Assembly: GCA_965243395.1 (NCBI GenBank)
Contig: CBDEUS010000001.1
Coordinates: 64,001 to 128,000, forward strand
From: Gammaproteobacteria bacterium
GTDB lineage: Bacteria > Pseudomonadota > Gammaproteobacteria > UBA4575
Direction: 5' to 3'
Length of the DNA stretch: 64,000 nt
Shown here: positions 1 to 64,000 of the stretch, piece after piece
Layout: each line of letters begins with the position of its first letter
Numbering within the stretch: position 1 is the stretch's first letter
Translations under genes and position numbers: made by a program
The notes under the pieces: generated by a model
What the model saw: only the letters and a program-made list of their open reading frames with translations
What the model was told of the DNA's origin: nothing
Databases searched by the model: none

Positions 1-987
1 AACTATGCCGACATTGTTATCCCTGCAGATACACAATTAGAACGTACAGATTTGTTTGCTACATACGGCAATTGGTACTACAGCATGAATAAGCCAGTAA
101 TAGATCCGCTCGGCGAAAGTATTCGAAACTCTGAGCTTTTCCGTTTATTAGCTAAAAAGATGGGTTATGTTGAAAAAGAAGACAATGCATTCACGCAAAC
201 AGATGAAGAAATTATTCGTGACATCATGTTTGATGAAGGAACACACAATCCGTTGATGGAAGGAATTACATATGAAGATATTCAAGAAAATGGATTTGTG
301 CGCGCTAATACAAATTCTGAAAGAAGAAATTTTATAAAAAATGGTTGGCCCACTCCCTCTGGGAAAATCGATATTTGGTGTGCGGCCTTATTGGAACAAG
401 GTGTCGATCCATTGCCTACGTACATCCCTGAATTAGAAGGGCAAGAAGATCCCAAGCGAGAAAAATATCCGCTACAAGTGTTAAGTAGTGCAGCGCACTA
501 TTTTATTGGCGACTCATTTCAGTCTGTACCTAGATTGCAAGCAATGATGTCTAGACCAACCGTAGAGTTAAATAATGAAGAGGCACAAAAGCGCAATATT
601 CAGGATGGAGATTTATGCAGATTATTCAATGATAGAGGTGAAACCTATGCATATGCGCTGATTGTCGATGGTTTACTACCAGGAGTATGTTCAACACAAA
701 AACAGTATAAGGGCAGCAATACACCGGGTGGTGTAAATGTAAATGCACTTAACTCGGAAATATTAACTGATTTTGGTAATAGCCCGACTTTTTATTCCTG
801 CTTAGTAGAAGTTGAAAAAGCTAATCAGGAAATGATTGCAAAATTGTTGCTAGAAGAATGGGGAGGTAAAGATGGATATGTAAAGAAATGGCGAGCCGAT
901 CCACGCAATGAAAATATAAGTGCAACAGATGAAGAAATTCTAAATTTTGCTGAAAAACAGAATCCGGGTGTATTTGATAATTTTTAA
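1..987 (+). CDS. Molybdopterin (DMSO reductase family) oxidoreductase, 5'-truncated by the window edge
   Basis: Frame is open from base 1 (NYADIVIPADTQLERTD matches the ADIVLP motif). Also TPSGKI and a C-terminal molybdopterin dinucleotide-binding domain (YPLQVLS...RNIQDGDLCRLFNDRG). Confidence 0.85.
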   Translation, partial: NYADIVIPADTQLERTDLFATYGNWYYSMNKPVIDPLGESIRNSELFRLLAKKMGYVEKEDNAFTQTDEEIIRDIMFDEGTHNPLMEGITYEDIQENGFVRANTNSERRNFIKNGWPTPSGKIDIWCAALLEQGVDPLPTYIPELEGQEDPKREKYPLQVLSSAAHYFIGDSFQSVPRLQAMMSRPTVELNNEEAQKRNIQDGDLCRLFNDRGETYAYALIVDGLLPGVCSTQKQYKGSNTPGGVNVNALNSEILTDFGNSPTFYSCLVEVEKANQEMIAKLLLEEWGGKDGYVKKWRADPRNENISATDEEILNFAEKQNPGVFDNF

Positions 988-1021
988 TTAAATATCTATT
1001 AGGTATTGAGACTAATTATGA

Positions 1022-1609
1022 CTACTCACCGTCATACACTTCCAGCTGTATATCATTCATTGAATACCCGGCAAATCCATACTCGCTGTCAACGCTGTCC
1101 GTCGTCATAGTCCCTGTTACCCACACTGCATCCTCTAACCACCTTTGTTCGAGTTCGCTATCGGGTTTTACATATACAATTTGATTGGAGGGGGGTGGAG
1201 GAACATGAATACATGCTCCAAAGTAGGGTGCAAGTAAAAACTCACTGAACGTTCCATTTTCAAAATCAAATTCTAGCGGTACGATAAAGCCAGGAATTCT
1301 GACGTATTCACCATCCAGTTCTTGAACGATGGGAGCTGCGCGTAATTCATTCTGCATTTTTTCATACGCACTTTGCGCTTCCTCTGATCCATCCTCTTCC
1401 TCTTCACTTCCAAATTCTAGTCCATCGAAAATTCCACCCAATATAGATTTTTGTTTTTTTTCTAAAGATTCGAAATAACCTTCCGGAGCCAAGTCGCCCC
1501 ATTCAAGCATGCGTGCATCTTTTGCTATTAATGTTTCATTAGTTAGCAAAACGAAAACTACAAACATAAAGCCACTATATAAGAAATATTTTGAAGTAAT
1601 GTATTTCAT
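1022..1609 (-). CDS. DUF3299 family protein (zinc-uptake operon component)
   Basis: Motif VRIPGFIVPLE...EFLLAPYFGACIHVPPPPSNQ. Start reassigned to ATG 1609, which overlaps the permease stop codon. Confidence 0.85.
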   Translation of the reverse strand: MKYITSKYFLYSGFMFVVFVLLTNETLIAKDARMLEWGDLAPEGYFESLEKKQKSILGGIFDGLEFGSEEEEDGSEEAQSAYEKMQNELRAAPIVQELDGEYVRIPGFIVPLEFDFENGTFSEFLLAPYFGACIHVPPPPSNQIVYVKPDSELEQRWLEDAVWVTGTMTTDSVDSEYGFAGYSMNDIQLEVYDGE

Positions 1610-2871
1610 AATCGAATAGTTAGCCCGTCTTGTAGTGTTTTTCGATAGGCGCTGATTGCAGGATAAAGAGCTGCTAAAAAGCCTCCAACTAATACGATTC
1701 CTAACATTAGCCATTGGAACTTAGTGGGAGGGTTAAGTTCAATGTTAAAGCCAAATGTGCTGAATAAAAGTGGATTAATAAGCATCAAAAATAAATATAA
1801 AAAAGCTAAGCCAAAAAATATACCCAGGGATACTAATATTTCAGATTCAATCACCATTAATGAAAAAATAGTTCTGGGTGAAGCACCAACCGAGCGAAGA
1901 ATTGCAATTTCACGTCGACGTTCATTTAAGTTAGTTAATAATATAGTCAACATTCCAATTAAACTGGTTAATACAACAAGCCCGGCAATTACAAAAAGTG
2001 CTTTTTCTATAATCTCGACTACTTTCCAGAGTTCTAACAATGCTATTCCGGGCATTATGGCGAGTAAAGGTTCGGATTTATATTCATTGATGCCGCGTCG
2101 TATCGAAAATATGTCGTGTTTACTTTTCAGTCCCAGAAGAAAAGCGGTTATCGATTTAGGTTCAAGAGATGCACTATCAAGGTATAGTTCTTTTTTTTGA
2201 ATCGTGTGAGATGGCGCCCCCTGTTCCCAGCCAACATGAACTGCTTCAAGCCCAGTAAGTGAAATTAAAACCGATCGATCAAGCGGAGTGCCAGTAGGCT
2301 TAAGTATACCCGTTACGGTAAAGGGTGAGTCTTTATGGTCTGCAAAATCTGCACTGTTTATGCCATGCGAAATAATAATTTTTTCGCCTAGCTGGTATTC
2401 AAGTGACTTTGCAACTTTTGCTCCTATTACTGCATCATAAATTCCAGAGAAAACAACACCGTCAGAAAGTTCTAAAGTACGACCTTTACCATATTTATAA
2501 TATTTAAAAATATCTTCTGTCGTGCCAACGACACGGAAGCCTTTATGAGAATCCCCAAGTGAAATGGGTACAGACCAATTCACTCTAGGGTGTTTCTTTA
2601 TTTTGCTATAACTTTTCCAAGAGACATTATTAGTCGCATTGCCAATATGAAAAATACTGTATAGAAGTAATTGCACAGAGCCGCTTCTGGACCCCACAAT
2701 TAAATCTGTATCGCTGACTGTATTAGTAAATTTTTCTTTAGCTTGTACACGAATGATGTCTACACCTAGCAATAACACAATACTTATGGCCAAAGAAAGA
2801 ATGGTCAATCCTATTGTTAGTTTGCGAAAACGCAGGCTTTTAATTGCCAACTGAAAAATTCTCTGAATCAT
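1606..2871 (-). CDS. ABC transporter permease, FtsX/MacB type (ZrgC-like)
   Basis: N-terminal TM, SLGDSHKGFRVVGTT motif, NERRREIAILRSVGAS motif, three C-terminal TMs. Confidence 0.9.
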   Translation of the reverse strand: MIQRIFQLAIKSLRFRKLTIGLTILSLAISIVLLLGVDIIRVQAKEKFTNTVSDTDLIVGSRSGSVQLLLYSIFHIGNATNNVSWKSYSKIKKHPRVNWSVPISLGDSHKGFRVVGTTEDIFKYYKYGKGRTLELSDGVVFSGIYDAVIGAKVAKSLEYQLGEKIIISHGINSADFADHKDSPFTVTGILKPTGTPLDRSVLISLTGLEAVHVGWEQGAPSHTIQKKELYLDSASLEPKSITAFLLGLKSKHDIFSIRRGINEYKSEPLLAIMPGIALLELWKVVEIIEKALFVIAGLVVLTSLIGMLTILLTNLNERRREIAILRSVGASPRTIFSLMVIESEILVSLGIFFGLAFLYLFLMLINPLLFSTFGFNIELNPPTKFQWLMLGIVLVGGFLAALYPAISAYRKTLQDGLTIRL

Positions 2872-3572
2872 TGGGTGTTTTGATTAATATCATCAAATGA
2901 AATTGAACGATCGAAAAACCTAGAAAGGGAGAGATCATGGCTGACAAATAATACAGCACTGTTACTGCTCTTTGCTTCTTCAAATAACAGTTCTAAAAAC
3001 CCTTGTTTGGTATCTTGATCCAATGCAGATGTAGGCTCATCTGCGATTATCATTTCTGGTGAACCAATCAAGGCGCGTGCTGCAGCAACACGCTGCTGTT
3101 GTCCAGTACTTAGCTCTGTAACATTCTGAGAAATAATTTTTTCATCATCTAATCCTAGAGAAGATAGCAAACGTACAGACTCGTCATAGATATCACGCTT
3201 TTGGATACTTAGCATTTCTTTTCTTTTCCAAGAAAAAGCACATGGCAAAGAAATATTTTCAAATACATTTAAATATGGGATTAAGTTAAACTGCTGGAAG
3301 ATAATTCCTATGTGATCAACACGATATTGATCACGATTTTTTTGGGATAATGATACTAAGTTTTTTCCTAGTACATTAATTTCACCGCTTGTTGGGCTAA
3401 GCACGCCAGAAATTAAATTCAAAAGAGTAGATTTACCACATCCACTCGGGCCATGAATAAATAGTTTTTCGCCTCGATTAAGGCTTAATGAATCTATATT
3501 TAGTAAAGCCGGCTGATCTTTATCCCAGTGAAATCCAACTTTTGAAAGTTCAAGGCACGCACTACCAATCAT
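2868..3572 (-). CDS. ABC transporter ATP-binding protein (ZrgB-like)
   Basis: Walker A GPSGCGKST, signature LSTGQQQRV, Walker B IIADEPT. Confidence 0.93.
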   Translation of the reverse strand: MIGSACLELSKVGFHWDKDQPALLNIDSLSLNRGEKLFIHGPSGCGKSTLLNLISGVLSPTSGEINVLGKNLVSLSQKNRDQYRVDHIGIIFQQFNLIPYLNVFENISLPCAFSWKRKEMLSIQKRDIYDESVRLLSSLGLDDEKIISQNVTELSTGQQQRVAAARALIGSPEMIIADEPTSALDQDTKQGFLELLFEEAKSSNSAVLFVSHDLSLSRFFDRSISFDDINQNTQ

Positions 3573-3596
3573 AGAGTAATTTTAAATTTTGTTAGA

Positions 3597-4196
3597 TCAT
3601 TCTATTGGCTGAATACGATTATCAGTAGATGCATTGAATAATGCTTGATGTTCATTTGAAATAAATTGCACCTCAATTTTTTCAAGTGTGGGGAAATGAT
3701 CGAATACTAGATATTCTATAGCTTCGAGGTCACTCTCTGAACAATTGAATAAATAATTCACAGTTACATCACTATGGGTTTCTTCGTTATTAGCTTCATC
3801 ATGATCATGTTCTTCATGTTCATGATGCTCGTCAGAATGGGGTTTCAGAATTTCACTGTTTATATAGACAGAATCAATTTTGCATGCACTATTTTTTTTA
3901 AATTGAAATAGATTATCAACCTTTTCAAGGATACCGATTGATTTCGCAATTTTTTTATGTTGTTCGTCATTTTTTGGCGCATGTTCAAAGCCGAATATAT
4001 CAACAGATGAAAAGGATAGATCTATCTTTAAAATATTATTTTCATAAGTGACATTTGCATTCGCATGTCCATGAACATGTGATGCATGTTCCTCAAACTC
4101 ATGAACTTCATCATGATGATGGTGATCTTCTTCAGCATTAACTGGGATTGCCAGGCAAAGTGATATAAAAAAAATAAATACTCTGGCTTTAAGCAT
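3597..4196 (-). CDS. ZrgA/DUF2796 family His-rich periplasmic zinc-uptake protein
   Basis: Signal peptide, HASHVHG and GFEHAPK motifs, His/Glu-rich tracts, HSDVTVNYLFNC. Confidence 0.85.
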   Translation of the reverse strand: MLKARVFIFFISLCLAIPVNAEEDHHHHDEVHEFEEHASHVHGHANANVTYENNILKIDLSFSSVDIFGFEHAPKNDEQHKKIAKSIGILEKVDNLFQFKKNSACKIDSVYINSEILKPHSDEHHEHEEHDHDEANNEETHSDVTVNYLFNCSESDLEAIEYLVFDHFPTLEKIEVQFISNEHQALFNASTDNRIQPIE

Positions 4197-4227
4197 AGAT
4201 TAGATTTTTAAAAGGAGTTTTTTTGAT

Positions 4228-4650
4228 TTATTGGTTTGCACAAGTCAAACGCATATTGTTTGTCGCAACAAGGTTCATAATATGGCCAATTGCATGCACA
4301 ATACCGCCCGAGACGGTTAACCAGGTTTCGCCTTCATGTGGAATGACATGGTTGGCGATTAATGTACCCGCAAAGACTGAAGTAAAAACAAGAATAGCAA
4401 GGCCTGCAGCAGCAATTATGGCAGGAAGAAGTTGTCGGTGACGGCGATATCCTAAAATGACAGCCAAAATACTGAATGGCAATATAAATACTAAAATAAA
4501 ATAATGAAACCAAAATTCATGTAAAGCATGTCCATGTTGTAGCGTAACGGCAAACAAGGGGATAAAGCTTGCAACGATGGGCAATGCGATGCAGTGGATT
4601 ACACATACACACGATAATGTAATTGCGATTCGGTCAAAATAAGATTGCAT
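4228..4650 (-). CDS. MerC-domain membrane protein
   Basis: DRIAITLSCVCVIHCIALP resembles the MerC-family N-terminus; four TMs; GYRRH motif. Confidence 0.8.
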   Translation of the reverse strand: MQSYFDRIAITLSCVCVIHCIALPIVASFIPLFAVTLQHGHALHEFWFHYFILVFILPFSILAVILGYRRHRQLLPAIIAAAGLAILVFTSVFAGTLIANHVIPHEGETWLTVSGGIVHAIGHIMNLVATNNMRLTCANQ

Positions 4651-4673
4651 AATTAATTTTTCTAATTATTAAA

Positions 4674-5135
4674 TTATTGTTGAGCACATTGAGCGCAGGT
4701 GCCATGAATTTCTACATTTACAAGGCTTGGTGTAAAGCCTTGTTTCTTGCTGATATCAAATAGGGCTTTGTTTACTTTTGGTTCACAAAGCTCTTCAACT
4801 TCGTTGCATTTATCACAGATTAAAAATTTACTATCAAAAGATTCATGATCCGTATTGCAACCGATATATGCGTTTTGGCTTTCAATGCGATGAATTAGAT
4901 TATTCTCCTGTAGAAAATCTAAGGCACGATAAACAGTGGGTGGTTTTTCACTAAAATTCTCTGAGCTCAATTGAGCGAGGAGGTCATAGGCTTTAACCGG
5001 TTTATGACTTTTCCAGATCAGTTCTAAAACTTTCTTTCTAATGGGTGTGAGGCGACATTGGCGTGCATTGCAGGTTTCTTCAGCTTTGCGAATGGCTTCT
5101 TTAATACATTGGCTGTGTCGATGTCTTTGCCACAT
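4674..5135 (-). CDS. zur: Zinc uptake regulator Zur (Fur family)
   Basis: RLTPIRKKVLELI, KAYDLL, PPTVYRALDFL, HRIES, two CxxC motifs; heads a zinc-uptake operon. Confidence 0.9.
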   Translation of the reverse strand: MWQRHRHSQCIKEAIRKAEETCNARQCRLTPIRKKVLELIWKSHKPVKAYDLLAQLSSENFSEKPPTVYRALDFLQENNLIHRIESQNAYIGCNTDHESFDSKFLICDKCNEVEELCEPKVNKALFDISKKQGFTPSLVNVEIHGTCAQCAQQ

Positions 5136-5163
5136 AGCTCTTGGTAATTGGTTTAAATAAGAG

Positions 5164-5178
5164 TGTTATAATATAACA
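5164..5178. promoter_or_regulatory. Zur box
   Basis: Perfect 7-1-7 palindrome TGTTATA-A-TATAACA, 28 nt upstream of the zur start; matches the core of the proteobacterial Zur consensus. Confidence 0.88.
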
Positions 5179-5259
5179 TAGCTCTTATCGCAATAAGCCA
5201 AAATTGAAGAGTAAAATTAAGGGACTTGAGCTAGTAAAATAAACTAGCTTTTGTAAGGT

Positions 5260-5898
5260 TTAGCGAGTGCCGTACACTACGATAGTTTTACCGTGTGCAG
5301 AAATTAACCCCTGTTGTTGAAGCTCTTTGAGTACGCGCCCTGCCATTTCTCGTGAACAACCCACAATCTTGGCGATTTCTTGTCGTGTGATGCGGATTTG
5401 CATCCCTTCAGGGTGAGTCAAAGCATCGGGTTGTTTGGCAAGGTCTAAAAGTGTATGTGCTACACGCCCTGTCACATCTAAATAGGCGAGATCGATTACT
5501 TTGCGGCTGGTGTCGCGTAGGCGTTTGGCGAGTTGTCCGGCCATGTGCATTAAAATATCAGGATCAGACTTTATCAATTCACGAAATTTTGAATACTGGA
5601 TTTCTGCAACGTCACACTGTTCTCTAGCCACAACGAGTGCACTACGTTCGTTTTCCTCAAACAATCCCATTTCGCCAAAGAAGTCACCCTTATTAAGATA
5701 TGCCAACACCATTTCATGGCCGGTATCATCTTCCAGCATAATCTTTACAGATCCATGCGTGATGTAATACAGGGTATTTGAAGGATCGCCTGCGTGAATA
5801 ATACGATTACCAGAGGCATAGCGTTTTGTATGGCAATGTTCTAGAAAACGTTCCACAACAGATTCCTGTGTTGGTATGGGTGGGCTTAGATTGTTCAA
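5260..5898 (-). CDS. crp: cAMP receptor protein CRP/Vfr/Clp
   Basis: cNMP-binding [10 protein letters not shown]...[12 protein letters not shown], and [24 protein letters not shown]; TTG start. Confidence 0.93.
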
Positions 5899-5981
5899 GT
5901 TAAAAATCAGTATTGTTATTTCGAGTAGTCTATGCCAAGTAACTCACTGATGTCGACAGAAAAAAGGATTAAACGGTAGCA

Positions 5982-6392
5982 ATGCAAGTACGAATTAAGT
6001 GGTTAGAGCAAAGAACATTCGAAGCTGCCACCGGTAGCGGTCATAGAATAACTATGGATGGTCCCCCAGATCATGGCGGGCGCAATCTCGCAGCCCGTCC
6101 TATGGAGATGGTTTTAGTGGGCCTGGGGGGCTGTAGTGCCTTTGATGTGGTCGAAATTCTAGAAAAATCGCGCCAATCCATTCAAGAATGTCAAATTCAA
6201 ATCGAAGCTGAACGTGCAGAAGAGATACCTGCAGTGTTTACCAATATTCATATGCATTTCATCTTTAGCGGTGAGGGTTTAAATGAAAAACATATAAAGC
6301 GTGCAGTAGAGTTGTCGGTAGATAAATATTGTTCGGTGGTCAAGATGCTAAGACCAGGAGTTGTCATTACGTTTGACTATGAAATCACTTGA
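5982..6392 (+). CDS. OsmC family protein (YhfA-like)
   Basis: [14 protein letters not shown] and [12 protein letters not shown] motifs; divergent from crp as is typical. Confidence 0.9.
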
Positions 6393-7222
6393 AAATACAA
6401 AAAAGCAAAAAGATGCAAAAAATAAAATTACATGGATTTAATAATCTCACTAAAACATTGAGTTTTAATTTTTATGATATTTGTTATGCCGCGACATCTG
6501 AGCATCAACAAGAATATCTAGAATATGTTGATGAGGAGTATAATGCTGCACGACTAGAAGCGGTGTTAAATGAGGTCGCCAAGCAAATTGGTGCCAGCAT
6601 TCTCAATATGTCGGTTTACGATTATGAACCTCGAGGCGCTAGTGTCACATGCTTAATTTCGGAAGAACCCGCATTAGCAGAAGCAATTTTTTCTAAAGAA
6701 GAAACGCAATTTGAAGAAGTAAAAATAAATTCTAAACAATCCGCTGTGGCTCATTTAGACAAAAGCCATGTCACTGCCCACACATATCCTGAATTTCATC
6801 CTGATAATGGAATCAGCACGTTTAGAGTGGATATTGATGTTTCAACGTGTGGGCGTGTTTCACCTCTTAAGGCGTTAAATTTTCTTATTGATAGTTTTGA
6901 CGAAGATATTGTGGTTTTGGATTATCGTGTGCGTGGATTCACGCGCGATGTAAATGGATTAAAACATTATATAGACCATGAGATTACTTCTATTCAGGAT
7001 TTTTTATCCGAAAAGACAAAAGATCAGTATCAAATGATTGATATGAATGTAGATCAAGAAAATATCTTTCACACAAAAATGTTATTAAATGAATTTAAAC
7101 TAGACGATTATCTATTCGGTAGAGGCGTAAACGAGCTGAATGTAAAAGAGCAAGAAAAAATTGAAGAACAACTTAGAAAAGAGATGAGTGAGATATTTTA
7201 TGGTATCAATTCACTAGATTAA
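6389..7222 (+). CDS. speD: S-adenosylmethionine decarboxylase proenzyme
   Basis: [15 protein letters not shown], autocleavage motif [19 protein letters not shown]. Start may be ATG 6413. Confidence 0.95.
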
Positions 7223-7231
7223 GCAGTTTAA

Positions 7232-7873
7232 CTATATCCAGTAGGAAGTTTTGGTCATAATTTTTGAAACTGCAGCCATAAGCGTTTTCGCAGGTTGTGG
7301 TAATTCATATGCTCCTGCAGCTTGTGCTTTTTGATCATGTATGGCTTCATCTTCACGCATTTTTAATAAAATTTCTCGACTTTTGATATCGTCTTCAGGT
7401 AAACGATCTAAATGCTTATCAAGATGCTTCACTACTTGTTTTTCGGTTTCAGATACAAATCCCAATGACCATTTATCACCGAATGCTCCAACCGCTGCGC
7501 CAATTACCATCGAACCTAAATACCATACAGGAGCGAGTACACTGGGCTTGTCTTGCAACTCATCAAGACGCTTTTCACACCATTCTAAATGGGCCTGTTC
7601 TTCGTTAGCGGATTGAGTAAATTTTTCTTTAATTTCCTCATCCTTAGTCATAATGGAATGCCCACGATAGAGGCCCTGAGCGGCAATTTCGCCAGCGTGA
7701 TTGACACGCATTAAGCGTGCAGACAGTAATTGTTCTTCATCGGTCAATGCTTTATCAGCAGTTACATCATCAGCTGGGGAAGATGAGGTTTTAATATTAG
7801 GTTTTACAAATAAAGTGCGTAAACCTTTATCAATTTGCGAAAGCAGTTGATCAGTAGAATCTAAATTTCTCAT
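7232..7873 (-). CDS. coq7: Demethoxyubiquinone hydroxylase Coq7 (di-iron)
   Basis: LMRVNHAGEIAAQGLY, EEQAHL, ETEKQVVKHL and DEAIH di-iron motifs. Confidence 0.93.
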   Translation of the reverse strand: MRNLDSTDQLLSQIDKGLRTLFVKPNIKTSSSPADDVTADKALTDEEQLLSARLMRVNHAGEIAAQGLYRGHSIMTKDEEIKEKFTQSANEEQAHLEWCEKRLDELQDKPSVLAPVWYLGSMVIGAAVGAFGDKWSLGFVSETEKQVVKHLDKHLDRLPEDDIKSREILLKMREDEAIHDQKAQAAGAYELPQPAKTLMAAVSKIMTKTSYWI

Positions 7874-7880
7874 TTATAAA

Positions 7881-9065
7881 TTATAACACTTGCTGGGCTA
7901 ACAATGTGACGGGGTGGCATACCTGTACAGGGATATCTTCTTGTCTAAGACGGGCTTGAATATGCAATGCACAACCAATATTGCTGCTCACTAAATATGC
8001 TGCATTATCTTTCTTTATTTGATTAACCTTGTTGTTAATAAGCTGATTTGCAAGATCATCGTATATGAGTGTGTTTAAGCCTCCCGCGCCGCAACATGTA
8101 TTTTCATCTTGAAAATGGATTATCTCAATCTCAGGTATATAGTTTAATAGTCTATCTGTTAGGCCGTTGTCATTGGTAACCTTTTTTTGAGAGCAAGGGA
8201 TGTGCAGGAATACTTTTTTCCTCATTGGTTTAAATGAAATTCTTTTCTGTTCGAGTAGATTGAATACAAGTTCATTTAAATCTATAAGCTTCCCATTTAG
8301 TTTATCCGCATAATGCTTAATATATGCGCCGCAACCTGTAGTGAGTGGGGCGATATATTCAGTATTTTTATTTTGAAAACTATTAATGAATTTATTTTTA
8401 AGCATTGTAGCGGTTTTTATGTTTCCACAATGTTGATGTAATGCGCCACAACAATTAATTTTTTCTTGTAGAGCTACATTGCAGCCGAGTTTTGATAAAA
8501 GATGTGTTGTAGCCACTAGTGTTTCATCATTGATAAGATCTCCGGCACATGAATCTAATAAAATAACATGTGGACTCTTGTTTTGTGCCGATGATGTTTT
8601 GAGCTCCAAATTATTCTTGTATGGCAATAAGTTTAGCAATCGTGAATTCTTCAATAGCGAGGCTGTACTTAGAAAGTGTAAATTTCTGATCAATAAATTA
8701 AAAAGTTTTCGTGCGTATATATTGCCAAGGATAAATAACAGAATAGATTGTTGTAATTTTTTATTTAACGATTGTTGGTTTTTTGTTAGTGCTCGTCCTG
8801 CATCAATTATTTTTTCGTAATTCACGTTAGCTGGACATGCCGATTCACAGCTCAAGCATGTTAAACATTGATTCAAATGCTTATGTATATTTCTATTTGG
8901 CTGTAAATGTTGCTCACACAAGCCGCGCACAAGGGCAATGCGACCACGAGGTGACTCTGACTCTAATTTTGCAAATTCATAGGTTGGACAATGCGGTAAA
9001 CAAAGTCCGCACATTACGCATTCATCCGTTGCCTTAATAATTTCTTGTGTATTTATTTGTTGCAT
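7881..9065 (-). CDS. GlcF-like Fe-S protein (two 4Fe-4S motifs plus CCG domains)
   Basis: CVMCGLCLPHCPT, ESPRGR, CLTCLSCESACP, CCGA, CCGAGG, SSNIGC. Confidence 0.85.
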   Translation of the reverse strand: MQQINTQEIIKATDECVMCGLCLPHCPTYEFAKLESESPRGRIALVRGLCEQHLQPNRNIHKHLNQCLTCLSCESACPANVNYEKIIDAGRALTKNQQSLNKKLQQSILLFILGNIYARKLFNLLIRNLHFLSTASLLKNSRLLNLLPYKNNLELKTSSAQNKSPHVILLDSCAGDLINDETLVATTHLLSKLGCNVALQEKINCCGALHQHCGNIKTATMLKNKFINSFQNKNTEYIAPLTTGCGAYIKHYADKLNGKLIDLNELVFNLLEQKRISFKPMRKKVFLHIPCSQKKVTNDNGLTDRLLNYIPEIEIIHFQDENTCCGAGGLNTLIYDDLANQLINNKVNQIKKDNAAYLVSSNIGCALHIQARLRQEDIPVQVCHPVTLLAQQVL

Positions 9066-9184
9066 CTATATATAGGTATGCTTTTTTAAGTGTCTTGGCC
9101 CAATTAGGAAATGGGTGGGCTCTATAGTCCAGATATAATTTAATATGAATAGTTTGCACTAGGTTAATTGATAAGGGTACGGAA

Positions 9185-9490
9185 ATGTCTTATTACAAGC
9201 GCCACTTGTTTATGTGTGTAAATGAGCGAGAGGACAAAAGCTGTTGTCAGGACCATGGGGCAGCAGAGCTTCGAACTTATGCAAAAAATAAGACCAAGGA
9301 GCTAGGAATTTCAGGGCAAGGCGGGGTTCGAGTTAACCAGGCAGGTTGCCTGGATCGTTGTTCTGAAGGCCCTATCGCTGTGGTGTATCCAGATGGTGTT
9401 TGGTATCGCTATGCAAATGAAGCGGATTTAGATGAAATCATTGAAAAACACTTAATGAAGGGTGAAGTGGTTGAAAGACTGAAAATCTAG
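9185..9490 (+). CDS. Thioredoxin-like [2Fe-2S] ferredoxin
   Basis: HLFMCVNER...CC, RVNQAGCLDRCSEGP, VYPDGVWY. Confidence 0.9.
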   Translation: MSYYKRHLFMCVNEREDKSCCQDHGAAELRTYAKNKTKELGISGQGGVRVNQAGCLDRCSEGPIAVVYPDGVWYRYANEADLDEIIEKHLMKGEVVERLKI

Positions 9491-9532
9491 GACTTTTTGT
9501 CTACCTCAAGTTAGATACAACTAACTACAATT

Positions 9533-9546
9533 TTGATATAGATCGA
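9533..9546. promoter_or_regulatory. FNR-like box
   Basis: TTGAT-ATAG-ATCGA, a 9/10 match to TTGAT-N4-ATCAA, upstream of a TTGACA -35 at 9568-9573. Confidence 0.45.
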
Positions 9547-9600
9547 CACATTTAACGACAAAGTTAGTTGACAAGAATAAAGTAATATTAGAACATACCT

Positions 9601-9695
9601 ATATTCTGATAGTTTATAAAACATTCAGAACTCCTCCATCTACTTCTGGTAGAGATAGATTTAAGCGCGGGACACATGTATCCGCGCTTTTTTTT
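9601..9695 (+). ncRNA. Candidate small regulatory RNA (about 95 nt)
   Basis: Perfect -35 (TTGACA, 9568), two hairpins flanking an unpaired CTCCTCC, and a strong intrinsic terminator; no ORF in the track. Confidence 0.55.
9663..9695 (+). terminator. Rho-independent terminator
   Basis: AAGCGCGG...CCGCGCTT stem followed by a T-run. Confidence 0.85.
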
Positions 9696-9760
9696 GCCCA
9701 AATGCAGCTGAATGACTTTATAAATAACCCCAAAGAGTCAATAAGATAGCCAGGTATTCC

Positions 9761-9798
9761 TTGTCAGAGCCAGCGTTGTTCGATAGTATTTCGCGCCT
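9761..9798 (+). promoter_or_regulatory. Sigma70 promoter of rplM-rpsI with GC-rich discriminator
   Basis: TTGTCA-17 nt-TAGTAT followed by TTCGCGCC, typical of stringently controlled promoters. Confidence 0.65.
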
Positions 9799-9843
9799 TT
9801 CTGCAGTTAAGAATTAGATTTTAGAAGCAATCATATTAGGACT

Positions 9844-10281
9844 ATGTTAACTACCTCCACAGCCAGTGCTAAACCTGCTGAAGTTCAGCGTGATTGGTAT
9901 GTTGTTGATGCCACAGATAAGACGCTTGGGCGTCTTGCCAGTGAAATTGCGAAACGATTGAAGGGCAAGCACAAACCCATTTACACTCCGCATGTGGATA
10001 CCGGAGATTGTATCGTTGTGATTAATGCTGCAAAGGTCCGTATTACCGGTAATAAATTAAATGGCAAGATTTATCATAAACACACGGGTTATGTAGGTAA
10101 TTTAAAATCTGTTTCTTTGGGTGAAATGTTAGCTAAGCACCCCGAACGAGTTTTAGAAACTGCAGTTAAAGGAATGCTGCCGAAAAACCCACTAGGTCGT
10201 GCAATGTTTCGTAAATTAAAAGTTTATGCAGGTCCTGAACACAATCATGCGGCTCAACAACCGCAAGTATTAGAAATATAG
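9844..10281 (+). CDS. rplM: 50S ribosomal protein L13
   Basis: [40 protein letters not shown]. Confidence 0.99.
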
Positions 10282-10290
10282 AATTAAAAG

Positions 10291-10683
10291 ATGGCAATGG
10301 AACAATATTACGGTACCGGACGCAGAAAAAGCTCAACTGCTCGTGTTTACATGAAGCCTGGAACAGGCAATATCACGATAAATATGCGTACTGCAGAACG
10401 ATATTTTGGTCGTGAAACTTCGCGCATGATCATCCGTCAGCCGCTTGAAGTCACTGATACCAAAAATTCTTTTGATATCAGTGTGATGGTTAAAGGCGGA
10501 GGTCCAAATGGTCAAGCCGGTGCAATTCGTTTGGGTATTGCACGCGCTCTACTAAAATACAATGAAGAACTGCGTTCACCATTGCGCCAAAATGGGTTTC
10601 TCACACGTGATGCACGTGAGGTGGAGCGTAAGAAAGTAGGTTTACGTAAAGCACGTAAGAAAGAACAATACTCTAAGCGTTAA
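10291..10683 (+). CDS. rpsI: 30S ribosomal protein S9
   Basis: [36 protein letters not shown]...YSKR. Confidence 0.99.
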
Positions 10684-10739
10684 AATTACAGCATACTTGT
10701 TATATTTATCCGCTAACAAGTTTAATCAAGATTCATTTC

Positions 10740-10769
10740 AGTGCCCGCTAGTGCGGGCACTTTTCGTTT
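10740..10769 (+). terminator. Intrinsic terminator of rplM-rpsI
   Basis: AGTGCCCGC-TAGT-GCGGGCACT stem plus TTTCGTTT. Confidence 0.85.
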
Positions 10770-10824
10770 TATCTGGTATAAATGTTTGTGTAAGCATGTA
10801 ATGCATATGCAAAGATAACTCACC

Positions 10825-11418
10825 ATGACAATTCAATTTAAGTCAGGACAGCAGCAAGATTGCAGTCAAATAGCGAATTGGATTAATTCAGTTGGATTTG
10901 GACATATAGAATATTTGCTGGACGGGCTTGTGCCAGATCGATCTGCACTACAACATTTAGCACTTGTGTTGAATGAAGACCCTCATTATTCCTACAAAAA
11001 TGTAGATATAGCATTACATGAAAACAAAATTATTGGCCTGATCTTTTCTTACAGTGCACATTCAAATGAGCTTACACCTGAGATAGAAAATGCTCTCAGT
11101 GAAGATCGTGTTCAATGGATGCGCTTCTTCTCAGATAACCAGATAAAAAATAGCTGGTATATCAATACACTAGGTGTTGCCGATGCTTATCGGCGCCAGG
11201 GTACAGCAAAAAAATTGCTTGATCTCGCTGCTAAAAGAGCATTGCAAAATGAGTTCCAATGCTTAAGCTTGCATGTGTATGAAAACAATTTTCAAGCAAT
11301 CAAGCTGTATGAGTCTTATGGCTTTACAAAAGAAAAAGAAATTGACTTAACAACCCATCCGTTTTTCGTAACAAGAAATCTTTCAGCAAATGTTTTGATG
11401 AAATGTGAAATTTCTTAA
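10825..11418 (+). CDS. GNAT family N-acetyltransferase
   Basis: YINTLGVADAYRRQGTAKKLL (motif A) and NFQAIKLYESYGF. Confidence 0.9.
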   Translation: MTIQFKSGQQQDCSQIANWINSVGFGHIEYLLDGLVPDRSALQHLALVLNEDPHYSYKNVDIALHENKIIGLIFSYSAHSNELTPEIENALSEDRVQWMRFFSDNQIKNSWYINTLGVADAYRRQGTAKKLLDLAAKRALQNEFQCLSLHVYENNFQAIKLYESYGFTKEKEIDLTTHPFFVTRNLSANVLMKCEIS

Positions 11419-11481
11419 ATTATGAAATTAAACAAAGATCGCGTGAATAGTTGTATCTAGTACAAATATGGTGGTGGTGAA

Positions 11482-11751
11482 ATGTCAAATTTAATATTAA
11501 TGATTGTTGCTATATTAACGATTATTGTAGCTTTATTAGTCATATTAAACCGAACAAAAGTAATTTCGATTAAAAAAAATGGTTTGTTAGTTTTTTTATA
11601 CTTTATGTTAGTAATTGGTATTATCTACATCTCGCTTGCTTTGTTCGGTGGCCCAGTTTGGAAAAATATAACAGCCTATCAAGAGAGTGTATTGAGTGAA
11701 TCTGAAGAGCAATGTAAAAGAGAGGATGCACCTTTCTGGTGTAATCTATAA
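11482..11751 (+). CDS. Hypothetical two-TM membrane protein
   Basis: Two hydrophobic segments; GGTGG RBS; C-terminal Cys pair. Confidence 0.65.
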   Translation: MSNLILMIVAILTIIVALLVILNRTKVISIKKNGLLVFLYFMLVIGIIYISLALFGGPVWKNITAYQESVLSESEEQCKREDAPFWCNL

Positions 11752-11755
11752 TAGT

Positions 11756-12151
11756 ATGTGTAAACCTGTAAAACATTTATTATTTATTGTTGTTTTTATA
11801 TTTGTAATCAAATCAAATTCAGTAAATGCTGATGTTTATGGCGGCGGTTTTTGGGAAGCCATTGGTTTAGGCAATATGCCATGCCAAGAATTTACGTCAA
11901 AATCAGAAGAAAGCGGCTATAAAGAACTTGGTGCAGTATGGTTATCGGGTTTTATGTCTGGAGTGAATTTTACTTCCAGTGATGTTTATGACATTACTTG
12001 GGGAGAAGATATCTACGTGCTTACAGATTTGGTTATCAAGCGTTGTGGAGAACATCCAGATAAGCTTTTATCTGATATTGCGACGCAGATCGTATATAAG
12101 CGCTATCAGGACAAGAATTTTACAGCGACAAAAGATTTAGAAGATAAGTAA
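11756..12151 (+). CDS. Hypothetical secreted protein
   Basis: Signal-peptide-like N-terminus from ATG 11756; GLGNMPC...WLSGFMSGVN...C..HPD pattern. Confidence 0.65.
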   Translation: MCKPVKHLLFIVVFIFVIKSNSVNADVYGGGFWEAIGLGNMPCQEFTSKSEESGYKELGAVWLSGFMSGVNFTSSDVYDITWGEDIYVLTDLVIKRCGEHPDKLLSDIATQIVYKRYQDKNFTATKDLEDK

Positions 12152-12159
12152 TAACGAAT

Positions 12160-13341
12160 TTATTTCTCTGGCAAATGCTCTAACAGCAGTTTTTTAATAT
12201 TTTCACCCATAATTTTTTTAATTTGATCTTCTTTAAAGCCGGCTTGGACTAATGCATGGGTAATTTGTGAAATATTTGATGCAGTAAAAGGAACGGTTAC
12301 ATTGCCATCAAAGTCTGAGCCTAGAGCAACATATTCCATACCTACTAAACCCGCTACATACCGTATTGCCTTAACAACCCCTGCAACACCCTTGCCACAT
12401 GTGGCTGTGGGCCAAAAGCCAATGCCGATAATTCCACCGGATGCTGCAACTTTTCGAATTTGTTCATCTGTAAGATTTCTGAATGATTTAGACTTGCAGA
12501 CAGCTTGAATACCAGTATGTGAGGCAATTACAGGCCTTTTACTTAATGCGAATATGTCTTCAATTAATGCCGGAGATGCATGTGAGATATCGATAAACAT
12601 TTCTAATTCATCCATGCGCTGGGCCACTAGTTTGCCGAATTCCGTAATCCCACCTTTTTTGATTCCATGTGCGGATCCGCCTAAATCATTATCAAAAAAG
12701 TGAGTAAAACCAATTATTCTGAATCCACTCGCATATAACTTATCTAAATTTTCAATTTTACCTTCTAGTGCATGTGCACCTTCCAAGCTGAGGAGGCCTG
12801 CGGTTATCTCTGAGTTAGCTTTTCGTTGTTGCAGATAGTGTTTAAATTCTTGCTTGGTTTTAATTAAGTAAAATGTATTTGAGGATTGTGTTACTAATTT
12901 TTGCAGTTTATGTGCCTGATAGTTTGCGCGTTCAAATTCACTAGTCCAGGTTTTATGAGGCCATAATTGCGCAATCGCAAGTAATGTGATGTTGTCTGAG
13001 TCATCTGAATTTTTATATAAATTGAGATTTTTTGGGGTTTTAGTAACGACTGAAAATACTTGTAGTCCGATGTTACCTTCAATTAAACGTGGAATGTCGA
13101 CATGACCATAATCTGATTTTTTAGCTAAATTGCGGTCCCAAAGCAGTGAGTCAGTATGCAGATCTGCAATGAATAGTGATTGATGTAGGTTTTTTGTTTC
13201 GTTAGTGATTTGTGCAATTTGACCTGCTTGTACCAGATTTCGTGATTTTTCAACATATATAGGTAACCAGTTAATAAGTAATCCAACTATCATTACGAAA
13301 ATAATTCCAAACACTAGTATCAAATTAGAATTAATTTTCAT
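12160..13341 (-). CDS. Membrane dipeptidase (peptidase M19)
   Basis: ADLHTDSL, GHVDIPRL, SLEG, DISHAS, ASHTG, GSDFDG; N-terminal anchor. Confidence 0.92.
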   Translation of the reverse strand: MKINSNLILVFGIIFVMIVGLLINWLPIYVEKSRNLVQAGQIAQITNETKNLHQSLFIADLHTDSLLWDRNLAKKSDYGHVDIPRLIEGNIGLQVFSVVTKTPKNLNLYKNSDDSDNITLLAIAQLWPHKTWTSEFERANYQAHKLQKLVTQSSNTFYLIKTKQEFKHYLQQRKANSEITAGLLSLEGAHALEGKIENLDKLYASGFRIIGFTHFFDNDLGGSAHGIKKGGITEFGKLVAQRMDELEMFIDISHASPALIEDIFALSKRPVIASHTGIQAVCKSKSFRNLTDEQIRKVAASGGIIGIGFWPTATCGKGVAGVVKAIRYVAGLVGMEYVALGSDFDGNVTVPFTASNISQITHALVQAGFKEDQIKKIMGENIKKLLLEHLPEK

Positions 13342-13382
13342 AGGTTAATGGTGTATTGTGAATAAATATTGGCAATGTATCT

Positions 13383-13736
13383 GTGAAACAGAAATATCTA
13401 AAAACGCTATTTTGGTTATTGGCAATCTCTGTGCTCATACTGTCTTGTTTACCTGGTACGGAATCACGAACTTTCACTATTGAAAACCTAGATAAAGTCG
13501 CCCACTTTTTCACTTTCTTTTTGTTATCTATATTGCTGCTCTTGGCTTATACATTTAGCAAACCTTTTATGGTTACAGCGTTTCTTATGACATTATTTGG
13601 ATTGGCAATTGAGTTATTACATTTATTCATACCCAATCGAGTATTTAGTATCTATGATTTTGCCGCAGACGTTCTAGGAATTTTGGCAGCTTTTTTGATC
13701 TATAAGCTAATGAGTAGAAAGCTACAAATGGTTTGA
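13383..13736 (+). CDS. VanZ family membrane protein
   Basis: DKVAHF...F, IELLHLFIPNR, DFAADVLG. Confidence 0.85.
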   Translation: MKQKYLKTLFWLLAISVLILSCLPGTESRTFTIENLDKVAHFFTFFLLSILLLLAYTFSKPFMVTAFLMTLFGLAIELLHLFIPNRVFSIYDFAADVLGILAAFLIYKLMSRKLQMV

Positions 13737-13742
13737 AGACTA

Positions 13743-14120
13743 TTAAGTTAGCTTTACCTGAATTTGATCACCACTACGAACGTTTTTGAGCATGGTTAAA
13801 TCATAATCTGTATGTCCCCATATATTGGTGCGTGCAGCAAGTCTAATTTCATTACCTTGTGAAATGGGCGTAGGGCCAAAGCCGATTGCAATACAATTGC
13901 CTTCTACCCAAAAAGCCAGTTCTCCTAGTTCCACAACATCTTTGGCGTCATCTTCCAAAATCTGATTCGTCACAGGTGTAGAAAAATAGACTTCTTCGCC
14001 CCAGGTTTGTGCCTTGGATTCAAAGGGTAATGCTGCATGAATGGCATTTGCAGTTGCAGAATCACTTAAACGAGCTGTGATTTCATGTTCATTGATGATG
14101 ATTTGGATTGTGCGTGACAT
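13743..14120 (-). CDS. Cyclophilin-like fold protein
   Basis: TANAIHAALPF, WGEEVYF, GELAFWVEGNCIAIGFGPTP. Confidence 0.8.
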   Translation of the reverse strand: MSRTIQIIINEHEITARLSDSATANAIHAALPFESKAQTWGEEVYFSTPVTNQILEDDAKDVVELGELAFWVEGNCIAIGFGPTPISQGNEIRLAARTNIWGHTDYDLTMLKNVRSGDQIQVKLT

Positions 14121-14132
14121 TGTTGATTTTGT

Positions 14133-14882
14133 TTAAGACTTCATTTCTTTTAGAAGTTGTTGAGCACCATTTAAAACAAATAAGCTGTCTACGCCGATTG
14201 TAAGCAGTGTGAAGCCTTTTTCTTTATAAGGTAGCACTGCACTTGCATTAACTCCAAAATAGCCTAAGCGTACATTTGCTTGCTTACAAGCGTTAGTAAC
14301 TTTTTCAATTGCTGCGATAACTTCAGGATGTTCAATTTCTCCGGTGTACCCCAAGTTAGCCGATAAGTCGTATGGACCCACTAATATGGCGTCCACTCCT
14401 TCAATCTTTACAATTTTCTCAATATCAGAAATTGCCCCAGGAGTTTCTGCTTGGATCACCACGCATGTATCATTATCTGCAGTTGATAAATATTCAGTAA
14501 ATGACATGCCGTACTCATGCGCACGTGCCAGACCCACACCACGATTTCCCATTACGGGATATTTTGCAGCACGTACTGCTGCTTGAGCTTCCTCAGCACT
14601 GTGGACTTGTGGCACGATGATGCCTGCTGCGCCAATATCAAGTGCACGCTTAATTGCCACAACGTCATTGCTTGCGACCCGAATTAAGCAAGGGAAGTGG
14701 TCAACTGTTGCTTGCAACATGCGCTGCATTTCAAGTGTGCTAAATGCACCATGTTCGCCATCAATAAACAACCAATCGAAATTTAGTTTTGACAGTAACT
14801 CGGTAATTTCGGGGCTAGGTAAAGAAACCAAGGTACTTAGAAGGACTTCTCCTGCTTGAAGACGTTGCCGAAAGGATTCCAA
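14133..14882 (-). CDS. HpcH/HpaI class II aldolase family protein
   Basis: FDWLFIDGEHG, KRALDIGAAGIIVPQV, QAET, VGPYDLS. Confidence 0.92.
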   Translation of the reverse strand: MESFRQRLQAGEVLLSTLVSLPSPEITELLSKLNFDWLFIDGEHGAFSTLEMQRMLQATVDHFPCLIRVASNDVVAIKRALDIGAAGIIVPQVHSAEEAQAAVRAAKYPVMGNRGVGLARAHEYGMSFTEYLSTADNDTCVVIQAETPGAISDIEKIVKIEGVDAILVGPYDLSANLGYTGEIEHPEVIAAIEKVTNACKQANVRLGYFGVNASAVLPYKEKGFTLLTIGVDSLFVLNGAQQLLKEMKS

Positions 14883-14993
14883 TGTATATCACTCCGAAAT
14901 ATTAAGTGGTGAGTTTTGAATTATTAACGCAGTTATGGACATGGTTTCCAAAATTTATTTTCTAGTAGCGGTCTCTTAGTCAAGAGTTCATAC

Positions 14994-15647
14994 CTAAGAT
15001 ATTTTTGGCCCGCTATCACAGCCAAGGATGAGTACATCGGCTGGGCGAATTGCAAATATTCCTACTGTGACAACACCCGCTAAGTTATTTAGCTGTTGTT
15101 CCATTTCCACCGGATTGAGAATCTGCAAGTTGTGTACATCTAGAATTAGATTACCATTGTCAGTTTCAAAGTCTTCGCGTAGTTCAGGTGCTCCGCCAAT
15201 TTTCACAAGCTGTCTGGCGACGTAACTACGTGACATAGGGATCACTTCGATCGGTAATGGAAATTCACCTAATACGTCTACTAGTTTGGAATCATCCGCA
15301 ATGCAAACAAATTTTTCGCTGATTGCTGCAACAATTTTCTCACGTGTATGAGCACCACCTCCACCTTTAATGAGATGTTTGTGAACTGTAGTTTCATCAG
15401 CGCCATCTACGTAAATGGGAAGCGATGCAACGTTATTTGCATCGATAACCTCTATTCCATGTTGTTTTAATCGCTCTGAGGACGCTACAGAGCTTGCTAC
15501 GGCACCTTCTATTTTACCTTTAAGTTTGGCTAAGCCATCAATGAAATAATTTGCAGTGGATCCTGTGCCTACACCGACGATGTCATCGACTTGTATATAA
15601 TCTAAAGCCGCTTCTGCTGCGATTTGCTTCTTTTTTTCTAAACACAT
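14994..15647 (-). CDS. rpiA: Ribose-5-phosphate isomerase A
   Basis: [24 protein letters not shown]. Confidence 0.97.
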
Positions 15648-15782
15648 GTAGGGTTCAACTCAGTTTTGCTGAATAATACCCACAGTGATTAGCAAAAGCA
15701 TCGTTAATTTGAATCTAAAGAAGAGCAAAATAGGTTATAAATTAGTCAAAAGAAAAGTAGCTACAAAGTAAAGTTAGGAACT

Positions 15783-17297
15783 GTGAATACGGATTTAATA
15801 AAAAAAATAGAGAACTCTAAGGTCTATGACGTAGCGATTGAGTCACCGCTTGAGTACGCAAAAGTCATTTCATCACGATTGGCGAATAATGTATTGCTTA
15901 AAAGAGAAGATCAACAAAGCGTATTTTCTTTCAAGCTACGCGGGGCGTATAACAAAATTGCACATTTATCCGAGGCAGAGAAACAGCAGGGTGTCATCGC
16001 AGCTTCAGCAGGAAATCATGCACAAGGTGTAGCATTGGCAGGCCAAAAGCTAGGAATTTCTGCCACCATTGTAATGCCTCGAACAACACCAAGTATCAAG
16101 GTTGAATCGGTTGCGCGCTTAGGGGGTAATGCCGTTTTATTTGGGGACACTTACGATGAAGCTCATCAACATTCTTTGCAGTTGGCGCAAGAGAAAAATT
16201 TAACCTACGTTCATCCTTATGATGATATCGATGTGATCGCAGGACAGGGAACCATAGCAATGGAAATATTGCAGCAACACCCTGGGAAAATTGACGCGAT
16301 GTTTATTCCGATTGGTGGCGGAGGTTTGGTTGCCGGTATGGCAGCTTACTTTAAACATCATCGTCCTGAAACCAAAATTATTGGCGTAGAACCACAGGAT
16401 GCACCTACGATGCATGCGGCACTCCTAGCTAATGCAAGGGTGGAGTTAGAGCAGGTTGGAATATTTGCTGATGGTGTGGCGGTTCGTCAAATAGGTGAGA
16501 AAACCTTTGAAATTGCAAAAAACCTCATCGATGAAGTATTACTTGTAAGTACGGATGAAATATGTGCTGGCATTAAAGACATATTTGATGAGACTCGCAC
16601 ACTTGTTGAACCCGCTGGAGCGTTGTCACTGGCTGGTATTAAGCAGTATGTAGCAAGAGAAAAAGTCAGTAATCAAACTTTGATTGGGATTAACTGTGGT
16701 GCCAATATCAATTTTGATCGCTTACGCCATGTAGCGGAGCGAGCAGAATTGGGAGAGCGTCGAGAATGTTTGTTTGCGGTAACCATTCCTGAGCAGCCAG
16801 GGAGCTTTTTAAAGTTTTGTCGAATTCTAGGTACACGCGGAATTACTGAATTTAATTATCGATATGCTGGTAAAAGTGATGCACATATATTTGTCGGAAT
16901 AAAAGTTGAAGATTCCGAAAAAGAAAAACCTGAATTACTTAAGGTTATGAATGCAGATGGTTATGCGGCATTGGATATTTCAGATAACGAAATGGCCATA
17001 CTGCATCTGCGCCATATGGTAGGAGGTCATTGTGCAGAATTACAAGATGAAATTGTTTTTCGATTTGAATTTCCTGAGCGTCCTGGCGCATTACTCCAAT
17101 TTTTAGAAACAATTGGTCAAGATTGGAATATAAGTTTGTTTCACTACCGGAATCATGGTGCTGCATATGGGCGTGTGTTAGTGGGCATTCAAGTACCCAA
17201 TTCTGAACGTTCTCGATTTGATAAGTTTTTAGATAAATTAGGTTATAGGTGTTGGGAAGAATCAAATAACCCTATATATAAGCTATTTTTAGGCTAA
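15783..17297 (+). CDS. ilvA: Threonine ammonia-lyase, biosynthetic
   Basis: SFKLRGAYN (PLP lysine), ASAGNHAQG, two ACT-like domains (IPEQPGSF, FPERPGAL). Confidence 0.97.
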   Translation: MNTDLIKKIENSKVYDVAIESPLEYAKVISSRLANNVLLKREDQQSVFSFKLRGAYNKIAHLSEAEKQQGVIAASAGNHAQGVALAGQKLGISATIVMPRTTPSIKVESVARLGGNAVLFGDTYDEAHQHSLQLAQEKNLTYVHPYDDIDVIAGQGTIAMEILQQHPGKIDAMFIPIGGGGLVAGMAAYFKHHRPETKIIGVEPQDAPTMHAALLANARVELEQVGIFADGVAVRQIGEKTFEIAKNLIDEVLLVSTDEICAGIKDIFDETRTLVEPAGALSLAGIKQYVAREKVSNQTLIGINCGANINFDRLRHVAERAELGERRECLFAVTIPEQPGSFLKFCRILGTRGITEFNYRYAGKSDAHIFVGIKVEDSEKEKPELLKVMNADGYAALDISDNEMAILHLRHMVGGHCAELQDEIVFRFEFPERPGALLQFLETIGQDWNISLFHYRNHGAAYGRVLVGIQVPNSERSRFDKFLDKLGYRCWEESNNPIYKLFLG

Positions 17298-17377
17298 GTA
17301 CAGATGTGAGCTCTGGAACGAGCGAATAAAAGTCGCATCGTGGATGATGCGAACAAAATTAAATTTTTTTCAAACAT

Positions 17378-17411
17378 AAAAAAAGGGCTCTGAAAGAGCC
17401 CTTTTTTATTT
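17378..17411. terminator. Bidirectional intrinsic terminator
   Basis: AAAAAAGGGCTCT-GAA-AGAGCCCTTTTTT between two convergent genes. Confidence 0.88.
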
Positions 17412-17432
17412 GGATATCGAATCCAACTACTA

Positions 17433-17921
17433 TTAACGACGCTTACGCTTCGTTTTACGCTTAGTAGTTTTACGCTTGACCTTGCGCTTGGTCTTGCGTT
17501 TCGTAGCCTTACGCTTTGTTTTGCGTTTAGTCTTACGCTTCGCAGTCTTACGCTTTGTTTTGCGTTTAGTCTTACGCTTCGTCTTACGCTTTGCTTTGCG
17601 TTTAGTCTTGCGCTTCGTCTTACGCTTCGCAGTCTTACGCTTTGTTTTGCGTTTAGTCTTACGCTTCGTCTTACGTTTCGCAGTCTTACGTTTAGTTTTG
17701 CGTTTAGTCTTGCGCTTCGTCTTACGCTTCGCAGTCTTACGCTTTGTTTTGCGTTTAGTCTTGCGCTTCGTCTTACGCTTCGCAGTCTTACGTTTAGTTT
17801 TGCGCTTCGTCTTACGCTTCGCAGTTTTCCGCTTTGCGGTAGATTTACGCCTAGTAGCCTTACGCTTAGTCGCCTTACGTTTAGTGCGACGTTTAGTGGT
17901 AGCTTTACGTTTGATGGCCAT
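17433..17921 (-). CDS. Histone H1-like Lys/Arg-rich repetitive protein
   Basis: RBS GGAGGGAG before ATG 17921; (KRKT)n repeats with synonymous codon variation; terminator downstream. Confidence 0.82.
   Translation of the reverse strand: MAIKRKATTKRRTKRKATKRKATRRKSTAKRKTAKRKTKRKTKRKTAKRKTKRKTKRKTKRKTAKRKTKRKTKRKTKRKTAKRKTKRKTKRKTKRKTAKRKTKRKTKRKAKRKTKRKTKRKTKRKTAKRKTKRKTKRKATKRKTKRKVKRKTTKRKTKRKRR
17440..17910. repeat. Coding tandem repeat (12-nt units, 51-nt higher-order unit)
   Basis: Recurrent GTCTTACGCTT/GTTTTGCGTTT units encoding KRKT; higher-order unit AKRKTKRKTKRKTKRKT. Confidence 0.9.
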
Positions 17922-18183
17922 CAATACTCCCTCCAAACAATAAATGTGAGTTGTAAACGCGCCAAAGTATATATATTTAAGCTACAAATACTAGTATTTT
18001 TGTAATGTTTTTATCACTTTCCATCATTAATGTTTTTTAGTTTGTTAAAAAACTTTCGTCTTAAAATTCTTAAAATGTTTTTTTATTTTTAAAAAAAATG
18101 TGACTGTTTTTAGTAAAAAATAGCAAAAAAACACCATTTATTTAACATAACAACTTATATTTTGTTTAATTTAAGCAGTTTTT

Positions 18184-18220
18184 TGCAAATTTCGGTTGCA
18201 CACGAACAACGAAATTTGCA
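18184..18220. repeat. 11-bp perfect inverted repeat in AT-rich spacer
   Basis: TGCAAATTTCG-15 nt-CGAAATTTGCA. Confidence 0.8.
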
Positions 18221-18354
18221 TTGAAAATATAAAAAAATATGCAAAAAAAAGTAAAAATTTTTTTTCTAGAAAAGTAAAAAAAATTAAAAAATTTAACTAA
18301 AAAAACAAAATTTTTAGGAAATTTATAAAAAAAATAACGAATTTTGGTAAATTT

Positions 18355-18807
18355 TTACTCTAATGAAAGAATAAAATCCCAATGTTTTTTGCTTACAGGC
18401 ATGATTGAGAGTCGATTTCCACGTTTTAGTAATTGCATATCGCCTAATTTTTTATGTTGTTTCAGCTCAGCCAATGTAATAGTCCGCTTTAATTTACGTT
18501 TATAACGTACGTCCACCATAAACCAACGTGGATTTTCTGGATCACTTTTCGGGTCGTAGTGTTTGTCTTTTTTATCAAATGCTGTGTGGTCAACATAGCC
18601 TTCCTTTGCAATGGTCATGATTCCTACAATTCCTATGTCATCGCAATTAGAGTGATACATAAAGGCTAAATCACCTTTCTTCATTTCTTTATGCATCATA
18701 TTGCGGGCTTGGTAATTTCGAACTCCATCCCAGTGTTCGACTTTGTCTTTTTTTAAGTCATCAATGCTGTATTCACCTGGTTCGGATTTCATCAACCAAT
18801 ATTGCAT
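18355..18807 (-). CDS. EVE domain protein
   Basis: YWLMKSEP, WDGVRNYQARN, YHSNC, RLSIMPV. Start reassigned to ATG 18807, which has a GAGGAGG RBS. Confidence 0.95.
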   Translation of the reverse strand: MQYWLMKSEPGEYSIDDLKKDKVEHWDGVRNYQARNMMHKEMKKGDLAFMYHSNCDDIGIVGIMTIAKEGYVDHTAFDKKDKHYDPKSDPENPRWFMVDVRYKRKLKRTITLAELKQHKKLGDMQLLKRGNRLSIMPVSKKHWDFILSLE

Positions 18808-18855
18808 GCTTATGCCTCCTCGACATACATATATAAGTACAAGATTATAGAAATG

Positions 18856-19045
18856 CGGGCACCCCACGCATACCGTGGCAACCGTTGTCCTTGAACCAAA
18901 GGTTCAAGTGGGAGCACCGAAAAATGAATTAGGCTCTCCGCTAAGCGGATGTGCACATCAACATTTAAACAGCATTGCCCCCGGTATAAAAAAATAGGCT
19001 CAAGGGATATACCAGGAAGCACACCTGTATCGCAGAAGTACCCGA
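18856..19045 (-). ncRNA. ssrS: 6S RNA
   Basis: About 190-nt self-complementary element directly downstream of zapA, containing CCCTTGAGCC and CTTGAACC...GGTTCAAGG; ends pair (CGGGTAC/GTGCCCG). Boundaries approximate. Confidence 0.9.
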
Positions 19046-19099
19046 CTTAAGTGAAACTGTAGCAGATATCTAAAAAACAGGCTTTGATACAACTCAGGT

Positions 19100-19405
19100 T
19101 TATAGTTCGAGTTGTTGACTGTTTTTTAAAGCAATATCGATGCGGTCTTGTAGGTTACGAACTCGATTGAAAAACGACTTACTGTGCTTTTCATGTTCGC
19201 TTTTTTGGCTCAAGAACTCGTGCGCCATATTGAGCGCAGCCATTACCGCTACGCGGTCAGTTCCAATGGCTTTGCCACTATCACGGATTTCTTGGATTTT
19301 TGTATTGAGGTAATGCGCAGAGGCCTGTAGAGACTCTTCCTCGCCTGAAGGGCAGGCAATCCGGTATTCTTTATCGAGAATATTGAGAGTTACAGGTTGC
19401 TCCAT
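19100..19405 (-). CDS. zapA: Cell division protein ZapA
   Basis: ILDKEYRIACP, DRVAVMAALNMAHE. Confidence 0.93.
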   Translation of the reverse strand: MEQPVTLNILDKEYRIACPSGEEESLQASAHYLNTKIQEIRDSGKAIGTDRVAVMAALNMAHEFLSQKSEHEKHSKSFFNRVRNLQDRIDIALKNSQQLEL

Positions 19406-19418
19406 AGTATGCGGTGGA

Positions 19419-19652
19419 TTAAGCAGAAACTTCCATTGATTTGAGGCGTGTAATCATAGCTTCAACGCGCTTTCGTGCTTGTTCGTTTTTATCGATCAAG
19501 GCCGCACGTTCTGATGAGTAAGATTCTTGTTGTAACTTTAAAAGTCTATTTTCTTTTTTCAGTTCTTCGCAAGTAGTAATCAGTTCGTTAACACGAATTT
19601 CCAATCCCTTTAAATCTTGCTCGCTGAGCTTCCCAGTGTCTTGCTTTTCCAT
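19419..19652 (-). CDS. TIGR02449 / ZapB-like coiled-coil protein
   Basis: LKKENRLL...ERAALIDKNEQARKRVEAMITRLKSME; upstream of zapA. Confidence 0.88.
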   Translation of the reverse strand: MEKQDTGKLSEQDLKGLEIRVNELITTCEELKKENRLLKLQQESYSSERAALIDKNEQARKRVEAMITRLKSMEVSA

Positions 19653-19865
19653 GGTGCAAAATGTTAGGCCTAAGTGACATTTTCGTCAACTAAAATTATG
19701 TACAAATGTAGTTAATATAAAATATAAAATTCACTGTAGAAATAGGGGTAATCGATATATAAAAATGTGATCATTGTAAAAGTAAAAAACATGGGTTTTT
19801 ACTTACACAAAATTTAGGTTAATTTTTGAGTGAATATGACTGGTAAATGATAGAATCAATAACAT

Positions 19866-20414
19866 ATGTCGCCTAAGTACGAACAAATTGAAGATGCACT
19901 TGCAACTGTGCAGTCACCCTATAGCCCGGAAGATTCTCATGGGATGCTGTGTGCAATGTTAGTAGTAAATAATTCCTTGCAATGCGCACGTTGGCTGGAT
20001 GAAATTTGTACACAAGGACATACCTTATCCTCCGAGCAACAAAATGTTCAAGATATACTCTGTGCACTTTACGAACACACTAAGCAAGAGTTAAACGACA
20101 CTATGCTAAGTTTTACGTTGTTAATCCCGGAAGAAAATAACAGTTTAAATGCACGTGTGTATGCGTTGAAGAAGTGGTGTGATGGCTTTTTATTTGGTTT
20201 AGCGCTGGCAGGTGTAAAAGATTTATCAAACGTGCCTGAAGACTCGATGGAAATTCTACAAGATATCACGAGCATTTCTCAGGCGGACGAGAATGGCGAA
20301 GAAGATGAAATGAATGAAGTCGCATATATGGATATTCTCGAATATGTGCGCATGGGCGTGCTGCTTATCAATGAAGAACTGCAGCCGATGAATCGTCCTC
20401 AGACCATTCAGTAA
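19866..20414 (+). CDS. ygfB: UPF0149 (YgfB) family protein
   Basis: SHGMLC, ALKKWCDGFLFG, EYVRMG; position before pepP. Confidence 0.88.
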   Translation: MSPKYEQIEDALATVQSPYSPEDSHGMLCAMLVVNNSLQCARWLDEICTQGHTLSSEQQNVQDILCALYEHTKQELNDTMLSFTLLIPEENNSLNARVYALKKWCDGFLFGLALAGVKDLSNVPEDSMEILQDITSISQADENGEEDEMNEVAYMDILEYVRMGVLLINEELQPMNRPQTIQ

Positions 20415-21740
20415 TTGCTCGTGTATTCAATTAGCCAAAAAGAGCTGATCAAGCGACGTAAAACGCTCATGCGTATGGTTGGTCACGACGGCGCAGCCAT
20501 TGTCCCATCTGCAAAATCGATACCAAGAAATCGTGATGTAGATTACATCTTTCGCCAAGATAGTGATTTTCTCTATTTAACCGGTTTTGATGAGCCTGAT
20601 TCACTTGCACTGCTTTTACCTGGGCATGCCAAAGGGCAATATATTTTATTTTGTCGTGAACGCAATTCTGAACAAGAAATATGGGATGGCCGCCGTGCGG
20701 GGCAAGAAGGAGCGGTTGAATTTTTTAATGCTGATATTGCGTACTCAATAGATGAAGTGGATGAGATGCTTCCTAAGTTATTAGCGGATCGTGAGCGCTT
20801 CTTTTATCCCATGGGTCGCGACACGAACTTTGATAAGCGTGTAATTAATTGGGTCAACCAATCTCGAGGTTCCGCACGTACAGCAAAACATGTACCACAT
20901 GAATTATTGTCACTTGATTATTTTGTACATGACATGCGTCTATATAAATCTCGTAGTGAGCTGACGTTAATGCGTCAAGCTGCAAAAGCCGCCATAGCTG
21001 GGCATACAAGAGCGATGCAAGCCTGTAAGCCCGGCATGTTTGAATACGAAGTAGAAGCGGAAATTTTATATGAGTTCAGAAAAGCGGGTTGTGTACCCGC
21101 ATATCCATCTATTGTAGGTGGAGGCGATAACGGTTGTATTTTGCATTATATTGAAAACAATCAAGAACTGAACGATGGCGATCTACTGTTAATTGATGCG
21201 GGGGCAGAGTATCAAGGTTATGCCAGCGATATAACACGCACATTTCCTGTAAACGGTACATTCTCAAAAGTGCAGCGTGAAGTGTATGAGGTGGTATTGG
21301 AAGCCCAAACTGCTGCAATTAAGAAAGTAAAACCGGGCAATCACTGGAATGATCCTCATCATGAGGCGGTAAAAGTGCTTACCAAAGGTCTTGTAAACTT
21401 AGGTTTATTAAAGGGTCGACCAACAAAGCTAATTAAAGATGAAGAATATCGACAGTTTTATATGCATCGCACCGGGCATTGGTTAGGGTTGGATGTGCAT
21501 GATGTAGGTGACTATCGGTTTGATGAAGAATGGCGTTTACTTGAACCAGGAATGACCCTCACTGTAGAGCCAGGTTTATATATTTCACAGGCGAAAGGCG
21601 TACCTAAACGGTTTTGGAATATTGGAATTCGTATTGAAGACGATGTACTCGTCACAAAAGAGGGAAGTCAAGTACTCACTGAAAAACTTACACGTGACCC
21701 TGATGAAATAGAAGCACTTATGGCTTCCTCTGCTCACTAA
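20415..21740 (+). CDS. pepP: Xaa-Pro aminopeptidase
   Basis: FRQDSDFLYLTG, LIDAG, SDITRTFP, GHWLGLDVHD, TVEPG, RIEDD. Confidence 0.97.
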   Translation: MLVYSISQKELIKRRKTLMRMVGHDGAAIVPSAKSIPRNRDVDYIFRQDSDFLYLTGFDEPDSLALLLPGHAKGQYILFCRERNSEQEIWDGRRAGQEGAVEFFNADIAYSIDEVDEMLPKLLADRERFFYPMGRDTNFDKRVINWVNQSRGSARTAKHVPHELLSLDYFVHDMRLYKSRSELTLMRQAAKAAIAGHTRAMQACKPGMFEYEVEAEILYEFRKAGCVPAYPSIVGGGDNGCILHYIENNQELNDGDLLLIDAGAEYQGYASDITRTFPVNGTFSKVQREVYEVVLEAQTAAIKKVKPGNHWNDPHHEAVKVLTKGLVNLGLLKGRPTKLIKDEEYRQFYMHRTGHWLGLDVHDVGDYRFDEEWRLLEPGMTLTVEPGLYISQAKGVPKRFWNIGIRIEDDVLVTKEGSQVLTEKLTRDPDEIEALMASSAH

Positions 21741-21750
21741 GCACGAAGCC

Positions 21751-22971
21751 ATGCCAAACCATTATGATATTGCAGTAGTAGGTAGTGGCTTAGTCGGCAG
21801 TAGTTTAGCCATAGCCTTAGCAAGATCTCTACCTTCCAAAAATAAAATTGCATTAATTGATTCTCAGCCGCTGGCTGAAATTCATCTCAATGCCCACCAA
21901 CATGATGGTCGGAGTATTGCTTTGGCCTTGTCATCTAAAAAAATGTTCGATGCTTTAGGATTGTGGGAATCTTTGCAACCGCATGCGACTGCAATTAAAA
22001 ACATCCATATCTCAGACCAGGGACGATTTGGAGCAACGCGTTTAGACAGCAAACGTTACGAAGTTGAAAGCTTTGGCTATTTAGTGCCAGCAGATTATTT
22101 AATTCATACCTTGAATGATTCTGTAGATGCATTGAAAAATGTAGCTCGATTCCAACCCTATGAAGTATCGTCAGTCGATAATTTGTCTGATCATGTAGCG
22201 CTAAATAAACAATCAAATAATACTATTGAAGCAAATTTGCTCATCGCTGCAGATGGTGCGAATTCATTTATACGTAAAGCTTTGAATATCGATATTGAAG
22301 AAAAACAATATCAGCAGTCTGCCATTGTTGGCAGTGTTGAATGCGAGCAACATCACAACAACACGGCGTATGAACGTTTCACGCAAGACGGTCCTTTGGC
22401 GTTGTTGCCTAAACAAGGAAGTCACTGTGGTTTTATTTGGATGAATTCTACAAATTCGGCGAAAATTAATTTAGCACTAGACGATCAGGATTTTAAAGAC
22501 AAGCTGCAATCTGCTTTTGGTTTTCGTTTGGGTTATTTCAAAAATATTAGTAAACGTTATTCCTATCCGCTTGCATTACTAGTGAGTCAACAACGTGTGC
22601 AACAACGGGCTGTGTTGATTGGTAATGCTGCACAAACCTTGCATCCGATAGCGGGTCAAGGCTTGAATCTTGCTTTGCGTGATATTGCCGAACTAGTAGA
22701 ATTATTAGCTGAGAACGATCTAAATAATATTGATAAACAGCTATTAAAATATGCAGAAAAGCGTCAACCCGATATTGAAAAAACTATTCGCTTTACCGAC
22801 CGTTTAAATTTCTTATTCAATGCAGATTATCCCTTGCTCGCGCAATCGCGCGGGTTAGGCTTAGCGATGCTGGGTGCGATTCCCATTTTGGAAGAACGCA
22901 TAGTAAAACAAAATTTAGGTGAAGCAGGCTCTAGTTCCAGCTTGCTTAGGGGAGAAGCAGTTAACTTATGA
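21751..22971 (+). CDS. ubiH: 2-octaprenyl-6-methoxyphenol hydroxylase
   Basis: GSGLVG, AADGANS, GNAAQTLHPIAGQGLNL; synteny with pepP. Confidence 0.9.
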   Translation: MPNHYDIAVVGSGLVGSSLAIALARSLPSKNKIALIDSQPLAEIHLNAHQHDGRSIALALSSKKMFDALGLWESLQPHATAIKNIHISDQGRFGATRLDSKRYEVESFGYLVPADYLIHTLNDSVDALKNVARFQPYEVSSVDNLSDHVALNKQSNNTIEANLLIAADGANSFIRKALNIDIEEKQYQQSAIVGSVECEQHHNNTAYERFTQDGPLALLPKQGSHCGFIWMNSTNSAKINLALDDQDFKDKLQSAFGFRLGYFKNISKRYSYPLALLVSQQRVQQRAVLIGNAAQTLHPIAGQGLNLALRDIAELVELLAENDLNNIDKQLLKYAEKRQPDIEKTIRFTDRLNFLFNADYPLLAQSRGLGLAMLGAIPILEERIVKQNLGEAGSSSSLLRGEAVNL

Positions 22972-24173
22972 CTCGTAAACAATATAATGTCGATGTAGTT
23001 GTAGTGGGCGCAGGTATGGTGGGGTTGACACTTGCAAATTTGTTAGCTCAACAAGGCAAATCAATTGCAGTAATTGATCGCAGCAACATTGCGGATTTTA
23101 ATGATGGTCAACCATATGAAGCACGTGTTACGGCCGTAAGTCCCGGTTCACAGGCCATTTTTGAACATGTAAATGCATGGAAGCTTATGCAGGCTAAACG
23201 CATCTCTCCTTTTACGGATATGCATGTGTGGGATGAGGCTGGAGAGGCAAAAATACATTTTAGTGCCAAGGAATTGCAAAGGGATATTCTAGGACATATC
23301 GTTGAAAACCGTGTGATTCAAACCAGTTTGTACGAAGCGTTGCAACAACAGGCTAATACTGAATGGTTGCTGGCTGAACAAATAAGTAAAGCACTCGTTC
23401 ATCAAGATCATTCTGAAGTAGTATTAGATAGTGATAAATCCATTTCTGCAAAATTAGTGGTGGGTGCAGATGGCGGGCGTTCCATTATCAGAAATCTTGC
23501 AGGGATTAACTATCAAGAAAAAAGTTACCAACAAATGGGCTTGGTAGCATTAGTAGAAACAGAACATTCACATGCAAATACTGCATGGCAACGTTTTTTA
23601 AGTACAGGTCCTGTTGCGTTATTACCTTTAAGTAATGGCGAATGCTCTATCGTATGGTCTGTCAGTGAAGACTATGCTGATGAACTTATGAAACTGAATG
23701 AAAATGAGTTTGCTGAAGCACTTGCTCAAGCGAGTGAAATGAAGCTAGGGAGTATCAGTCTAAAATCTAAATGTACTGCCTTTCCATTAATTTCTGGTCA
23801 AGCCGATACTATGATTCAACCTCGTATTGCGTTGGTAGGAGATGCGGCACATGCCCTACACCCGTTAGCTGGGCAGGGTGCGAACTTAGGACTTACCGAT
23901 GCTGCTGTATTGGCAGATGTATTAACTAATACGGATCGCGATTTAGGTAGTGTAAAAGTATTACGCAAATATGAACGCGCGAGAGTCGGGGAAACACAAA
24001 TTATGCAAAAAGCCATGGATGGATTTGTTACTGCTTTTGGTTCTACCAATCAAGCAATCGTAACAGCAAGAAATGCAGCTTTACGAACAGCTGACTCACT
24101 TCAGCCTATTAAGAAGTTTTTTATGACGCATGCAATGGGACTAAGTAAAGATCGACCCACATACGCACGATAA
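22968..24173 (+). CDS. ubiI: UbiI/VisC-type FAD-dependent hydroxylase
   Basis: GAGMVG, GHIVENR, GADG, GDAAHALHPLAGQGANLG; follows ubiH. Confidence 0.8.
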   Translation: MTRKQYNVDVVVVGAGMVGLTLANLLAQQGKSIAVIDRSNIADFNDGQPYEARVTAVSPGSQAIFEHVNAWKLMQAKRISPFTDMHVWDEAGEAKIHFSAKELQRDILGHIVENRVIQTSLYEALQQQANTEWLLAEQISKALVHQDHSEVVLDSDKSISAKLVVGADGGRSIIRNLAGINYQEKSYQQMGLVALVETEHSHANTAWQRFLSTGPVALLPLSNGECSIVWSVSEDYADELMKLNENEFAEALAQASEMKLGSISLKSKCTAFPLISGQADTMIQPRIALVGDAAHALHPLAGQGANLGLTDAAVLADVLTNTDRDLGSVKVLRKYERARVGETQIMQKAMDGFVTAFGSTNQAIVTARNAALRTADSLQPIKKFFMTHAMGLSKDRPTYAR

Positions 24174-24214
24174 AAATTTGTTGGCAGGTTGGGAATATTA
24201 ATTAAGCTCTTTAA

Positions 24215-24244
24215 AATGACTGCTTTTGACTGAAAGCGGATAAC
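24215..24244 (+). repeat. 30-bp palindromic repeat, degenerate copy
   Basis: AATGACTGCTTT-TGACTG-AAAGCGGATAAC aligns without gaps to the 52-54 kb copies. Confidence 0.75.
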
Positions 24245-24366
24245 TTAAAATCATTAATTTTCTAATAAATTCAATTATTACAATAGCATCAATATTTAAT
24301 GTTAGATTATAATTAAATTTAATCATAAATAACGTTCAACTTACATAATTTGAATCGTAAGGATCA

Positions 24367-25161
24367 ATGCTAAACATGAAAAAACTTATGTATCTGGTTC
24401 TCAGTATTATATTACTAGGGAGCTCACTCACATCTCATGCAAACACCCTGGAAAACGTTCTTAAAACTGGAACAATGCGTATTGGCGTTTCTCTATACGA
24501 ACCGTGGGTGATCAAAAATAAAAAAGGAGAGTTGGATGGCTATGAAATTCAAATCGCTAAGCAGCTCGCAAATGATTTAGGAGTTACTCCCGAATTCAAA
24601 GTCATTGACTGGGAAGTTTTGATAAATGAATTAGAACATAATGCAATAGACATAATTATTGCAGGTATGGCGATTACGCCAGAACGTGCGCTTCGAATAA
24701 ATTTTTCTAACCCCTATTCTAGCTCTGGGATCAGCATTGCTGCGTGTTTAGCACAGACAGAAAATATGGATTCGCTGAGTGAACTAAATGATTCAAAAAT
24801 TACGATCGGAGCGGTTTCCAATACCGTCTCTGAAGAACTCGCACGGCGTTTTTTTAATAAAGCTAAAATAAAATCCTTTACTAAAAGCGAGGATGCGATA
24901 AATGCTGTAGTTGATGGAGAAATTCACGCCTTGGTTGAATCCTCCCCGGTTCCGGAATTTTTAGCTATGAAACATCCAGAACAAGTAGATGTCCCGCTTA
25001 GCAAACCATTACTAAGCTACAAGACTGGGATGGCGGTGAATAAAGGAGAGCAAGAATTTTTAAATTATTTAAATGCCTGGATTACTGCTAGAGATGCGGA
25101 CGGGTGGTTATCTGCTAAACATAAGTACTGGTTTGAATCGTTGGATTGGAAAAAGGATTGA
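24367..25161 (+). CDS. Amino-acid ABC transporter substrate-binding protein (family 3), orphan
   Basis: Signal peptide, GELDGYEIQIAKQLA, DIIIAGMAITPERA, FSNPY. Confidence 0.9.
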   Translation: MLNMKKLMYLVLSIILLGSSLTSHANTLENVLKTGTMRIGVSLYEPWVIKNKKGELDGYEIQIAKQLANDLGVTPEFKVIDWEVLINELEHNAIDIIIAGMAITPERALRINFSNPYSSSGISIAACLAQTENMDSLSELNDSKITIGAVSNTVSEELARRFFNKAKIKSFTKSEDAINAVVDGEIHALVESSPVPEFLAMKHPEQVDVPLSKPLLSYKTGMAVNKGEQEFLNYLNAWITARDADGWLSAKHKYWFESLDWKKD

Positions 25162-25164
25162 TTT

Positions 25165-25524
25165 TTGTTTGCAGGTTTTCTAAATATCGAATTATCGAAT
25201 AGAGAATATTTCTATGTACTCTCAGCGTTATTACTAATTTCTTCAATTGTAATTGCTGATCCAAATTCGCAGCTCAATCTACCGGATGATTTTGAACAGT
25301 TATCAGTAGATGAAGTATTTATGCGAGGGGACAAGCAGAAAGATGTAGAAGAAAATGAGTGGCGCAAATCCAAAAAGGAATCCGATAAATCAAATGTTCG
25401 TTGGGGTGCTAAATCTATATACGAAGATCAAAAAGATATAGATCCATTTTTTTCAACCTCAAATAATTCTAATGACATAAGTGATGTTCCTGAGGCTACA
25501 CGGCAAATCCAGATCAAGTTTTAG
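25165..25524 (+). CDS. Hypothetical secreted protein
   Basis: Hydrophobic signal-like stretch; start codon uncertain. Confidence 0.5.
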   Translation: MFAGFLNIELSNREYFYVLSALLLISSIVIADPNSQLNLPDDFEQLSVDEVFMRGDKQKDVEENEWRKSKKESDKSNVRWGAKSIYEDQKDIDPFFSTSNNSNDISDVPEATRQIQIKF

Positions 25525-25611
25525 TTATTTAAATTTCAAATTTATATTCATAATATGTCCGATTCAGCAATTCTCAGTGGTCGAGACGAACATTCGTGAA
25601 TTAAGTATTTA

Positions 25612-26721
25612 ATGCATAAAACTTTATCTTATCTCGTTTTTTGTGTTCTATTTATACATGTATTTACAATTGTAAATGCACGTACTCCGCCAAAAGAAGC
25701 GATTGATGCATGTAAAAACGTTAGTTCTGGTGATCAATGTGCCTTCAAAACACCGCATGGAAGAATAACAGGAGTATGTCGTAATCCTCCCAATCAATCG
25801 CAATTGGCTTGTATACCTTCTAGAGGAAATCAAAATAGAGGTGATAATCCTGTTCTACAATCAGATAATCAAAACCAACGCCCGAATACAAGACAACACA
25901 CAATTAATCAGTCATCTGGAATCATAGAAGCTGTCCCTGCAACAACTCACCCATCGATAAAAAGTAATCTAGATATTTCTTTACAAGGTGACACTCGCGT
26001 ACTCAGAGCAAATGGTATTCCACAACATGATACAGGAGTATTTCCAAATAGTGAGAATCCACACAGAATACAAGAACAAAATTACGTTTATAAAATTAAT
26101 GTTAAACCTACACCTAATAATTTTTTCGCTCCACTAGGAATGCATAATTTCGGATTAGCAGTTAATGGGGTCCCTTTTGATCCTGGTGCGGCTGAATGGT
26201 ACTTAGGAAATAGAAACAGTGAATGGCAATATGAACCAATGTCTGGTGCCATACGTTTAGGCTTAGATGAAAATCATGCACATGTACAACCTAGTGGAGC
26301 ATATCATTACCACGGAATACCCACATTATTACTAGATAGCTTGGATGTTAATGGTTCTTCGCATTCTCCCTTGATTGGATGGGCTGCAGATGGATTTCCT
26401 ATATATGCAATCTACGGATATGAAAATCCACAAGATATTGATTCAAAAGTAATAAAAATGACGTCAAGCTATTCGCTACGCACGGGTAATAGACCGAGTG
26501 GCGCAGGCAATCCTGGTGGCAAATTTGATGGCACTTTTATAAATGATTATGTTTATGTTGAAGGAGCAGGGATTCTTGATATGTGCAATGGCCGCATGAC
26601 TGCAACACCTGATTTTCCAGAAGGAACTTATGCTTACTATATATCAGAGTTCTGGCCAATAATTCCCAGATGTTATAAAGGTACACCCTCAAAAGATTTT
26701 ACCCATCAACGTGCACGTTGA
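25612..26721 (+). CDS. YHYH domain protein with N-terminal Cys-rich module
   Basis: Signal peptide; NGIPQH, AHVQPSGAYHYHG, IGWAADGFPIY, LDMCNG, YAYY. Confidence 0.88.
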   Translation: MHKTLSYLVFCVLFIHVFTIVNARTPPKEAIDACKNVSSGDQCAFKTPHGRITGVCRNPPNQSQLACIPSRGNQNRGDNPVLQSDNQNQRPNTRQHTINQSSGIIEAVPATTHPSIKSNLDISLQGDTRVLRANGIPQHDTGVFPNSENPHRIQEQNYVYKINVKPTPNNFFAPLGMHNFGLAVNGVPFDPGAAEWYLGNRNSEWQYEPMSGAIRLGLDENHAHVQPSGAYHYHGIPTLLLDSLDVNGSSHSPLIGWAADGFPIYAIYGYENPQDIDSKVIKMTSSYSLRTGNRPSGAGNPGGKFDGTFINDYVYVEGAGILDMCNGRMTATPDFPEGTYAYYISEFWPIIPRCYKGTPSKDFTHQRAR

Positions 26722-27083
26722 TTAATTCGCACATCAGATTTAATTTGTTTATCTACTCAAGGACGAGAGTAGCGTTCATTCGTATGAAAAAATTTTGTTA
26801 ATAAGTAATTTTGTTACGAATATTGCACACAAAATAATTCCAAAAAATATTACGAAGTTGGAAATAAATTCTTGTATATACACGTATAATATCCGGTAGT
26901 TAATTTAAATGAACAATCAATCTATAATATTAAAACTGAAATTTATTAATATTGAACTACATTATTAAATCTTTTGTTACACTACAATTCGTATTTATTT
27001 TAGTAGTTGTTCGGATTTATCGATTAAAAAAATAATTGTTTGATTTATGTTTTGAATCTATATTTCGTTCATTCCAAAATTAA

Positions 27084-27449
27084 ATGAAAGCATTATTTAT
27101 TTCATTCCCTGCATCAGATTATCAATCTAGTAAACAGTTCTATGAGGAAGCGGTCGGATTACCAATAGATCGTGAATTTGATGGCATGCCGCATAGATTT
27201 ACAAATTATGATCTTGGAGAAATTAAGCTAAAACTATTTGAATGGAAAGAAAAATGGTATGGAAGTGGTCATTCAGGTCTTTTTATTGAAACTAGTGAAC
27301 TTGATAAAACAGTTAAACATATACGAGATCTAGGCGGTAAGACTACAGAAATCACAGTTCATGAGTGGGGAGGCCGATGCTGTTCGATAACCGACCCTTT
27401 TGGCAATATTTTTGATTTAATTGATTCGAACAAAAAAGGTAACGCATAG
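27084..27449 (+). CDS. VOC/glyoxalase family protein
   Basis: SKQFYEEAVGL, WGGRCCSITDPFGN. Confidence 0.85.
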   Translation: MKALFISFPASDYQSSKQFYEEAVGLPIDREFDGMPHRFTNYDLGEIKLKLFEWKEKWYGSGHSGLFIETSELDKTVKHIRDLGGKTTEITVHEWGGRCCSITDPFGNIFDLIDSNKKGNA

Positions 27450-27470
27450 TGTTTTTTGAGATATCACTAG

Positions 27471-27500
27471 AATCACTGCTATTGGCCGTAAAAAGACATA
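27471..27500 (+). repeat. 30-bp palindromic repeat, degenerate copy
   Basis: AATCACTGCTAT-TGGCCG-TAAAAAGACATA, 21 nt after the VOC stop; shares CTGCTATTGGCCG with the 53750 copy. Confidence 0.72.
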
Positions 27501-27645
27501 ATTTACACCGCTGAAGGGGAAGAAGGTTGGAAATATCAAATCTTTTCTTCAATATATTTCGTCATGACTCTGATATTCAATAATTAATTAGCTTTCAAAT
27601 TGAAAAGTAATGTTTCGACTAATCAAACCTAAAAGAGACCAAACG

Positions 27646-28074
27646 ATGAATAAAGTCTTAATATTAACCATATTTTGCTTCATATCTGCAAGTGTTTATG
27701 GAGGTAGCTTTAAATCAAGTTACGATTCCAGAAGTTCAGTCGTTGCCACTGTTGAAATTGAAAATGAAGGAGTTTACAACTTGATTGCATCTGTTCAGTT
27801 TTTGAGAATTCCGTATGACACTAAAATTTATAAAGATGATGGGTATGAGGATTTAATAAATCGTCTTTCTGTAGAGTGGCGCGGGGTTGCATTAAATGTA
27901 ATATTGCAATCCAATAAATACAAAATTAGCGATCTATCAGCTCTACAAGAAAACATTGATGCTGCATTATTAGAACTAATTAATTCAACAAGATCAAAAT
28001 ACAAAATTAGTAATAAAGCTGAGGTTGTTTATTCGATAACTAGTATGTATATAGTTAAACCTAGCAATGATTAG
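27646..28074 (+). CDS. Hypothetical secreted protein
   Basis: MNKVLILTIFCFISASVYG signal peptide from ATG 27646. Confidence 0.7.
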   Translation: MNKVLILTIFCFISASVYGGSFKSSYDSRSSVVATVEIENEGVYNLIASVQFLRIPYDTKIYKDDGYEDLINRLSVEWRGVALNVILQSNKYKISDLSALQENIDAALLELINSTRSKYKISNKAEVVYSITSMYIVKPSND

Positions 28075-28143
28075 GAGAAGTTTTTATATTGAAATAACAT
28101 CCATGTTGTTGCTCTTATTCGCTGATCCCTGCGTTCACTAAAA

Positions 28144-28575
28144 TTAATTATTAAGGTCTTTATCGAGCTCTTTTGAACATTTAATAAAATGATCTCTTGA
28201 GCTTTGAACCATCGCAATAACTTCCTCTCTTGTTGTATTGCCAGCTTCAATGTCCTGTTTCATGAGTTCATTTACATCTATGGTAACTTCTTTGAGACCT
28301 TTGCCTGCTAATACTGGATTTACAGTTGCAGCTTGGTATTTTTCAGGGTAGTAGCTGAGAATCTCCACTTGGCAATTCGCCATGCCGCTAGCAAGAAAGT
28401 CTAATGTAGCATCAGGATCCTCTTGGCGCTCTAGTATAGGCGCAATTTGCTTTTCCAAAATTGGTTTTATTTGTTCGATATAGGCTTTTTTATATTTTTC
28501 TAAATCTAATTCTTCGGCAAACACAAAACCTGAAATATAAAAAACGAATAAAAACAAAATAAGCTTATACTTCAT
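28144..28575 (-). CDS. Hypothetical secreted protein
   Basis: Signal peptide ending VFA; start overlaps the tupA stop. Confidence 0.7.
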   Translation of the reverse strand: MKYKLILFLFVFYISGFVFAEELDLEKYKKAYIEQIKPILEKQIAPILERQEDPDATLDFLASGMANCQVEILSYYPEKYQAATVNPVLAGKGLKEVTIDVNELMKQDIEAGNTTREEVIAMVQSSRDHFIKCSKELDKDLNN

Positions 28576-29432
28576 AATTGTTCGTCATCGTAATATTTCA
28601 ATACTGAAGTAGCAATTTCTCGCTGGGCGTTGGGAAAGAAAAGTTGCTGACCTTCGAGGGTAAAATCAGCAATGGCTTGCTGGCCTTCAGCAGAAGTAAG
28701 CCAGTTCGAAAATAATTTAGCTTCTTTGTGTTTGATATGATCATGTCGCTCAGGGTTTACTAGGATTATTCCATATTGATTGAATAATGGTGGATCATTT
28801 TCAAAAAGCAATGTTAGCTGATCACGATTTTTAAAAGACAACCATGTGCCTCGGTCTGACATTGTGTAAGCGCTCATAGCATTCGCTATATTTAATGTAG
28901 CACCCATACCGGCACCCGCTTCGCGATACCAGTCGCCACTGTATGCATCAATATCAACTCCAGTAAGTCTCCAAAGCTCGCGTTCTTTTTTATGTGTACC
29001 GCTATCATCTCCTCGTGAGACGAAAGGAATCCCACTTCGGCTGATCAATTTGAATGCATCTGCTGCTTTTTTTAATCGCTTGATGTCTGCCGGGTCATTT
29101 TTAGGCCCGATGATTACATAGTCGTTATACATTACATCACGACGCTCAACACCAAAGCCTTTTGAAATGAATGTTTCTTCAGAAGGTTTGTGATGTACTA
29201 AAACTATATCTGCATCTCCACGTTCACCTAGAAGCAATGCTCGCCCTGTACCCACGGCTATTACGCGCACATCAATACCTGTTTTATTTTTAAACTTAGG
29301 AATTAAATATTCCAATAAGCCAGAATTATCTGTGGAGGTAGTAGAGGAGAGAGTGATAAATATCTCATCTTCAGCTAAAACAGCATTGGTATTTAGTAGT
29401 AATACAAGTATAAAAATTAAAGTCCGTTTCAT
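28572..29432 (-). CDS. tupA: Tungstate ABC transporter substrate-binding protein
   Basis: STTSTDNSGLL (TTTS-type motif), AVGTGRAL, SRGDDSGTH, DRGTW. Confidence 0.9.
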   Translation of the reverse strand: MKRTLIFILVLLLNTNAVLAEDEIFITLSSTTSTDNSGLLEYLIPKFKNKTGIDVRVIAVGTGRALLLGERGDADIVLVHHKPSEETFISKGFGVERRDVMYNDYVIIGPKNDPADIKRLKKAADAFKLISRSGIPFVSRGDDSGTHKKERELWRLTGVDIDAYSGDWYREAGAGMGATLNIANAMSAYTMSDRGTWLSFKNRDQLTLLFENDPPLFNQYGIILVNPERHDHIKHKEAKLFSNWLTSAEGQQAIADFTLEGQQLFFPNAQREIATSVLKYYDDEQL

Positions 29433-30202
29433 TTCTCGATGGTTCCTGTTAATAGTTTTCCGTCAATAAAGTCTCTTGCAGTTTGTGTTTGAGCGTGTTT
29501 GAAAAAGTCATTTGCCGGAGTGTGTTCGACTAGTTTTCCTTGATGAAAAAATAATATATCGTTCGCAAGCCTATGTGCTTGCCCTAAGTCATGTGTAGTC
29601 ATGATTATTTTAGTGCCTTGTTCTGCAATTGTCTTGATTAAACGTTCAATCGCCGCAGTACCACTAGGGTCTAATTCTGCTGTGGGTTCGTCCAGTAAAA
29701 TGGCTTTAGGTTGCAATATCCAAGCTCGGGCAATATTTAATCGTTGTTGTTCTCCTCCTGATAGCACGCGGGCATTACGTTCAGCCAGAGAAGATAGTCC
29801 AGTGTAATTTAGAGCTGAATCAATGAGTGAATCATAGTCATTTTTATCCACGTCATGCAAAGACAATACATATTCTAAATTAGCACGTACACTGCGTCTT
29901 AATAACACGGGCTTTTGGAAAATATAAGCACGCCACGATTGTTGAGGCTGCGGAACAGTAGAATTCCATTTCAAGCTACCTTGTGTTGGGGTTTCTAAAC
30001 CATGCGCTGTACGTAACAATAAACTTTTACCTGCACCATTCGGCCCGAGAATGATGGTTATATCCTTAGACTCAATTTTAAGCGAAACATCGTTTAATAA
30101 CAGATTGCCTTTCTTAGCAATCTCTAAATTCTTCACCTGTAAAGGCAAAATATTTATTTCATTCGTGTTAGCTATGATATTGGTATGCAGCATGTTTAGC
30201 AC
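29429..30202 (-). CDS. tupC: Tungstate ABC transporter ATP-binding protein
   Basis: GPNGAGKS, LSGGEQQR, LLDEPT; start uncertain. Confidence 0.85.
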   Translation of the reverse strand: MLNMLHTNIIANTNEINILPLQVKNLEIAKKGNLLLNDVSLKIESKDITIILGPNGAGKSLLLRTAHGLETPTQGSLKWNSTVPQPQQSWRAYIFQKPVLLRRSVRANLEYVLSLHDVDKNDYDSLIDSALNYTGLSSLAERNARVLSGGEQQRLNIARAWILQPKAILLDEPTAELDPSGTAAIERLIKTIAEQGTKIIMTTHDLGQAHRLANDILFFHQGKLVEHTPANDFFKHAQTQTARDFIDGKLLTGTIEK

Positions 30203-30872
30203 TCATAACTAATGAAGTAACGATTAATGAAAGCGTGATTAAGATAATACCTAAAGCAAGCGCAAGCTCGATGTCGCCTTTACGTGTTTCGAGTGCGATG
30301 GCTGTGGTCATTACACGTGTAGCATGATTGATATTGCCACCTACAATTAACACGGCACCGACTTCTGCAATTGCTCTGCCAAAGCCTGCAAAGACTCCTG
30401 TCATTAAACTAAAACGTGTTTCCCATAATAAAGTTTTCATCATGCGTGAAGCTTTTGCTCCCAGTGCACGAAGTTGTTCGTGATATTCGTCATTGGCATC
30501 CATAATTGTTTGTCTCGTAAGCGCGGCAACTATCGGTGTGATGAGACACACTTGAGCAATAATCATAGCGGTAGGTGTAAACAACAAACCAAGTACTCCC
30601 AACGGGCCTGAGCGCGACAATATTAAGTACACGACCAAGCCCACCACTACTGGTGGTAGACCCATAAAAGCATTTAGAAGTGCAACAATTACTCCGCGTC
30701 CAGGAAATTTATATAACGCAAGTGCTGCCCCTAATGGCAAGCCAATTAAGCTTGCAATGAAGACTGCAGTAAGACTCACACGTAAAGACAACCCTATAAT
30801 TTCTAAAAGTGCAGGGTCTAGCTGAAAAATGAGTTGTAGTGCTTTCGCAAACGCTTGTGAAAAATCGTTCAA
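30168..30872 (-). CDS. tupB: Tungstate ABC transporter permease
   Basis: LMGLPPVVVGL-type motif (FMGLPPVVVGL), GFGRAIAEVGA, GGNI...TRVMTTAI. Confidence 0.9.
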   Translation of the reverse strand: MNDFSQAFAKALQLIFQLDPALLEIIGLSLRVSLTAVFIASLIGLPLGAALALYKFPGRGVIVALLNAFMGLPPVVVGLVVYLILSRSGPLGVLGLLFTPTAMIIAQVCLITPIVAALTRQTIMDANDEYHEQLRALGAKASRMMKTLLWETRFSLMTGVFAGFGRAIAEVGAVLIVGGNINHATRVMTTAIALETRKGDIELALALGIILITLSLIVTSLVMSAKHAAYQYHS

Positions 30873-31000
30873 TTAAAAAATCCGGATTTAGCAGGTTTCT
30901 CCTGTATACCTGCATATTTATTATTTTCAGTTGATGATACCGAATTCAGTGTATGTGAAGCGCAGTTTTTTGGGGTATCCCGAAATTAGCCTTTTGAAAT

Positions 31001-31474
31001 TTATGGTTTTTTCACCGGCATTATGATGTCTAAATCCTGTGTTGTATTTAGATCATCTTTTTGATGATAGCGAACGGTAACTAAAACTTCATCATCCGCT
31101 TTAACCGCAGATTCTGGATGCATTAGCATAAAGTGATATCCACCTGGTTCAAGTTTTACAGACTCGCCTGCAGGGATGGGTAGCTCTTTTTGATGGCGCA
31201 TCTTTGCGACACCGTTTTCGACAATCGTGCGGTGAATTTCAACATGGTGAAATTGTTTGCTGATTGCAGAAGTAAGTGTGATCACTTCCTCTGAATTGTT
31301 TTTAATGGTGACATAACCCGCCATCATTGAAGCATTGGGTGGGGCCTCACGTATCCATGCATCTTCAATTACTAAAATTTCTTGTTCAGTTTTTTGACAC
31401 GCTGTTAATAAGATTATGAATGCTAATAAAATAAATTTGTACATTGTGTTATTTACGAGCATAGAGTTGTTCAT
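31001..31474 (-). CDS. Copper chaperone PCu(A)C, lipoprotein-like
   Basis: DAWIR, VEIH...MRH, LEPGGYHFML copper ligands; LTAC lipobox. Start may be 31444. Confidence 0.9.
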   Translation of the reverse strand: MNNSMLVNNTMYKFILLAFIILLTACQKTEQEILVIEDAWIREAPPNASMMAGYVTIKNNSEEVITLTSAISKQFHHVEIHRTIVENGVAKMRHQKELPIPAGESVKLEPGGYHFMLMHPESAVKADDEVLVTVRYHQKDDLNTTQDLDIIMPVKKP

Positions 31475-31553
31475 TTTGTTCGATTCATTTTAAGGAAACT
31501 TTTATAATTGTAACTATATTAATTTGGAATTAATAAGGTATTAGGAATACATT

Positions 31554-31940
31554 ATGAATGAAAGTCCAGACGATCGTATATATTCTGAAGAGCATATTTG
31601 GTTGTTTTTAGAAACGGATGATATTGCCTTAATAGGCATAACGGAGTATGCGCAAAGTGAACTTGGAGATATTGTTTATGTAGAACTACCCGAAGTAGAC
31701 AGTGAATACCAAGCAGGGCAGCCTTGTGCTGTTGTGGAATCGGTGAAAACCGCAAGTGATATACACTGTCCTGTTGAATCTAGAATCATTGAGGTTAATG
31801 AGGAATTAGTTGACTCTCCTGAAGTCTTAAATGATTCACCCTATGAAGAAGGTTGGTTATGCAAGATAGAGATATTAGACAAAACGGCAATTGACACACT
31901 ATTAAATGCCAGCCAATATGACTCAATGGTTGAGGTGTAG
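31554..31940 (+). CDS. gcvH: Glycine cleavage H protein (lipoyl carrier)
   Basis: GITEYAQSELGDIVYV, VESVKTASD (lipoyl lysine), NDSPYEEGW. Confidence 0.93.
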   Translation: MNESPDDRIYSEEHIWLFLETDDIALIGITEYAQSELGDIVYVELPEVDSEYQAGQPCAVVESVKTASDIHCPVESRIIEVNEELVDSPEVLNDSPYEEGWLCKIEILDKTAIDTLLNASQYDSMVEV

Positions 31941-32002
31941 TGTTTATTTTTTAATCACTATAGCTTTATAAGACTCATAACGAAAACAAGTCGGAGAAAT
32001 TA

Positions 32003-32503
32003 ATGGCTAAAATTACCTTACAGGGAAATGAAATTCATACAAATGGAAATCTTCCAGAAATAGGTACAAGTGCACCAGATTTTGTACTGGTGAATAAAGA
32101 TTTGGAAAATGTTTCCTTGTCGTCTTTTCCAGGTAAGAAAAAACTTTTAAGTATCGTACCGAGTTTAGATACACCGGTATGCGCCACATCTACGAAAAAA
32201 TTTAATGATTATGCAAAAGAAAATGAGGATGTTGTGATTATGGTTATCGCGGCAGATTTGCCTTTTGCAATGTCACGTTTTTGTAGTGCTGAAGGTGTGG
32301 AAAATGTTGTACCGCTTTCAATTATGCGGTCGGATTCATTCTCACGCGATTATGGTGTATTGATTGAAGATGGTCCTCTGGCTGGTATTTCTGCACGAGC
32401 ACTGGTTGTGTTAGATCAAGAAAACACAGTAATACATACTGAACTTGTTGATGAAATCGCACATGAACCAGATTACGATGCAGCCTTACAAACATTAGCT
32501 TAA
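32003..32503 (+). CDS. tpx: Thiol peroxidase
   Basis: PSLDTPVC, DLPFAMSRFC, EPDYD. Confidence 0.95.
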   Translation: MAKITLQGNEIHTNGNLPEIGTSAPDFVLVNKDLENVSLSSFPGKKKLLSIVPSLDTPVCATSTKKFNDYAKENEDVVIMVIAADLPFAMSRFCSAEGVENVVPLSIMRSDSFSRDYGVLIEDGPLAGISARALVVLDQENTVIHTELVDEIAHEPDYDAALQTLA

Positions 32504-33240
32504 ACTGTTACTACTTTTGCTATTGCATCTCTTGCAGATTGAGAGAGCTTATCTCTCATTTGATTTTCACTCTCGATAGGTTCGCAAAAAGTTACTTCTG
32601 CGAGAGTCGATTTTGCGCACATAATGCGAAATGAGTGCTTTATAATATTTGCTTCATCCACAAAGGGCACATGTGGGTGAGATCCATCTTCATGAGGATA
32701 GCGAAGCGCTACTGGTTGTACTAATACACTCGTATCAACAGCAGCTGCAAATAGTCTAGGGTGAAATCTATGTACCTCAAATCCATGAGTTGTTTTTGCT
32801 TCAGGAAAAGAGGCTACGCTTTGTCCCGCAGTTAATTTTGTTTTCATTAGTTCAATGGCTTCTGCAGCGCCATTTTTTGAACCGCGGTGAATAAACAAAG
32901 TACCCGCTTTGGCTGCAAGCGTTCCTATAACGGGCCAATCGCGTATTTCGGCTTTAGATAAAAATGAAATGGGTAAAACAGATGAAATTATTAATATATC
33001 AATCCATGATATATGGTTGGAAACAACAAATGCAGGGGGTTGGGCTGGTGTTCCATGCACTTGTATATCAATGCCAATAATTTCGGCACTTCGGTGTAAC
33101 CAAGTTTGTATGATTTCATGCTGTGCGTCACTTAAATCATGACTTTGAGTGCCATGTAAGCGGATATAGGATAAGAATAATCCTTTTACAATATGCGTAA
33201 CTAAGTGTAGCAGTCTAAATAAGCCTCGGAGAATTCCCAT
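32500..33240 (-). CDS. Lysophospholipid acyltransferase (PlsC/OlsA-like)
   Basis: SNHISWID, KAEIRDWPVIG, FPEAKTT. Confidence 0.9.
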   Translation of the reverse strand: MGILRGLFRLLHLVTHIVKGLFLSYIRLHGTQSHDLSDAQHEIIQTWLHRSAEIIGIDIQVHGTPAQPPAFVVSNHISWIDILIISSVLPISFLSKAEIRDWPVIGTLAAKAGTLFIHRGSKNGAAEAIELMKTKLTAGQSVASFPEAKTTHGFEVHRFHPRLFAAAVDTSVLVQPVALRYPHEDGSHPHVPFVDEANIIKHSFRIMCAKSTLAEVTFCEPIESENQMRDKLSQSARDAIAKVVTV

Positions 33241-33241
33241 G

Positions 33242-35338
33242 TTAATGACTAGCTGGCTGAATGCTTGTTTCCGTGAGTACTTTTTGTAGTTCTGTAAAAG
33301 TTTCTATTGGAGCATCACATTGTGTGCCACTACATATATAAGCCGTAACTCCTTCATTACTGCTGGCTTTAAATTTCTTTTCGGCTATCGCAGCAGGTAA
33401 GTTTTTTTCATTTGCATTAATCGCAAATACCATTCTTTGCGGCGCATAGCCATGATTACAGGCTGTATACCATTTACTTAATGAATCTTCTTCTCCACAT
33501 AAGATTATAATTTGTGGTGGATGCAATTGCTCTTCGAATGCATGTAACAAGCTTGTGTGTCCAATGGGTGATTGGCTTATGGCTTGTGCAGAAAACTCAA
33601 GTGTGCGTGTGGTTGCTTCTAGATATTTTGGTTCTGCTATCAAGTAACCAAGCCGTGCCAATACAAAAGCTGCAATGCCATTGCCAGATGGGGTTGAGTC
33701 ATCACTGACCGTTTTAGGACGTTGAATTAATTGCTCATGATCGTTAGCGGTAAAATAAAAACCTCCTGAAGAGGAGTCTTCAAACTGTTCTAATAGTACA
33801 TCTGCAATTTCACAAGCCCAATTTAAATCATCAGTATTCCAACGTGCTTGTAACATCTCTAATAATGCATCTAATAAATACGCATAATCATCTAAATATG
33901 CATCAAGATGGGCTTTACCATCTTTATAGGTTGCAAATAAACGTTGCTTCTGCCACATGGTATTTCGGATAAAATTCAATGCTTGATCAGCAGAGGCAAT
34001 ATAATCAGGTTGGTTTAATGCACGGCCTGCAATGGCCATTCCACGTATCATTAATGCATTCCAGCTGGTAAGAATTTTTTCATCTCGCCCGGGTCGTATG
34101 CGTTTTTCTCGAATATTGAAAAGCTTTTGTTTTGCGCTATCGAGTAATTCAGTGAATTTTTTTGAATCGATTGAGTTCGCTAAACATATTTCCTCTTCAG
34201 TTTTGAAAGTATGCAGATGATAACTTCCTTCAAAGTTTGCAGCACCATCAAAACCAAAATGCGGAGCAAAGATAGAATATTCTTCTTGAGTTAAAATATC
34301 TTCGACCTCAGATTTTGCCCATACGTAAAACTTACCCTCAACTCCTTCAGAGTCTGCATCGAGTGTAGAGTAATAACCTCCTTCAGGTGATTGCATTTCG
34401 CGTGTGAGCCATTCTGTAGTGCTTTCGCATGTTCTTCTAAATTGGTCAGAATAGTTAAGTGAAAATGCTTGAGCATAGAGTGCCAATAATGGACCATTGT
34501 CATAAAGCATTTTTTCAAAGTGTGGAATCATCCAGTATTGATCAACGGAATAACGACTAAATCCGCCTCCAATATGATCATAAATACCACCTGCGGCCAT
34601 TTTCTCTAAACTGTGAATTGCAACATGTAAGGTGCGCGGCTTATTTTCTTGGTTGATTTTACTTTGTGCATAGTAACGCAACAATCTTTCGATATTGCTT
34701 GGATGTGGAAATTTTGGTGCATTTCCAAAGCCACCATGCTCTGCATCAAATGTTTGCTCAAGTTGTTCTGTACAGATATCTAAAATGTTTTCCGATAAAT
34801 CTATTTTGGTAAATGTTGGTTCATAGATACTCTGTAATGCTTGATGCATAGACTGGTTTTGCGTAACGATTTCGCCATGACGATTTTGATAAAAATCTGA
34901 AATGTGATGCAACAGTTCATTAAATGAAGGTAAACCATGTCGAGGCTTGTCTGGAAAATAAGTACCCCCAAAAAATGGCATTTGATCTTCGGGTGTTAAA
35001 AACATCGTAAGCGGCCAACCACCATTACGTTGAGTGAGTAAAAACTGCGCTGTTTGATAAATCTTATCGATATCGGGCCGTTCTTCGCGATCAATTTTGA
35101 TATTGATGTACAGCTCATTCATTATTTTTGCGGTCACTTCATTCTCAAATGATTCATGCGCCATCACATGACACCAATGACATGCTGAGTAACCAATAGA
35201 GAGTAAGATTGGTTTTTTTTCATCTTTTGCGCGTTGGAGCGCTTCATCGCACCACGGATACCATTCCACAGGATTATCTGCATGTTGTAGAAGATAGGGG
35301 CTTGTTTGATCAGCAAGATGGTTTTTAGTTTTTGACAT
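33242..35338 (-). CDS. Thioredoxin-domain protein (YyaL/DUF255 family)
   Basis: [42 protein letters not shown]. Confidence 0.93.
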
Positions 35339-35406
35339 GGTTGTGTTCAATTTTTATACATTTATGTAAGTTACTAACGAAGTCTAACTGTTGTTATAGT
35401 GTAAGT

Positions 35407-36204
35407 ATGCTGACTTTCCCTGAAATCGATCCAGTACTTTTTGCAATCGGCCCATTAAAACTTCGATGGTATGGCTTGATGTACGCCGTCGCTTTTTTAG
35501 GGTTTTGGTTGGTCGGACGCATTCATGCAAAAAAGACACACACAGTGGCTCAGCCCAGTGATGTTGGCGATATATTATTTTATGGCATGTTAGGTGTGAT
35601 TCTGGGAGGCAGAATAGGTTCCGTTTTGTTTTATAACTTCTCGTATTTTTTAGAAAACCCTCTTTACTTATTTAGAATATGGGAAGGTGGCATGAGTTTT
35701 CATGGTGGCTTACTGGGAGTTATTATTGCTTTATGGATTTACCAGCGTTCTAAAGGATTTGGTTTTTTGCGTACATGTGACTTTGTTGCTCCCATGGTAC
35801 CCATCGGATTAGGCGCAGGGAGAATAGGTAATTTTATTAATGGTGAATTATGGGGACGTGTAACGGATGTTCCGTGGGGTATGGTGTTTCCTCATGCGGG
35901 TAATTTGCCAAGACACCCTTCACAACTTTATCAAGCCTTTTTAGAGGGCTTATTGTTGTTCGCTATACTTTGGATATTCGCGCAAAAGCCTCGTCCAATT
36001 GGTGCGGTGTGCGGTTTGTTTGTGTTGCTATATGGTGTTTTCAGATTCGCTGCAGAATTTGTACGTCAACCGGATGCACATTTAAACTTTATTGCCTTTG
36101 ATTGGCTGACCATGGGACAGTTATTATCCTTACCAATGATAATTGTGGGAATTGTTACAATTTATCTTGCCTATAACACTTTTGGTTATGCAAAAGAGCA
36201 TTAA
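35407..36204 (+). CDS. lgt: Prolipoprotein diacylglyceryl transferase
   Basis: [37 protein letters not shown]. Start reassigned to ATG 35407. Confidence 0.97.
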
Positions 36205-36207
36205 TTC

Positions 36208-37002
36208 ATGCAGCAATATTTAGAACTATTACATCATGTCATGACCCATGGCATAGATAAAGATGATCGCACCGGCACAGGTACTATTTCCGTGTTTGGG
36301 TATCAAATGCGTTTTGATTTACAAAATGGGTTTCCTTTGCTGACGACTAAAAAGTTACATTTAAAGTCCATTATTCACGAATTACTCTGGTTTTTGCGTG
36401 GTGAAACGAATATTTCTTATTTGCATAAAAATGGTGTTTCTATTTGGGACGAATGGGCAGATGAAAATGGAGAGTTAGGACCAGTTTATGGTTCTCAATG
36501 GCGTAGTTGGAAAGGGGCAAGTGGTGAATCGATTGATCAAATTAGTCAATTGATCGATAACTTAAAAGAAAATCCTTTATCGAGAAGGCATATTGTGAGC
36601 GCATGGAATGTAGGTGAACTTGATAACATGGCTTTGCCTCCTTGCCATGCATTTTTTCAGTTTTATGTTGCGCAAAATAAACTCTCTTGCCAACTATATC
36701 AACGTAGTGCTGATGTATTTTTAGGCGTGCCTTTTAATATTGCATCCTATGCCTTGTTGCTACAGATGGTAGCTCAGGTAACAGGCTATCAAGCGGGTGA
36801 GTTTGTACATACTTTTGGTGATGTGCACTTATATAATAATCATATTGAACAAGCGCAAAAACAACTTAGTCGCACTCCATATGCATTACCACAAATGCAC
36901 ATTAATCCTGATGTGAAATCCATTTTCAATTTTAAATATGAAGATTTTGAATTGCAGAATTATCAATGCCATGAGCACATTTCTGCACCTATAGCGGTTT
37001 AA
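36208..37002 (+). CDS. thyA: Thymidylate synthase
   Basis: [32 protein letters not shown]. Confidence 0.98.
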
Positions 37003-37013
37003 GATTTTCTGTT

Positions 37014-37499
37014 ATGGAGATTGCAATCATCGTGGCGATGACGCCTTCCGGCCTCATAGGTAAAGATAAACAAATTCCTTGGCACTTACCCGCAGATTTA
37101 CAACGTTTTAAAAAAATTACCATGGGTCATCCCATCATCATGGGTCGTAAGACTTTCGAGTCACTGCCTGGTTTATTACCGGGGCGACAGCATATAGTTT
37201 TAACGCGTAATAAAAACTATCAAGCAACAGGTTGCCACGTGGTTACAAACTGGGGGCATGTTGCTCGTTTAGTAAAAGATAAAGCGTTCGTGATCGGCGG
37301 AGCTAAAATTTATGAGTATGCATTGCCTATCGCACAACAGCTCTATATCACTCTTGTACATGCTGAGCTTGAGGGAGATACGTATTTTCCTGAATGGAAT
37401 AAAGAAGAATGGAAAGAATTAGAGCGTGAGTTTCACGCAAAAGATGAAAAAAATAAATTTGATTTTGAATATATAGCTTATAAGAAATTAATTGAATGA
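37014..37499 (+). CDS. folA: Dihydrofolate reductase
   Basis: IPWHLPADL, IMGRKTFES, LPGR, IGGA, GDTYFP. Confidence 0.96.
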   Translation: MEIAIIVAMTPSGLIGKDKQIPWHLPADLQRFKKITMGHPIIMGRKTFESLPGLLPGRQHIVLTRNKNYQATGCHVVTNWGHVARLVKDKAFVIGGAKIYEYALPIAQQLYITLVHAELEGDTYFPEWNKEEWKELEREFHAKDEKNKFDFEYIAYKKLIE

Positions 37500-37504
37500 T
37501 TTTT

Positions 37505-38347
37505 TTATCGATTTAATCTTGTAATTTCCCTTTTTGCTTCACAGTTTAATTGATAAATAGTCAAACTTTCGGGTTCAATTTTAATTGCAGTTAGTTGCCC
37601 GCCCCATAAACAACCTGTATCGGTTGAGATGATATTTTGAAGTTGTATATGTCCCAATGTCGACCAATGACCAAATACAACTGTTGTTTCTTGGCTTTTT
37701 CGTGATGAAATTTCATACCATGGTTTCATGCGTGAGGTTTGAGTACCTGGAGGACCTTTATCCGTAAAACTCATTACGCCCTCTCTATTACAATAGCGAA
37801 CTCGGGTCATGAAATTTGTGATTGTACGTAAGCGGTTCCAGCCTTTAAGTCTCCCATCCCACTGGTTAGGTTTATCCCCGTACAAGTTGAAAAGAAAATC
37901 TTTGTATTTTTTAGACCGTAAGATCGTTTCAACTTCTTTCGCATAACCTAAAGCATCTTTAACGGTCCACTGCGGTGCTAGACCCGCATGAACCATGGCA
38001 AATTTAAGCGATTTGTTGTAACGCATTAGAGGCTGCTTGCGAAGCCAGCCAACTAATTCATCAATATCTTTGGCTTGCAGTACGCTATATAGACTGCTTG
38101 TCGTTCTAATATCTTTTGCGCCGACATAGGCAGCTAGTAGGTGTAAATCATGATTGCCTAATACAGTAACTGCAGCATTACCTAATTTTTTTACCCAGCG
38201 TAATGTTTCGAGTGATTTTGGACCGCGGTTTACTAAGTCGCCAACAAACCAAAGTTGATCTTTTTTTGGATTAAAAGATATGTAGTCGACGAGCTCTCGA
38301 AGTTCATCGTAACAGCCTTGTACATCACCGATTACATATACCGACAT
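37505..38347 (-). CDS. apaH: Symmetrical bis(5'-nucleosyl)-tetraphosphatase
   Basis: IGDVQGC, GDLVNRGP, LGNHDLH, FGHWS, DTGCLWG. Confidence 0.96.
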   Translation of the reverse strand: MSVYVIGDVQGCYDELRELVDYISFNPKKDQLWFVGDLVNRGPKSLETLRWVKKLGNAAVTVLGNHDLHLLAAYVGAKDIRTTSSLYSVLQAKDIDELVGWLRKQPLMRYNKSLKFAMVHAGLAPQWTVKDALGYAKEVETILRSKKYKDFLFNLYGDKPNQWDGRLKGWNRLRTITNFMTRVRYCNREGVMSFTDKGPPGTQTSRMKPWYEISSRKSQETTVVFGHWSTLGHIQLQNIISTDTGCLWGGQLTAIKIEPESLTIYQLNCEAKREITRLNR

Positions 38348-38458
38348 AACAATTGAGAGTTTTTGAAATATGCTAAATATTTATGAAAACAATACTAAAA
38401 AAGTAAAGCAACCATTTAGTTGCACTATTAAAGATAAAATAAATTTGTAAGAAAAGCT

Positions 38459-38842
38459 CTAGTGTAAAACGCGTGGAGCTGCCAGGGTAAATGGATCAAT
38501 GGGGGCATCAAATTCAGTGCCATCATCCGCAACCATTTGATAACTGCCTTGCATAGTGCCTACAGGTGTTTCAAGCATAGTACCGCTCGTGTATTGGAAC
38601 GCTTCACCTGGACGTAGATAGGGCTGTTCTCCAACAACTCCTTCACCTCTTACTTCTTGTGTCTTGCCATTTGAATCGGTTATTAACCAATGACGTGTGA
38701 CAAGCTTTGCTGGCACATGCCCTGAATTGTGAATGGTAACGGTGTATGCAAATACGAAGCGGCTTTCACCGGCATCAGATTGTGCTTCAATATACGAAGT
38801 GTCTACGCTGACATCGATATCGTGATTATTAGTGTCATCCAT
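38459..38842 (-). CDS. apaG: ApaG protein
   Basis: RHWLITD, GEGVVGEQP, YTSG. Confidence 0.96.
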   Translation of the reverse strand: MDDTNNHDIDVSVDTSYIEAQSDAGESRFVFAYTVTIHNSGHVPAKLVTRHWLITDSNGKTQEVRGEGVVGEQPYLRPGEAFQYTSGTMLETPVGTMQGSYQMVADDGTEFDAPIDPFTLAAPRVLH

Positions 38843-38995
38843 GTTGATAATTATACCTTGTTAAAGATAAAAAACTCAGATCTAGCTAACAGTAAAAGAT
38901 GCTTAATTTTTAACCATTCTAATAACGTGTCTTTGTTGTTGAGGTGCGATTTGTTCTAAAAATATCAGTAAGTTGCAAAACAAATAGTGTTGCAC

Positions 38996-39769
38996 TTATA
39001 TCTCATTTGAAAGATTTATGTATTGTTGAATAGAAATTTCTTGGGGTCGTTGAGAAGGTTGAATATTGGCATTCTTTAGTTGTTCTTCGTTGACTAGTTT
39101 TGCAAGGCTATTTTTTATCGTTTTGCGTCTTTGTTGAAATGCCGTTTCAATTAATTTACTAAACATAGACATGTTTTTAATTTGTTTAGTGTGCTTATCA
39201 ATAGGTATCAAACGCATGAAACTCGAGTTAACTTTTGGCGGAGGATCAAATTGCTCTGGAGCGATGTTAAACAATTTTGTCGCATCGTAATGCGTTTGTA
39301 TCATGATAGTTAGACGACTGTAGTTCGAATCAAATGTTGAAGCAGTGATACGATCGACTACTTCTTTTTGCAGCATAAAATGCATATCGTTTATAAGATC
39401 TTTGTACTTAAGCAAATGAAATAATAAAGGTGTAGATATGTTGTAAGGTAAATTACCTATTAACCTTATAGATCTCGTATTTGAACTGATAGAACTTAAA
39501 TCAAAATTTAATACATCCATTTGATGAATTATTAGTTCACCACGCTCACGGTAATTTTTTTCTAGATGGTTAACTAGATCACGATCAATTTCAATTGCAT
39601 GTAATTTTTTAGATTTTCTTAGAATTGGAAATGTAATAGCACCTTTGCCCGGGCCAATTTCACAAATAAGTTGATTTTCGTTGGGGTGTATTACATGAAC
39701 AATATTCTCGATAACTGATTTATCTATAAGAAGGTGCTGTCCAAAACGTTTGCGAAGTTTAGTGTTCAC
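38996..39769 (-). CDS. rsmA: 16S rRNA adenine dimethyltransferase
   Basis: KRFGQH, EIGPGKG, GNLPYNIST, FDPPPKVNS. Confidence 0.96.
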   Translation of the reverse strand: MNTKLRKRFGQHLLIDKSVIENIVHVIHPNENQLICEIGPGKGAITFPILRKSKKLHAIEIDRDLVNHLEKNYRERGELIIHQMDVLNFDLSSISSNTRSIRLIGNLPYNISTPLLFHLLKYKDLINDMHFMLQKEVVDRITASTFDSNYSRLTIMIQTHYDATKLFNIAPEQFDPPPKVNSSFMRLIPIDKHTKQIKNMSMFSKLIETAFQQRRKTIKNSLAKLVNEEQLKNANIQPSQRPQEISIQQYINLSNEI

Positions 39770-39842
39770 ATCTAACTCTGGTTAGATTTACATATAACAG
39801 CCTATTGTGTAATTGCATAGTAGTATACAAAAGTATGTAAAC

Positions 39843-40412
39843 TTAATTTTCAGTAGACGGAGTATTTTTTTCCACGCGCTCCTCTGGTTCGTCTGCCTGT
39901 TCATTTTGAATTTCAGTGGCTGGATCGCTTGCTTGCTTGGTCGTTAAGTCTTTCAACGCATACGTGCAGATTATTTCATAATCAGTACTTTCTTCCGGTT
40001 TCGCTAAAACAAGAGTGATAGTCACATGTGGGTGGTAAAGCAACAATAATTCGTTTGCTTTTAGGGCCTCTGAGGTGTTGGAGTCAGCAATTACGCCGAA
40101 ATTAATTTCTAAACTCTCGCCGATTTGATCCGCAATTGATCTTAAAGCAGCTAAAGCAGTGATATTTTCTTTTAATCTTATTTTACCAAGATATGCTACA
40201 CCGAGAGATGAAGCATCATTTGTAATTTCTAATTTACGAGCATCATCCGAAAGCGGTTTGAATTTGAATTTGACCTTATCTCCCTGTATTAAGTCAAAAC
40301 GCTCATTGCTACTCAGTATAATAGTTCTTTTTTCTAAGCCAGCAGCAAATATTGAAGATTGGCAAGTTAGGTAAAAGAATAATATTGCAGTTAATTTTAA
40401 TTTCATGATCAT
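39843..40412 (-). CDS. Hypothetical secreted protein
   Basis: 189-aa ORF with signal-like N-terminus, co-oriented with the operon; no recognised motif. Confidence 0.65.
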   Translation of the reverse strand: MIMKLKLTAILFFYLTCQSSIFAAGLEKRTIILSSNERFDLIQGDKVKFKFKPLSDDARKLEITNDASSLGVAYLGKIRLKENITALAALRSIADQIGESLEINFGVIADSNTSEALKANELLLLYHPHVTITLVLAKPEESTDYEIICTYALKDLTTKQASDPATEIQNEQADEPEERVEKNTPSTEN

Positions 40413-40421
40413 TAAGATTAT

Positions 40422-40799
40422 TTAGACAACTTGTTCAGCGCCGTAATAGACTTTTTCAATATTCAGTACCAATGCACCTTTGCCTGGAAATTTCGGATCT
40501 AACCAGCTTTTCATGTCGTCATAGATTGGGCCATCTTCATAGTACTCAAGAGTGCCTTTTACTTGATACGACTCCCTTTCGGGTGCGATAAACAAAAGTA
40601 CTCCATTGCTACCGTCTTTGATATTTTGCAGGGTTTTATGCATTGCATTGTTTGCGATTACAAACTGGTTTTCATTGATTAGTTTTGCGCAGATCACCCA
40701 TATGGAATTAGGTTCATTATCTTTACTAAGTGTCGTTAGCACCATTCGCTCATCATGGTTTTGCCATGCAGACAGTGCTTCAGATGTGAGTTTGGCCAT
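40422..40799 (-). CDS. Pyridoxamine 5'-phosphate oxidase-like FMN-binding split-barrel protein
   Basis: LTTLSKDNEPN, ANNAMHKTLQNI, YQVKG. Confidence 0.8.
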   Translation of the reverse strand: MAKLTSEALSAWQNHDERMVLTTLSKDNEPNSIWVICAKLINENQFVIANNAMHKTLQNIKDGSNGVLLFIAPERESYQVKGTLEYYEDGPIYDDMKSWLDPKFPGKGALVLNIEKVYYGAEQVV

Positions 40800-40837
40800 T
40801 TACTTTATCCTGACTACGATTTATATGTTTAAATTTC

Positions 40838-41842
40838 TCAATGAGTACTTAATTTAGCAGCTAAATTAGCAGCGGTAACTAGGCTACTTTCATCTGCAAT
40901 ACCTTGTCCAGCAATATCTAAAGCTGTGCCATGATCTACAGAAGTTCTGATAATAGGTAATCCCAGCGTGACATTAACAACCTCGCCGAATCCTTGATGT
41001 TTAATTACCGGTAAACCTTGATCATGATACATAGCAACAATGACATCTTTACCCATTAATTGTTGTTGAGTAAATGCAGTATCGGCTGCCAAGGGACCTA
41101 TGATGTTTAATCCGCGTGTACGTAATTTATTCAGGACAGGGATGATAATCTGTTTTTCTTCATTCCCTAAATGTCCGTTTTCACCAGCGTGAGGATTGAG
41201 GCCACATACCGCGATACAAGGATTAGCAATATCAAACCTTGAAATTAAATCTTGATGAATAACATTTAATGTTTTTTCAATTCTCGCTTCAGTGATATGA
41301 GCTGCTACTTCACATACCGGAATATGTGTAGTTACTAGTGCGACACGTAATGAAGAGCTATTTTTGCTTTCTTGAGTTTCACTCGCTAACAACATCACGG
41401 GAAAACCACCAGTTTTCTCTGCAATGAATTCAGTATGTCCTGTAAAAGGAATGCCTGCATCATTAATAATACTTTTTTGAACAGGTGCTGTGCACAAAGC
41501 ATGTAATGAATTATTTTGTACTAAGCTTATGGCAGTATCGAGTGTGTCAATGACATAGTTTGAATTTGCGGAGTTGAGTATACCCGGCTCTGAATGATGA
41601 GGCATATCAACATCAATTACTTTTAATTGTCCTGGCTCATGCACTGCATTGTTGTCTAGTTCATCAAAAGGTTTTATTTGCACATTTAAATTAAGCTGTG
41701 TGGCTTGTTGTTGCAACATATGCATATTAGCAATCGCGACAATTTCATAACCAAGAGTATGCTGGGCAAGTTTTAAAGATAATTCTGGGCCAACGCCTGC
41801 TGGTTCGCCAGGTGTAATAGCAATACAAGTAGTTTGAGGCAT
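40838..41842 (-). CDS. pdxA: 4-hydroxythreonine-4-phosphate dehydrogenase
   Basis: GEPAGVGPE, GHTEF, GLNPHAGE, MYHDQGL, RTSVDHGTA. Confidence 0.97.
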   Translation of the reverse strand: MPQTTCIAITPGEPAGVGPELSLKLAQHTLGYEIVAIANMHMLQQQATQLNLNVQIKPFDELDNNAVHEPGQLKVIDVDMPHHSEPGILNSANSNYVIDTLDTAISLVQNNSLHALCTAPVQKSIINDAGIPFTGHTEFIAEKTGGFPVMLLASETQESKNSSSLRVALVTTHIPVCEVAAHITEARIEKTLNVIHQDLISRFDIANPCIAVCGLNPHAGENGHLGNEEKQIIIPVLNKLRTRGLNIIGPLAADTAFTQQQLMGKDVIVAMYHDQGLPVIKHQGFGEVVNVTLGLPIIRTSVDHGTALDIAGQGIADESSLVTAANLAAKLSTH

Positions 41843-41879
41843 GGTTTGTAATGGTCACAAACTCGCTTTCGCTAGCGAG

Positions 41880-43214
41880 TTAATTTGAGGTGTGCAAACG
41901 ATTTTCTATATAACTTTCATCGCGCAGTTGTCTTAGCCATAGCTCGGTTTCTTCTTCAATCTTTCTTTGTCGAATTTGCTCACGCGCTTCAGCTCGCATG
42001 GCTTCTTGGGAATTGTCATGCTTGCGTTTATCTAGAACTTCTACAATATGCCAGCCATATCTACTTTGAAAAGGTTCGCATATATTTTTCAGTTCAAGCG
42101 AGTCAACGACTTCTTTGAATTTAGGTACAAAATTACTCGATACGGTCCAATCCATTAAGCCACCATTAACGGCACTACCCGGATCGTCTGAATGTGCTTT
42201 GGCTAGTTCTCCAAAATCATCGCCAAGTTCAATACGGGACTTAAGTTCTTTTAGCTTACGTTCTGCTGCTTCATCAGTTAATAACGCATTTGTGCGAACT
42301 AAAATATGGCGTGCCAGAACTTGATCTACCATTGTGTTTTCAATAGCGCGGCGATCCATTACTTTAAAAATATGAAATCCTGCAGGACTTTGGCCAATAC
42401 GGCTTACATCTCCGGCCTGCATGCTATCAATTTGTTGTACAAATACTTCTGGGAGTTGAGCTTTGTTACGCCAGCCAAGGTCGCCGCCTTGGAGAGCGTC
42501 TTGAGCATCAGAAGCCGCGATTGCGAGTTTGGCAAAATTATTACCAGCTCTCGCACGATCATAAACTAACGCTGCGCGATGTTGAGATTTTTCTATTTGC
42601 CCAGGTTTAGGGTTTTCTGGCACCGCGATTAGAATATGAGCAACATGATACTCATATTCTTTTCTTAGTAAGTCTGTACTGGATTTTTTTACAAGTTCTT
42701 CTACTTCACTTTCAGGTACTTGTATACCGTTATCAATTGTACGACGGCGCAACTGATCTAAAATCATTTCATTACGTACTTGTTCACGATATGCAGAATA
42801 GTCTAGCCCTTGCTGTATTAATATTTCGCGAAACTTTTCTAGTGTGACACGATTACGTTTAGCCATATTGCGCATGGCTTGATCCAGGCTAAGTTCATCT
42901 ATTTGTATACCTCGTTGCTCCGCAATTTGCAGTTGTAAACGCTCAACAATGAGGCGTTGTAAAACTTGATCGATGAGTACATCTTGTGGTGGTAATGCTT
43001 CTGGATTATTTTCAAACTGTTTGACTAATACGCGTACGCGTTGACGTAACTCACTTTCCATAATTATGTCGTTTTCCACGACCGCGACTATTCGATCCAA
43101 CAGTTTTGCATGAACTGGTGAATTGAATGCTAGCAGTACAATGACTATTGAAAGAGTAATTAAAAATTTAGTGGTAGATTGAAATTCTATTTTACGCATT
43201 AAAAGTATACTCAT
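41880..43214 (-). CDS. surA: Periplasmic chaperone/PPIase SurA
   Basis: DRIVAVVEND, two parvulin domains (HILI...GGDLGW; RHIL...HSDDPGS); synteny. Confidence 0.95.
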   Translation of the reverse strand: MSILLMRKIEFQSTTKFLITLSIVIVLLAFNSPVHAKLLDRIVAVVENDIIMESELRQRVRVLVKQFENNPEALPPQDVLIDQVLQRLIVERLQLQIAEQRGIQIDELSLDQAMRNMAKRNRVTLEKFREILIQQGLDYSAYREQVRNEMILDQLRRRTIDNGIQVPESEVEELVKKSSTDLLRKEYEYHVAHILIAVPENPKPGQIEKSQHRAALVYDRARAGNNFAKLAIAASDAQDALQGGDLGWRNKAQLPEVFVQQIDSMQAGDVSRIGQSPAGFHIFKVMDRRAIENTMVDQVLARHILVRTNALLTDEAAERKLKELKSRIELGDDFGELAKAHSDDPGSAVNGGLMDWTVSSNFVPKFKEVVDSLELKNICEPFQSRYGWHIVEVLDKRKHDNSQEAMRAEAREQIRQRKIEEETELWLRQLRDESYIENRLHTSN

Positions 43215-43220
43215 TGATAT

Positions 43221-45473
43221 TTAAAAATATTCATCGTCACGCGCATCATAGCCACGAATGCCACGCTCTAGTAACTCACCAATTGGAGAGCCTATTTGGC
43301 CTAGGCCCTTAAGGACCAATTGGAGTTCAATACTATTATTATAATCCTCATCGGTATTCTGATTATAGCGCCGCCCAGCTAGGCGTATTTTCCAGCAGCA
43401 AGTTTCGTATTCGACACCTGCTAACAGCTCTAAGTTGCGTTTTTCTTGCAGATCATAGTTCCAGCGCGTGACCGCTCTCCAATGTTCATTGATAGGCATT
43501 ACCATCGAAATATCGGATTGTTCTAAGCTTTCGCGTAGGCCGCTTACAGAATCTATGGGTTCAATATCGCTTCTGCGGTAGCGATAAGCGGCATTGAAAA
43601 CAAACTTGTTTTCACTTTCATAATTAAAGCGAATGGAATTTCTTTCGGTATGCTCATCGTGAGTATCATAAAGCGCAGAAGCAATGGCTTCCCAACGGTC
43701 ACTAAATCCAATTTTTAATTCAGCGGCCACTTCAGACGAATCTTCGTCTTCGCGAACTTCGCCGGGAAGTGTGACTTTCCGATCTCTAAAGTAAAAAATA
43801 CGTCCTAGGCTGGCGCGGAATTTTTCATCACCGTTTTCAAGGTCAAGCAGACGTGTCGTTAAACCCACACTTAGACGATCTGCATCTCCGATACGGTCAC
43901 TGCCACTGAAGCGGTCATCACGAAACAATTGTTCAAAGCCAAACTCATATTCGGCCGTATCAAATATTGGTATGTCCTCTTGGTCACGAAAGGGAGTGTG
44001 CAAATAAAATAAACGCGGTTCTAGTGTTTGAATGTGTCCCGCTTTGTTTAATTTTTTTTCAAAAATCAGTCCTGCATCAAGGTGAGCACTTGGCAAACTA
44101 CGTGTGGGTTTATCGTCTAAATCATCTCTACGATTTAAGTCATACTCAGTATGAGTCAGGCGTGCTCCTGGACGTATAAAATAGGCAGCGGTTTCAAAGG
44201 GTCGTTCAAGTTCTATGCCTAAATGTAAACGATCGCCATCAATTTGATCGTCGTGTTCAAACTGTACCCATTCCGTTTCTGAATTGAAATCAAAACCACC
44301 AGGCAGGTTGTAATAATTACTATCAATTTTAAGTTGTGGAACGCGTTTAAAAGGTTCGTTTTCATTCGGCAAACTGTCATCTACTAATTGGAAACTCTGC
44401 GCACGCGCTAAGAAGCTCCAATGTTTAGTGTAATATTTTAAATCGCCACGGCGCTCGATAAATTGCGTACTGCTAAGACCTAGACCATCACCAAGATCTT
44501 CAAAATACTGTTCATCAGAAACTTTGTTGTATAAAAGATCAAGTTGTAAATTTGGTGAGAATTGGCTGATATGTTCAAAGCTTGCCAAATATCGGTCATC
44601 TTTGAATTCACTGTCATCTAAATATTCAAGCCCGAGTTGTCCAAAACTTTTATTGTTTAAATAACGAAAGTTTGATTTTAATTGCAAACCACGATCGGTT
44701 AACAGGCGCGGCGCTATTATCGCGTCTCGGTTAGGTGCAATATTCCAATACCAGGGTGTTTCAAGTTCAAAACCAGAATCATTTGAGTTACCAATAGTTG
44801 GCGTTAGAAATCCTGATTTGCGACGATCATCAATTGGAAACCTGATCCAAGGTGTGTAGAAAATAGGTACACCTTTAAACTTTACTTTTACATCACGACC
44901 AATTCCATCACCTGTGGTTTTATCTAACTCAACTTCGTCAGCAGTTAACTCCCATGAATCATCACCTTCTTCGCAAGTGGTGTAGCTTGTGTCTTCAAAA
45001 CGAACAAAGTCAGCAGAAGTTCGTTCTATTTTTTTAGCCTTACCACGTGCATGTAATGGTTTGTAAAAGTAGTTGGCGTCTTCGGCTTTTGCGTAGTCCG
45101 TATCTAGATTTAGTTCGGCTTTTTCACTGTTGATAACGAGTTGTTGATCTTCTGATCGAACGTTCCCAGTTGCGGTTACATTTTTATTTTGATCGTTGTA
45201 CTCAAGTTTATCCGCATCAATTTTTTGCGGGCCCCTTGTCATTTGCACAGTACCTTCTAATGTAGCTAGGCCGCTAGCATCGCGTTTAGCTTGATCTGCA
45301 GTAAACTCTGCTGGAGTATTGGGGTCTAATTCAATGACATTCTGGCTTGATTGAGTAATGGCGCCATCTCCACATAGTCCATAAGGGTTATCTTCAGCAT
45401 GGCTCCAATTAAAGGTCAGGCATACCAGCCCAAAAATGGCTACATACAGCTTGCTTAAGGCTTTATTCAACAC
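43221..45473 (-). CDS. lptD: LPS assembly protein LptD
   Basis: YTTC, RRKSGFLTP, YWNIAPNRD, TLEPRLFY, ETCCW, LVLKGLG. Start reassigned to GTG 45473 before the signal peptide. Confidence 0.95.
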   Translation of the reverse strand: MLNKALSKLYVAIFGLVCLTFNWSHAEDNPYGLCGDGAITQSSQNVIELDPNTPAEFTADQAKRDASGLATLEGTVQMTRGPQKIDADKLEYNDQNKNVTATGNVRSEDQQLVINSEKAELNLDTDYAKAEDANYFYKPLHARGKAKKIERTSADFVRFEDTSYTTCEEGDDSWELTADEVELDKTTGDGIGRDVKVKFKGVPIFYTPWIRFPIDDRRKSGFLTPTIGNSNDSGFELETPWYWNIAPNRDAIIAPRLLTDRGLQLKSNFRYLNNKSFGQLGLEYLDDSEFKDDRYLASFEHISQFSPNLQLDLLYNKVSDEQYFEDLGDGLGLSSTQFIERRGDLKYYTKHWSFLARAQSFQLVDDSLPNENEPFKRVPQLKIDSNYYNLPGGFDFNSETEWVQFEHDDQIDGDRLHLGIELERPFETAAYFIRPGARLTHTEYDLNRRDDLDDKPTRSLPSAHLDAGLIFEKKLNKAGHIQTLEPRLFYLHTPFRDQEDIPIFDTAEYEFGFEQLFRDDRFSGSDRIGDADRLSVGLTTRLLDLENGDEKFRASLGRIFYFRDRKVTLPGEVREDEDSSEVAAELKIGFSDRWEAIASALYDTHDEHTERNSIRFNYESENKFVFNAAYRYRRSDIEPIDSVSGLRESLEQSDISMVMPINEHWRAVTRWNYDLQEKRNLELLAGVEYETCCWKIRLAGRRYNQNTDEDYNNSIELQLVLKGLGQIGSPIGELLERGIRGYDARDDEYF

Positions 45474-45567
45474 GGAATATAGTAGAGTAGGGTTAAATAG
45501 AATCAGAATATTTTTATTATTAATGCCTAAAGGCCCAGATATTGTAACAGTTTTAAGGTGATCAGCA

Positions 45568-46764
45568 TTGGTCGAATCTAAAAAGCATACCAGCAAATCC
45601 AGCAAGTTATCCCAGCAGCTATGGGGCAGTATGGTTGCCATTGTTGTTGCTGCGCTTATCGTGATGGTTTTGGTAGTCACTGATAAAGGCCCAGAAGCCA
45701 AGCTTGAGGAGTTGCCACCGCTTAAGGTTGTACTACTGGAAGTAGAGCGTCATGACGTATCACCCACCGAAGCATTAACAGGTCGTTTACAACCCGTAAA
45801 AACTGCGCAACTAAAATTTGAAGTGCAGGGTAGAGTCGAACAACGTTTGCTTGAACCTGGAGTATTTGTCGAACAAGGGCATGAAATTCTCAAACTTGAT
45901 GCACAAGATCTTGAAGATCAATTTACTCAAACACAATCTCAATATGATATTGAACAGGCAGGCATACAACGTGATCAACGTATGCTTAAACTAGCTCAAC
46001 AGAATTTAGAATTACAAAAAGCTGAAGTAAAACGTTATGAAAAATTAAATAACGATTCTCTAATTTCAGCATCACAACTCGATGCTGCGCGACAACAAAT
46101 GTTAAATTTAGATTCTCAAGTATCCGACTTGCAATATAAAGTAACCACAGCAAAGGCAAGATTATCTTTAAAACAATCTGAAAGGGATGTTGCTAAACGA
46201 AATTTACAACGTGCTACTTTGGTCGCGCCATTTTCTGGTTACATAAATGAAATAAGTACTGAAGTGGGAGATTTTGTTACTGCAACTCAAATTGTGGCGA
46301 CAATTGTTGATACAAGCTTACTTGATTTACATCTTGATGTACGTGGAGAAGTTCTGGCAGCATTAGAGTTACATCAAGAAATTGATGTAAAAGTGGGCGC
46401 AATAAAAATTATTGGAAAGTTAGTTGCCATGCAGCCTGACCCTAATCTTTCAACAAATACACACGCAATTAGAATTCGAGTACCGGGTGAAAAAGTTCAA
46501 TCAGGGATGCTGGCAAATGCAGAATTACCTTTGAGTAAACAAATGAATGTAATTACTGTGCCGGTTTCAGCAGTTTCCACAAATGCAGGTGAGAATTTTG
46601 TGTATAGATATGAAAATGGAACGTTAAAAAAACTTCCAGTCATATTAAATAACAGAGTAGGTAGTGAATATATTCTTACTGCTGGCGTTGAAGCGGGCGC
46701 AGCTATTGTTGCACGTGATGTAGCTGGGTTGAAAGACGGTCAGCGAGTGATCGCAAACTTTTGA
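45568..46764 (+). CDS. RND efflux periplasmic adaptor (MFP)
   Basis: N-terminal TM, lipoyl-like halves (EVQGRV; LVAPFSG), coiled coil, VPVSAV. Confidence 0.9.
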   Translation: MVESKKHTSKSSKLSQQLWGSMVAIVVAALIVMVLVVTDKGPEAKLEELPPLKVVLLEVERHDVSPTEALTGRLQPVKTAQLKFEVQGRVEQRLLEPGVFVEQGHEILKLDAQDLEDQFTQTQSQYDIEQAGIQRDQRMLKLAQQNLELQKAEVKRYEKLNNDSLISASQLDAARQQMLNLDSQVSDLQYKVTTAKARLSLKQSERDVAKRNLQRATLVAPFSGYINEISTEVGDFVTATQIVATIVDTSLLDLHLDVRGEVLAALELHQEIDVKVGAIKIIGKLVAMQPDPNLSTNTHAIRIRVPGEKVQSGMLANAELPLSKQMNVITVPVSAVSTNAGENFVYRYENGTLKKLPVILNNRVGSEYILTAGVEAGAAIVARDVAGLKDGQRVIANF

Positions 46765-46811
46765 AACCAATTTATTAGACAAGTATCCAAAATAGAATAG
46801 CTTAGCCGTAT

Positions 46812-47153
46812 TCAATCCATGCCCACTCCTTTTTTAAGCACCTTAACGCAGTAGGTGTTGAGGCTTTCGCTGACTTTTAATGATTCAACCGTGAGTTGTT
46901 CGTGTAGATTTTCACCAACGCGGATATTAAAGCGACCAGAGTATTTTTTACCGGTTGTTTTGGGTGGAAGTACAATATTTTCGTTCTCGTGAATTTTAAT
47001 CCACTCATTAACTAGCGCGCCCAACTTTTCATACACTTTAGTTTCATTCTTTCCGTGAACGCCTCCCAGTGCTAGACCGGGTAAACGGCCTATGTAGCAT
47101 TCATCCTGTTCTGACCACTCTACAATTTTCATATACCGTTTTCGTTTATTCAT
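46812..47153 (-). CDS. hicB: HicB family antitoxin
   Basis: YMKIVEWSEQDECYIGRLPGL N-domain plus RHH-like YSGRFNIRVGENLHEQL. Confidence 0.88.
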   Translation of the reverse strand: MNKRKRYMKIVEWSEQDECYIGRLPGLALGGVHGKNETKVYEKLGALVNEWIKIHENENIVLPPKTTGKKYSGRFNIRVGENLHEQLTVESLKVSESLNTYCVKVLKKGVGMD

Positions 47154-47343
47154 GGCTAATGAGCTCTATAGCTCGCATTACATCTTTGATCTGGTACTGC
47201 TTTGCTACTTGGTTATTGTTCCCGCTGATAGTGATATTAATGCCACTCGGGTGTTGGTAATTTCTGTGCCCGGATTTTGCGTATTTATTTACAAAATTTA
47301 CGGATTCCAAGTCTCTAATTAACGTAATAATTTTTGTTGGCAT
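47146..47343 (-). CDS. hicA: HicA family toxin
   Basis: 65 aa; LIRDLES..F, SGHRNYQHP (catalytic His region), AKQYQIKDV; overlaps the hicB start. Confidence 0.82.
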   Translation of the reverse strand: MPTKIITLIRDLESVNFVNKYAKSGHRNYQHPSGINITISGNNNQVAKQYQIKDVMRAIELISHE

Positions 47344-47346
47344 TTC

Positions 47347-47377
47347 AATATGGTACCATTATGGTACCATATTTCAA
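47347..47377 (-). promoter_or_regulatory. hicAB promoter/operator
   Basis: Two ATGGTACCAT palindromes 11 bp apart forming a 27-bp palindrome; minus strand reads TTGAAA-16 nt-TACCAT-6 nt-ATG. Confidence 0.7.
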
Positions 47378-47539
47378 GCTTATCTTATTACTAATAAGAT
47401 GAGGTCAGTTTGGGAATCAATGAATGAGCTGAATATAGTTACAAGTGTAAATATTTCAGATGAAACTGTACCGAAAATAACATTCGATTCTGCACGCAAC
47501 AATTGGCAACATTTCCAGCAGAAAGTTATGGGGAACTCT

Positions 47540-47872
47540 ATGCAGTTGGAGCAATACTTAGTATTTTCAAAAGAATTGCGACAGTATCAACGCGAGATTA
47601 AAGACAGCTTAAAGCTATATCAGCTTTCTCATATCGATTTTGAAGTGTTGCATTATTTATATGTTGGTTTAACACAACCCGGGTTTATTGCGAGTGAAGC
47701 CGATCTTAATAAGCCTCAGGTTACTCGTTCAATGCGGTGTTTAGAGAAATTAAATCTAATGGAATATGATTTAGTTGAACATGATCGTCGAGTAAGAGTT
47801 GTAAAAATCACAAATAAAGGTAAGCGTTTATATACACAACTTGTGCAATCAATAAAAAGAATAAATTTATAA
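47540..47872 (+). CDS. MarR-family winged-helix protein
   Basis: LSHIDFEVL, LNKPQVTRSMRCLE, DRRVRVVKITNKG; RBS GGGGA before ATG 47540. Confidence 0.8.
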   Translation: MQLEQYLVFSKELRQYQREIKDSLKLYQLSHIDFEVLHYLYVGLTQPGFIASEADLNKPQVTRSMRCLEKLNLMEYDLVEHDRRVRVVKITNKGKRLYTQLVQSIKRINL

Positions 47873-47953
47873 AATACTTTTGTGAGCGTTAAAGATGTTA
47901 TTTAGATGCTTTACTTAAAACATTACGGTTAACAGTTATAGGTTTATTAAATT

Positions 47954-48181
47954 ATGAGTACAAAAGGAAGTGAAATTAAAAATCTAAACAGTGAAGATAG
48001 CGCAATACTGAATAGAGAAGGTTGGTTTCTTCTTACATATTACCAAACAAAAGATAATCCATCGGGGTCTCGAGCACATAAATTAGCAATAGATAAAGCC
48101 ATGTCTGTGGATCGAAAAGCTGGGCTTCGCATCCATAAAAAAGGTGAATATACTGTTTTTGAAGTTTGGGAACACTGGTAA
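47954..48181 (+). CDS. Hypothetical protein (75 aa)
   Basis: ATG start with AGG upstream; plausible composition; no recognised motif. Confidence 0.6.
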   Translation: MSTKGSEIKNLNSEDSAILNREGWFLLTYYQTKDNPSGSRAHKLAIDKAMSVDRKAGLRIHKKGEYTVFEVWEHW

Positions 48182-48427
48182 GTAACTTTTGTTCCTAAAA
48201 AAGGGCCTGCCTTCTATCGTATAAAAATAAGCTAGTCAGTATTAACCGAATACTCGCTTATCAAGCCACTCTATTTTATCTGACATTTGCGATTTCGTAT
48301 CTTGATCGCATGTACTTATTAAGCATTTCAAAATTCGGATAACTTTTTGCTTGGGGTTGCGTTAAACTAAAATCATTATTACTTGTCTGTATCTATTTGG
48401 GGGCTTTTTGAAACTGAATATTCGATT

Positions 48428-51400
48428 ATGGGCATTATAAATTTTTCAATTAAGAATCCGTTAGTCGTAAATCTTTTCCTAGTTCTCATTATTGTCTTAG
48501 GGGTAATTTCTTGGCGCAGTATGCCGCAGGAAATGTTCCCGGTAGTAGATATTGATCAGGTTCGTATTAATACTGAATTCGAGGGTGCGCCACCGGAAGA
48601 AGTTGAATCCCAAATTACTATTCCGATTGAAGAAGAGTTAGATGGCCTTGCTGATATTGATGTGATTACCTCCGAAAGCAATGAAGGCATTTCCAAAATT
48701 ATTATCAAGCTAAAGCCAGACGCAGATGTGGATGAATTTGTGCGTGATTTGAGATCTACGGTGGACGCAATTACTGATTTGCCCGATGAATCTGAAAGAT
48801 CTGATATCACGCGTTTGAAAACGCGTTTCCCTGTTATCAGTATGAGTGTTTACGGGGACGCTTCAATGGGCACATTAGTAGAAGCGGCTAAAGATATTAA
48901 AAGCCGTTTACAACAAATTGATGGTGTAGCCAGTGTAAGTATTGCTGGAGAACGTGAATGGGAACTTTGGATCGAAGTAGATCCATTTGCAATGTCCGCA
49001 CGTAAGGTTTCTTTATCTGTCGTGATATCCGCATTACAAAATAATCTTCGTGATCTTCCTGGTGGGTCGTTGAAAGCATCTGAGGGAGATATTTTATTGC
49101 GTGGCAAGGGTGCCGCACCAAATATAGAGGCGACTAAAAGAATTGTATTGCGTAGTGATAATAATGGCGGGCAATTAGTCTTAGATGAAGTAGCCGATGT
49201 ACAGCTCAGATTGGAAGAAACAAAAACATTAGGGCGGTTTAATAATAAACCATCAGTAAATTTAACCGTTACCAAAACAGCAAAAGCATCTACTATTGAA
49301 GTTTCAAACTTAGTAAGAGAACTTGCGTCAGAGTTACAAGAAGAGCTACCTAAAAATATACAGGTTGGATTATTTAGTGATTTATCGATTTATGTCAAAA
49401 CCCGTTTAGAAACTTTGAAGTCTTCTGGAGCAGTAGGTTTGTTCCTAGTTCTCTTGTCACTTTATTTATTCTTAAATTTTAGAGTGGCAGCCATTACAGC
49501 GTTAGGCATCCCAGTCTCTTTCTTAGTTGCTGTAATCATCATTAATTATCTTGGTTACACCATAAATATGGTTTCCATGTTTGCGTTTTTAATCGCGCTG
49601 GGAATGATTGTTGATGATGCCATTATTGTTACGGAAAATACGTATCGCCATATGGAAGAGGGCATGCAACCCATTCCAGCTGCGAAAGCGGGAGCGGGAG
49701 AAGTATTTTGGCCCGTAATGGCCTCAACCTGTACAACCATCGCAGCTTTTCTACCGATGTTTGGTGTATCAGGCACCTTGGGTTTATTCATTCAGGTAAT
49801 CCCCGTTGTAGTGACTGCTGCGTTGTTGGGTTCTCTTCTTGAAGCGTTTATCGTTTTACCATCTCATTCTGCTGAATTGTTGCGTGTTGCGAAACACAAA
49901 AAACGCAACAGAATAAATTGGCAAAAATGGCTTGATAAATATGTAACAGTGGTGAAATACGCGTTACAAAATCGATATTTTGTATCTGCTGTTACGGTAG
50001 GAGTGTTAAGCGTTGTTCTAGTATATTCAAAAATTCATATGCCATATAACCAATTTGGTGATGTAGAAATTGGTCAGTTTCTTGTCAATATTGAAGCACC
50101 TAATACTTACAGTACTGAAGATACTACTCAACTTGCCATTCAAATCGAAGATAAAATGAATGCAGTATTTCAAGAAAATGAATTAGATACTCTATTAACA
50201 AATGTTGGTGTGATCTTAATTGATTTTAATCGCCTGAAGTTGGGAAGTAATTACATTCAGTTTGTAGTCGATCTGAAAAAACCAAAACCGAAAGGATTTA
50301 TAGAGCGTTTTGTAAGTCCAATAGTGAATTTAAAATTTTCATCCACTGGGGTGCGTGAACGAAGTACAGAAGTTATTTTAGATGAAGTACGAGAAAGTGT
50401 TGCGACCATTCCAGGGATACAGCGCTTTTCTATATTGCGTCCTCAAGGTGGACCAGCAGGATCCGATATTGAAGTTGGTATAGTTGGCAAAGAAACTGAA
50501 AAACTTTTAGCTTTATCTGGTGAAGTTGTGACATTTTTGCGACGAGTTCCAGGCGTAAAAGATGTAAGACAAGACTTAGAGCCAGGAAAACTTGAATATC
50601 AGTACACAGTCAATTCACGTGGTCGTGAGTTAGGTTTAACTCAAGCTCAGATTGCTGACGCTGTGCGCACAGGCTATTTAGGCTTAGAAGTAATGCAAGT
50701 GAATTGGGAAGCTGATCGCTATCCTGTAAGAGTGATATATCCAGATACTATTCGTGAAGATGGTGCAGGATTAAAACGTTTGCCCATTACATTGGAGGAT
50801 GGTGGAACCGTTTATCTAGGCGAAGTTGCAGATATTGAGTTGGGCAGAGGCTTGGGTGTTGTACAAAGAAGAAATTCACAACGATTATCATTGATAACGG
50901 CAGAAGTAGATAAAGAAGCCATTACACCTTTAGAAGTAACGGAACTGCTAGCAGAAGAATTTAAGACTTTAAGCGATGATCATTATGGGTACTCATTGTT
51001 ATTTTTAGGCGAAAAGAAAGAAGCACAAGATTCCTTTAATGATATTGGAAATATGCTGATTGTTGCGCTGGCTATAATCTTTTTTATTCTAGCCGCATTG
51101 TTTAAATCATTGTTGGATCCATTTGTAATTATGTTTGCCATTCCGTTTGCTATCGTTGGAGTAATTGTTGGGCATATGTTATTTGGATATAACCTACAGT
51201 TTTTGTCTATGATTGGTTTCCTAGCCCTTACAGGGATAGTGGTGAACGATTCATTAATATTTATCGATTTCGCTAAAAAGCGAATTGCTGCAGGCGCAAG
51301 TTGTTTTGATGCTTTAGTAGATGCAGGACGCGTACGCATTCGGCCTATTCTTTTAACCACTGTAACTACGTTCTTAGGCATATCGCCTTTAATCTTTTTT

Positions 51401-51571
51401 GCCAGTGGTCAAACTGCTTTCTTGTCGCCCATGGCTGTGAGTTTAGGGTTTGGTCTTATATTCGCAACCATATTGATATTAATAGTACTACCGTGCTTTT
51501 ACATGATTGCAGATGACTTAAGAAATTATACTTATGCAAGGTTTAACAAAATGAAAACTATTCATGCATGA
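48428..51571 (+). CDS. RND efflux transporter (AcrB/AcrD/AcrF family)
   Basis: GAPPEEVE, GMIVDDAIIVTEN, GIVVNDS, RIRPILLTTVTT. Start reassigned to ATG 48428. Confidence 0.96.
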   Translation: MGIINFSIKNPLVVNLFLVLIIVLGVISWRSMPQEMFPVVDIDQVRINTEFEGAPPEEVESQITIPIEEELDGLADIDVITSESNEGISKIIIKLKPDADVDEFVRDLRSTVDAITDLPDESERSDITRLKTRFPVISMSVYGDASMGTLVEAAKDIKSRLQQIDGVASVSIAGEREWELWIEVDPFAMSARKVSLSVVISALQNNLRDLPGGSLKASEGDILLRGKGAAPNIEATKRIVLRSDNNGGQLVLDEVADVQLRLEETKTLGRFNNKPSVNLTVTKTAKASTIEVSNLVRELASELQEELPKNIQVGLFSDLSIYVKTRLETLKSSGAVGLFLVLLSLYLFLNFRVAAITALGIPVSFLVAVIIINYLGYTINMVSMFAFLIALGMIVDDAIIVTENTYRHMEEGMQPIPAAKAGAGEVFWPVMASTCTTIAAFLPMFGVSGTLGLFIQVIPVVVTAALLGSLLEAFIVLPSHSAELLRVAKHKKRNRINWQKWLDKYVTVVKYALQNRYFVSAVTVGVLSVVLVYSKIHMPYNQFGDVEIGQFLVNIEAPNTYSTEDTTQLAIQIEDKMNAVFQENELDTLLTNVGVILIDFNRLKLGSNYIQFVVDLKKPKPKGFIERFVSPIVNLKFSSTGVRERSTEVILDEVRESVATIPGIQRFSILRPQGGPAGSDIEVGIVGKETEKLLALSGEVVTFLRRVPGVKDVRQDLEPGKLEYQYTVNSRGRELGLTQAQIADAVRTGYLGLEVMQVNWEADRYPVRVIYPDTIREDGAGLKRLPITLEDGGTVYLGEVADIELGRGLGVVQRRNSQRLSLITAEVDKEAITPLEVTELLAEEFKTLSDDHYGYSLLFLGEKKEAQDSFNDIGNMLIVALAIIFFILAALFKSLLDPFVIMFAIPFAIVGVIVGHMLFGYNLQFLSMIGFLALTGIVVNDSLIFIDFAKKRIAAGASCFDALVDAGRVRIRPILLTTVTTFLGISPLIFFASGQTAFLSPMAVSLGFGLIFATILILIVLPCFYMIADDLRNYTYARFNKMKTIHA

Positions 51572-51685
51572 ATGTTGTGTGATCGAGAGTAATTTGTATC
51601 TATATAAATTTGTTGCAGTACATTCTTATCTATTTATCTTATAAATTAATACCTCTATTTAAGCTTCACTTATTTTTAATAAATT

Positions 51686-51988
51686 TTGCTTCCATCAAAA
51701 AAAGAAATTTTAGAATCTAACCCTCCATTCCTAATGGAACATCCAGCAGGTGACTGGTCTTTAATAAAAAAAATATCAAAAGTTAATGAGGGTCTTAATT
51801 TCACTGTTTTATACATGAATGAAAATACATTCTTGCAACGCGATATCTTAATTGATGTACCACCATTTTATGTCGGTGCTGATGTGTGGGAACTCGATCA
51901 TGGAACGGTATTGATGACATTGGAGCATCCAACCCTTAGTGAACATCCTGCAAAAACTATGTGGGAAAAGTGGAAGCATAGTCGTTAG
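51686..51988 (+). CDS. Hypothetical protein
   Basis: 100-aa ORF with TTG start and no recognised motif. Confidence 0.55.
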   Translation: MLPSKKEILESNPPFLMEHPAGDWSLIKKISKVNEGLNFTVLYMNENTFLQRDILIDVPPFYVGADVWELDHGTVLMTLEHPTLSEHPAKTMWEKWKHSR

Positions 51989-52039
51989 CAGTTAATCGCA
52001 TTAATCAAAAAATTTATAAATAAAAATCTGGAACTAAGT

Positions 52040-52645
52040 ATGAAAACCATTGAAGCTATATATAAACGTCGTGCAGTAAAGCATTTTGATAAAGATCATA
52101 AACTGACAAAAGAAGAGGAAACTCAGTTGTTTGAAGCTACTATCCAGGCACCTACTAGTTTTAATATTCAGCACTGGCGTTTTGTAATACTTCGCGATTC
52201 GCAATTACGTGATCGTATTCGCACTGAGTTTGGTAATGATCAATCACAAATGACGGATGCCTCGTTGCTTGTGTTATTTACTGCGGATGTGAACGCATGG
52301 AAAAAGAGTCCTGAACGCTATTGGAAGAATGCGCCCAAGGAAGTTGCAGAATTATTAGTTAACTGGATGGGACCTTTTCACGAAGGCAAGGACTGGTTGC
52401 AGCGAGATGAGGCACAACGCTCGATAGGTATGGCGATGCAAACCCTCATGCTTGCAGCACAAGAACTGGGTTATCAATCTTGTCCGATGATTGGGTTTGA
52501 CCATGAAAAGGTCGCGGAATTAATCAACTTACCTAAAGATTATGTAATAGGTCCGATGGTAGCGATTGGTAAAGGAATTAAAGAACCATGGCCGAAACCA
52601 GGACAGATTCCTTTAGACGAGCTTGTTGTAGAAAATTCATTTTAA
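52040..52645 (+). CDS. Nitroreductase family protein
   Basis: IYKRRAVKHF, APTSFNIQHWRF, LMLAAQELGYQSCPMIGFD. Confidence 0.93.
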   Translation: MKTIEAIYKRRAVKHFDKDHKLTKEEETQLFEATIQAPTSFNIQHWRFVILRDSQLRDRIRTEFGNDQSQMTDASLLVLFTADVNAWKKSPERYWKNAPKEVAELLVNWMGPFHEGKDWLQRDEAQRSIGMAMQTLMLAAQELGYQSCPMIGFDHEKVAELINLPKDYVIGPMVAIGKGIKEPWPKPGQIPLDELVVENSF

Positions 52646-52652
52646 AACATTG

Positions 52653-52682
52653 AATATCTACTATCGACCCATTGCGGATATT
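52653..52682 (+). repeat. 30-bp palindromic repeat, copy A1
   Basis: AATATCTACTAT-CGACCC-ATTGCGGATATT, 7 nt after the nitroreductase stop. Confidence 0.85.
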
Positions 52683-52704
52683 AAGAAATGTAGGAATTTA
52701 TATA

Positions 52705-53100
52705 ATGGAACAAATTAAAAAAATTAATCATGTGGGTATACGGGTAAGAGATTTGGAAAAATCCCGTGCCTTTTATGAACAGCTTGGGTTTAAGTTCATT
52801 ATCGGTCCAATTGGCCCTGAACCAGTGGCCATTATGGAACATCCGTCTGGAGTTAATATAAATTTTATAATCAATGCTTCTGAAAATGCATCAGAGAAAA
52901 ATATTCTTATGGATGTGTCTGAACGACACACTGGTTACACACACATGGCATTGGAAATCACCGATCGAAATTCTGTATTACAACAGTTGAGTGATTTAAA
53001 TATCCCGATTACAGAGACAGTGGAATTAGAAGATGGAACAGTCTTTTTCTTTATTCGTGACCCGGATGGAAATGTGATTGAGTTTCATGATCCTGCTTAA
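52705..53100 (+). CDS. VOC/glyoxalase family protein
   Basis: INHVGIRVRDLEKSRAFY, THMALE, FIRDPDGNVIEF. Start reassigned to ATG 52705 (AGGA RBS). Confidence 0.93.
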   Translation: MEQIKKINHVGIRVRDLEKSRAFYEQLGFKFIIGPIGPEPVAIMEHPSGVNINFIINASENASEKNILMDVSERHTGYTHMALEITDRNSVLQQLSDLNIPITETVELEDGTVFFFIRDPDGNVIEFHDPA

Positions 53101-53130
53101 TTATGATCCTTTCGACCCAAAGCGGACATT
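53101..53130 (+). repeat. 30-bp palindromic repeat, copy A2
   Basis: TTATGATCCTTT-CGACCC-AAAGCGGACATT directly after the VOC stop. Confidence 0.88.
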
Positions 53131-53136
53131 GAAAGC

Positions 53137-53313
53137 ATGAATAACTTTATACATTTTCCGTCTTTCATCATTGCAATTTTAGTTGCTAGCGGAATTGCAT
53201 TTGCTGTTAGTTATTTTACCGGTCTTTCATTTGTAATTTGCCTACTTATCGTAATAGCGGCCATTTTCCTAAATGGAATCATTATTGCTTTTACAGAAGG
53301 CAAGAATAACTAA
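53137..53313 (+). CDS. Small two-TM membrane protein (58 aa; not in the ORF track)
   Basis: MNNFIHFPSFIIAILVASGIAFAVSYFTGLSFVICLLIVIAAIFLNGIIIAFTEGKNN; fills the interval between two repeats almost exactly. Confidence 0.75.
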   Translation: MNNFIHFPSFIIAILVASGIAFAVSYFTGLSFVICLLIVIAAIFLNGIIIAFTEGKNN

Positions 53314-53315
53314 CT

Positions 53316-53345
53316 AATGTCCGGTATCGACCCAAAGCGGACATT
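53316..53345 (+). repeat. 30-bp palindromic repeat, copy A3
   Basis: AATGTCCGGTAT-CGACCC-AAAGCGGACATT. Confidence 0.92.
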
Positions 53346-53364
53346 TGAATAAGTTACTTTCGTT

Positions 53365-53730
53365 ATGGAAAAATTAGAAATTGGTGATCGCATTAAACTA
53401 TCAGGTGGTTATGATAATAACCCGCTTTGGTTGAAAGGCGGCAGTGGGTATAACGCAAAAGTGACAGGATTTTTTGACAATGAAACAGAGGGACGTAGAG
53501 ATGATTCACGTATTTCCGCATCAATAGAGTTTGATAAAGAAATTGAATATGAAGGAATTAAGGGGAAATATGGATTTATTTTGGGACGATGGGAAGGCCA
53601 AAAATGGGAAAAAAGTGGAACTGTTCATTGTCATATATGTAGTGTTCCTATTTCTAAAGCAAGTGATATAACAAAAGAAAATACTGTATGGGCAGAATCA
53701 CATGCACATTATGAATGCATTTACAGTTGA
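53365..53730 (+). CDS. Hypothetical protein (cassette-like)
   Basis: 121-aa ORF bounded by repeats A3 and A4. Confidence 0.75.
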   Translation: MEKLEIGDRIKLSGGYDNNPLWLKGGSGYNAKVTGFFDNETEGRRDDSRISASIEFDKEIEYEGIKGKYGFILGRWEGQKWEKSGTVHCHICSVPISKASDITKENTVWAESHAHYECIYS

Positions 53731-53749
53731 ATTAATTATTAAAAATTAA

Positions 53750-53779
53750 TACGTCTGCTATTGGCCGAATGCGGATATT
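53750..53779 (+). repeat. 30-bp palindromic repeat, copy A4
   Basis: TACGTCTGCTAT-TGGCCG-AATGCGGATATT. Confidence 0.88.
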
Positions 53780-53800
53780 TTTGAATCAGGATTTATACAT

Positions 53801-54301
53801 ATAAATACAAAAATAAAAACACCGCTAATTTATATCATCCTTATAATATATATAACGGGATGTCCTGCTGCGCATTTACAATCTAGAAATATTCAATCTC
53901 TTAAAGTTGGATTTGATGTTGATCAAAAACGAGAAAAATTACTAGAAAATAATGATGCAGTTGATGAGTTTGCAAAAATCATCAGTGATGTTATGGAATC
54001 TGAGAAATTCAAATTATCTCTGAGTAATACCTCATATGGTTTAATACCGCATACAGGTCATACTCAGAATCTAATTTTTACACTTACGAATAATTCTCAT
54101 GTTAGATGTGTGATCATGATTTCAAAAACATATTTTTCTGCGAATTTTACTGAATTAGAATCCGCTCCTGAAACTAATATGTTTAAAACAAATGAAGATG
54201 ATATTGCAATGATTGAAAATGCTGTTATTAAACTAAAGGAGTCTGTTGAAAAGACGTATCCAGAGCGATCGGTTAAAATATCCAATTTTTATAATAATTA
54301 A
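53801..54301 (+). CDS. Hypothetical lipoprotein with ATA (non-canonical or mutated) start
   Basis: The frame of ORF 53993-54301 is open back to ATA 53801, which has an AGGA RBS; N-terminus (I)NTKIKTPLIYIILIIYITGC is a lipoprotein-like signal. Confidence 0.6.
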   Translation: MNTKIKTPLIYIILIIYITGCPAAHLQSRNIQSLKVGFDVDQKREKLLENNDAVDEFAKIISDVMESEKFKLSLSNTSYGLIPHTGHTQNLIFTLTNNSHVRCVIMISKTYFSANFTELESAPETNMFKTNEDDIAMIENAVIKLKESVEKTYPERSVKISNFYNN

Positions 54302-54330
54302 ATGACCGCTATTGGCCAAAAGCGGTCATT
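54301..54330 (+). repeat. 30-bp palindromic repeat, copy A5
   Basis: AATGACCGCTAT-TGGCCA-AAAGCGGTCATT with perfect 10-bp arms; overlaps the last base of the stop codon. Confidence 0.92.
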
Positions 54331-54384
54331 TCTAAAAACAACGGATATGCTCAGATTATTTTTCAGTATTTAGTAAATTAAGAA

Positions 54385-56397
54385 TTAAAGTAAAGGCGCA
54401 ATTACCAAACTTACAATTGCCATTACGTTAATTAAAATATTCATCGAAGGACCTGAGGTATCTTTGAAAGGATCACCAACAGTGTCGCCCACCACTACAG
54501 CTTTATGTGTATCAGAACCTTTGCCACCGAGGTTTCCTTTTTCAACATATTTTTTGGCATTGTCCCAAGCGCCGCCGGCGTTGGCCATCATAAGTGCAAG
54601 CAGGACACATCCAAGCAGTGCGCCTCCCAACATGCCGCCCAAAGTTTCTGCGCCAAATCCAAAACCGACCACTACTGGGGCGATGACCGCTAGCAAACCT
54701 GGTGGGACCATGCGTTTTAAAGCAGCAGTGGTTGCGATATCCACACAACGCACAGTGTCAGGTTTTGCAGTGCCTTCTAGCAAGCCGGGGATTTCTTTAA
54801 ATTGACGTCGAATTTCTTTAATCATATCGAATGCCGCATCACCCACTGCTGTCATCGTCATCGAAGCAACAAGAAATGGAAAGATGCCACCAATAAATAA
54901 ACCAATCAGTACCATTGGATTACTTAAATCTAAAACAATAGAGCCGCTACCGTGAGTACTTACTTCCGCCAGGAAAGCTGTGATGATGGCAAGTGCTGCA
55001 AGAGCCGCTGCACCAATGGCAAACCCTTTTCCAATTGCAGCTGTAGTATTGCCGACTTCATCTAACTCATCTGTGATTTTGCGGACGTCTTCACCAAGCT
55101 CGGCCATTTCTGCAATACCACCCGCATTGTCTGCAACCGGACCATAGGCATCAATTGCCATAGTGATGCCAACGGTTGCAAGCATTCCGACTGCTGCAAT
55201 ACCTACGCCATAGAGATCTGCAAATTGATTCGCAAAGAAAATAATTGCGGCTATGCTCGCTATAGGAACAACCACTGACTGCATGCCAGTAGCTAAGCCT
55301 GAAATCATTACGGTTGCCGGCCCTGTTTCACCACCTGCAGCAATTTTTCTAATTGGGCTTCCACCTGTGTAGTACTCGGTAACCAAGCCAATAATGATTC
55401 CACCTACTGCGCCAGATAGTACCGCTACCCAAACACCAGTGCTTATGCCGAGTTGTGTGATTACAAAATATGCTGCAATGATAAATATTATCGCAGCAGA
55501 AAAAGTTCCAATGCGTAATGCTGTGGCAGGTGATTTACCTGAAACAATTTTTACCAGAATGATTCCAATGATAGAACAAACGATTCCGGTAGAAGCTAAA
55601 CCTAAAGGTAAAAACATTAACGTTGATTTTTCGCCTAAGCGCTCAAGGATCGCAGGTCCTAGAGTTGCGGCAATGGCTATGGTTGCAATGATGGAACCAC
55701 AGTAAGATTCGAATATATCAGAACCCATGCCAGCAACATCACCCACGTTATCCCCAACGTTATCCGCGATGACTCCAGGATTACGAGGGTCATCTTCGGG
55801 AATTCCGGCTTCAACTTTTCCAACAAGATCGGCACCCACGTCCGCACTTTTAGTGTAAATGCCGCCACCCACACGTGAGAACAGTGCAACGGTAGACGCG
55901 CCCATTCCAAACCCATGAATAACGTTTGCCGTTGCTGGGTCACGTCCGAACATGAGATACAAAGTCCCTAAACCCAGTAAGCCCATGGCAGCTACGGTCA
56001 AACCCATAATGGAGCCACCAAAGAATGCGACATTTAAAGCCGCATCTGCACCATGTTCTTTTGCGGCAGAGGTAGTGCGCACATTTGCGCGTGTAGCGGT
56101 ATACATTCCGATGTAACCCGCGGCAGATGAAGAAATTGCACCAATTATGAATGCGATTGCGGTGTTCGCACCCAGATCTGAAATCCATATTGCCGCCACA
56201 ACAAAGGCAGCAAAGATATACATGATAGTGTATTCACGACGCATAAAAGTCATGGCACCTGTATGAATTTCTTCAGCAATTTCAAGTACTTTGCCGGTTC
56301 CGGCCGAGTACCTTAAAACAACGCGGTAGATAATGAATGCTGAAATCAGGCCTACTATCCCCAGGATGACGGGTAGTTGATGCATGGATAAGGTCAT
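54385..56397 (-). CDS. hppA: Membrane-bound ion-translocating pyrophosphatase, K+-dependent type
   Basis: [53 protein letters not shown]. Confidence 0.96.
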
Positions 56398-56624
56398 TGA
56401 ACTTTCTCCCTAAAAGTTGCCTTTTATTATTGTGATGTTGTGATTCTGACGTGAAAATTTTTGTAGTCCTACACGACAGGCGCTCGATTATATAGGTAAT
56501 TCAAGCATCAGCTTATTGAATAAACTAATGTAATCAAAAAATACAATCGGCTAAAATACACTATAAATTGTAAGTGTGAATTTTTGTAGCTCGATCAAGC
56601 TCTTATATAAAGGCGGTATAACAT

Positions 56625-58538
56625 TTGGCTTCTCGGGATTTCCTTAAAAATCCAAAATTAGAAGAACGATATTTTCGTACCCGAATCTATGTTGTGGCAT
56701 TTTTGGTCCTGTGCTGCATATTTATTCTAGGGGCCAGGTTGTTTCATTTACAGATTGTAAGTAATGAGCACTATGCAACCTTGTCGCAAGAGAATCGTGT
56801 TCGCGTAGAGCCAATAGCTCCAACAAGAGGACTCATTTTTGATCGCAATTTAAAATTGCTGGCCGATAATAAACCAAGTTATCAAATCGAAATCACACCG
56901 GTTGAAGTTGACGATGTTAAACAAGTAGTCGATAAACTAAGCGCTTATATAATTTTAGAAGAACATCACTTAAAAAAATTTTTTGAAGATGTTAAACGTA
57001 AACAATCATTCGAATCGATCCCGTTAAAATTAAATCTAAGCGAAGATGAAGTAGCAAAATTTTCGGTTAATCGTCATCGTTTTCCTGGTGTTGAAATCAA
57101 AGCCCGTGCAAATCGTTTTTATCCGTATTCAGGTATGAGCGCACATGCGCTAGGTTATGTTGGACGTATCAATGCCGAAGAAGCGCAAAAACTTGATAGA
57201 CAAGATTACAGCGGTACAACTCACATTGGGAAACTAGGCGTAGAAAAGTTTTATGAAAATATTTTGCATGGTGAGGTTGGTTATCAACATATAGAGATTA
57301 ATGCGCAAGGACGAAAATTACGCATTTTAGAACAAGTACCACCAACACCGGGTGTGGATTTAATTTTGTCCATTGATGCCGATTTGCAAAAAGTTGCACA
57401 AAATAGTTTGGGCCAGCGCAATGGTTCCGTTGTTGCAATGGATCCCGTTACGGGAGAAGTTTTGGCTTTTGTAAGTACCCCAACTTTTGATCCTAATCTT
57501 TTTGTAAATGGAATCAGCAATAAACAATATTCAGAGTTACGTAACGATACGGATCGCCCTTTGTTCAATCGCGCGCTTACTGGGCAGTATCCACCTGGTT
57601 CAACCATTAAGCCAATGGTCGCACTCGCGGGCTTGCATTATGGTGCAACTTGGGCAGGCGAGAAGATGTATGCGGGGCCTTTTTATCAATTACCGGGACA
57701 CGAACGTAAGTATCGCGATTGGAAAAAAGAGGGTCATGGTTGGGTAGACATGTATAAGGCAATTGCACAGTCCTGCGATGTGTATTTTTATACTCTTGCG
57801 ACGGAACTTGGTATCGATAAATTATCTGAATTTTTAAATCAATTTAATTTAGGTGCGCGTACAGAACTAGATACCTGGGGTGAAGCAAAAGGATTAATGC
57901 CGTCCGCACAATGGAAAAAAGCAGTATATGGTCAACCGTGGTATCCAGGTGAAACTGTAATTACCGGAATTGGTCAAGGTTATATGTTAGTAACACCATT
58001 GCAGCTTGCAGTTGCAACTAGCAAGATTGCAATGCGTGGACATGCTGTTCGCCCAAGATTTTTACGTGCAACACGTAAACCAAATGAACCTGAAGAAGCT
58101 TCTAGCATTACCGCTATACCAAGCATATTTGTTGAAAATGATTTGTATTGGGATCAAATCATCACATCTATGATTGATTCAACACATAAACCTAACGGCA
58201 CAGCATATCTAACGGGTAAAGATGCAAAATATAAAATTGCTGGTAAAACGGGTACTGCACAAGTTTTTGGTTTAGCTGAAGATGAAGAATATGAAGAGGA
58301 AAATGTAGCGGAAAAATTGCGTGATCATGGACTTTTCATTGCTTTTGCGCCTGCCGATGATCCAAAAATTGCGATTGCTGTTATTGTAGAAAATGGCGGG
58401 GGAGGCAGTAAATCGGCTGCACCTGTTGCTAAAGTGGTAATGGATCATTATTTGTTAAGTAAAGAGCAACTGTCAGATATCTACCAAGACAAGCAAGAAC
58501 CTGGAATTGCATTAGCAAGCGCAGGAGTAAACGAGTAA
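56625..58538 (+). CDS. mrdA: Penicillin-binding protein 2
   Basis: PTRGLIFDRN, YPPGSTIKP (SxxK), SCDVYFY, KTGTAQ. Confidence 0.96.
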   Translation: MASRDFLKNPKLEERYFRTRIYVVAFLVLCCIFILGARLFHLQIVSNEHYATLSQENRVRVEPIAPTRGLIFDRNLKLLADNKPSYQIEITPVEVDDVKQVVDKLSAYIILEEHHLKKFFEDVKRKQSFESIPLKLNLSEDEVAKFSVNRHRFPGVEIKARANRFYPYSGMSAHALGYVGRINAEEAQKLDRQDYSGTTHIGKLGVEKFYENILHGEVGYQHIEINAQGRKLRILEQVPPTPGVDLILSIDADLQKVAQNSLGQRNGSVVAMDPVTGEVLAFVSTPTFDPNLFVNGISNKQYSELRNDTDRPLFNRALTGQYPPGSTIKPMVALAGLHYGATWAGEKMYAGPFYQLPGHERKYRDWKKEGHGWVDMYKAIAQSCDVYFYTLATELGIDKLSEFLNQFNLGARTELDTWGEAKGLMPSAQWKKAVYGQPWYPGETVITGIGQGYMLVTPLQLAVATSKIAMRGHAVRPRFLRATRKPNEPEEASSITAIPSIFVENDLYWDQIITSMIDSTHKPNGTAYLTGKDAKYKIAGKTGTAQVFGLAEDEEYEEENVAEKLRDHGLFIAFAPADDPKIAIAVIVENGGGGSKSAAPVAKVVMDHYLLSKEQLSDIYQDKQEPGIALASAGVNE

Positions 58539-59669
58539 ATGGCAAGTACATACTCTATTAAAGATTCGCTTGTTAGATCTCCTATTAAAGAAGAACGTAA
58601 TTTATTTAATATTGATCCAACTTTATTTATTTCATTATTGATACTTTGTGCAATAGGGTTGGCTGTTTTATATAGTGCTACCAGTGGTGAGACTGCAGCA
58701 ATCACGCGTCAATCTATTCGTTTTGCTTTAGGCTTCATAGCATTATTTTTTCTCGCACAAATTCCAATTAAAGATATGGCGCGTTGGACACCGTGGTTAT
58801 ATGCAATCGGTATAGGCTTGTTACTAGTAGTAATGTTTGTTGGCTATAGCGGTAAGGGAGCACAACGGTGGTTGGACCTTGGTTTTATGCGTTTCCAACC
58901 TTCCGAGTTGTTAAAAATATTTTTACCGATGATGATGGCTTGGTATTTTAGTGAAAAACCTATGCCACCTAAATTAATACAGATTTTTATAGCTTTGATT
59001 ATTATTGCCGTTCCTTCGGCATTAGTGTTGAGACAGCCCGATTTGGGAACTGCGCTGTTAATTGCGTTTGGTGGAGTGTGTGTAATCTTTTTAGCAGGTA
59101 TAACATTGCGGTGGTTGATGATATTTGGAGGTCTAGCGATGGCTTCTTTACCCTTGCTTTGGTTTAATTTACATGACTATCAACGTCAACGTGTATTAAC
59201 CATGTTGAACCCTGAAAGCGATCCACTGGGAACCGGATACCATATTATCCAGTCTAAAATTGCAATTGGTTCTGGTGGCGTATACGGTAAGGGTTGGCTC
59301 AATGGTACCCAGTCACAGTTGGATTTCGTTCCGGAACGCACAACGGATTTTATATTTGCAGTTTTTAGTGAAGAATTTGGGTTTATGGGTGTAGTGTTAC
59401 TATTATTTGTCTATGGACTTATCGTGATGCGGGGGTTAAGCATCGCAACTCGTGCACAAGATACATATTCAAGATTGTTAGCGGGTGGTTTAAGTCTGTC
59501 ATTTTTTGCATATTTTATGGTGAATATTGGTATGGTAAGTGGCTTGTTACCAGTTGTGGGTGTGCCATTACCTCTAATTAGTTATGGTGGGACTTCTGCG
59601 GTAACAATTTTGGCAGCATTTGGAATTTTAATGTCTATACATTCACATCGTAAATTTATTTCTCATTAA
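58539..59669 (+). CDS. rodA: Rod shape-determining protein RodA
   Basis: GAQRWL, FQPSE, QPDLGT, PERTTDFIF, PLISYGGTS. Confidence 0.97.
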   Translation: MASTYSIKDSLVRSPIKEERNLFNIDPTLFISLLILCAIGLAVLYSATSGETAAITRQSIRFALGFIALFFLAQIPIKDMARWTPWLYAIGIGLLLVVMFVGYSGKGAQRWLDLGFMRFQPSELLKIFLPMMMAWYFSEKPMPPKLIQIFIALIIIAVPSALVLRQPDLGTALLIAFGGVCVIFLAGITLRWLMIFGGLAMASLPLLWFNLHDYQRQRVLTMLNPESDPLGTGYHIIQSKIAIGSGGVYGKGWLNGTQSQLDFVPERTTDFIFAVFSEEFGFMGVVLLLFVYGLIVMRGLSIATRAQDTYSRLLAGGLSLSFFAYFMVNIGMVSGLLPVVGVPLPLISYGGTSAVTILAAFGILMSIHSHRKFISH

Positions 59670-59673
59670 TACA

Positions 59674-60684
59674 ATGCATAGATTAATACTTATTATTATG
59701 TGTTTTAGTTTTGTCTCGCAAAATTATGCACAAGAGAATAATTCAATCGGAAATTATCTTGAAAGAAATGATGTGCAAAAGTTTTTAGATGATTTTTCAA
59801 AAAATAATAAATATTCAAAATCATTATTGGATGAACTGTTTAAAAATGTCACCAAACAAACACAAGTTCTTGAGGCAATACAAAGTCCTGCAGAAAAGAA
59901 AAAGAATTGGCAACAATATCGAAAAATATTTATTACAGATAAGCGTATACAAGAAGGCTTAGCATTTTGGACTGAAAATGCGCAAATTCTTGCCGCAGCT
60001 GAAAGAAAATTTGGCGTACCACCCGAAATCATAGTTGCAATAATTGGAGTGGAAACTTTTTATGGTCGTTACAAAGGCAAATATCCTGTATTAGACTCCT
60101 TAGTCACACTTGGATTTGATTACCCTCCTAGACAAAAGTTTTTCCGTAGTGAACTTGAAGAATTTCTCTTGCTAACGCTGGAAGAGCAATTAGATCCACT
60201 TAAAATTAAAGGATCTTATGCCGGCGCAATGGGTAAAAGTCAGTTTATTTCTAGTAGTTATCGAGAATATGCAGTCGATTTTAATGAAGATGGTGTGCGG
60301 GATTTATGGAGTAGTAATGAGGATGTAATCGGAAGTGTCGCAAATTATTTTAAACGTCATGGTTGGAAACAGAATGATATCATTACGGTTCCTGCTGAAG
60401 TAGAAGGTGACGGTTATAAATCTTTGCTTAGTAAAGGTCTTAAACCTGCAGCATCCGTATCAGAATTACACCAATTTGGTGTGCAAGCTGAACATAATGC
60501 AACGGCTGAACATGCTGTGGCATTGCTAGAGTTCAAAAATGACCATGATGATGAGTATTGGTTAGGATTTAATAATTTTTACGTCATTACTCGTTATAAT
60601 CACAGTCATATGTATGCCATGGCTGTGTATCAGCTTAGTCAGCAAATCAAAAAAGACATAAAAGATTACGTTGCTCAAAATTAA
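59674..60684 (+). CDS. mltB: Lytic murein transglycosylase B
   Basis: IIGVETFYG, GSYAGAMG, SVANYF, VITRYNHS. Confidence 0.95.
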   Translation: MHRLILIIMCFSFVSQNYAQENNSIGNYLERNDVQKFLDDFSKNNKYSKSLLDELFKNVTKQTQVLEAIQSPAEKKKNWQQYRKIFITDKRIQEGLAFWTENAQILAAAERKFGVPPEIIVAIIGVETFYGRYKGKYPVLDSLVTLGFDYPPRQKFFRSELEEFLLLTLEEQLDPLKIKGSYAGAMGKSQFISSSYREYAVDFNEDGVRDLWSSNEDVIGSVANYFKRHGWKQNDIITVPAEVEGDGYKSLLSKGLKPAASVSELHQFGVQAEHNATAEHAVALLEFKNDHDDEYWLGFNNFYVITRYNHSHMYAMAVYQLSQQIKKDIKDYVAQN

Positions 60685-61603
60685 ATTTATACGAGCTAGC
60701 CAAAGTTTAGCACTATGGTTGTTAGTGTTGTTTGCTGTTAATGCTTGCTCAACGTTTCGCAGTGAACCACAAGATGGTCCACCTGCGGTAGTACATCAGG
60801 CTGATAAAGATTTACCTAGGGATGTGGTTCCACGACATGAGCCGCGGAGCAAATATGGTAATCCGAAGTCTTATGTTGTATTTGGAAAACGTTATTACAC
60901 TTTGCCTAGTAGTCAAGGTTTTGTACAACGCGGTATAGCTTCCTGGTATGGAAAAAAGTTTCATGGTAGGCGCACTTCGAGTGGTGAAACATACGATATG
61001 TATGCAATGACAGCTGCTCACACGCAATTACCGCTTCCTACGTATGTTCAAGTAACTAATTTAAAAAATGGTAGGCAGGTTGTTTTAAGAGTTAATGATA
61101 GAGGACCGTTTCATGGGAATCGTATTATTGATTTGTCATATAGCGCAGCAAGAAAGTTAGATATTATTCGTGAAGGCACTGGGCTAGTAGAGGTTCGCGC
61201 TTTAGACCCGCATAATTATCGCGCAAATAATTCCTTAAACAGAAAAGACTATAGTGTTAAAGAAAAAAACACTAAACAACAGGAAACTATAGAACAGCAA
61301 GCAGTTTATAGTTCAGAGGACAATGTAGAAGATACAGTTGATGACACTGCAACTGTTTCTAGTTCAGATCCAAAGTTATTTATACAAGTAGGCGCTTTTG
61401 GGGAACGTAAGAATGCTGATCAGCTTATGAATCAGCTTAGTCCTCTCAACTTAGGGAAGGTATTTGTTTCATCTGTAATTCAAAATTCACAACAGCTCCA
61501 TCGTGTACGCATAGGGCCTATTAGCAATGTTGAGTTAGTAGATAAAACTGTTGCACAATTAACTTCAATGGGAATGAAGGATCATCAAGTAGTGATTGAA
61601 TAA
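60671..61603 (+). CDS. rlpA: Septal lytic transglycosylase RlpA
   Basis: Lipobox NAC, GIASWYG, RVNDRGPF, IIDLS, C-terminal SPOR domain (IQVGAF). Confidence 0.95.
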   Translation: MLKIKFIRASQSLALWLLVLFAVNACSTFRSEPQDGPPAVVHQADKDLPRDVVPRHEPRSKYGNPKSYVVFGKRYYTLPSSQGFVQRGIASWYGKKFHGRRTSSGETYDMYAMTAAHTQLPLPTYVQVTNLKNGRQVVLRVNDRGPFHGNRIIDLSYSAARKLDIIREGTGLVEVRALDPHNYRANNSLNRKDYSVKEKNTKQQETIEQQAVYSSEDNVEDTVDDTATVSSSDPKLFIQVGAFGERKNADQLMNQLSPLNLGKVFVSSVIQNSQQLHRVRIGPISNVELVDKTVAQLTSMGMKDHQVVIE

Positions 61604-61664
61604 AAGTAATTTTTTGAGTAGGACTTATCAAGTTTAAAATTTTCAGGATATAAAGTTAATTTTC

Positions 61665-62804
61665 ATGAATAAAAAATATATCGTCATATTTATTTTCATT
61701 TTATTTGCAAATGTGACAATCCATGCGGAGTCATTACCTGTTCCTGCACCTCCACAATTTGATGCAAGCAGTTATGTTTTGATGGATTTTGCCAGCGGAG
61801 CAACTTTAGCAGAACATAATCCAAATGAACGCGTAGATCCTGCCAGTATTACTAAAATCATGACGGCCTATGTAGTGTATAAATCATTAGCTGCCGGGGA
61901 TATTAAAATCCATGACATAGTAGAAATAAGTGAAAAAGCATGGCGCAGTATTGGTTCAAGAATGTTTATTGAGGTTGGTAACAAGATCATTTTAGAAGAT
62001 TTATTGCTAGGTATGATTATTCAATCCGGTAATGATGCCAGTATCGCTCTGGCTGAGCATGTAGGCGGTACTGAAAAAGCGTTTGCAGATATTATGAACG
62101 CTGAAGCAAAACATTTAGGTATGCGTGATACTCATTTTGTGAATGCTACCGGTTTGCCTGATCCAGAACACTTTACTACGGCTGCTGACATTGCTGTGTT
62201 GTCACGCGCCATGATTCACGATTTCCCTGAAGAATATAAGCGCTATGCTCAAAAAGAATATACCTACAATGATATTAAGCAATTCAATCGGAATCGTTTG
62301 TTATGGCGTGACAGTGCAGTAGACGGAATTAAAACAGGTCACACCGAAGCCGCTGGGTATTGCTTAGCGTCTTCTGCTGTTAAGAATGATATGCGATTGA
62401 TATCCGTAATAATGGGTGCCGATAGTGATAAATCGCGTACCGTCAATAGTCAAGCCTTACTGAATTATGGCTTCAGATATTATGAATCACACAAATTATA
62501 CCAGGCAGGAGAGACTTTACTTGAGCGACGTATGTGGAAGGGCGAAAGTAAATTGATTCAATTAGGTTTAGATCAAGATCTTTTTGTCACAATTCCAAGA
62601 GGTAAATATGATGACTTAAAAGCGTCAATGAATATTGACGACGAAATTGTTGCACCAGTTAATCAAGGAGACCAGGTTGGTATTGTAAAAATAACTCTCA
62701 AAGGTGAAGATTATTTAGAGACACCTTTAGTGGCTTTGCAATCAAATCCTGAAGGTGGTTTGTGGCGTAGTGTTGTAGATTTCTTTGTTCAATTTTTCAG
62801 TTAA
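61665..62804 (+). CDS. dacA: D-Ala-D-Ala carboxypeptidase (PBP5/6)
   Basis: PASITKIM, QSGND, GIKTGHT. Confidence 0.9.
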   Translation: MNKKYIVIFIFILFANVTIHAESLPVPAPPQFDASSYVLMDFASGATLAEHNPNERVDPASITKIMTAYVVYKSLAAGDIKIHDIVEISEKAWRSIGSRMFIEVGNKIILEDLLLGMIIQSGNDASIALAEHVGGTEKAFADIMNAEAKHLGMRDTHFVNATGLPDPEHFTTAADIAVLSRAMIHDFPEEYKRYAQKEYTYNDIKQFNRNRLLWRDSAVDGIKTGHTEAAGYCLASSAVKNDMRLISVIMGADSDKSRTVNSQALLNYGFRYYESHKLYQAGETLLERRMWKGESKLIQLGLDQDLFVTIPRGKYDDLKASMNIDDEIVAPVNQGDQVGIVKITLKGEDYLETPLVALQSNPEGGLWRSVVDFFVQFFS

Positions 62805-62810
62805 AGATCT

Positions 62811-63653
62811 GTGATTAGTTCTCCTGCATTTCTAAATGGTGAATACCTGCCATTAGAAGATTGTAAGATTTCCCCTCTGGACCGTGGATTTATTTTTGGG
62901 GACGGGATCTATGAATTATTGCCTGTATATAAGAATAAAGCATTTTATTTAGATCAGCATTTGCAACGCTTGCAGCGTAGTATGGCTGAGATTCGAATTA
63001 AAAATCCATATTCTTTAAATGAATGGCAGTCACTGATTGATAATTTAATTCAAAATTCCGAGCACGAAGATTTAGCAATTTATATTCAAGTTACACGTGG
63101 TATAGCACCACGTGATCATGTATTCCCGCAAGACACACAAGCTACGGTGTTTGCCATGGCTAACCCAATACCAAAGGTTGCTGAAGAACAATTGCAAAAT
63201 GGTGTTGAACTAATCACGAGTGATGATATTCGTTGGCAACGTTGCGATATAAAAGTTATCAGTTTGCTGGCAAATATTCTTGCCAAGCAAGATGCAATAC
63301 AAGCTTCTGCGGCTGAAGCAATAATGGTGCGTGATGGTTATGCCTTAGAAGGTGCTGCAAGCAATCTTTTTGTAATACGTGATGGCGCTGTCTATACACA
63401 TCCAAAAGATAATTTAGTATTGCCAGGTATTACTCGAGATTTTGTTTTGGAATTACTAGATGAACTTGATATTGAATATAATGAGCAGGCGATTCCAAAA
63501 CAGTGGTTATATACATCAGATGAGTTATGGATTACGAGTTCTATTAAAGAAGTATTGCCTGCGACAAAAATTGATCAAAAAGTCGTTGCAGACGGAAAAC
63601 CTGGAAAGCTTTGGAAAAAAACCTATGACTTGTACCAGGAACGTAAAAAATAA
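62811..63653 (+). CDS. D-amino acid aminotransferase (class IV PLP)
   Basis: DRGFIFGDGIYE, YIQVTRG, RCDIK, LPGITR. Confidence 0.9.
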   Translation: MISSPAFLNGEYLPLEDCKISPLDRGFIFGDGIYELLPVYKNKAFYLDQHLQRLQRSMAEIRIKNPYSLNEWQSLIDNLIQNSEHEDLAIYIQVTRGIAPRDHVFPQDTQATVFAMANPIPKVAEEQLQNGVELITSDDIRWQRCDIKVISLLANILAKQDAIQASAAEAIMVRDGYALEGAASNLFVIRDGAVYTHPKDNLVLPGITRDFVLELLDELDIEYNEQAIPKQWLYTSDELWITSSIKEVLPATKIDQKVVADGKPGKLWKKTYDLYQERKK

Positions 63654-63675
63654 GTATTTTTATTGTCGATAATCC

Positions 63676-63939
63676 ATGTCTGATGAATCATTATTGGTTT
63701 TTCCGTGTGAGTTTCCAATTAAAATTATGGGAAAAAATCATCACGGATTTCATCAAGCAGTTATTGAGATTTTAAGAAAACATCTTTCAGATCTTGAAGA
63801 TACAAAAATTAAAGAAACCGAAAGCAAGCAGAAAAATTATTGCAGCATTACTGTTTTTGTAAATGCTACCAGCCAAGAACACTTAGACGGAATTTATTAT
63901 GATTTAACAGCTTCTGAGTGGGTCATTATGGCATTATAA
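63676..63939 (+). CDS. ybeD: YbeD/DUF493 family protein
   Basis: FPCEFPIKIMG, SQEHLDGIY; synteny. Confidence 0.9.
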   Translation: MSDESLLVFPCEFPIKIMGKNHHGFHQAVIEILRKHLSDLEDTKIKETESKQKNYCSITVFVNATSQEHLDGIYYDLTASEWVIMAL

Positions 63940-63950
63940 TTAGCTTAACT

Positions 63951-64000
63951 ATGTTAAATGTCCGGTGTTTTGGTTTGCAGGAATACACCTCAGTATTCGA
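63951..64000 (+). CDS. lipB: Probable start of lipoyl(octanoyl) transferase LipB (truncated)
   Basis: MLNVRCFGLQEYTSVF resembles the LipB N-terminus and follows ybeD; only 16 codons are visible. Confidence 0.6.
   Translation, partial: MLNVRCFGLQEYTSVF

Follow-up and report, generated by a model that had tools for sequence, protein, structure and literature searches.

In the window, i.e. the whole 64,000-nucleotide stretch of contig C1 analysed here from a gammaproteobacterial genome (G000), five unrelated small genes are lined up between two housekeeping genes, each of them followed by one copy of a site of 28-30 bases. In our estimate, the chances are evenly balanced that these sites are the recombination core sites of a cassette system of which the array in the window is an orphan representative. 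As the same site marks fast-changing arrays in distantly related bacteria, what is seen here has the appearance of a gene-shuffling system other than integrons.

On its left, the array interval is bordered by a conserved gene for an RND efflux permease (48383..51571, + strand; NCBIfam RND_permease families), whose orthologue is present at 85-94% identity in 13/14 genus relatives, and on its right by the convergent and likewise conserved hppA gene for a membrane pyrophosphatase (54385..56397, - strand; NCBIfam NF001961, 1085 bits), present at 86-99% identity in 11/14 of them. Downstream of the permease gene lies a 100-aa ORF (51686..51988, + strand) with no Pfam or NCBIfam match and no site after it, which is the last gene in common with the closest relative, G012 (same position, 77% amino acid identity), and which was not found at the other five syntenic loci; the homology between G000 and G012 ends immediately 3' of its stop codon, at the left boundary of the array, where no site exists. 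The five cassette genes follow on the + strand, namely a nitroreductase family gene of 201 aa (52040..52645; PF00881, E 7.5e-29), a VOC/glyoxalase family gene of 131 aa from its ATG (52705..53100; PF00903, E 3.1e-13), a hydrophobic ORF of 58 aa and no family (53137..53313), which is a putative gene proposed from its reading frame and its position, a gene for a 121-aa protein of no known family in Pfam or NCBIfam (53365..53730) and, from a reading of the frame, a lipoprotein-like ORF with the lipobox ITGC and again no Pfam or NCBIfam family (53801..54301). Regarding this last ORF, no ATG, GTG or TTG stands ahead of the lipobox, the first canonical start being at 53993 and an in-frame ATA at 53801. 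Of note, the VOC gene has a further TTG upstream, at 52672, which overlaps the first site.

The tight packing reported in the earlier note holds when measured, with gaps from stop codon to site of 7, 0, 2, 19 and -1 nt at the five sites (c1 to c5), gaps from site to next start codon of 22, 6, 19 and about 21 nt after c1 to c4, and intergenic spacers of 59, 36, 51, 70 and 83 nt along the array. The five copies of one site of about 30 nt claimed there were likewise recovered, at precisely the positions given. The core pattern TNTNGNCCNANNGCGGNNATT, scanned with at most one mismatch, has six matches in the 64-kb window vs. 0.08 expected (0/100 shuffles reached six); c1 to c4 account for one match each, and c5 for two, one per strand. 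The geometry of the site is 11-6-11, that is a 28-bp core made of two inverted arms of 11 bp (consensus ATGTCCGCTTT / AAAGCGGACAT) around an asymmetric centre of 6 bp, and the centre distinguishes two types. Type A, with the centre CGACCC, comprises c1 (52653-52682, + strand; centre at 52665-52670), c2 (53101-53130, +), which begins right at the end of the VOC stop codon, and c3 (53316-53345, +), which is near the family consensus and has identical 30-mers elsewhere in G000 and in G012. Type B comprises c4 (53750-53779, +; centre TGGCCG at 53762-53767) and c5 (54301-54330, no strand assigned; centre TGGCCA), a near-perfect palindrome matching on both strands, which closes the array against hppA.

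The description of all five copies as palindromes stands for c3 and c5, which fold as DNA into hairpins of -7.9 kcal/mol (z -4.13) and -11.4 kcal/mol (z -6.75), respectively, and fails for c1, c2 and c4, whose left arms are degenerate and whose folding is no better than that of shuffled sequences (z 0.58, with no stable hairpin, 0.24 and -0.10). What is conserved among the sites of the window is the 6-nt centre together with the right arm. The same asymmetry is found among the 116 family A sites, where the right arm alone reaches at least 9/12 in 51 sites and the left arm alone in a single one, where centre and arms are conserved to the same degree, where an A.A mismatch is present in 52/116 sites and where stem covariation is absent, with 0-6 non-consensus Watson-Crick pairs per position. 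Selection would appear to act on the sequence of the site rather than on its structure. Over 51500-54800, Rfam returned chance-level matches only (E 4.6-9.4). As the earlier note had it, the sites of the window are devoid of terminator U-tracts, bar one weak match within c5, the 5' end of the consensus is without the GTAG tag of REPs (a few distant copies start with CGTC), and no RYYYAAC...GTTRRRY pair of attC boxes at a spacing of 35-135 nt was found on either strand of 51900-54450.

Across the genome, the site is present in 81 copies, which build arrays of co-oriented small genes. An even spread after core genes would have spoken for an ordinary element, and the scan shows instead that 73/81 sites have a neighbour within 3 kb, vs. 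a random mean of 13.8 and a maximum of 28 in 1000 trials, and that polarity is tied to gene direction, both neighbouring genes lying on the strand of the site for 26/29 A sites, compared with 73% co-directional pairs among adjacent genes of the whole genome. The window holds single sites only; elsewhere, B and A sites can be paired through a conserved linker of about 43 nt, giving a composite of about 102 nt with perfect outer inverted repeats (B left arm and A right arm) that occurs in many copies within the genus.

Beyond this genome, a 17-mer consisting of the centre and the right arm was found with at most one mismatch in 22/41 relatives, the control giving no match, and in at least 118 stretches of named genomes, where the left arm is also present in 85/128 occurrences. 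The largest arrays reach 64 sites. Noviluteimonas has 42 sites, nearly all within one 36-kb array, a Caulobacter has 34, Sphingomicrobium also carries the site, and the site sequence further occurs in Alphaproteobacteria and Nitrospinota records, the 6-nt centre being conserved across phyla at GC contents from 35 to 71%. Plasmids are almost without it (2 weak matches in 72,556 records) and viral contigs are nearly empty of it. The Noviluteimonas and Caulobacter arrays have no cassette protein in common with G000. ORF clustering at 118 diverse loci revealed no recurrent site-adjoining family other than common ones, i.e. kinases, LysR regulators, SDR enzymes and ABC transporters, which counts against the recombination reading.

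In a first alternative, the site would be a REP-like intergenic element acting on transcripts or DNA topology, whose hairpin stabilises, terminates or insulates cistrons and which accumulates in islands variable for other reasons. Such an element would account for the position of 79/81 sites between genes, just past stop codons and with a fixed polarity relative to transcription, for the 9/52 B sites located between convergent genes, for the strong hairpins at c3 and c5, and for the B/A pairs, which resemble BIME-type composites; REP/BIME elements are likewise short intergenic palindromes near stop codons that are sometimes paired via a linker. It accounts poorly for a hairpin that is impossible in 3/5 copies of the window, for stems almost without compensatory change and with a mismatch fixed in so many sites, for a centre kept in genomes of such different GC content and in several phyla, for the lack of a U-tract or Rfam family and for sites that are clustered rather than dispersed. 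In addition, the RAYT/Y1 transposase was rejected as the enzyme, as PF01797 has 0 matches at E<=0.01 in six motif-rich genomes (G000, G012, G019, G072, G073 and G076), the control search having found it in 6/14 reference genomes; the motif strings were not found in the accessible part of a REP survey (PMC3733652). We consider the REP-like explanation unlikely.

Gene order at the locus, which could have been fixed, proved variable among relatives. From the pump gene to hppA, the distance ranges over 2.2-10.3 kb in six relatives, and the content of this interval is hypervariable, none of the five cassette genes being present there in any of the six; sites occur in relatives as well. Elsewhere in G000, a 9.5-kb array of 13 sites has no counterpart in five relatives except for its flank and a few single genes, and at a locus which is empty in G000, some 24 cassettes make up a 16-kb array adjoining a tRNA gene in G012. 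Site-bounded modules occupy different loci in different genomes. The VOC gene and its downstream A site recur together in G021, which belongs to another genus, in a different context, and a 1.6-kb module with 92% identity is site-bounded in G012, while its G000 counterpart has a site at its end. An orthologue of the nitroreductase gene exists at the DNA level (74-86% identity) in 12/14 genus relatives and in G022; in 7/7 contexts examined it lies elsewhere, at three other loci in seven relatives, and in 6/7 of these relatives it has no adjoining site, which counts against the cassette reading. It should also be kept in mind that, with nearly every intergenic spacer in the arrays being a site, an end of homology close to a site is in part a trivial finding. 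Among the assembled contigs obtained from four sequencing runs, no excision junction or circle was seen, which is a further point against the recombination reading; joints such as 53129>53316 and 53345>54300 were discounted as they rest on 21-30 nt of repeat.

Relocation of this kind could be achieved with no dedicated recombinase at all, provided that the 28-30-bp repeats and the composites of about 102 bp serve as portable homology through which general recombination swaps, deletes or inserts the intervening genes after DNA uptake. The repeats are long enough for alignment across arrays, the arrays are found at hot spots of the classical kind, flanked by conserved genes or next to a tRNA gene, and many motif-rich genomes, this one included, are without a candidate enzyme. 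Portable homology, however, requires neither a palindrome nor a fixed asymmetric centre nor sequence identity across phyla, and it leaves unexplained why one recombinase family adjoins the sites, so that we regard it as improbable.

This family, here designated REC379, comprises Xer-like tyrosine recombinases that are 375-383 aa long, occur rarely and adjoin sites in relatives and metagenomes, with XerA, XerC and XerD as its closest profiles and PDB entry 4a8e as its closest structure. Intact or fragmentary, it was found in 7/56 genomes of the bacterial family, 7/7 of which carry the motif. A site or half-site lies 6-63 nt past its stop codon in G019 (both copies), in G003 and at 2/7 metagenome loci (L228 and L232), and at a third metagenome locus an array lies 345 nt upstream. 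At 18 loci of other tyrosine recombinases, no site scored above 9 bits. REC379 is the most likely candidate for the cognate enzyme in this bacterial family and would catalyse recombination at the sites. The genome under study is without it, which counts against the recombination reading. REC379 was not found either in Noviluteimonas, Caulobacter or Sphingomicrobium, all of which carry the same site, and therefore it cannot by itself explain the conservation across phyla; in the regions flanking the arrays of Noviluteimonas and Caulobacter, no recombinase was found.

The earlier note was right that no recombinase resides in the window, where none of 75 ORFs matches a recombinase or transposase family (NCBIfam, E<=1e-5), the five tyrosine recombinases of the genome all being encoded outside. 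Other enzymes were considered and set aside. IntI was rejected, as no TIGR02249 match exceeds the 265-bit cut-off in G000, G019, G072, G073 and G076, the best ones there being XerC/XerD-like and scoring at most 83 bits. So was a serine recombinase, PF00239 being absent from G000 and from 10/14 genus relatives, nearly all of them motif carriers. The P4-like integrase of this genome was also rejected as the cassette enzyme; the one strain-specific integrase of the genome is absent from 14/14 genus relatives. Both Xer genes of G000 are about 3 kb from sites, and an Xer-like gene is present at 3/118 distant loci; this proximity was judged a coincidence of hot spots because the motif is unlike dif, the host dif (C1:959290, near the GC-skew maximum) differing from it in both arms and centre.

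Taken as a recombination system, the arrays would operate as follows. Site-specific recombination would have its crossover at the site and would store modules of one gene each in arrays located at chromosomal hot spots. Two sites sharing a type would recombine to release or take up a module and, the centre having a fixed polarity, the genes would stay co-oriented. Sites that have to remain compatible with a shared pool of cassettes and with its recombinase would retain the same centre and one arm, however different the genomes that carry them. The array of the window would be comparable to an integron cassette cluster without integrase, an orphan status suggested by the lack of a dedicated enzyme in the genome and by the decayed left arms of 3/5 sites; more generally, arrays in genomes without REC379 may be orphans or may be served in trans. 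The gene-capture or shuffling system put forward in the earlier note is thus supported in part, as regards clustering, variable gene order and relocated modules, and neither of the two outcomes that the note itself had named as refuting came about; that recombination takes place at the sites, and that REC379 performs it, is inferred.

In textbooks, it is integrons that collect single genes and reshuffle them, and the present arrays resemble integrons and their integrase-less attC clusters (CALINs) in several respects: co-oriented and tightly packed modules, mostly of a single gene and of unknown function, are each followed by a recombination-type site, turnover between relatives is extreme, arrays persist without the enzyme, and two-site composites have conserved outer arms and degenerate inner ones. 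Unlike integrons, the present arrays come with no IntI over the cut-off in five genomes and no R''/R' boxes, and it is the sequence of the site that is conserved and not its fold, the same sequence being present in Alphaproteobacteria and Nitrospinota records. To our knowledge, integrons have not been reported from Alphaproteobacteria. Besides, attC sites are longer than the single sites of 28-30 nt and the 36-nt spacer encountered here.

A second comparison is with the dif modules (pdif, XerC/XerD) of Acinetobacter plasmids, which, in the accessible parts of two reports, are small accessory modules flanked by 28-bp sites of 11-6-11 layout and shuffled between contexts (PMC13141974, PMC6449649), much as here. 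In contrast to those, the present site is unrelated in sequence to the genome's own dif, the A sites are direct (co-oriented) and not alternating, and the arrays are chromosomal, with up to 64 sites, the site being almost absent from plasmid records. The near-identity of the two arms suggests a single protein rather than a XerC/XerD pair. As for the single-recombinase systems XerS/difSL, XerH/difH and archaeal XerA/dif, they have an Xer-like gene next to a palindromic site of about 28 bp, comparable to what some relatives and metagenomes show here but not the genome under study, and the best profile and structure matches of REC379 are of the XerA type; for XerS, the genetic linkage to its site is described in the part of one report accessible to us (PMC2731167). 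These systems, however, use one site per replicon for dimer resolution, whereas here tens to hundreds of sites bound accessory genes, and the genome under study retains a canonical dif, XerC and XerD.

The 11-6-11 palindromic layout could also be that of an operator, bound by a conserved dimeric regulator which would silence or co-regulate acquired genes. Consistent with such a role, 25/29 A sites lie 0-49 nt before the next start codon and, in our reading of the alignment, a promoter-like TTGGAA-17-TAAAAT stands just 5' of the A site in the genus composites. No regulator was identified, though, B sites are at 3' ends and between convergent genes, the centre is conserved no less than the arms, and neither the size of the largest arrays nor site-bounded relocation would be explained, making this quite improbable in our view. 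Least probable of all is that the sites are the ends or remnants of a MITE-like miniature transposable element inserting between genes, an origin that would suit the many composites with perfect outer inverted repeats in the genus but not the single sites of the window, the uniform orientation within arrays or the missing Y1 transposase.

Returning to the recombination core sites, a bolder proposal can be made, which we advance tentatively and ourselves rather doubt than affirm, namely that of a third kind of bacterial gene-cassette system, next to integrons and dif modules, using one 28-bp site with a fixed asymmetric centre as common currency across Gamma-, Alpha- and Betaproteobacteria and Nitrospinota. 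Its arrays on the chromosome would comprise up to dozens of modules of a single gene each, and the Xer-like recombinases driving it would often be lost, leaving orphan arrays behind. If this is true, accessory-gene flux in environmental bacteria would have to be read differently, as several phyla would share a second such system besides integrons, with a site of its own. Mobile single-gene modules could be traced in metagenomes by a simple sequence tag, and a compact 28-bp site, possibly along with its recombinase, would become available to researchers. One could also test whether clusters of cassettes that have no integrase are fossils or receive the enzyme in trans.

In the literature, four 11-mers of the motif, looked for in full texts, turned up in unrelated primers only, and the accessible part of the work on non-integron cassette arrays and REP-flanked cassettes holds no description of this site, though supplementary files might list such repeats.

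Several minor points deserve mention. A leader peptide running through the site was rejected, the reading frames being inconsistent between copies, and so was a mimic of the tRNA T-loop, which is not conserved in the family variant. The idea that the arm may resemble an uptake signal sequence, or else the half-sites of resolvases, was dropped as well; small serine recombinases, to whose half-sites the motif may bear some likeness, have sites of 26 bp (12-2-12). Finally, a solitary degenerate copy of the site lies on the + strand at 24213..24241 of the window (C1:88213-88241; nhmmer, 19.9 bits), downstream of a ubiquinone-hydroxylase gene and outside any array.

In the window, five ORFs on the + strand occupy positions 52040-54330, with an RND efflux permease gene and a 100-aa ORF to their left and hppA, a convergent gene for a membrane pyrophosphatase, to their right. 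The five correspond to a 201-aa nitroreductase, a 131-aa VOC/glyoxalase protein, a 58-aa hydrophobic product, a 121-aa protein without family and a lipoprotein-like product. Five copies of one element of about 30 nt (c1 to c5) were indeed recovered at 52653, 53101, 53316, 53750 and 54301, where the earlier note had seen an integron-like cassette array, with -1 to 19 nt separating a stop codon from its site and 6 to about 22 nt separating a site from the start that follows. Counting c5 on both strands, the pattern of invariant columns matches six times in the window for 0.08 expected, and none of 100 shuffles of these 64 kb gave six matches. The copies are one element, as had been claimed, but of two types, i.e. 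type A with the centre CGACCC (c1-c3) and type B with the centre TGGCCG or TGGCCA (c4 and c5). Their description as palindromes suits c3 (z -4.1) and c5 (z -6.8), which fold as hairpins, but not c1, c2 and c4, which form no hairpin (folding z of 0.58, 0.24 and -0.10, respectively). Regarding the fifth gene, taken for that of a lipoprotein, a lipobox is present in the ORF but no ATG, GTG or TTG precedes it. In this stretch (53747-53993), the frame is open from 53750, these three codons are absent before 53993, and an in-frame ATA at 53801 would yield a lipobox (…LIIYITGC) and a well-formed signal peptide. The start may have been lost by point mutation or be a rare codon, or the gene may be dead.

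Across the genome under study (2.58 Mb in two contigs, 38% GC), in which the window is C1:64001-128000, 24 strict matches served to build an nhmmer profile that detected 81 sites at E<0.05, of which 79 are intergenic in a simple ORF model. These sites are clustered: 73 of the 81 have a neighbour within 3 kb, whereas 1000 random placements gave 13.8 on average and never more than 28. They form 23 groups, the largest holding 13, 11 and 10 sites. Both adjoining genes lie on the CGACCC-reading strand at 26 of 29 type A sites, with the next start codon 0-49 nt downstream in 25 of these 29, and type B is likewise of constant polarity relative to the genes, with TGGCCG on the coding strand in the window and the arrays inspected. 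Some arrays exhibit composite junctions, in which B is followed by about 43 nt and then A, and this unit of about 102 nt is conserved in the genus. Of the ORFs in and near arrays, 149 were scanned, and 73 of these matched no Pfam family; the others are small enzymes and DUFs (e.g. GNAT, glyoxalase, SnoaL, OsmC, nucleases, an immunity protein). The only recombinase genes among them are the canonical ones for XerC and XerD, which lie within a few kb of two small arrays. The window also has a lone degenerate site remote from every array (24213-24241), flanked by genes for a UbiH-family hydroxylase and an ABC substrate-binding protein.

The genes flanking the window array are conserved in the genus, and in the six relatives with both flanks on one contig the interval between them ranges from 2.2 to 10.3 kb and also contains sites. 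In agreement with the earlier expectation that gene order would not be fixed, none of the five window genes occurs in the interval of these six relatives, with which the only gene in common is the 100-aa ORF, shared with the closest relative (G012) alone. The genes themselves are found elsewhere: G022 and 12 of 14 genus relatives have a DNA orthologue of the nitroreductase gene (74-86% identity), which occupies other loci in all seven contexts examined. In five genomes it adjoins the orthologue of C1_673033 of the genome under study, in G012 it lies between two further core genes, and in G022 it is next to a SnoaL gene, which is a cassette 170 kb away in the genome under study. Besides, the VOC gene and the A site downstream of it were found again in another genus, and three modules of the G012 interval were found at three other places in the genome under study. 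The best relocated module (1.6 kb, 92% identity) has a site on either side in G012, and in the genome under study it terminates within a site. The 13-site array of the genome under study has no counterpart in five relatives except for a flank and a few single genes. Conversely, a 496-aa core gene and a tRNA gene of G012 enclose an array of 16 kb (L170:69-16056), made up of about 24 cassettes and containing B-42 nt-A composites, vs. a site-free locus in the genome under study (C1:547585-547645), where the same two genes are about 60 nt apart. The ending of homology near a site is in part trivial, because nearly every array spacer is a site. In a less likely alternative, the sites would serve as homology anchors for general recombination. 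A gene for a 400-aa EAL/HDOD protein, on the opposite strand, lies inside arrays of both genomes at different loci, as a site-bounded module of 1.6 kb with 92% nucleotide identity (C1:290046-291248 in the genome under study and L133:1435-2637 in G012).

Beyond this genome, a 17-mer made of the centre and right arm, searched with up to one mismatch, is present in 22 of 41 relatives, among them 13 of 14 genus relatives, with up to 111 copies in one genome and no control match. Searched exactly in 596 Gb of named genomes, it occurs in at least 118 stretches for about 70 chance matches expected. Among the matches listed, the left arm is also present (at least 6 of 9 positions) in 85 of 128 occurrences, a co-occurrence which chance would not give, the GC content of the records ranges from 35 to 71%, and the carriers include Noviluteimonas, Lysobacter, Frateuria, Dyella, Caulobacter, Sphingomonas, Sphingomicrobium, Kiloniella, Nitrospinaceae and others. 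In Noviluteimonas caseinilytica, for instance, nearly all of the 42 pattern matches fall within a single 36-kb array, nhmmer detecting 64 sites in 58 kb with units of A, gene, B, short spacer and A, while one Caulobacter genome has 34 pattern matches over several arrays. No homologue of the Noviluteimonas or Caulobacter cassette proteins was found in the genome under study, so that the site does not travel with shared genes but is maintained by selection in each lineage. Plasmid and viral collections are almost devoid of it. A MITE was also considered as an explanation of the sites.

A REP-like hairpin, in other words a site kept for its fold, would suit the two copies of the window that fold. 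Of 116 family A sites in which one arm or both are good, only the right arm is good in 51 and only the left arm in one, Watson-Crick pairs other than the consensus number 0-6 per stem position, and the fifth pair is an A.A mismatch in 52 sites and the seventh a G.T pair in 49. The Noviluteimonas composites repeat the same A-for-T change in the left arm, and the centre is as conserved as the arms. Judged from these sequences, the constraint bears the signature of sequence-specific recognition, together with a crossover region matching between partners, and not that of a hairpin kept for its fold; an operator was weighed as well. The site is laid out 11-6-11, as are the core sites of tyrosine recombinases (dif, loxP-type and attC simple sites). 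In G019 (L208:14509-14691), a left-arm piece of 9-10 nt (ATGACCGCTT) is repeated in at least four tandem copies directly before a B site, which may be the trace of slippage or aberrant recombination at the site.

Regarding the enzyme, the candidate is REC379, a Xer-like tyrosine recombinase. In G019, the relative with most sites, its 379-aa gene is divergent from an array and has a half-site 25 nt past its stop, and a paralogue (47% identical) lies 7 nt after the last B site of the same array. The protein is rare, with only 15 proteins at E<=1e-10 among 5.8 billion, all unnamed or generically named; its top profile matches are XerA, XerC and XerD, each under its cut-off, and its single PDB match is the XerC-like recombinase 4a8e. 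The invariant residues R221, H314, R317, H340 and Y350 would fit the order of the catalytic signature. REC379 is present in 7 of 56 family genomes, all seven of which have the motif, and is absent from the genera without motif matches among those searched; intact copies occur in G019, G003 and G045, broken or partial ones in G005, G001, G002 and G003, and one truncated by the contig end in G021. A site lies 6 nt past its stop in G003 and, among seven metagenome loci, 32 and 63 nt beyond the end of the recombinase match in two, a third having an array 345 nt upstream. In a control set of 18 loci with other tyrosine recombinases, no site exceeded 9 bits. The site beside REC379 has, in the three informative cases, a polarity reversed relative to ordinary cassettes, which means that the gene is turned towards the array, like an integrase towards its cassettes. 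What counts against this candidate is that it was not found in the genome under study, G012 or three distant genomes tested.

The best-supported reading is a cassette system operating by site-specific recombination at these sites, of which the window array would be an orphan with partly decayed sites; it is given about an even chance of being right, because neither a recombination event nor binding was seen. Its closest known analogues include integrons and the dif modules of Acinetobacter plasmids. As for integrons proper, no IntI scored above the family cut-off in five genomes and, as had been anticipated, no attC boxes were found. A Y1/RAYT transposase of REP systems was not found in six motif-rich genomes, a serine recombinase is missing from the genome under study and from 10 of 14 genus relatives, the canonical dif of the former, located at the skew maximum, does not resemble the motif, and Rfam gave no match for the site. 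No description of the site or of such arrays was found in the part of the literature open to text search, and an earlier description may exist.

Some recombinase genes neighbour arrays elsewhere. In the genome under study, xerD (a neighbour of dsbC) and xerC (a neighbour of a DUF484 gene and hslVU) each lie about 3 kb from a two-site array (C1:422914-427334 and C2:247853-251932), and three sites lie 3.6-5 kb from xerC in G019 as well. A large serine recombinase gene is located directly beside another array of G012 (L192:1-3210, i.e. C8:23000-26210), where a 246-aa ORF and a 308-aa ORF were labelled RES-domain-like and restriction-endonuclease-like, respectively, from sequence reading only.

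Follow-up and report, generated by a model that had tools for sequence, protein, structure and literature searches.

The 30-bp repeats that trail the small genes of this DNA are genuine: they belong to a widespread family of sites with two arms, which separate swappable single-gene cassettes. The window, the whole stretch of 64,000 nucleotides that was analysed, belongs to a 100% complete genome (G000, with its relatives labelled G001 and onwards) and carries an array of five such sites between an AcrB-type transporter gene and an H+-pyrophosphatase gene. Tentatively, with a chance somewhat short of even, we read the repeats as putative duplex recombination sites of the lox, FRT and dif type, which would belong to an integron-like cassette system. 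In this mechanism, a sequence-specific protein would bind each inverted arm through one of its subunits, and the asymmetric 6-bp centre would set the polarity of the site and its class (A, B or, in other taxa, C). A gene together with its site would form a cassette; cassettes would stack co-oriented at many chromosomal hot spots, and would be swapped between arrays and between genomes. The exchange itself would be a conservative site-specific recombination beside the centre, catalysed by an enzyme that would act in trans and be missing from G000, which would make the arrays comparable to integrase-less clusters of attC sites.

Site anatomy and distribution

The repeats listed for the window by the first-pass annotation are all present: five copies on the plus strand, together with weaker ones at 27471 and 24215 (Table 1). 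Copy by copy, the window sites abut or overlap the stop codon of a small plus-strand ORF. A consensus search of both strands that allowed at most three mismatches recovered the copies at 53316 and 54301, and 100 shuffles gave none; at 53101 the left arm is not recognisable, and the copies at 52653, 53750 and 27471 have poor arms.

Table 1. Sites, cassette genes and conserved flanks in the window, in order of position.
Feature	Position	Strand	Remarks
Weak isolated copy, AATGACTGCTTT TGACTG AAAGCGGATAAC	24215..24244	+	Sits where G012 synteny stops
Weak class B site	27471..27500	+	3′ of a glyoxalase-like cassette gene
Conserved left flank: AcrB-type transporter gene and conserved 100-aa ORF	48383..51988	+	
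Reversed half-site: left arm and part of a class A centre	51981..51996	-	Bounds the nitroreductase segment on its left; G012 has a more complete reversed site at the corresponding position
Cassette gene 1, nitroreductase	52040..52645	+	Window 51989-52668 has 86% identity to another G012 contig
Class A site, AATATCTACTAT CGACCC ATTGCGGATATT	52653..52682	+	Weak arms; 7 nt past the nitroreductase stop; ssDNA fold z +0.59 (no better than shuffles)
Cassette gene 2, glyoxalase/bleomycin-resistance fold, 131 aa	52705..53100	+	14 congeners without a DNA match
Class A half-site, CGACCC AAAGCGGACATT (centre and right arm intact)	53101..53130	+	3′ end of the glyoxalase gene occupies the left-arm positions; fold z +0.87
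Cassette gene 3, 58 aa	53137..53313	+	Without a Pfam family
Class A site near consensus, AATGTCCGGTAT CGACCC AAAGCGGACATT	53316..53345	+	1 mismatch; fold -7.5 kcal/mol, z -3.7
Cassette gene 4, 121 aa	53365..53730	+	Without a Pfam family
Class B site, TACGTCTGCTAT TGGCCG AATGCGGATATT	53750..53779	+	Left arm degenerate; fold z -0.16
Cassette gene 5, at least 102 aa	53993..54301	+	183 open codons 5′ of the stop; real start may be further 5′
Class B site, AATGACCGCTAT TGGCCA AAAGCGGTCATT, last of the array	54301..54330	+	First base is the end of the upstream ORF's TAA; fold -9.9 kcal/mol, z -5.5
Conserved right flank: H+-pyrophosphatase gene	54385..56397	-	Convergent with the array

Each site consists of inverted arms of 10-12 bp (consensus ATGTCCGCT) around a fixed asymmetric centre of 6 bp, which is the architecture of a simple tyrosine-recombinase-type site, a comparison already drawn from the window; like loxP, FRT and dif, it has two inverted arms around a fixed asymmetric spacer in the range of 6-8 bp. 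G000 has 29 arm pairs with strict arms, 23 of them spaced at exactly 12-6-12; the corresponding counts are 75 of 89 for G019 and 120 of 201 for cross-taxon loci, so that the proposed layout holds in all three sequence sets. The proposed division of the centres into two classes also holds: among 90 G000 copies, 27 have the centre TGGCCG and 26 CGACCC, and the two classes (A, CGACCC-like; B, TGGCCG-like), told apart by position 15, are conserved across bacterial classes. A variable core length had been named as a point that would speak against the model; the centres of classes A and B are fixed at 6 bp, but distinct variants do exist, namely class C, seen in other taxa, with a 7-nt centre, and a long form with a structured 56-nt centre. 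The long form folds as an outer stem and two hairpins, and both sides of one hairpin change, G-C becoming A-T. Class-linked variants occur in both arms, a linkage that would be blurred if crossing-over often took place at one edge of the centre and that counts against the recombination reading. Further, the left arm provides TGA and TAA stops, and where a same-strand ORF ends at a site, position +5 of the site is the last base of the stop codon in 11 of 59 cases in G000 and 11 of 65 in G019. Half-sites of three kinds also count against recombination: some keep the left arm and the centre, some the centre and the right arm, and some just the right arm.

Copies number 90-124 in G000, where they lie in about 17 dispersed arrays, one of which begins beside a tRNA gene; there are about 100-250 per genome, hundreds in relatives, and 13 of 14 other genomes of the genus have them. 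The site is also found in Alpha-, Beta- and Gammaproteobacteria, in one Verrucomicrobia MAG and, as single sites, in clinical Klebsiella plasmids, with an arm sequence that is identical between Gammaproteobacteria of 38% GC and loci of 53-63% GC from Alpha-, Beta- and Gammaproteobacteria. Rfam 15, searched at permissive E-values with the window array, four array loci and four long-form loci, gave no relevant match. Within a collection of open-access and bioRxiv papers, keyword searches returned no description of the sites, and the arm and centre strings matched unrelated primers only. A TIR-like module at array ends (ACTCWTATTCGCNCATCCATGNGCTCACTA) was set aside as a separate, genus-specific element, being present in the site-free G014 and missing from the site-rich G019.

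Arm pairing and folding

From compensatory changes between the arms, the first-pass annotation had suggested that the sites are recognised as hairpins. The three compensating arm pairs cited from the window do exist, but they are a minority state, and the larger sample carries no compensatory signal: the arms vary independently in 547 sites, and in three sets of 124, 180 and 225 sites the Watson-Crick counts equal the expectation under independence at all 10 arm pairs. In particular, pair 5:26 in the 124 G000 sites reads AA 44 times, TA 40, AT 14 and TT 9, and pair 7:24 reads CA 32 times, CG 31, TG 27 and TA 11. The covariation test that had been called for, carried out on an alignment of 150 sites, detected no significant covariation, with 76.5% paired cells versus 75.4% in shuffles and 8 pairs changed on both sides versus 6.5 in shuffles, of which 102 out of 500 reached 8. 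Single changes in this alignment far exceed double ones, both at pair 5:26 (51 unpaired versus 4 AU) and at pair 7:24 (38 unpaired and 23 UG versus 6 UA), and C-A and A-A mismatches are frequent in the arm pairs. At least 8 of 9 pairs form in just 28 of 121, 69 of 166 and 142 of 219 sites of the three sets, and the majority of G000 sites are unable to form the stem. Six window copies were folded and compared with shuffles; two of them (53316 and 54301) folded better and four did not. With no covariation in the larger set and four of six window copies folding like shuffles, the idea of hairpin recognition is not supported.

Overall, what the sites conserve is their sequence and not a structure, the reverse of the situation in attC. 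The attC sites of integrons are imperfect palindromes of 57-141 nt, conserved in structure and bearing conserved end heptamers; in contrast, the present sites are 30 bp long, conserved in sequence and free of covariation, and no end heptamers were seen by eye in the class A, class B and composite consensus sequences.

Several observations do speak for such recognition, in which folded single-stranded DNA, as a single hairpin or as a B...A pair forming a long attC-like hairpin, would serve an integron-type or HUH enzyme. The long form does fold, with one of its two hairpins changed on both sides, and the copies at 53316 and 54301 reach z scores of -3.7 and -5.5. Moreover, the commonest variants, A at position 24 in the right arm of class B and T at position 7 in the left arm of class A, are mutually complementary, and composites of a B and an A site have conserved outer and variable inner arms, much as attC sites have strong outer boxes and weaker inner boxes. 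Such recognition is nevertheless improbable: covariation is missing within sites and equally across the arms that would pair in the 56 B-A composites (outer stem 442 versus 440.8 expected, inner stem 428 versus 423.6), the stem is out of reach for most G000 sites, and G000 has neither an HUH Y1 enzyme nor an integron integrase, its two Xer-sized proteins scoring 131-135 bits with the integron-integrase model against a cut-off of 265.

Site order and cassette turnover

Sites within arrays are co-oriented. Among 66 close pairs, 56 are BA and none is AB, all heterotypic pairs being B then A on the same strand; the spacers of these composites take discrete lengths (45, 59, 73, 83 and 91 bp), some of them enclosing a third sub-type, and their outer arms are well conserved, the inner ones weaker and more variable. 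The B-C-A units of Alphaproteobacteria contain three palindromic subsites within about 121 bp. The run of three A sites and two B sites in the window, from which it had been proposed that cores fall into adjacent blocks, turned out not to be general. Along arrays the class order is random: permutation gives on average 33.4 same-class neighbours in G000 and 70.2 in G019, where 27 and 60 were counted. Array order likewise lends no support to centre identity deciding the choice of partner, and the same glyoxalase-like cassette has a B site in G000 (27471) and an A site on another contig in G012. In G000, 59 of 90 sites have the end of an ORF on the same strand and 18 of 90 the end of one on the opposite strand, compared with 12% for random positions; in G019 the counts are 65 and 36 of 159. 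The idea of a mini-ORF within the B-A spacer was dropped, as its frame varies between copies. A spacer promoter was considered and rejected, one TTGGAA-17-TAAAAT match being found in a 3.6-kb multi-composite array in which promoter-like sites number 7, versus 15.4 in shuffles; a scan of the 3.6-kb array for terminator-like sites gave 0 versus 1.6 expected.

The genes between the sites turn over among relatives. Pfam assigns no family to 38 of the 81 ORFs that lie within or next to ten arrays, and the others encode small detoxification or stress enzymes. Across seven genomes, the interval from AcrB to the pyrophosphatase (PPase) gene ranges from 2.2 to 10.3 kb and differs in content. For example, a 1.6-kb EAL/HDOD cassette lies in the AcrB-PPase array of G012 and in a different array of G000, with 92% identity, and the nitroreductase, glyoxalase-like and GNAT-adjacent cassettes are relocated, or present in some genomes and absent from others, with their edges at sites; the nitroreductase gene also occurs at other loci in G003, G011 and G014. 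One locus has an ordinary terminator but no sites in six congeners, nothing more than a long-form site in G002, and cassettes in both G000 and G012. In every variable segment examined the edges coincide with sites, at a breakpoint resolution coarser than a single phosphodiester bond, and one indel, a point against the recombination reading, has sites of different classes on its two sides. When the G000 arrays were compared among themselves, no cassette occurred twice and the only repeats were B-A units. In a comparison of four sequencing runs, one metagenome contig joined 53134 to 53316, a joint too weak to be counted with its 26-nt side at 85% likeness, and two runs under the same species label gave only spurious matches of 47-59 nt.

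No target-site duplication was detected at 458 sites: their flanking k-mers, taken at lengths of 2-8 nt and at six boundary offsets, do not match above the level of shuffled pairings, a result in keeping with conservative recombination rather than with DDE transposition. An origin as a MITE, a DDE derivative, was rejected on the same grounds and because G000 has no rve-type transposase.

The abundance and placement of the sites also recall REP, BIME and REPIN elements, which passages of PMC2817692, PMC3686654 and PMC5581495 treat together with RAYT transposases. The repeats may on this account be extragenic palindromes of the REP or BIME kind, which bind a host factor or act at mRNA 3′ ends (in exonuclease protection, gene insulation or translational stop), the mosaic of genes being a secondary product of homologous or slipped recombination and horizontal transfer. 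This reading, though unlikely, is the main rival: the sites are indeed high-copy extragenic palindromes clustered in composites (90-124 copies, 66 close pairs); they are imperfect, abut or overlap stop codons, some of which their left arm supplies as TGA or TAA, and occur at about 100-250 copies per genome, with sub-types joined in fixed order at discrete spacings and with modular long forms. It would also accommodate a G000 without a cognate recombinase, and the sites that lie upstream of ordinary paralogous genes for ABC substrate-binding proteins in Alphaproteobacteria. However, the partners of a composite are direct (56 BA on the same strand), unlike BIMEs, whose neighbouring palindromes alternate in orientation according to a passage of PMC2817692, and RAYT is absent from G000 and G019 and uncorrelated with the sites. 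One arm sequence shared across bacterial classes and GC contents would be unusual for REPs, and the compensatory change expected of an RNA hairpin is lacking, with C-A and A-A mismatches common. The deficit of terminator-like sites in the 3.6-kb array and the lack of an Rfam match also speak against this reading, as does the coincidence of site edges with the edges of every variable segment examined.

Candidate enzymes and relation to known systems

Profile searches of G000 detected no IntI, Y1_Tnp (RAYT), Resolvase, IS110-DEDD, TnpB-domain or rve protein. Its five PF00589 genes, which encode its only tyrosine recombinases, are XerD (401 bits against a cut-off of 329.6), XerC (370 against 335) and three P4-like integrases. 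The latter were rejected as the cognate enzyme, most site-bearing relatives being without them, and the Xer proteins are the only recombinases common to all carriers examined. The dif site of G000 is canonical (C1:959290, near the GC-skew maximum), and by eye its arms agree with those of the present sites, to which they are unrelated, at about 5 of 10 and 4 of 11 positions. RAYT (PF01797) gave no match in G000 or G019 and was found in 1 of 14 other genomes of the genus (G001); a Y2_Tnp search matched nothing anywhere, control included. When the ORFs surrounding 152 cross-taxon loci were clustered, no recombinase recurred among them. In G000 itself the sites have no recombinase linked to them, an observation that counts against a recombination system.

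A family of tyrosine recombinases of 378 aa, named YR-X, is only a lead as the cognate recombinase. Two paralogues bracket a six-site array in G019, and an inverted site lies 8 nt (G019), 28 nt (G003) or 64 nt (metagenome contig) past the YR-X stop; the family was found in 6 of the 19 relatives that bear sites and in none of the 22 that lack them, and neither in G000 nor in five distant site-bearing genomes. Further, four G019 arrays adjoin four mutually unrelated integrases (13-18% identical). These neighbours could also suggest that the sites are preferred insertion points for assorted integrases such as YR-X, at which islands accumulate, much as REP or attC sites are targets of certain insertion sequences; in addition, one G000 array begins beside a tRNA gene. 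Such a role is very improbable, as cassettes are mostly single small genes without an integrase, the roughly 17 arrays of G000 compare with three non-Xer integrases, none of them array-adjacent, and the trailing site of each individual gene would be left unexplained.

The tentative reading as recombination sites of a cassette system is best placed beside integron arrays and CALINs, which are treated in the IntegronFinder paper (PMC4889954). The likeness lies in co-oriented small accessory genes, mostly unannotated, each followed by an imperfect palindrome, in hypervariability between close relatives, in cassettes common to several arrays, and in arrays without an integrase. Unlike integrons, the sites form about 17 dispersed arrays rather than one platform, have two or three classes of centre and come with no integron integrase; CALINs, however, lack an integrase by definition, so that a missing IntI does not by itself exclude a CALIN. 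The sites are also abundant in Alphaproteobacteria, unlike integrons, which are reported to be lacking there.

Comparison with other site families is similarly mixed. In bounding genes, the sites resemble the dif-like modules of Acinetobacter plasmids, in which sites stand in alternating orientation; in contrast to dif and to these modules, they are co-oriented, have arms unrelated to the host dif and reach a copy number in the hundreds. The res sites of Tn3-family resolvases have three dimer-binding subsites, as the Alphaproteobacteria B-C-A units have three palindromic subsites over about 121 bp, but half-site spacing is near-equal in all subsites, junctions mostly have a single site, and G000 has no Resolvase protein. 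With REP, BIME and REPIN elements the sites share extragenic palindromes beside stop codons, high copy number and sub-types in spaced composites; they differ from them in having no RAYT, direct composites, one sequence across bacterial classes and a position at the edges of mobile segments.

A broader and rather doubtful proposal is that the sites represent a second cassette system, independent of integrons, in Proteobacteria and at least one Verrucomicrobia MAG, with short duplex sites, two or three mutually exclusive classes, fixed B-(C)-A modules that would direct ordered exchange, and a trans recombinase that is usually not in the carrier genome. If true, it would give Alphaproteobacteria a means of cassette capture. 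If the sites are instead REP-like, they would be an unusual extragenic palindrome, conserved across bacterial classes without RAYT, and would need a conserved binding factor. With these results, the label 'integron-like' becomes a testable anatomy: duplex recognition, the base at position 15, a strong and a weak arm per site, B-then-A order and a set of excluded enzymes. If they are recombination sites, they would mark a gene-capture platform that is invisible to attC-based search tools, extends over several bacterial classes and is present, as single sites, on clinical Klebsiella plasmids.

The window array and its site family

Between the AcrB-type transporter and H+-pyrophosphatase genes of the window lie five small ORFs on the + strand, each followed after 0-20 nt by a 30-bp unit with two inverted arms around a centre, hereafter a site. 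The copies listed in the first-pass annotation were all recovered, and the window holds five array units and two weaker copies elsewhere; the annotation's consensus (≤3 mismatches) matched units 53316 and 54301 on both strands, compared with 0 matches in 100 shuffles. In the last cassette (a small gene with its site), a hydrophobic, lipoprotein-signal-like stretch ending ...ITGC lies 5′ of the first ATG; the ORF probably begins 5′ of its annotated start, 53993, and a clear start codon was not found.

Coordinates of sites, genes and related elements (C1 and C2, contigs of the source genome G000, where the window spans C1:64001-128000; L, individual loci from G000, relatives or other taxa)
Feature	Location	Remarks
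AcrB-type transporter gene and conserved 100-aa ORF	window 48383-51988	left flank
Five array ORFs (+)		nitroreductase; glyoxalase-fold protein; 58 aa; 121 aa; ≥102 aa
Array units	window 52653, 53101, 53316, 53750, 54301	52653 and 53750, arms degenerate; 53101, centre and right arm only
Last cassette ORF	window 53790-54301	frame open over 183 codons
H+-pyrophosphatase gene	window 54385-56397	right flank, convergent with array
Weaker copies	window 27471, 24215	
tRNA gene	L172:601-674; G000 C1:232100-232174	74.6 bits
11-site array	C1:232.7-235.4 kb	directly adjoined by the tRNA gene
Class A long form	L225:437-518; L230:228-310; G000 C2:218638 region	
Variant B right arm in composites	G000 C1:233747, C1:282981, C2:520819	also at other B sites
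ACTCWTATTCGCNCATCCATGNGCTCACTA module	L174:2986-3015 = G000 C1:30485-30514	hairpin before it
Further ACTCWTATTCGCNCATCCATGNGCTCACTA module copies	G000 C1:423465, C2:997735, C2:1047019, C2:933215	
dif site	G000 C1:959290	canonical
YR-X paralogues of G019	L189:15460-16599; L239:695-1831	
Plasmid site, NZ_CP042975.1	L238:5002-5031	Klebsiella pneumoniae

Across the source genome (G000; 2.58 Mb, two contigs, 100% complete), a consensus search allowing ≤6 substitutions found 90 copies, with centres TGGCCG (27 times) and CGACCC (26 times) among them. An anchored search, with ≤1 mismatch over positions 10-21 and ≥10 of 18 outer-arm matches, gave 124 sites in this genome, 180 in 330 kb of the related genome G019 and 225 in cross-taxon loci. 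Further, 22 of 41 genomes, G000 among them, contain an 18-mer of class A (CGACCC-like centres) at ≤1 mismatch; it is present in 13 of the 14 other genomes of the genus and reaches up to 99 matches in G019, and a reversed control pattern had 0 matches. At least 152 stretches in one-genome-per-species contigs contain a site, and the matches listed include Alphaproteobacteria (Pseudolabrys, Xanthobacteraceae, Maricaulaceae, Kiloniella, Sphingomonas), Gammaproteobacteria (a Coxiellaceae MAG, Lysobacter, Noviluteimonas, Frateuria, Pseudomonas, Neptunicella), Betaproteobacteria and one Candidatus Udaeobacter MAG. Of 400 further genomes sampled evenly from the phylum, where a control pattern gave four single matches, 18 contain an exact 17-mer and only seven, all from one family, have two or more; sites are thus rare and patchily distributed. 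A single site is present on each of ten plasmids (8 Klebsiella, 2 Pantoea); on NZ_CP042975.1, whose gene context was inspected, it lies 50 nt 3′ of a GNAT acetyltransferase gene, and the two look like a captured cassette. This site is class B-type, with the centre TGGCAC as in Alpha- and Betaproteobacteria loci, and OsmC, CMD and DinB-family genes lie near it.

At 59 of the 90 G000 sites, a same-strand ORF of ≥50 codons has its end between -45 and +9 relative to the site start, compared with 18 of 90 for the opposite strand and 12% of 2000 random positions; the corresponding counts in G019 are 65 and 36 of 159. The left arm often contains the stop codon, as the TGA of AATGA. Among the 81 ORFs of ≥130 aa that lie within ten G000 arrays (runs of co-oriented cassettes) or next to them, 38 lack a Pfam family; the others include GNAT, OsmC, isochorismatase, metallo-beta-lactamase-fold, patatin, nuclease, methyltransferase, HxlR, DUF899, GFA, Usp and similar types, and none of the 81 is a recombinase. 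In Xanthobacteraceae-type genomes, a class A site is often located 5′ of paralogous ABC_sub_bind genes (25 ORFs over 18 cross-taxon loci: L071, L026, L064 and 15 others); one representative was confirmed (E 5.7e-50), and its site lies ~80 nt before the start codon.

Site anatomy and the order of classes

The 12-6-12 layout and two centre classes proposed from the window hold for classes A and B, but not for a third class, C, whose CGGGGGT-like centre has 7 nt. In particular, strict arms are spaced 12-6-12 in 23 of 29 pairs in G000, 75 of 89 in G019 and 120 of 201 in the cross-taxon set, where 40 pairs are class C; pairs off this spacing are mostly arms of neighbouring sites. The centre consensus is YGACCC in class A and TGGCMS in class B. 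In Pseudolabrys-type genomes the two are TGACCC and TGGCCC, and therefore position 15 (A or G) is the class-defining base. Arm variants are likewise linked to class: class A left arms are enriched in T at position 7 (31/63 versus 12/56 in G000; 50/147 versus 4/72 cross-taxon), and class B right arms in A at position 24 (30/56 versus 15/63 in G000; 28/64 versus 10/102 in G019). As a result, the right arm is the better one of class A in each of the three sets; for class B it is the left arm in G000 and G019, and the cross-taxon arms of this class are about equal.

About a dozen copies have a long form, in the order left arm, CGACCG, hairpin CCRCCATGGATGGYGG, AAGTG, second hairpin, CGACCC, right arm, so that a 56-nt centre places two hairpins within the arm stem. 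The CCRCCATGGATGGYGG hairpin carries a G-C to A-T change on both sides, the long form folds at -23 to -34 kcal/mol as RNA, and an Rfam match to it was not found. Such a site may represent an array entry point in its unoccupied or ancestral state.

The centre classes had also been described as lying in adjacent blocks, a pattern not supported by the same-class adjacencies along arrays, which fall under the permutation mean in both G000 (27 versus 33.4, sd 4.1) and G019 (60 versus 70.2, sd 5.7). Close neighbours keep a strict order: among 66 site pairs 30-140 bp apart, 56 are BA, 5 AA, 5 BB and 0 AB. Their start-to-start spacings cluster at 45, 59, 73, 83 and 91 bp; the 73-bp and 83-bp spacers have the GGTTGGAA motif in common, and the 91-bp units of Alphaproteobacteria have a class C site in the middle (B-15 nt-C-15 nt-A). 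Arms paired across these B-A composites show no covariation. Some B sites in composites have a variant right arm, AAAGGAGACA, that together with the AAAATG after it resembles a ribosome-binding site and start codon; the short frame thus opened varies between copies.

Pairing between arms

Watson-Crick counts equal the independence expectation at all ten arm pairs in the G000, G019 and cross-taxon sets; for example, G019 has CG 103, CA 31, TG 28 and TA 10 at pair 7:24, and AA 109, TA 33, AT 12 and TT 11 at pair 5:26. In a count over 150 sites (75 random from 166 in G019 and 75 from 219 cross-taxon), where kinship among sequences can exceed shuffles without structure, paired cells reached 76.5% versus 75.4% shuffled (1/500 shuffles as high) and the covariation score 0.103 versus 0.092 (9/500), while pairs changed on both sides numbered 8 versus 6.5 (102/500) and cells so changed 30 versus 25.4 (74/500). 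Because the excess of paired cells is one percentage point and, besides kinship, two lineages whose consensus differs at position 5 are pooled in the set, we read these alignments as giving no sign of compensatory evolution, and the arm covariation claimed in the first-pass annotation is not borne out. At least eight of nine arm pairs form in 28/121 G000, 69/166 G019 and 142/219 cross-taxon sites, the last set being ascertained on a good right arm; as single-stranded DNA, 2 of 6 window copies fold better than shuffles. Recognition of the site as a hairpin, suggested earlier, is weakened by these counts and is now improbable.

Conserved arm sequence, independent arms, fixed spacing and an asymmetric class-forming centre suggest that a dimeric, sequence-specific protein binds the double-stranded DNA and that the site is polar. 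Such a protein would recognise the two arms in duplex DNA, and the asymmetric centre would give the site its polarity.

Turnover at sites and candidate enzymes

The AcrB-pyrophosphatase interval measures 2.4 kb in G000, 8.8 kb with about ten sites in its relative G012, and 4.3, 2.3, 2.2, 2.5 and 10.3 kb in G001, G011, G003, G006 and G007. The four distal cassettes of the window array were found in none of 14 congeners, and the nitroreductase segment lies at other loci in G012, G003, G011 and G014. This segment resembles its G012 counterpart from just past the stop codon before it as far as roughly site position 16, and unrelated sequence stands in place of the right arm. An EAL/HDOD cassette of 1.6 kb in the G012 array shares 92% identity with one in a different G000 array; the two align over left arm and centre, and their right arms differ. 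The gene that precedes the 27471 site, which is of class B in G000, is followed in G012, on another contig, by a site of class A. Next to a GNAT cassette common to both, one cassette is extra in G000, which has there a full A site, the additional gene and a degenerate B site; in G012 a right arm alone directly follows the GNAT stop. These comparisons resolve the presumed crossover more coarsely than one bond. At C1:28.6-31.2 kb, no site is present in six congeners, whose spacer holds an ordinary GC-hairpin/T-run terminator; in G002 a long-form A site stands alone after the GGTTGGAA motif, and cassettes occupy the locus in G000 and G012. The main rival reading, a REP/BIME-like repeat family in which such mosaicism is secondary and homology-driven, is somewhat unlikely. 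No target-site duplication was found around 458 sites.

The inserted DNA replaces the terminator in G000, G002 and G012; terminator spacers where the array is absent are represented by L226, L227, L228, L229, L233 and L234. A separate, genus-specific structured module, ACTCWTATTCGCNCATCCATGNGCTCACTA, has stem changes on both sides (GCACAT/ATGTGC, GCCCAT/ATGGGC, GCGCAT/ATGCGC, GGACAT/ATGTCC) and 1-7 copies per genome in 14/14 other genus members, including the site-free G014; G019 has none. The module is often located 43 nt past the last B site of an array, and an inverted copy stands at one array's left end.

In G000, no match was found to Y1_Tnp, Resolvase, IS110-DEDD, the TnpB domain or rve. 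As tyrosine recombinases the genome encodes XerD and XerC (both over curated cut-offs) and three P4-like integrases, which most site-bearing relatives lack; its dif site is unlike the 30-bp site, and RAYT occurrence does not track sites. Four G019 arrays adjoin four integrases of only 13-18% mutual identity, which favours the sites being passive targets of assorted integrases, a reading that we nevertheless give slightly less weight than the hairpin.

One of these four defines YR-X, a 378-aa family that retains R220, R316, H339 and Y349. Two YR-X paralogues in G019, 47% identical and 5 kb apart, bracket a six-site array; G003 has an intact copy, whose stop lies 28 nt before a site, and the copies of G001, G002, G005 and G021 are broken or fragmentary. 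YR-X relatives are often pseudogenes in other site-bearing genomes. The family was found in 6/19 site-bearing versus 0/22 site-free relatives, and sites lie within 3 kb at 3/6 metagenome loci with close YR-X relatives; G000 lacks the family, and a search of five distant genomes that carry sites did not find it. As the enzyme of the sites, YR-X is a lead, not an answer.

Overall, this analysis adds the site anatomy, the negative covariation result and a list of excluded enzymes. Together with cassette behaviour, the four site features make the unit most like a simple tyrosine-recombinase site of an integron-like capture system, a reading that we hold tentatively, at not quite an even chance. 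The recombinase would act in trans, and would usually be encoded outside the carrier genome.
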